A DNA stretch of 15,615 nt, taken from NCBI GenBank assembly GCA_964450845.1, contig CAYVGZ010000037.1, forward strand, positions 1 to 15,615, written 5' to 3'. The notes beneath the pieces are model-generated. The model was not told the DNA's origin, made no database searches, and saw only the letters and a program-made list of their open reading frames with translations. This DNA comes from an uncultured Candidatus Bathyarchaeia archaeon. Lineage in GTDB: Archaea > Thermoproteota > Bathyarchaeia > Bathyarchaeales > Bathycorpusculaceae. Shown in pieces: positions 1 to 15,615 of this stretch (positions are counted from its first letter, which is position 1; each line of letters starts with the position of its first letter). The position numbers and the translations under genes are program-made.

Positions 1-1188
1 CCAGCATACACAGACGACACTCTAACTGCAACACCTTACGGATGGTCCGACGCAGATGCTGATCCTGAAGGCTACACTTATCAATGGCAGAAGTGGGACG
101 GTGCCAGCTGGCAAAACATTTCCGGAGAAACTTCCAGCACTTTGAGTTCCGACAACTTCGTCGAAGGAGACCAGATCAAGATAATCTGTACACCGTTTGA
201 CGGCGAAGACTACGGCGCCTCAGAAGAAGATACTATTACCATATCAAACTCACCGCCTGTGCTAGACTCAATTGGACCTAAATCAGTTGATGAGGGAACC
301 ATGCTCTCATTCACGGCCACGGCATCTGATCCCGACGTACCTCCGCAAACCCTTTCCTTCTTGCTGGGACCAGGTGCACCCTCCGGCGCCTCCATTACTA
401 GTGGTGGTGTATTCAGTTGGACTCCAACTGAGGCTCAGGGTCCAGGAGTCTATATCATACGAGTAATTGTTTCTGACGACAGCTTAACAGACTACGAAGA
501 TGTCACGATAACCGTTAATGAGGTCAATCTACCGCCTGTGCTGAATCTGATTGGATCTAAAACGGTTAATGAGGAATCTCTTTTACAATTCACCATAACA
601 GCGTCAGATCCTGACTTACCCGCCCAAACTCTAACATACTCGGCAAGTAACCTCCCATCAGGAGCCACGTTTAACCCTACTACTCGCGTCTTTAGCTGGA
701 CCCCCACCTCTGGGCAGGCTGGAGTCTATTCTGGAATTCACTTTGAGGTGAGTGATGGACACCTAACGGACAGCGAAGATATTACTATCACCGTCACAGC
801 ATCTACACTTGAAGTTTCGATCTCACCAACCTCAGGCTCAATACTTGTCGGGCAGTCCATTACGTTCACATCAACGGTTTCTGGAGGGTATCCAACATAC
901 AGCTATCAATGGTACTTGGGCGGCAATCCTATTTCAGGGGCAACTTCGAGTAGCTGGACGTTCACACCAACAGCAAGCGGCGTGTACTACGTATACTTGA
1001 AGGTTACAGATGCCAATGAAAATACTGTCCAATCCGAAACCGCAAGAATCACCGTTGGCGCAGTTCCTGTTGGAGGGTATTCAATATCATTGGCCAAAAG
1101 AACTCCAACATCCCAAATAGCAGCCTATACGCTGTTGATCGCTCTGTTTGGTGTAGCGCTAAGCCTTAGAAAACGCAAAAGAAAATAG
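1..1188 (+). CDS. Large surface/secreted protein, C-terminal part (5'-truncated): Ig-like/cadherin-like repeats, PKD-like domain, C-terminal membrane anchor
   Basis: Frame 1 is open from base 1 (PAYTDDTLTATPYGWSDADADPEGYTYQW...) to TAG 1186-1188, so the track start at 142 is internal. Ser/Thr/Gly-rich beta-sandwich repeats (NxPPVL...ASDPD...FSWTPT...VSD), then VPVGGY, a hydrophobic helix (IAAYTLLIALFGVALSL) and a basic tail RKRKRK. Confidence 0.9.
   Translation, partial: PAYTDDTLTATPYGWSDADADPEGYTYQWQKWDGASWQNISGETSSTLSSDNFVEGDQIKIICTPFDGEDYGASEEDTITISNSPPVLDSIGPKSVDEGTMLSFTATASDPDVPPQTLSFLLGPGAPSGASITSGGVFSWTPTEAQGPGVYIIRVIVSDDSLTDYEDVTITVNEVNLPPVLNLIGSKTVNEESLLQFTITASDPDLPAQTLTYSASNLPSGATFNPTTRVFSWTPTSGQAGVYSGIHFEVSDGHLTDSEDITITVTASTLEVSISPTSGSILVGQSITFTSTVSGGYPTYSYQWYLGGNPISGATSSSWTFTPTASGVYYVYLKVTDANENTVQSETARITVGAVPVGGYSISLAKRTPTSQIAAYTLLIALFGVALSLRKRKRK
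247..801 (+). repeat. Two tandem ~92-93-aa Ig/cadherin-like domains within the surface protein
   Basis: 247-525 NSPPVLDSIGPKSVDEG..ASDPD..FSWTPT..VSD..EDVTITV and 526-801 NLPPVLNLIGSKTVNEE..ASDPD..FSWTPT..VSD..EDITITV align end to end. Confidence 0.85.
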
Positions 1189-1253
1189 ACACAAACCACA
1201 CAATTTTTCTATATTCCTCCAAAGCAACTAGCTTCTACTCGGAGCTTTTAGTG

Positions 1254-2156
1254 ATGAAAGCGAAAAATAAAGATGAAACCGAAAAGTTTGCTCAAAATAA
1301 AAGACTGACATATGCTGTTATTGCAATTATAACAATAATAATTCTGGCGAGCATTTTTTTCTATTTTCGTCTTAATCAACCAGGTCAACCTAAAGCAGCA
1401 ATAATAGATCAGTTAAGCAGTTCATACTTAGGGCCTATCCGTCACCTAAACGAAGCTTTCATAAATACCACGAAAGAACTGCTATACAAACGTTTTTCAA
1501 TAATCGACTACTATTCAGACAATGCTACTGTAGAACAGTATAAACGGTTATCCTCCCAAAATTATAAACTGATAATTTGGAGAGCACATTCAGCATTAGA
1601 CCTAAATTCAAAATACATCGCAATCTCTACATCTGATAAGTATGGTTTGAAGAATTACGACCAGTATTTGGAAAATGGGCAACTCACTGTATGTAACATA
1701 AGTGGCTATTACTATTTTGGAATAACCCCCAAATTCGTTGAGGAGCTTATGAGCGGAAGATTTGAAGACACTGTGATTATTTTTATGAGTTGCAATGGAT
1801 TAAATCAGAGTTATTCTAAGACTGCAGAGACCTTTGAAGAGAAAGGCGTAAAGGTGTTTATAAGCTGGGATGGCTGGATTGACCCATCAGACAACGACAA
1901 TGCAATCGCTCGTCTACTTGATTACTTGATTAACAAAAACGATACCATCAGCGAAGCCGTAGACAAGATAGATATAATCTATTCACCAGAATTCGGACGG
2001 AGCGAATTAAAATATCATCCAGATTCAGACCCTGAAGTCGCAAACTATTGCATACCGGATTACAGACAAAACAATGTGTCAAGCAATGTGGGATTTATTG
2101 TATTAGCAGTTATAAGGAAAGATTTAGATGCGTGTTGGACTGGGGTGGCTTGTTAA
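1254..2156 (+). CDS. Membrane-anchored hypothetical protein, possible clan CD (caspase/gingipain-like) fold
   Basis: 300-aa ORF (ATG 1254; GTG 1251 alternative). N-terminal basic stretch plus one TM helix (LTYAVIAIITIIILASIFFYF). Strand-His motif LIIWRAHS (His 1587-1589) and strand-Cys motif VIIFMSCNG (Cys 1791-1793). Confidence 0.8.
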   Translation: MKAKNKDETEKFAQNKRLTYAVIAIITIIILASIFFYFRLNQPGQPKAAIIDQLSSSYLGPIRHLNEAFINTTKELLYKRFSIIDYYSDNATVEQYKRLSSQNYKLIIWRAHSALDLNSKYIAISTSDKYGLKNYDQYLENGQLTVCNISGYYYFGITPKFVEELMSGRFEDTVIIFMSCNGLNQSYSKTAETFEEKGVKVFISWDGWIDPSDNDNAIARLLDYLINKNDTISEAVDKIDIIYSPEFGRSELKYHPDSDPEVANYCIPDYRQNNVSSNVGFIVLAVIRKDLDACWTGVAC

Positions 2157-2468
2157 ACGCTTAAATCGTCTAGAGACGATTACATTTAGTTGGTTGCGAA
2201 GAGCATCGCCTGTCAAATTAAATTTTTGCAGTTTCTTCATCTCTAACGCCAATTCTTCATCTTGTAAAACTTCATTCACCCATTTTTCAAAGTCTCCACG
2301 ATAAAGGTGAAACTCTAGGGATTTCACGTTTATTCCGTTTATTTTATCCATAAATTCCTTCAATGATGATGCACTTTCGCCAGTGTAATTTCCAATCGAT
2401 GTGAAGAAATAGAATGCTTTCTCGCGTGGAACGATTCTTAAAATTTTTGAAATTGTATCGTGACTCAT
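2124..2468 (-). CDS. DUF5752-family protein
   Basis: 114 aa; AFYFFTSIG..SLKEF..SLEFHLYRGDFEKWVNEVLQDEELA matches the DUF5752 pattern as recalled. Starts 1 nt after the lrp stop. Confidence 0.8.
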   Translation of the reverse strand: MSHDTISKILRIVPREKAFYFFTSIGNYTGESASSLKEFMDKINGINVKSLEFHLYRGDFEKWVNEVLQDEELALEMKKLQKFNLTGDALRNQLNVIVSRRFKRLTSHPSPTRI

Positions 2469-2469
2469 A

Positions 2470-3003
2470 CTATTTCTCTCCCTTTATATTATGTGTTTCT
2501 TTTATAAATGTTAACTTTTTCGGGTTATTGACTATTGCATGTTGTGTTTCTTTAAATTTCTTCGTCAATATCGACGTACGAATCCTCAAAACACCAGGCA
2601 AGGGAGCAACTGAATTAGCGATAAATGTGTGCAAGCTTTCCTGATTTTCTGCAGCGACTTTTGCAATTATTTGAAGTTCTTCTGACAGTGATGTGTAAAC
2701 TTCTAGGACTTGTGGTGCCGAGCTGAGGGTTTCTGCAACTTTCTCGCTTTCTTTAGGGTCTGTGAAAACAGTCATTATGGCGGTTATGCGTTTGGTTCCA
2801 GCCTTTTCAGCATCTATCAAAGCTGTATATTTCTTGATTATTCCATTCTGCTCCATTCTTTTTATTCTGTCGTAAACTGTTGAGTGGGCTATTCCCAAAA
2901 GCTTACCTATAGCCATGTAAGTCTGCCTAGAATCTTCCTGCAAAGCCTCCAAAATTTCTAAATCTGTGTCATCTAAGATTACGGTGTTGTTTTTGAGCTT
3001 CAA
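2470..3003 (-). CDS. Lrp/AsnC-family transcriptional regulator
   Basis: HTH LDDTDLEILEALQEDSRQTYMAIGKLLGIAHSTVYDRIKRMEQNGII followed by a RAM domain. Start placed at TTG 3003 behind a GGGGAGAGG RBS rather than the track's 3096. Confidence 0.92.
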   Translation of the reverse strand: MKLKNNTVILDDTDLEILEALQEDSRQTYMAIGKLLGIAHSTVYDRIKRMEQNGIIKKYTALIDAEKAGTKRITAIMTVFTDPKESEKVAETLSSAPQVLEVYTSLSEELQIIAKVAAENQESLHTFIANSVAPLPGVLRIRTSILTKKFKETQHAIVNNPKKLTFIKETHNIKGEK

Positions 3004-3279
3004 TGCTGCCTCTCCCCTTTCAATATGAAGGGGTGCGTGTTTAAATTTATTGTTTGCTGTCGGAAAAATGTAGAAATTCTTCTCTTTTTTCTTCAAATTT
3101 TCTTTCTTCAGCTTTTCCGTAAATTCGTCAGTAAAAAGGCTAATTGCCTACAAATTTTCAACTGAAACAATATTTATCCTACATTTTTGCGAAGAAGCTG
3201 ACAAATAAGTTTAAATTTGTGGCTGACTAAATAGAATACTGTTCTAGAAGATTCTAACATAAAAAGTTGTGATGAAAAG

Positions 3280-3777
3280 ATGAAAATGCCTAGAGTTTGG
3301 GAAATTCTCAAAAAATTTAAGGACGCTTGTAGGGTTCGCGGTTGGAAGACTTCTGAAAGCGAAGATTGGATTGAAATTAATGATGAATATAACAGTTTTC
3401 TGTGGGCTAGAGATATTCATCCCTCTTCCTTTAAAAGAATAGTTTCAAATCGAAAGTGTGTTGTTCGAGAAGGTTTATCTTATCGTGTTGTTGATGCAGC
3501 GTATACTGCATGGTTGTTCTCAGAGGCACCTTCAGACATCCTTGTTAAAACAGTTTTTGAAAATCCAGCCTTTTCTGAGAGAATAGCCCTATATGACCTA
3601 AGCCCCTTGTTAGAAGGAAAAAATCTGTGCGTTAAACTAAATCACACGAACAGCCCTGTTTTCCAAGAGTTTGAACGTTTTCTCCAAAATGAGCTAAAAG
3701 TCAAATTTAAGCCTCTTCCGTCCTTTTCTAATGCGGAATTGCCTGAGAAAAATTACACTATTGAAGAACTAGCTTAG
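3280..3777 (+). CDS. Hypothetical protein
   Basis: 165-aa ORF with normal globular composition, divergent from lrp; no recognisable motif. Confidence 0.8.
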   Translation: MKMPRVWEILKKFKDACRVRGWKTSESEDWIEINDEYNSFLWARDIHPSSFKRIVSNRKCVVREGLSYRVVDAAYTAWLFSEAPSDILVKTVFENPAFSERIALYDLSPLLEGKNLCVKLNHTNSPVFQEFERFLQNELKVKFKPLPSFSNAELPEKNYTIEELA

Positions 3778-3844
3778 GTTTTTAGGCGAAACTTTCAAAG
3801 GTTTGATAAGGGAAAATGCTCTATAACAGTTGTTGTGAAGGGCA

Positions 3845-4447
3845 ATGTCTCAGGATTCTGAAAAAATAAAGAGGCTTGTCTCGTTCAAGCAGAAACTTGA
3901 AAAAAGGGTTGGAGCGCTGGAATCTGAACTCAAAGACATTCAAGCTACAATTGATGCGTTAAACTTTATACTATTGGAAAAAGGGTTTAAACGTGCAGAA
4001 ATAACAAAATCACCTGCTGAAATAGAGGCTCCGCTGCCAAAAGAAGAGGTTACGGTTGAGCCTTCTCCTCCTCTGCCTCAGGCAGAATATGAAAACGTTA
4101 CTCCATTAAAGACTGTTACGGGCGAGCTTCTTGCGACTCTTCATGTAAGTGAAGATTCATTGCGGGTGGTGCTAGCGGAAGATAAAAACTTTAATGTTAA
4201 CACGCCGCCTTTCACCCCTTTTCTAGTAGAAAGAGTTTTTGCAAAAATGCAGGAAAAAGACAACGAACTAGCGAGAACCGAGCAAATGGCTCCAGAAAAA
4301 ATTTTCTGTTATAACATTGTTAAAGACGGTGACGTAATTCGTGAAATAACAATTAAGCATGTTGACCAAGACCGTTTGAGGGAGCTTAAATCAAGCATCC
4401 GTTGGACATTGGAGAAAATGTATGAGAAAATGAAAAGTCAAAGTTAA
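3845..4447 (+). CDS. Hypothetical protein with N-terminal coiled coil and Pro/Glu-rich linker
   Basis: 200 aa: heptad-like N-terminus (LVSFKQKLEKRVGALESELKDIQATIDAL), linker EAPLPKEEVTVEPSPPLP, globular C-terminus with NTPPF and W-x-LEKM. Confidence 0.82.
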   Translation: MSQDSEKIKRLVSFKQKLEKRVGALESELKDIQATIDALNFILLEKGFKRAEITKSPAEIEAPLPKEEVTVEPSPPLPQAEYENVTPLKTVTGELLATLHVSEDSLRVVLAEDKNFNVNTPPFTPFLVERVFAKMQEKDNELARTEQMAPEKIFCYNIVKDGDVIREITIKHVDQDRLRELKSSIRWTLEKMYEKMKSQS

Positions 4448-4455
4448 AGGCAACT

Positions 4456-5025
4456 TTATTTGCGGTCGAAGTAGATGTTTTTGCCTTTTGCGGACATTGG
4501 GATTCCCAGGATGACTGTTGCTTCTGGCATCAATTTTAGTTTTAATGCTGCTGTACCAACACGATACATTATACGGTTGTCAACGTTCAAAATGTTTGCT
4601 GTTTTTGCGGCTGATCCTAAAGCTATTCCAAGGTCTAAGGCTTTAAAAATGCATGTTGAGCCAGAAAAGTCTTGTCCAAACTTTTTCTCTGCTTCTTCAA
4701 ACTCTTTACAGCTTTTGTAGCCGCATGCTCCACAGTTTAATCCAAAACTTTTGTTCCCTCTGACTCCAATCAGAATGAGTGCTTCTGAATCTCTGACGTT
4801 TTTTGCATCCCTTTTAAAGCCCTCTATTTTTCGCTCCTCTGCTATTTCCTCCATTTTCTTGGCAATGACATTTTTCTCTTTGCCATAAACGATTATTGTT
4901 AGAACGTCGTCTACGCCGCCTGATTTTGGAGCTGTCCTCGCTGCTATCAACATGAGTTTAGCTGCTTCCAAAATCGCATCTCTTTCTCCATTTTTGCTTT
5001 CAATTATCGGTGGGCTCAAATTCAT
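4456..5025 (-). CDS. DUF2148 / ferredoxin-domain-containing protein
   Basis: ARTAPKSGG N-terminal motif, Cys cluster CGACGYKSC...C, and DLGIALGSA..VDNRIMYRVG..LGIPMS..GKNIYFDR typical of this family. ATG 5025 (GTG 5028 alternative). Confidence 0.88.
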   Translation of the reverse strand: MNLSPPIIESKNGERDAILEAAKLMLIAARTAPKSGGVDDVLTIIVYGKEKNVIAKKMEEIAEERKIEGFKRDAKNVRDSEALILIGVRGNKSFGLNCGACGYKSCKEFEEAEKKFGQDFSGSTCIFKALDLGIALGSAAKTANILNVDNRIMYRVGTAALKLKLMPEATVILGIPMSAKGKNIYFDRK

Positions 5026-5104
5026 CACTCACACTAAATCATGAAGTTGAGTTTACAACCGAAATTATGGGGAGTTAGTTTAAGAGCTTTAGGCTTTTAC
5101 GGTG

Positions 5105-5230
5105 TTAAAAACTTTCTTTCAGCAGTTCCACAATAGCGTTTAACTGACCTGTGTATAAGCCTACAGCTAGGGCGGAGACGCCTAAAAGAAGTATTAATGC
5201 GCCTATTATTCTACGTTCTGGAATATCCAT
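5105..5230 (-). CDS. Small single-TM membrane protein, 41 aa (not in ORF track)
   Basis: Translates as MDIPERRIIGALILLLGVSALAVGLYTGQLNAIVELLKESF*. ATG is 12 nt after the trxA stop, with AGGA upstream; one clean hydrophobic helix. Confidence 0.7.
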   Translation of the reverse strand: MDIPERRIIGALILLLGVSALAVGLYTGQLNAIVELLKESF

Positions 5231-5242
5231 TTTTTTTATTCC

Positions 5243-5677
5243 TTATCCTAAGTGTTTTTTTAAGATTGATTCGATGTGGTTTTTTGGGCAAAGTCCGATT
5301 ATTCTGTCAACTTCTTTTCCATTCTTTATTATCAGCATAGTGGGGATGCTAAAAATCTGGAAGCTTTCAGCGGTTCTTGGGTTCTCGTCAACATTAAGCT
5401 TACCTACAAACACTTCTCCAGCATATTTTTCTGTCAACTCCTCAATTGTCGGGGCTAAAGCTAGACATGGACTGCACCAAGGCGCCCAACAATCAATCAA
5501 GGCTAGCGAATGCTGATTGACTGTTTCGTTAAAATTTGAATCTGTTACATGAACTGGTTCCGTTGTCATTTCCTGCTTTCTCTCCTTCAGCTCTATAAGT
5601 TCCCTAATTTTCTTTTCTCTGGTATGCTTCAGTTCTCTGTTTCCCTTTAATATAAAGTGTTCGTGTTCGTCATTCAT
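5243..5677 (-). CDS. trxA: Thioredoxin
   Basis: DCWAPWCSPC active site, VFVGKLNVDENP, FQIFSIPTMLIIKNGKEVDRIIG; charged N-terminal extension. Confidence 0.93.
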   Translation of the reverse strand: MNDEHEHFILKGNRELKHTREKKIRELIELKERKQEMTTEPVHVTDSNFNETVNQHSLALIDCWAPWCSPCLALAPTIEELTEKYAGEVFVGKLNVDENPRTAESFQIFSIPTMLIIKNGKEVDRIIGLCPKNHIESILKKHLG

Positions 5678-5683
5678 TTGGTT

Positions 5684-6136
5684 TCATCTGCGTTGTTTTA
5701 AAGAGTTCTGTAGAGCCTTAAGTTTTCTGTAAGCTTCCTTTGGGTCTGAAATTTCTTTCGCTAGTTTTTCAAAGGGGCAAATTCCCTTTTCATCAGTCGC
5801 AAGTATGTTTTCGACTAAATTCTTCCATTCATGATAAACTGCGTGTTTTTCAAATACACTTTTCGCTTCTTTGCTTAGGGTTACTGCATAAACTTTTTCA
5901 ACTTCTGCGTAAACGCATAACAGCGCAATTGCTTTTCCAACGACCCTATCGGCAACTGAAGACCCCTCAAGTTTGCTTCCAAGCTTTTCAATAGCTTCTA
6001 AAAAGCCAGAAATCCCATGGGAAGCATCCTCAAAAATCACTTCACCATCTTTAAGTATAGAAAGTGTTAGGCTTTTTTCAAGAAGGCGTTTTTTGGCTGC
6101 TTGTAAATTCTGCATGTCTATTTCAATTGGCAACAA
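5684..6136 (-). CDS. DUF1893 (TM1506-like) protein
   Basis: VADRVVGKAIALL..YA..LS..A and CPFEK motifs of DUF1893. Start could instead be ATG 6115. Confidence 0.87.
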   Translation of the reverse strand: MLPIEIDMQNLQAAKKRLLEKSLTLSILKDGEVIFEDASHGISGFLEAIEKLGSKLEGSSVADRVVGKAIALLCVYAEVEKVYAVTLSKEAKSVFEKHAVYHEWKNLVENILATDEKGICPFEKLAKEISDPKEAYRKLKALQNSLKQRR

Positions 6137-6156
6137 TGAAGCTGCTAAAATATTTA

Positions 6157-6600
6157 TTACTTTTCTATCTTAAAAAGATGGTTTTGCGGCATGCGGGCAA
6201 TTTTCCGTGCAAGCTCTTCATTCGTTAAGCCTTTAGACATTTCGCTCATTAACTCCTTTATTATCTTTGGATTAACTGATACCCTCGTAACTCTATTCAA
6301 ATTTTGCAGTTCGAAATGGGCTGTTATTTCCTTTTTCGAGTTTTCTATTCTTAGTTTTTGATTTCCAATAGTACATTGAGTTGCAGTTTGGATTCCGTCA
6401 AGAATACACGAAAAAGGCGTCAAAAGTGGAACTTTGACGGTTGCCTGTAATCTCTTATCTTCTTTAATGTTTGGTTTTAGAATTCTTTTAGCTATGATTC
6501 CCATTCTAACTCCAATGACTAAAAAAGGACCCAAATGTCCATGAAACTCTGCAGCTTTCTCTATCAGAGTCATTGGCTCTGCGTTGAGTTTGGATTTCAT
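6157..6600 (-). CDS. FmdE-family (formylmethanofuran dehydrogenase subunit E-like) metal-binding protein
   Basis: FHGHLGPFLVIGVRMG and CILDGIQTATQCTIGNQKL signature motifs; 147 aa; no C-terminal zinc finger. Confidence 0.9.
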   Translation of the reverse strand: MKSKLNAEPMTLIEKAAEFHGHLGPFLVIGVRMGIIAKRILKPNIKEDKRLQATVKVPLLTPFSCILDGIQTATQCTIGNQKLRIENSKKEITAHFELQNLNRVTRVSVNPKIIKELMSEMSKGLTNEELARKIARMPQNHLFKIEK

Positions 6601-6613
6601 GTTTTCACTTTTT

Positions 6614-7159
6614 TTACATCTTTTGCAAACTGATTCTGGTTGAGAGTGCTTTTATCAGCACAAGACCGACAGTGCCTCCAATAGCACCGCCTATGACATG
6701 TAATACTACGAAGAGAGTTATGCCTCCAAAATTTGTCATTAGAAAATTTGTGCTCGTGAAAAGATATCCTATTATCACACCAGCAACCGCTGTGGAAGCT
6801 AAGGATGTGAAAAATACGCTTATCATCTTCAGTACTGATTTCTCTGGAGAATTTTGGTTTCCCAAGAGTCTCGTGAGAACGTCGAAGACTATGCTTGCGG
6901 CTGTGAAGCCGAAGAAATGGGTTGCATTTGGGTTAAGCATTAAAGTTATGATTGTGGCAATTATTCCTGTCGTGGTTATCGCTCCAAATTTTCTTACCCA
7001 CCACATGACCAAAATTATCAAAATGATGCCTGTCATGTCGCAGAAGAATGGTAGGTGAGTGGCTGTCCAAAAGACTGGTGTAAAGTATGCACTAAGTACG
7101 CCCCATAAGGCGGCACACATGGCTATTGCGGTAATGTCTCGAGTTGTGAAGTAGAACAT
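6614..7159 (-). CDS. Integral membrane protein, ECF transporter S-component-like
   Basis: 181 aa, about 5-6 hydrophobic helices. The N-terminus FTTRDITAIAMCAALW carries the helix-1 AxxxA motif of S-components. AAGGTG RBS upstream of ATG 7159. Confidence 0.72.
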   Translation of the reverse strand: MFYFTTRDITAIAMCAALWGVLSAYFTPVFWTATHLPFFCDMTGIILIILVMWWVRKFGAITTTGIIATIITLMLNPNATHFFGFTAASIVFDVLTRLLGNQNSPEKSVLKMISVFFTSLASTAVAGVIIGYLFTSTNFLMTNFGGITLFVVLHVIGGAIGGTVGLVLIKALSTRISLQKM

Positions 7160-7189
7160 GGTAACACCTTTTTGTCAGTTAGTGTTACC
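7160..7189. promoter_or_regulatory. Perfect palindromic operator GGTAACAC-N14-GTGTTACC, putative NikR site
   Basis: Arms 7160-7167 and 7182-7189 are exact reverse complements. The core GTAACA-N16-TGTTAC has the spacing of the E. coli NikR operator GTATGA-N16-TCATAC. It lies between the TATA box and the ATG; nikR is nearby. Confidence 0.75.
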
Positions 7190-7197
7190 GGAACTTC

Positions 7198-7211
7198 GAT
7201 AAAAACTTTGC
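7198..7211 (-). promoter_or_regulatory. BRE + TATA box of the S-component operon
   Basis: Minus strand GCAAAG-TTTTTATC, about 40 nt upstream of ATG 7159; the predicted start site falls inside the palindrome spacer. Confidence 0.6.
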
Positions 7212-7247
7212 CCCATTCGTATATTTAGCGATGCTTCCTTCACTTTG

Positions 7248-8213
7248 TTAGATGAATTTGCCTACTAACAGTGTAATGGACATTATGCTGTAAGTTTGTG
7301 TAATAAGCATGATCCATTGTGGATTGTGTGCAGACAAGCTTACAATCTGTTCCGCAATAGAGCTTTCATGCTTTGAAGCTACATATTCTAAAGAAAGAGA
7401 GTAAAGCTTCTTGAATTTTATCATAACGAAAAAGACAACAACAGGTATAGCGAATAAGAAAACACTGGACAATGGATGTGGACCATAAGCCATTTCAAAA
7501 AAGAACGCTGTGACTGTAAGTGTGGCGCCAATGGCAAGTAACATTATGCTAAGAAAAGAGGCTTTGACTAGACCTAAATGCACAGTCATTGTTTCAATCC
7601 CCATCGCCTTGTCTCCGAAATAGTCTCGAATCTCTGTTGGTACAATTACTCCATAGATTGTCAAAGCTAATCCAGTAAGGGATATAATAAATAGAAGATT
7701 CATTTCAGATGCAAAAGTGTAATAGGCAAATAACACAGGAAAAACTCCAAGCACGAGAATTAATGAAACTGGAGCTAACCAGTACCTAGACTTTAATCTA
7801 AGTGGGGCAGCAGAATAGCAATATCCCAAAGAAATTCCAATAATCCACATAAATAAGAGGATAGGCTTTCCAAGGATGAGCATAAATAGAGAAACCAGAA
7901 CAAGAGTGACAATAAACTCGATAATCAACAATTTTTTGAGTCGATCTTGTCCAAGAGAATTCATTGCCACAACAAGTTGCTTTTTGCGCTCATCTTTTGA
8001 GTCAAGCTCATAATCAGAAAGAGTGTTGACCAGAGCTCCGATGGCTGAGCTTAAGTTTATTATAGTGAATGATAGAGCCACTAGAACAATTAAATCCATG
8101 AAATCTATGTACGGAGTAACACCCCAGGCAAGTCCCATAATAAGTGAACCCAAATTCGGCAGAAGAAACTCTGCCCTAGAAACAGTAGCAAGCAACTTCA
8201 CAGTTTTGACCAT
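7248..8213 (-). CDS. UbiA-family prenyltransferase
   Basis: 321 aa, multiple TM helices, Asp-rich motifs NTLSDYELDSKD and EIRDYFGDKAMGIETMTVHLG, plus YSAAPLRLK. Subfamily (MenA-like vs DGGGP synthase) not resolved. Confidence 0.9.
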   Translation of the reverse strand: MVKTVKLLATVSRAEFLLPNLGSLIMGLAWGVTPYIDFMDLIVLVALSFTIINLSSAIGALVNTLSDYELDSKDERKKQLVVAMNSLGQDRLKKLLIIEFIVTLVLVSLFMLILGKPILLFMWIIGISLGYCYSAAPLRLKSRYWLAPVSLILVLGVFPVLFAYYTFASEMNLLFIISLTGLALTIYGVIVPTEIRDYFGDKAMGIETMTVHLGLVKASFLSIMLLAIGATLTVTAFFFEMAYGPHPLSSVFLFAIPVVVFFVMIKFKKLYSLSLEYVASKHESSIAEQIVSLSAHNPQWIMLITQTYSIMSITLLVGKFI

Positions 8214-8306
8214 GACTTATCAAAGACAAGTAAAAAGATGAAAGAAGTTAAAAACATAACGCAATTCAACCCTATTCTGCCTGTCAAATCACAAGTTAAC
8301 CATAGG

Positions 8307-8353
8307 TTCAATGTATATATAAGGGGGTCTAGACAGCGCAGAGCATAACAGAG
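8307..8353 (+). repeat. Copy A of an imperfect inverted repeat (partner 10440-10485)
   Basis: ttcaatgtatatataagggggtctagacagcgcagagcataacagag. The core 8307-8333 differs from the reverse complement of 10458-10485 by one mismatch and one G indel. Confidence 0.8.
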
Positions 8354-8400
8354 AGAACAAAAGTTTTATGACAAATTTCTCTATTTACAATGGGAGATTT

Positions 8401-8808
8401 ATGACCAAAATAGTTCGAGTAGGAGTAACATTTCCTCCAGACCTGCTTAAGGATTTTGACAAGTTAATTAGCAGAATCGGCTACGAAAACCGTTCCAAAG
8501 CCATCCAAGACGCAGTTAGAATGTTCGTGTCCGAGAAAAAATGGCTCCATAAAGAAAAAGGGATACAAACTGGAGTTTTGATGTTGCTCTACGACCATGA
8601 AGTAAAAGGACTGGGAAATGAGTTGACAGACATTCAACACCACTACACTCACATAATCTGTTCAACCATGCACATCCACTTAAGCGAACGTGACTGCCTA
8701 GAAGCCATAGCCATAAAAGGCGAAGCCGCCGAAGTTCGAAAACTAAGCAACGAATTATCTGCAAAAAAAGGAGTAAAAACTCTCAAAACAATGGTTATTT
8801 CAATATAA
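8401..8808 (+). CDS. nikR: Nickel-responsive ribbon-helix-helix regulator NikR
   Basis: RHH N-terminus VRVGVTFPPDLLKDFD...GYENRSKAIQDAVR. Ni ligands H80/H91/H93/C99 (IQHHY...MHIHLSERDCLE) have the E. coli H76/H87/H89/C95 spacing. Start placed at ATG 8401, not 8368. Confidence 0.95.
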   Translation: MTKIVRVGVTFPPDLLKDFDKLISRIGYENRSKAIQDAVRMFVSEKKWLHKEKGIQTGVLMLLYDHEVKGLGNELTDIQHHYTHIICSTMHIHLSERDCLEAIAIKGEAAEVRKLSNELSAKKGVKTLKTMVISI

Positions 8809-8813
8809 CCCTT

Positions 8814-9725
8814 TCAACTTGTCAACTCAAACATTTTCTCCAAAGCTGTTTTAGCCTTTTTCGCTATAGGCTCTGGAACAGTGACCACATGTTTCTCTTC
8901 TTTCAAAGCTACGTAAAGCTTCTCCAAAGTGTTCAGCTTCATGTTCGGACAAACAGCATCCTCATAAGCTAAAACAAACTGTTTTTCTGGATTATCCTTC
9001 CTCAACCGATGCAAAAGCCCCTCTTCAGTAGCTACAACAAAACTTTTGGCATTGATTTCCTTTACGTGACGGCACATCTGTGAAGTGCTTCCAACAAAAT
9101 CTGCCAACTTTCGCATTTCAAACGAGCATTCAGGATGAACCATAACAACACTGTCTGGATACCGCAACCTAATCGCATGCACATCTTCAGGCTGAAAAAG
9201 CACATGAGTCGGACAAAAACCCCATTCAGGAATTGGAATAATCGTCTTTCCAGTCTTTCCCCCAACATATTCACCCAAGTTACGATCAGGCCCAAAAAGC
9301 ACCGTTTCAGCATTCAAAGATTCCACGACTTCCACAGCGTTTGCCGACGTACAGCATACATCGCTGTAGGCTTTGGCAGAAGCCAAAGTGTTCACATAAA
9401 GAACCACTGGCACAAGAGGGTAAAGCGCTTTCCATCTTTTAATCTCATCAACTGTAAGCATCTGTGCCATAGGACAACGTGCACCTGGGGTTGGCAGCAA
9501 AACTTTTTTGTCGGGGTTTAGGATTGCCGCTGATTCTGCCATGAAATCTACAGCTGCAAAAACTATTATTTCAGCTTCTTTTTCTTTCATAGCTTTTCTG
9601 CTTAGTTCTATGCTGTCTCCCACATAATCTGCTATGTCTTGAATTTCAGGTCTTTGATAGTTGTGGGCTAAAATTACGGCTTTCTTTTCTTTTTTCAGTT
9701 TGGTTATTTTGTTGATCAAGGTCAC
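8814..9725 (-). CDS. nadA: Quinolinate synthase
   Basis: ILAHNYQRPEIQDIADYVGDS, three Fe-S cysteines (ARCPMA, FCPTH, VCPNMK), LYVNT, HPEC, GSTSQM. Confidence 0.97.
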   Translation of the reverse strand: MTLINKITKLKKEKKAVILAHNYQRPEIQDIADYVGDSIELSRKAMKEKEAEIIVFAAVDFMAESAAILNPDKKVLLPTPGARCPMAQMLTVDEIKRWKALYPLVPVVLYVNTLASAKAYSDVCCTSANAVEVVESLNAETVLFGPDRNLGEYVGGKTGKTIIPIPEWGFCPTHVLFQPEDVHAIRLRYPDSVVMVHPECSFEMRKLADFVGSTSQMCRHVKEINAKSFVVATEEGLLHRLRKDNPEKQFVLAYEDAVCPNMKLNTLEKLYVALKEEKHVVTVPEPIAKKAKTALEKMFELTS

Positions 9726-9961
9726 TTTGATTCGCCTTTTGAATGATGTTGTGAAGGTTTTCTTAACAAAATGGCGAGATATATTCTTTGCTTAAATGCT
9801 GCCTTTTCACTTGTTTTTCGAAAGAAAAGAAGCCCGAACGAAGTTGGTTTTAAGTGGAGCTGAGAACAAAAAAGTGAAAATAGGTGGAACTCGGAGTTTT
9901 TCAGCGTTTGTGGAAAAGTGTTTGTGTAGCCAGCATTCTTTCGCGTTTTGCGATTTAAAAT

Positions 9962-10072
9962 TTAAGCCATTGTTCTGCGGAGAGTTTCATATATTAAAAG
10001 AGTATTCACAAGCATTTCGCATTCAAAGTTTTCTTTTTTCTTGCTTAAATTTGTGTCTTGTCTTTTTTTCAT
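9962..10072 (-). CDS. Putative 36-aa small protein (not in ORF track)
   Basis: MKKRQDTNLSKKKENFECEMLVNTLLIYETLRRTMA*, with AAGGTGG upstream and a canonical BRE-TATA about 45 nt upstream. Confidence 0.45.
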   Translation of the reverse strand: MKKRQDTNLSKKKENFECEMLVNTLLIYETLRRTMA

Positions 10073-10114
10073 ACTTTCATCCACCTTAAGTTTCAGCCTA
10101 TTATATCGCAAGTC

Positions 10115-10130
10115 TTAATAAACCTTTCCG
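10115..10130 (-). promoter_or_regulatory. BRE + TATA box facing the 36-aa ORF and nadA
   Basis: Minus strand CGGAAAGG-TTTATTAA, a close match to the archaeal promoter consensus. Confidence 0.6.
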
Positions 10131-10439
10131 CTTTAACGTTCAACTAAGCTACAATAGAAAAGGTAGTCGTTTAGGTGAAGATAGTTGTTTTAGTTGATGT
10201 TGGTGTTTTACTTTGGATATCTTTCTTGTTTCCATGTGTTGGCTGTGTTGCTGTATCTTCTGGTTTCCCAGTAGCCAAGTTCTTGTTTTGAGGTGATTTT
10301 ATTTTTTTGAGCCTTCAATTCTAGTTGTTGCCACAAGAAACGTGAGTAGCTTCGGCATTTATTTCTAATTATGTTAAGGCAAAAAATGGTGTGGCGGGTT
10401 GCTTGTTTTGTCTAGAGGCATGTTGATAAGGGGTTTGTG

Positions 10440-10485
10440 CTCTGTTGCTCTGAAGCATCTAGACCCCCCTTATATATAGATTGAA
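10440..10485 (-). repeat. Copy B of the imperfect inverted repeat (partner 8307-8353)
   Basis: Minus strand ttcaatctatatataaggggggtctagatgcttcagagcaacagag; 31 nt downstream of the tRNA-Leu 3' end. Confidence 0.8.
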
Positions 10486-10516
10486 TCAGAGTTTGAACTC
10501 GTTGAAAGCAACATAG

Positions 10517-10601
10517 TGCAGCGGGCCGGATTTGAACCGGCGAACCCCTACGGGAAAGGATCTTGAGTCCTTCGCCTTTAACCTGGCTTGGCGACCGCTG
10601 C
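10517..10601 (-). tRNA. tRNA-Leu(CAA), no intron, CCA not encoded
   Basis: GCAGCGG/CCGCTGC acceptor stem with A discriminator; anticodon arm AAGGA-CTCAAGA-TCCTT (anticodon at 10563-10565); long variable arm; T arm CCGG-TTCAAAT-CCGG; 85 nt. Confidence 0.97.
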
Positions 10602-10651
10602 AACAGTTTCAAGACTAGCTTTTCCTTTCTTATTAATTATTTCCCAAAACC

Positions 10652-10990
10652 TTAGCGCACCATCGACTTGTATGCTTGAATGAATCCTTTCGAAAACTCA
10701 TCCGCATACTTTTCAGTTCCCCTATGCTTCATATCCAAAGCCGTTCTCAAGTGATGATAAAACTCGTGCAAAATGATGAAAGGCTCCTTAAGCGCATCAC
10801 TGTTCAAAACTGAAATCGTCTTATTCCTTGCACTGTAACATCCAAGAACCTTCTTCTTACGTCCTTTAGGCAAACCCACCTTCAACTTAGGCACTCCAAC
10901 ATGATAATGTTCAGCAAGCATCTCCAAAGCTTTCTCTGCTTCTCCTTTCAAAATAAGATAGACGATTGACGCCTTAAAATTCTGCTCCAA
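10652..10990 (-). CDS. Small HEXXH zincin-like hypothetical protein
   Basis: LGCYSARNKTISV...FIILHEFYHHLR (HEFYH at 10754-10768). Start placed at TTG 10990 behind GAGGA; the track's 11053 extension is Cys/low-complexity-like and doubtful. Confidence 0.8.
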   Translation of the reverse strand: MEQNFKASIVYLILKGEAEKALEMLAEHYHVGVPKLKVGLPKGRKKKVLGCYSARNKTISVLNSDALKEPFIILHEFYHHLRTALDMKHRGTEKYADEFSKGFIQAYKSMVR

Positions 10991-11109
10991 GATTCGTCCT
11001 CTTTTCTCAACTCTATGACAGAATATGCAGTTCAAAAATATTTTGCTGCACAATACCCTAAAAAACTGAAACGAAGCCTATTTAATGCACGAAAAGGCGA
11101 AGTAGCATA

Positions 11110-11125
11110 CAAAAAAGTTTATTAG
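11110..11125 (+). promoter_or_regulatory. Putative BRE + TATA box of the rpoB-rpoA1 operon
   Basis: CAAAAAAG-TTTATTAG about 155 nt upstream of the rpoB start. Confidence 0.5.
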
Positions 11126-11278
11126 AGAGCTATGCAGTTTACGTTGTTTAGCTCTTTAAAATATTGGAGACCATTTTTCCGAGTTGGATGATCCAACAGT
11201 CGGAGGAAATTAAAAGTTTGAAGAAACCCGCATCAAATAATCTCGTTCAAGGACGTTTAAACGTAAAATTGCGGGGGT

Positions 11279-14200
11279 TTGTTAAAATTGACTGAAATTT
11301 CAAAAAAAGATACGAATCTTCTGTTAAAAGCATTTTTTAAAGACATAGGCCTAGTCCGCCAGCATTTAGACTCCTACAACGAGTTTATAGACAATGGCCT
11401 ACAAGAAGTGATAGACGAAGTAGCAGAAATCCCAATAGAAATTCCTGAAAACCCATACAAAGTGAAGCTTGGGCAAATTTGGGTAATAGACCCTCAGACA
11501 AGAATTACTGGTCCATACACAACAGAAGTCGACGGCACAAAACACGAAATCTACCCCATGGAAGCGAGACTCCGAAACCTAAGCTATGCAGCGCCAGTAG
11601 CCCTTGAAATGACGCCAGTAATAGACGGAAGAGAACAAGACACGGAACTCGTCTACATCGGAAACATTCCAGTAATGCTCAAATCAAAACTATGCTTCCT
11701 CTCGCAGCTTTCAAGAGAAGAACTAATAGCATGTGGAGAAGACCCAGACGACCCAGGTGGCTACTTCACAGTAAACGGTTCAGAACGCGTAATAGTAGCC
11801 ATGGAAGACTTAGCCCCAAACCGCATAATAGTAGACATAGACGAAAAAGGAGCAACACCCGTATATCAAGCTAAAATGTTCTCCACAACCGTAGGCTTCA
11901 GAGCAAGAATAGAATTAAAAATGAAGGCAGACGGCGCCATATACGTTTCAATGCCCGGTGTGCCCTCAGAAATTCCCTTCGTCATAGTCATGAGAGCTTT
12001 AGGCTTAGAATCAGACAAAGAAATAGCCGAAGCAGTTTCCATGGAAAAGAAAATGCAAACCGAACTAGACTTCTCATTTGAAAAAGCCATAGGCGTAGAC
12101 ACAGTAAAAGATGCCATCATATTTATTGGAAACCGTGTCGCCCACGGTCAAGTAGAAGAATACCGCATCCAAAAAGCCGAAACAATACTGGACAAGAACT
12201 TCCTACCACACATAGGAAGAACAAGCGAGAGCAGAAAGGACAAGGCACTGTTCCTAGGCGAAATGACATGCAGAGTAGTTGAACTAAAACTAGGCAGAAG
12301 AAAAACCGACGACAAAGACCACTTCAAAAACAAACGGTTAAGACTAGCAGGGCCCCTCCTCGCAGACCTATTCAGAGTAGCCTTCAGAAACCTCATCAGA
12401 GACATAAAATATCAGCTTGAACGCATAGGCGTAAAAGGTCCAGTAATAACTGTTTCAGCCGCTGTCCGCCCAGGAATAATTACAGAAAGGCTTCAACATG
12501 CACTTGCAACTGGAAACTGGGGAAGAGGAAGAGTTGGCGTAACCCAGCTTCTAGATAGAACAAACCACATCTCCACGCTGAGCCACTTACGCAGGCTTCA
12601 GTCGCCACTAAGCAGAAGCCAACCAAACTTTGAAGCAAGAGACCTACACCCAACCCATTGGGGTCGCCTATGCCCAAACGAAACGCCAGAAGGATCAAAC
12701 TGTGGGCTAGTCAAAAACCTAGCTTTATCCGCATGCATTTCGGTAGGTGTAAACGCTGAGAAAATAAAGCAGACACTCTTCAGCATGGGTGTAATATCAG
12801 TATACGAGGCAAACGAGACTCTGAAGCGTTCTGGAGCCAAGGTTTTTGTTGACGGAAACATAGTCGGATACTGCAACACTCCAAAGGAATTAACATTAGA
12901 ATTTAGGGAAAGACGAAGAAGGGGGGAAATTTCAACTGAAGTCAACATAGCTTACTTCTCAAAAATCCACGGTGAAAGAGACGAAGTATACGTCAACTGT
13001 GACGAGGGAAGAGTAAGAAGACCCCTCATAATCGTTGAAAAAGGCGTTCCAAAACTCCAACAAGAACACATTGAAAAATTATCTTCTGGAGAATGGTCAT
13101 GGGAAGATCTCGTCAAGAACGCCATAACTGAATACTTAGATGCTGAAGAAGAAGAAAATGCCTACGTCGCCGTAAGTCTTGAAGAAATAGCCCCAGAACA
13201 CACACATATGGAAATTGCAACCTACACAATTCTTGGAATCTGCGCATCAACAATACCCTACGCAGAACATAACCAGTCACCACGCAACTCCTATCAAGCT
13301 GCAATGGCAAAACAAGCCTTAGGAATCTACGCTACAGATTTTCACCAACGCGTAGACTCACGCTCACACATTTTACATTACCCACAAATACCATTAGTCG
13401 AAACAGCATTAATGGAGATGATGGGCTACAACCTCCGTCCCTCAGGACAAAACTGTGTAGTGGCAGTGCTCTCCTTTGAAGGCTATAACATGGAAGACGC
13501 CTTAATCTTCAACAAAGCCTCAATTGAAAGAGGCTTAGGACGCTCAACCTTTTACAGAATATACGAAGCAGAATGCCGCCAGTACTTGGGAGGACTAAAA
13601 GACAAGTTCATTCTGCCAGAACCGGGAACACGCGGATACAGAGGAGAACAATATTATAGGCTTCTAGAGCCTGACGGAATAACAAGCTTAGAAGCGGGAG
13701 TTTCAGGCGGAGACGTCCTCATCGGTAGAATCAGCCCGCCGAGATTTCTGGAAGAATACAAGGAATTCGAAGTAAAAGGACCATCCATGCGAGACACATC
13801 GGTAGACATGCGTCCCTCAGAAACAGGAATTGTTGACGCAATTTTCATAACAGAGTCAGGAGAGGGAAGCAAACTGGTCAAAGTCAGGGTCCGCGATCAA
13901 CGTATTCCAGAACTAGGCGACAAATTTGCCTCTCGCCATGGACAAAAAGGAGTCATTGGATTAATCGTTCCACAAGAGGATATGCCCTTCACAGAAGACG
14001 GCATTGTTCCAGACATAATAGTAAATCCTCACGCTATTCCCTCTAGAATGACCATCGGGCATTTTATCGAGTCATTCGCCGGAAAAGTTGGAGCCTTGAG
14101 AGGGAAACCCGTCGATGGAACGCCCTTTACAAACGAAAAATCTGGGGATCTCAGAAAAGCCCTAATTAAATATGGATTTAGCCACACTGGCAGCGAAGTC

Positions 14201-14653
14201 TTTTACAATGGTGTGACAGGCGAAAAATTCGTTGCAGACATATTCGTTGGAGTCGTATATTACCAGAAACTTCACCACATGGTTGCTGATAAAATACACG
14301 CTAGAGCCAGAGGACAAGTGCAGATGTTGACGAGACAACCCACTGAAGGAAGAGCCAGAGGCGGGGGGCTAAGATTTGGTGAAATGGAACGCGACTGCCT
14401 AATCGGACATGGAGCTGCAATGCTTCTTCGAGACAGACTGCTGGAAGAATCAGACAAATACACACTCTACATCTGTGAAAATTGCGGTTACATAGCTTAC
14501 TATGATATGAAACAGCGGAAATATGTTTGTAGGATTTGCGAAGATAAGGCAAAAATATCCCCAGTAATAATCTCTTACGCATTTAAACTTCTTCTCCAAG
14601 AATTAATGAGCCTCTGTATAGCGCCTAAGTTAAAGCTTAAGGAGAAGGCATAA
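11279..14653 (+). CDS. rpoB: DNA-directed RNA polymerase subunit B (Rpo2), unsplit, no intein
   Basis: 1124 aa with LVRQHLDSYN, GGYFTVNGSERV, HPTHWGRLCPNETPEG, GDKFASRHGQKG, KLHHMV..KIHAR, GGLRFGEMERD and a C-terminal CxxC..CxxC zinc site. TTG start at 11279 or 11288. Confidence 0.99.
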   Translation: MLKLTEISKKDTNLLLKAFFKDIGLVRQHLDSYNEFIDNGLQEVIDEVAEIPIEIPENPYKVKLGQIWVIDPQTRITGPYTTEVDGTKHEIYPMEARLRNLSYAAPVALEMTPVIDGREQDTELVYIGNIPVMLKSKLCFLSQLSREELIACGEDPDDPGGYFTVNGSERVIVAMEDLAPNRIIVDIDEKGATPVYQAKMFSTTVGFRARIELKMKADGAIYVSMPGVPSEIPFVIVMRALGLESDKEIAEAVSMEKKMQTELDFSFEKAIGVDTVKDAIIFIGNRVAHGQVEEYRIQKAETILDKNFLPHIGRTSESRKDKALFLGEMTCRVVELKLGRRKTDDKDHFKNKRLRLAGPLLADLFRVAFRNLIRDIKYQLERIGVKGPVITVSAAVRPGIITERLQHALATGNWGRGRVGVTQLLDRTNHISTLSHLRRLQSPLSRSQPNFEARDLHPTHWGRLCPNETPEGSNCGLVKNLALSACISVGVNAEKIKQTLFSMGVISVYEANETLKRSGAKVFVDGNIVGYCNTPKELTLEFRERRRRGEISTEVNIAYFSKIHGERDEVYVNCDEGRVRRPLIIVEKGVPKLQQEHIEKLSSGEWSWEDLVKNAITEYLDAEEEENAYVAVSLEEIAPEHTHMEIATYTILGICASTIPYAEHNQSPRNSYQAAMAKQALGIYATDFHQRVDSRSHILHYPQIPLVETALMEMMGYNLRPSGQNCVVAVLSFEGYNMEDALIFNKASIERGLGRSTFYRIYEAECRQYLGGLKDKFILPEPGTRGYRGEQYYRLLEPDGITSLEAGVSGGDVLIGRISPPRFLEEYKEFEVKGPSMRDTSVDMRPSETGIVDAIFITESGEGSKLVKVRVRDQRIPELGDKFASRHGQKGVIGLIVPQEDMPFTEDGIVPDIIVNPHAIPSRMTIGHFIESFAGKVGALRGKPVDGTPFTNEKSGDLRKALIKYGFSHTGSEVFYNGVTGEKFVADIFVGVVYYQKLHHMVADKIHARARGQVQMLTRQPTEGRARGGGLRFGEMERDCLIGHGAAMLLRDRLLEESDKYTLYICENCGYIAYYDMKQRKYVCRICEDKAKISPVIISYAFKLLLQELMSLCIAPKLKLKEKA

Positions 14654-14654
14654 C

Positions 14655-15615
14655 ATGACTGTGGAAGAGATAATACACAAAGTTGTTGACGAAATTTATT
14701 TCGGTCTATTCTCTCCGCAGGATGTACGTAGACTTTCAGTGGTGGAAATTCAAACACCAGACACTTATGATGAAGACGGCGCCCCAATCACCGCTGGATT
14801 AATGGACGGTAGGCTTGGGACTCTTGAACCTAGGCAACGGTGTAAAACATGCGGCAACACAGCAATTCGATGTCCAGGCCACTTCGGTCACATCGAACTT
14901 GCAGTTCCAATAATACATATTGAATTTACAAAACTGGTTTATGACCTTTTAAGATCGACTTGCAGAAACTGTGGGCGCATATTGCTTCCAGATGAAACAG
15001 CAAAAAAGACTCGAGCTAGAATCGATAAAAACCGTCAACTTTTAGGTTTGGTTCCGGATGAAGTTTACAAATTGATCTTGCAGGAAACAAGAACTAAACA
15101 GTGTCCTCATTGTGGGGCAATTCAATATAAAATAGTTTTTGAAAAACCAACGAAATTCAGCGAGCAAATCCCAGAAAGTGGCTCAGAACAGTTGACGCCA
15201 AGCATGGTTCGAGAAAGAATGGAACGCATACCAGACGAGGACCTTGAACTCTTAGGGTTTAATCCGCGTGTCGCACGCCCAGAATGGATGGTTCTACAAG
15301 TTCTGCCAGTACCGCCTGTTTATGTCCGCCCGTCGATCACTTTAGAATCAGGCATCCGCTCAGAAGATGACCTAACTCATAAACTGGTAGACATAATCCG
15401 CATCAACCAAAGGCTAAAGGAAAACATGGATGCTGGAGCCCCAACACTCATAATTCAAGACCTATCTGAACTCCTACAATACCATGTGACAACATACTTC
15501 AACAATGAAGCCTCAGGGATACCTCCAGCAAGACACCGTTCTGGAAGAGCATTAAAAACACTTTCACAAAGATTAAAGGGAAAGGAAGGAAGATTCAGAA
15601 GCAACCTTTCTGGAA
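14655..15615 (+). CDS. rpoA1: DNA-directed RNA polymerase subunit A' (Rpo1N), 3'-truncated (not in ORF track)
   Basis: ATG 14655, 1 nt after the rpoB stop: MTVEEIIHKVVDEIYFGLFSP...CKTCGN...CPGHFGHIELAVP...PEWMVLQVLPVPP..VRPSI...LKGKEGRFRSNLSG; open to the window end. Whether A'' is fused cannot be seen. Confidence 0.98.
   Translation, partial: MTVEEIIHKVVDEIYFGLFSPQDVRRLSVVEIQTPDTYDEDGAPITAGLMDGRLGTLEPRQRCKTCGNTAIRCPGHFGHIELAVPIIHIEFTKLVYDLLRSTCRNCGRILLPDETAKKTRARIDKNRQLLGLVPDEVYKLILQETRTKQCPHCGAIQYKIVFEKPTKFSEQIPESGSEQLTPSMVRERMERIPDEDLELLGFNPRVARPEWMVLQVLPVPPVYVRPSITLESGIRSEDDLTHKLVDIIRINQRLKENMDAGAPTLIIQDLSELLQYHVTTYFNNEASGIPPARHRSGRALKTLSQRLKGKEGRFRSNLSG

Follow-up and report, generated by a model that had tools for sequence, protein, structure and literature searches.

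The window analysed here, a stretch of 15,615 nucleotides from the genome of an uncultured Bathyarchaeia archaeon, holds a run of six co-oriented genes on the minus strand, from 7159 to 4456, with successive gaps of 13, 20, 6, 12 and 76 nt. The first gene (6614-7159) encodes a membrane protein of 181 residues, S181, whose predicted structure has the fold of an ECF S-component. It is followed by genes for a single-domain FmdE-like protein (147 residues, 6157-6600), a DUF1893 or TM1506-family protein with a deaminase-like fold (150 residues, 5684-6136), a thioredoxin with the active-site sequence WCSPC (144 residues, 5243-5677), a single-pass membrane microprotein of 41 residues (5105-5230) and, as a facultative last member of the operon, a DUF2148 protein (190 residues, 4456-5028). 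The original prediction had described a co-oriented run from the S-component gene to the 41-residue open reading frame with the first four of these gaps, and both the coordinates and the minus strand are confirmed; the 20-nt gap after the FmdE-like gene assumes a TTG start for DUF1893. The 79 nt that had been given as the distance to DUF2148 stand if its start is the ATG at 5025, but not if it is the GTG at 5028, from which the gap is 76 nt. A palindrome, GGTAACAC-N14-GTGTTACC (7160-7189), abuts the ATG of the S181 gene and is a candidate NikR operator. Eight nucleotides upstream of it a TATA-like element, TTTTTATC (7198-7205, minus strand), can be read from the sequence. A UbiA-family gene (7248-8213, minus strand) separates the operon from nikR (8368-8808, plus strand). 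S181-type loci occur in about 80 archaeal genomes, and the neighbourhood counts given below come from 80 loci. We considered UbiA as a further member of the regulon and rejected it, as the operator is downstream of the UbiA gene and a UbiA homologue is found near S181 in one of the 80 related loci. Profile searches of the window located no gene for CbiM/NikM, NikABCDE, EcfT or EcfA, the same absence that had been noted earlier.

Sequence comparison did not assign S181 to a family. Searches against Pfam (E 0.01) and NCBIfam (E 0.1) returned no family and one chance-level antiporter match, PF01891 (NikM/CbiM) gave nothing at E 0.01 or better, and a profile search of the sequences of solved structures with the S181 alignment gave chance-level matches (E of at least 0.5). 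All 316 homologues are annotated as 'hypothetical'. The AF2 model (pLDDT 92.1, pTM 0.88) consists of six long helices and one short helix, and in VIA-align its top 14 matches are all S-components, with Z from 17.2 to 9.9 (5EDL 17.2, RibU 13.8, ThiT 12.0, BioY 11.3, NikM 10.0, BtuM 9.9) against 7.3 or less for the best unrelated structure. S-components were again the best matches in Foldseek; the sequence identity of S181 to the solved S-component chains is 10-18%. The homologue alignment identifies C/H40, D41, D93 and H154 as conserved residues, with D41 and H154 nearly invariant and Cys40 replaced by His in three distant members.

S181 resembles the group II ECF S-components (YkoE/5EDL, RibU, ThiT, BioY, PanT, FolT) in its length of about 180 residues, its six-helix fold (Z 17.2-10.4), and a gene that likewise stands apart from the shared EcfAA'T genes. 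In helix 1 it has a candidate for their small-residue motif, A13-x3-A17; A17 hardly varies among homologues, and most of them have A13. It has no sequence-family match with them, however, and known members transport vitamins or vitamin precursors rather than metal ions; unlike them, S181 seems to be controlled by a metal repressor and to have a metal-binding protein of the cytoplasm as its partner. NikM/CbiM (NikMNQO, CbiMNQO) is the nickel-regulated S-type subunit of ECF systems, and in relatives the same NikR operator precedes NikM-type genes, but the structural match to S181 is weaker (Z 10.0 and 7.7) and S181 has no NikN partner in this genome. The hallmark of NikM/CbiM is a metal-binding Met-His end on an extra first helix at the N-terminus, whereas S181 begins MFYFTTRD and has neither the Met-His start nor the extra helix. 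The nearest kin at the level of sequence are Trep_Strep/MptD (PF09605) and ABC_cobalt (PF09819), mainly bacterial putative S-components. Here the pointers are weak, namely ESM Atlas scores of 0.91 and 0.90 and, for distant proteins of the S181 family, matches below the threshold, and the S181 of the window itself matches neither at E 0.01 or better. Predicted structure and profile searches place S181 in an undescribed family of the ECF S-component fold class that is neither vitamin-specific nor NikM/CbiM. An S-component of a non-NikM type had been proposed, and the profile search of 6614-7159 agrees, with no match to a vitamin-specific family (ThiT, BioY, PanT, RibU, FolT).

The FmdE-like protein matches PF02663 with 83.3 bits (E 2e-23, cut-off 22.9) and aligns with 2GLZ and 2GVI of that family across the metal site. 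Its motif reads HGHxGP...CxxDG, and H20, H22 and C65 are the counterparts of Zn/Ni ligands in 2GLZ. Where the family has its fourth ligand, the Cys of FHGHxC, this protein has Gly24, so that three of the four ligands remain. His20, Gly21, His22, Cys65, Asp68 and Gly69 are invariant in 47 neighbouring FmdE-like sequences, and G24 and P25 are kept in all but one of them. The partner also differs from other members of the family in that it lacks a zinc-finger domain and is not linked to formylmethanofuran dehydrogenase. In about 43 of the 80 loci its gene comes after the S-like gene, often overlapping it or 1 nt apart, and most FmdE homologues are reported to adjoin metal transporters (PMC2954224). 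The idea of a linked FmdE-like protein with a His/His/Cys site is borne out by this wide conservation as a neighbour and by the invariance of the three residues, and we regard the protein as the probable cytoplasmic metal-binding partner of S181.

The palindrome at 7160-7189 has perfect 8-nt arms and overlaps the AGGTG ribosome-binding site. Perfect palindromes of this kind have an expected count of 0.00 in shuffles of the window, and this one is the sole perfect site in the 1.64-Mb genome. Sites with one mismatch number two genome-wide against 0-4 in shuffles, which is no excess; therefore only the perfect site and positions at promoters carry weight. The half-sites GTGTTAC/GTAACAC (7161-7188, N14) agree with the predicted 'reversed' NikR signal, GTAACAC-[N13/14]-GTGTTAC (PMC545781). 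The regulons predicted for NikR in delta-proteobacteria (Rodionov et al. 2004, PMC545781) have the same half-sites in both orientations, with 13/14-nt spacing, before Ni uptake genes; the targets here differ in being archaeal and in comprising FmdE-like genes and an undescribed S-like gene. In 55 of the 80 loci, the 110 nt upstream of the S181 homologue hold a site with no more than one mismatch. The other 754 kb contain just five more, each either before an FmdE gene or at the start of a longer operon that extends into S181. Six relatives have two CbiM operons, and in each an operator-like site precedes exactly one of the two. We conclude from sequence that the palindrome is a predicted operator of the NikR type, as had been claimed: it is conserved upstream of S181 homologues in many lineages and, in relatives, also stands before NikM-type genes. 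Judging by the TATA-like box, transcription is expected to start inside the operator spacer.

The nikR gene (PF08753, E 3e-27; NF002169, 148 bits) is present in a single copy in the genome, and is adjacent to the S181 homologue in 30 of the 80 loci. Its product keeps the His...HxH...C residues aligned to P. horikoshii NikR (2BJ1) and H. pylori NikR; in the solved proteins we take these to be the four Ni ligands of the high-affinity site. Some archaeal NikR homologues are suspected of sensing metals other than Ni (PMC3087415).

The remaining four genes of the cluster have a narrower distribution. The DUF1893 protein (PF08973, E 1e-31, 109.3 bits, cut-off 27) has a conserved D63 and CPFE motif, and its gene is within the operon in 10 close loci and in L088 and L107; in four distant loci it immediately follows S181 without the other accessory genes. 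The thioredoxin (PF00085, E 4e-28; TIGR01068, 111.1 bits, cut-off 96.8) carries a 40-residue N-terminal extension that is kept in most relatives, and the 41-residue open reading frame is intact in 12 relatives from several genera, with the same length and the same position after the thioredoxin gene. The DUF2148 protein (PF09918, E 6e-32, 109.9 bits, cut-off 25; PF04060 FeS) has a CxxCx4C...C Fe-S motif (C99, C102, C107 and C126); its gene is present in L002-L005, L010, L011, L088 and L107 and absent from L006-L009. DUF1893, thioredoxin, the 41-residue gene and DUF2148 are thus members of the operon only in one Bathyarchaeia family. Conservation of the cluster, which the original prediction had named as a check, holds widely for the pair of S181 and the FmdE-like protein, but for the other four only within that family, apart from the four distant loci with DUF1893. 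The S181-type neighbourhood itself does recur elsewhere, and neither of the two outcomes by which sequence analysis could have refuted the earlier proposal, a vitamin-specific family with no link to nikR or a lack of synteny elsewhere, was obtained.

The genome's demand for nickel is evident from genes for a CODH and for the large subunits of three [NiFe]-hydrogenases. No CbiM/NikM (PF01891), NiCoT or HupE/UreJ was found in the assembly, which is 93.5% complete, and there is one binding protein of the peptide/nickel family. We suggest, with a probability of roughly 55%, that S181 is an undescribed NikR-repressed ECF S-component that imports Ni2+ and hands the ion to the FmdE-like protein. S181 and its FmdE-like partner behind a NikR operator are probably an undescribed nickel uptake route. 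Elsewhere, too, S181 homologues have metal-related neighbours, namely FeoB-DtxR, NikMN and ABC systems of the Opp/Nik and ABC-3 types. Ni-bound NikR would occupy 7160-7189, between the TATA-like box and the start codon, and so would block transcription. When the operon is expressed, the product of the first gene would capture the substrate, as S-components do in ABC importers of the ECF type, docking on the single shared EcfA-EcfA'-EcfT module encoded on another contig and moving Ni2+ across the membrane. The conserved Cys/His40, Asp41 and His154, which lie in the outer half of the helices, are candidate ligands. In the cytoplasm the ion may be taken by the His-x-His...Cys site of the FmdE-like protein, which would have one open coordination position, and the lineage-specific accessory genes probably keep the thiol ligands reduced or tie delivery to the redox state.

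The S181 route would add to NikM and is not simply a substitute for it. In three relatives (L010, L063 and L088), a NikM gene immediately precedes the S-like gene within one operon, and is accompanied in one checked case by a PDGLE/NikN-like gene; we therefore see an added uptake route and no replacement of NikM. S181 as an exclusive alternative to NikM was rejected on these shared operons and on the distribution of the two proteins: among 201 genomes, S181 is in 46 and CbiM in 56, and the 11 that have both compare with about 13 expected by chance.

The same three operons can be read in another way, since the presence of NikMN, a known Ni S-unit, argues against redundancy. S181 might carry a different cargo, such as Co2+, a nickel or cobalt chelate or a metal-tetrapyrrole, with the Cys as axial ligand and with the FmdE-like protein and the redox genes processing the imported compound. 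BtuM, a solitary S-like cobalamin transporter, offers a parallel for an axial Cys ligand and is itself among the structural matches of S181 (Z 9.9). In two loci (L037 and L061) a ChlI/D-like chelatase and a BtuFCD-type ABC system are encoded divergently beside the S-like gene, which hints at cobalt or a tetrapyrrole. A thioredoxin and an Fe-S protein are also easier to explain if the cargo needs processing. We nevertheless consider a different cargo unlikely. The NikR-type operator is common to NikM-type operons, whereas the second CbiM operon of the same genomes has no such site, and NikR retains the counterparts of the conserved His and Cys residues in the solved proteins. The exchange of Cys for His at position 40, together with the Asp and His invariants, suits a site for a bare ion, and it is common for organisms to have two nickel uptake systems controlled by NikR.

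Import of Ni2+ by S181 as part of an ECF transporter would require a partner module, and the original prediction had placed the T and A genes elsewhere. A single EcfAA'T cluster does lie outside the window, on contig C4, and comprises a CbiQ-family T gene and two ABC ATPase genes. The aligned EcfT has the stretches ...KARG... and ...ESRAWG..., which we read as the Ala-Arg-Gly signatures of T-components. No S gene is found beside the cluster, and at least five S-like genes are scattered over the genome. S181 could instead work without an ECF module, either as a solitary metal facilitator or channel or as a membrane dock for the FmdE-like protein. Most loci have no linked T or A gene, BtuM and some BioY act without an ECF module, and the co-occurrence of EcfT with S181 is uninformative because EcfT is found in 196 of the 201 genomes. 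Even so, we think such independence improbable: the nearest structural relatives of S181 are module-dependent S-components, helix 1 carries the candidate small-residue motif A13-x3-A17, and a shared module without an adjacent S gene is the classic group II layout. In one locus, L020, a fused A-A' ATPase and two CbiQ-like genes precede the S-like gene, separated from it by other genes; this is the sole locus in which two neighbouring genes were confirmed as CbiQ-family. The neighbour cluster 'ABC2' was rejected as a dedicated ECF module, since it mixes unrelated ABC systems. That the function of the operon is not import but the sensing, buffering or detoxification of nickel, with NikR acting here as an activator or anti-repressor, is very improbable, for although NikR activates some Helicobacter pylori genes and thioredoxin and Fe-S proteins would suit a stress response, the operator between the TATA-like box and the start codon is in the position of a repressor, ECF transporters are importers and the same operator stands before NikM-type uptake genes.

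Nickel import by S181 with hand-over to the FmdE-like protein is accordingly the reading that we prefer. A bolder extension of it, which we advance tentatively and with rather less than even confidence, is that the system represents a fourth archaeal nickel uptake family, composed of a group II-type S-component with a membrane-embedded Cys/His-Asp-His site for bare Ni2+ and no NikM-like N-terminus, an FmdE-type acceptor with three ligands and a redox-linked accessory module for delivery. If so, it would give the single-domain FmdE subgroup its first function, and NikM/CbiM would no longer be the only S-components for metal ions. Bathyarchaeia and related uncultured archaea rely on [NiFe]-hydrogenases and CODH, and many are without known nickel transporters. 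If our proposal is true, a widespread uptake route of these lineages would have been named, and metal-ion transport by ECF S-components would reach past the NikM/CbiM type. It would also give a testable role to the FmdE family, for which structures have been solved and whose association with metal transporters has long been noted but not explained, and would offer functional leads for DUF1893, DUF2148 and the conserved membrane protein of 41 residues.

The minus strand of the window, which is contig C37 of a Bathyarchaeia assembly of 1.64 Mb (120 contigs, 93.5% complete), carries a tandem run of six ORFs, as called and matched to Pfam and NCBIfam profiles. The first (7159–6614) encodes S181, a 181-residue membrane protein with no Pfam or NCBIfam family. 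It is followed by FmdE (PF02663; 6600–6157), DUF1893/TM1506 (6136–5684), a thioredoxin with the active site WCSPC (5677–5243), a 41-residue ORF (5230–5105) and DUF2148 with an Fe-S motif (5028–4456), the DUF1893, thioredoxin and DUF2148 genes being assigned by profile match. The intergenic gaps are 13, 20, 6, 12 and 76 nt; the original prediction gave the same first four but 79 nt for the last. All six co-oriented ORFs and the palindrome in front of them were found as it described, and profile searches of the window agree with it that ECF-T, ECF-A, CbiM and NikABCDE genes are absent there. We suggest, with a probability of about 0.55, that Ni-bound NikR represses this operon, that Ni2+ would be captured by S181, which would topple on a shared EcfA-EcfA′-EcfT module (EcfAA′T), and that the ion would then be released to the FmdE-like acceptor. 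The thioredoxin, Fe-S protein (DUF2148), DUF1893 and microprotein would be family-specific helpers, perhaps holding Cys ligands reduced. The S181 system would work like the NikR-repressed NikMNQO and group II ECF systems; it has the S-component fold and genome context of the latter, but S181 belongs neither to NikM/CbiM nor to the vitamin-specific S families.

The structural searches, together with a confident AlphaFold model (pLDDT 92.1, pTM 0.88; alignment of 26 homologues; six long helices and one short), identify S181 as an S-component by its predicted fold. The top 14 matches among 48,161 chains, in a search independent of Foldseek, are exclusively ECF S-components (Z scores: 5EDL 17.2, RibU 13.8, ThiT 12.0, BioY 11.3, PanT 11.1, FolT 10.4, NikM 10.0, BtuM 9.9), below which come CbiM (7.7) and unrelated chains from 7.3 down; Foldseek gave the same outcome. 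S181 is nearer the vitamin-type subunits than NikM/CbiM and a member of no described family, which bears out the S-component of non-NikM type that had been proposed. At the sequence level, Trep_Strep (PF09605) gives sub-threshold matches from distant members alone, and the nearest named clusters in the ESM Atlas are MptD/Trep_Strep and ABC_cobalt. Of the 316 homologues in a large protein collection, each is either nameless or labelled ‘hypothetical’, and Bathyarchaeia supply most of them (the distant members with names come from Nitrososphaeria and Culexarchaeia/Verstraetearchaeota assemblies); 1.8 billion cluster representatives, searched exhaustively with a profile, yielded just 119 matches. 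Literature searches found no published description of the family or of a NikR–FmdE link. Intramembrane polar residues at position 40, Asp41, Asp93 and His154 are near-invariant across the family. Three distant members have His in place of the usual Cys at position 40, the pattern that a metal ligand would show; judged by helix order, C40, D41 and H154 sit in the outer membrane half, the substrate-binding side of S-components.

The FmdE homologues 2GLZ and 2GVI bind Zn (2GLZ a Zn/Ni mixture) through His15, His17 and Cys19 of an FHGHxC motif and Cys55, and most family members are said by the authors to adjoin metal-ion transporters (PMC2954224). None of the 47 S181-linked FmdE proteins departs from H20, G21, H22, C65, D68 or G69, and 46 retain P25, but the Cys of the motif is Gly in 46. 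Compared with the four-ligand site, this leaves three ligands and an unoccupied position, which would suit a protein that accepts metal and passes it on. All 12 relatives with the thioredoxin conserve the 41-residue ORF in intact form, and it is therefore a real gene. The thioredoxin carries a 40-residue N-terminal extension (5558–5677; EHE..FI..EEL.RI.EKK...), conserved in most relatives. The one published functional lead that we found for DUF1893 proposes that it binds NAD/ADP-ribose and regulates membrane transport, with bacterial links to TonB receptors and a ‘5TM’ protein (PMC3239186); this fits the pairing with S181 without explaining it.

We fetched 80 loci with S181 homologues, one per species, labelled Bathyarchaeia, Brockarchaeota, Thermofilales, Nitrososphaerota and other Thermoproteota. 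FmdE directly follows S181 in about 43, frequently with overlap or 1-nt spacing, which suggests coupled expression; DUF1893 does so in four, and a class I SAM methyltransferase (about 200 residues) takes the place of FmdE in 16 (including L026, L033, L034, L039, L041, L042, L046, L048, L052 and L054). The methyltransferase is in some cases followed by radical-SAM genes or, in L054, a CooC/MinD-like ATPase. The predicted conservation of the neighbourhood thus holds widely for the S181–FmdE pair, whereas the complete set (with DUF2148 variably present) is confined to one family, in loci L002–L012 and in two genomes of further genera, G129 and G147, where S181 has diverged to 30–33% identity. The window's recurring flanking genes occupy 2124–4447: two without a Pfam family (3280–3777, 3845–4447) keep their position in L002–L010, and an Lrp/AsnC regulator and a DUF5752 gene (2124–3096) recur near S181 in 15 and 11 loci. 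CbiM lies immediately ahead of S181 in two loci and in G147 (L088), whose order is nadA, nikR, palindrome, nikM, PDGLE (NikN-like), S181-like, FmdE, DUF1893, thioredoxin, 41-residue ORF, DUF2148. This operon rules out S181 solely as a NikM substitute; since G147 encodes both together, and counts over 201 genomes of the class agree (S181 in 46, CbiM in 56, both in 11 against about 13 expected), we regard S181 as an addition to NikMN.

Metal-related genes make up the remaining neighbours. About 12 loci carry FeoB-DtxR; in L025 permeases and ATPases of the Opp/Nik type stand immediately upstream, in L036 an ABC-3 system lies downstream, and L020 has two CbiQ-like genes and a fused A-A′ ATPase upstream. 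In two loci (L037:894–5860, L061:893–5862) a ChlI/D-like AAA+/VWA chelatase subunit and a BtuF/FecCD-type (BtuFCD-type) ABC transporter diverge from S181–FmdE and share its operator-bearing intergenic region. That S181 carries another cargo, whether Co2+, a chelate or a tetrapyrrole, is a possibility we consider unlikely.

The genome encodes three [NiFe]-hydrogenase large subunits and one CODH-type protein; no CbiM/NikM, NiCoT or HupE/UreJ was found genome-wide, an absence not proven at 93.5% completeness. The only match to a peptide/nickel-family binding protein (PF00496, C34:9431–10561) contains an in-frame TAG, and the gene may be broken or be two genes. A single EcfAA′T cluster without an adjoining S gene, elsewhere in the genome as anticipated, and at least five scattered S-like genes form a group II layout. 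We find it improbable that S181 acts as a module-independent transporter or dock. On another contig, a second candidate NikR site that is near-perfect, GTAACAC-N14-GTAATAC (C59:7410–7437), stands behind a TATA-like box and precedes a 231-residue FmdE with a C4 zinc finger and an ECF-S-like gene cut by the contig end (whole arrangement C59:7410–8694, L108:2411–3695), so that FmdE and an S-like membrane protein follow a NikR-type site twice in this genome. The partial S-like product lacks the Cys-Asp motif, matches Trep_Strep and ABC_cobalt weakly, and aligns to the S181 family with an hhalign probability of 92.8%.

An operon for sensing or detoxification seems very improbable to us. The 88 nt upstream of S181 hold a TATA-like TTTTTATC (7205–7198) and the candidate NikR operator, GGTAACAC-N14-GTGTTACC (7189–7160), a perfect palindrome that adjoins the ATG and overlaps the ribosome-binding site AGGTG; this position between box and ATG fits repression at the predicted site. 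Shuffles of the window lead us to expect no such palindrome, and it is the sole perfect site genome-wide. The genome's sole nikR (8368–8808, plus strand) encodes a protein matching P. horikoshii NikR (E 1e-27) with the aligned His, HxH and Cys all kept, which we take to be the four high-affinity Ni ligands. Between nikR and operator lies a UbiA-family prenyltransferase gene (7248–8213, minus strand), apparently a local insertion outside the regulon, since a homologue is near S181 in just one of the 80 loci; in relatives nikR directly adjoins the S-like gene or NikMN occupies the slot. nikR adjoins S181 in 30 loci, mainly divergently. The NikR signal predicted before delta-proteobacterial nik(MN)QO operons is GTGTTAC-[N13/14]-GTAACAC, and the reversed GTAACAC-[N13]-GTGTTAC occurs in Desulfotalea (Rodionov et al. 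2004, PMC545781); relative to this delta-proteobacterial consensus the window has the reversed form with an N14 spacer.

A NikR-type site (at most one mismatch to GTRTTAC/GTAAYAC, N14, within 110 nt) precedes S181 in 55 of the 80 loci. The remaining 754 kb of those loci hold just five more, all meaningful: three before FmdE genes (L015, L016) and two heading longer CbiM-first operons (L010, L063). In six Bathyarchaeia genomes that were checked, each with two CbiM-type operons (L089–L102), the palindrome stands just upstream of exactly one and is absent from the other, the split expected for a nickel and a cobalt system. The presence of the palindrome is thus a simple way to tell NikM from CbiM in Bathyarchaeia.
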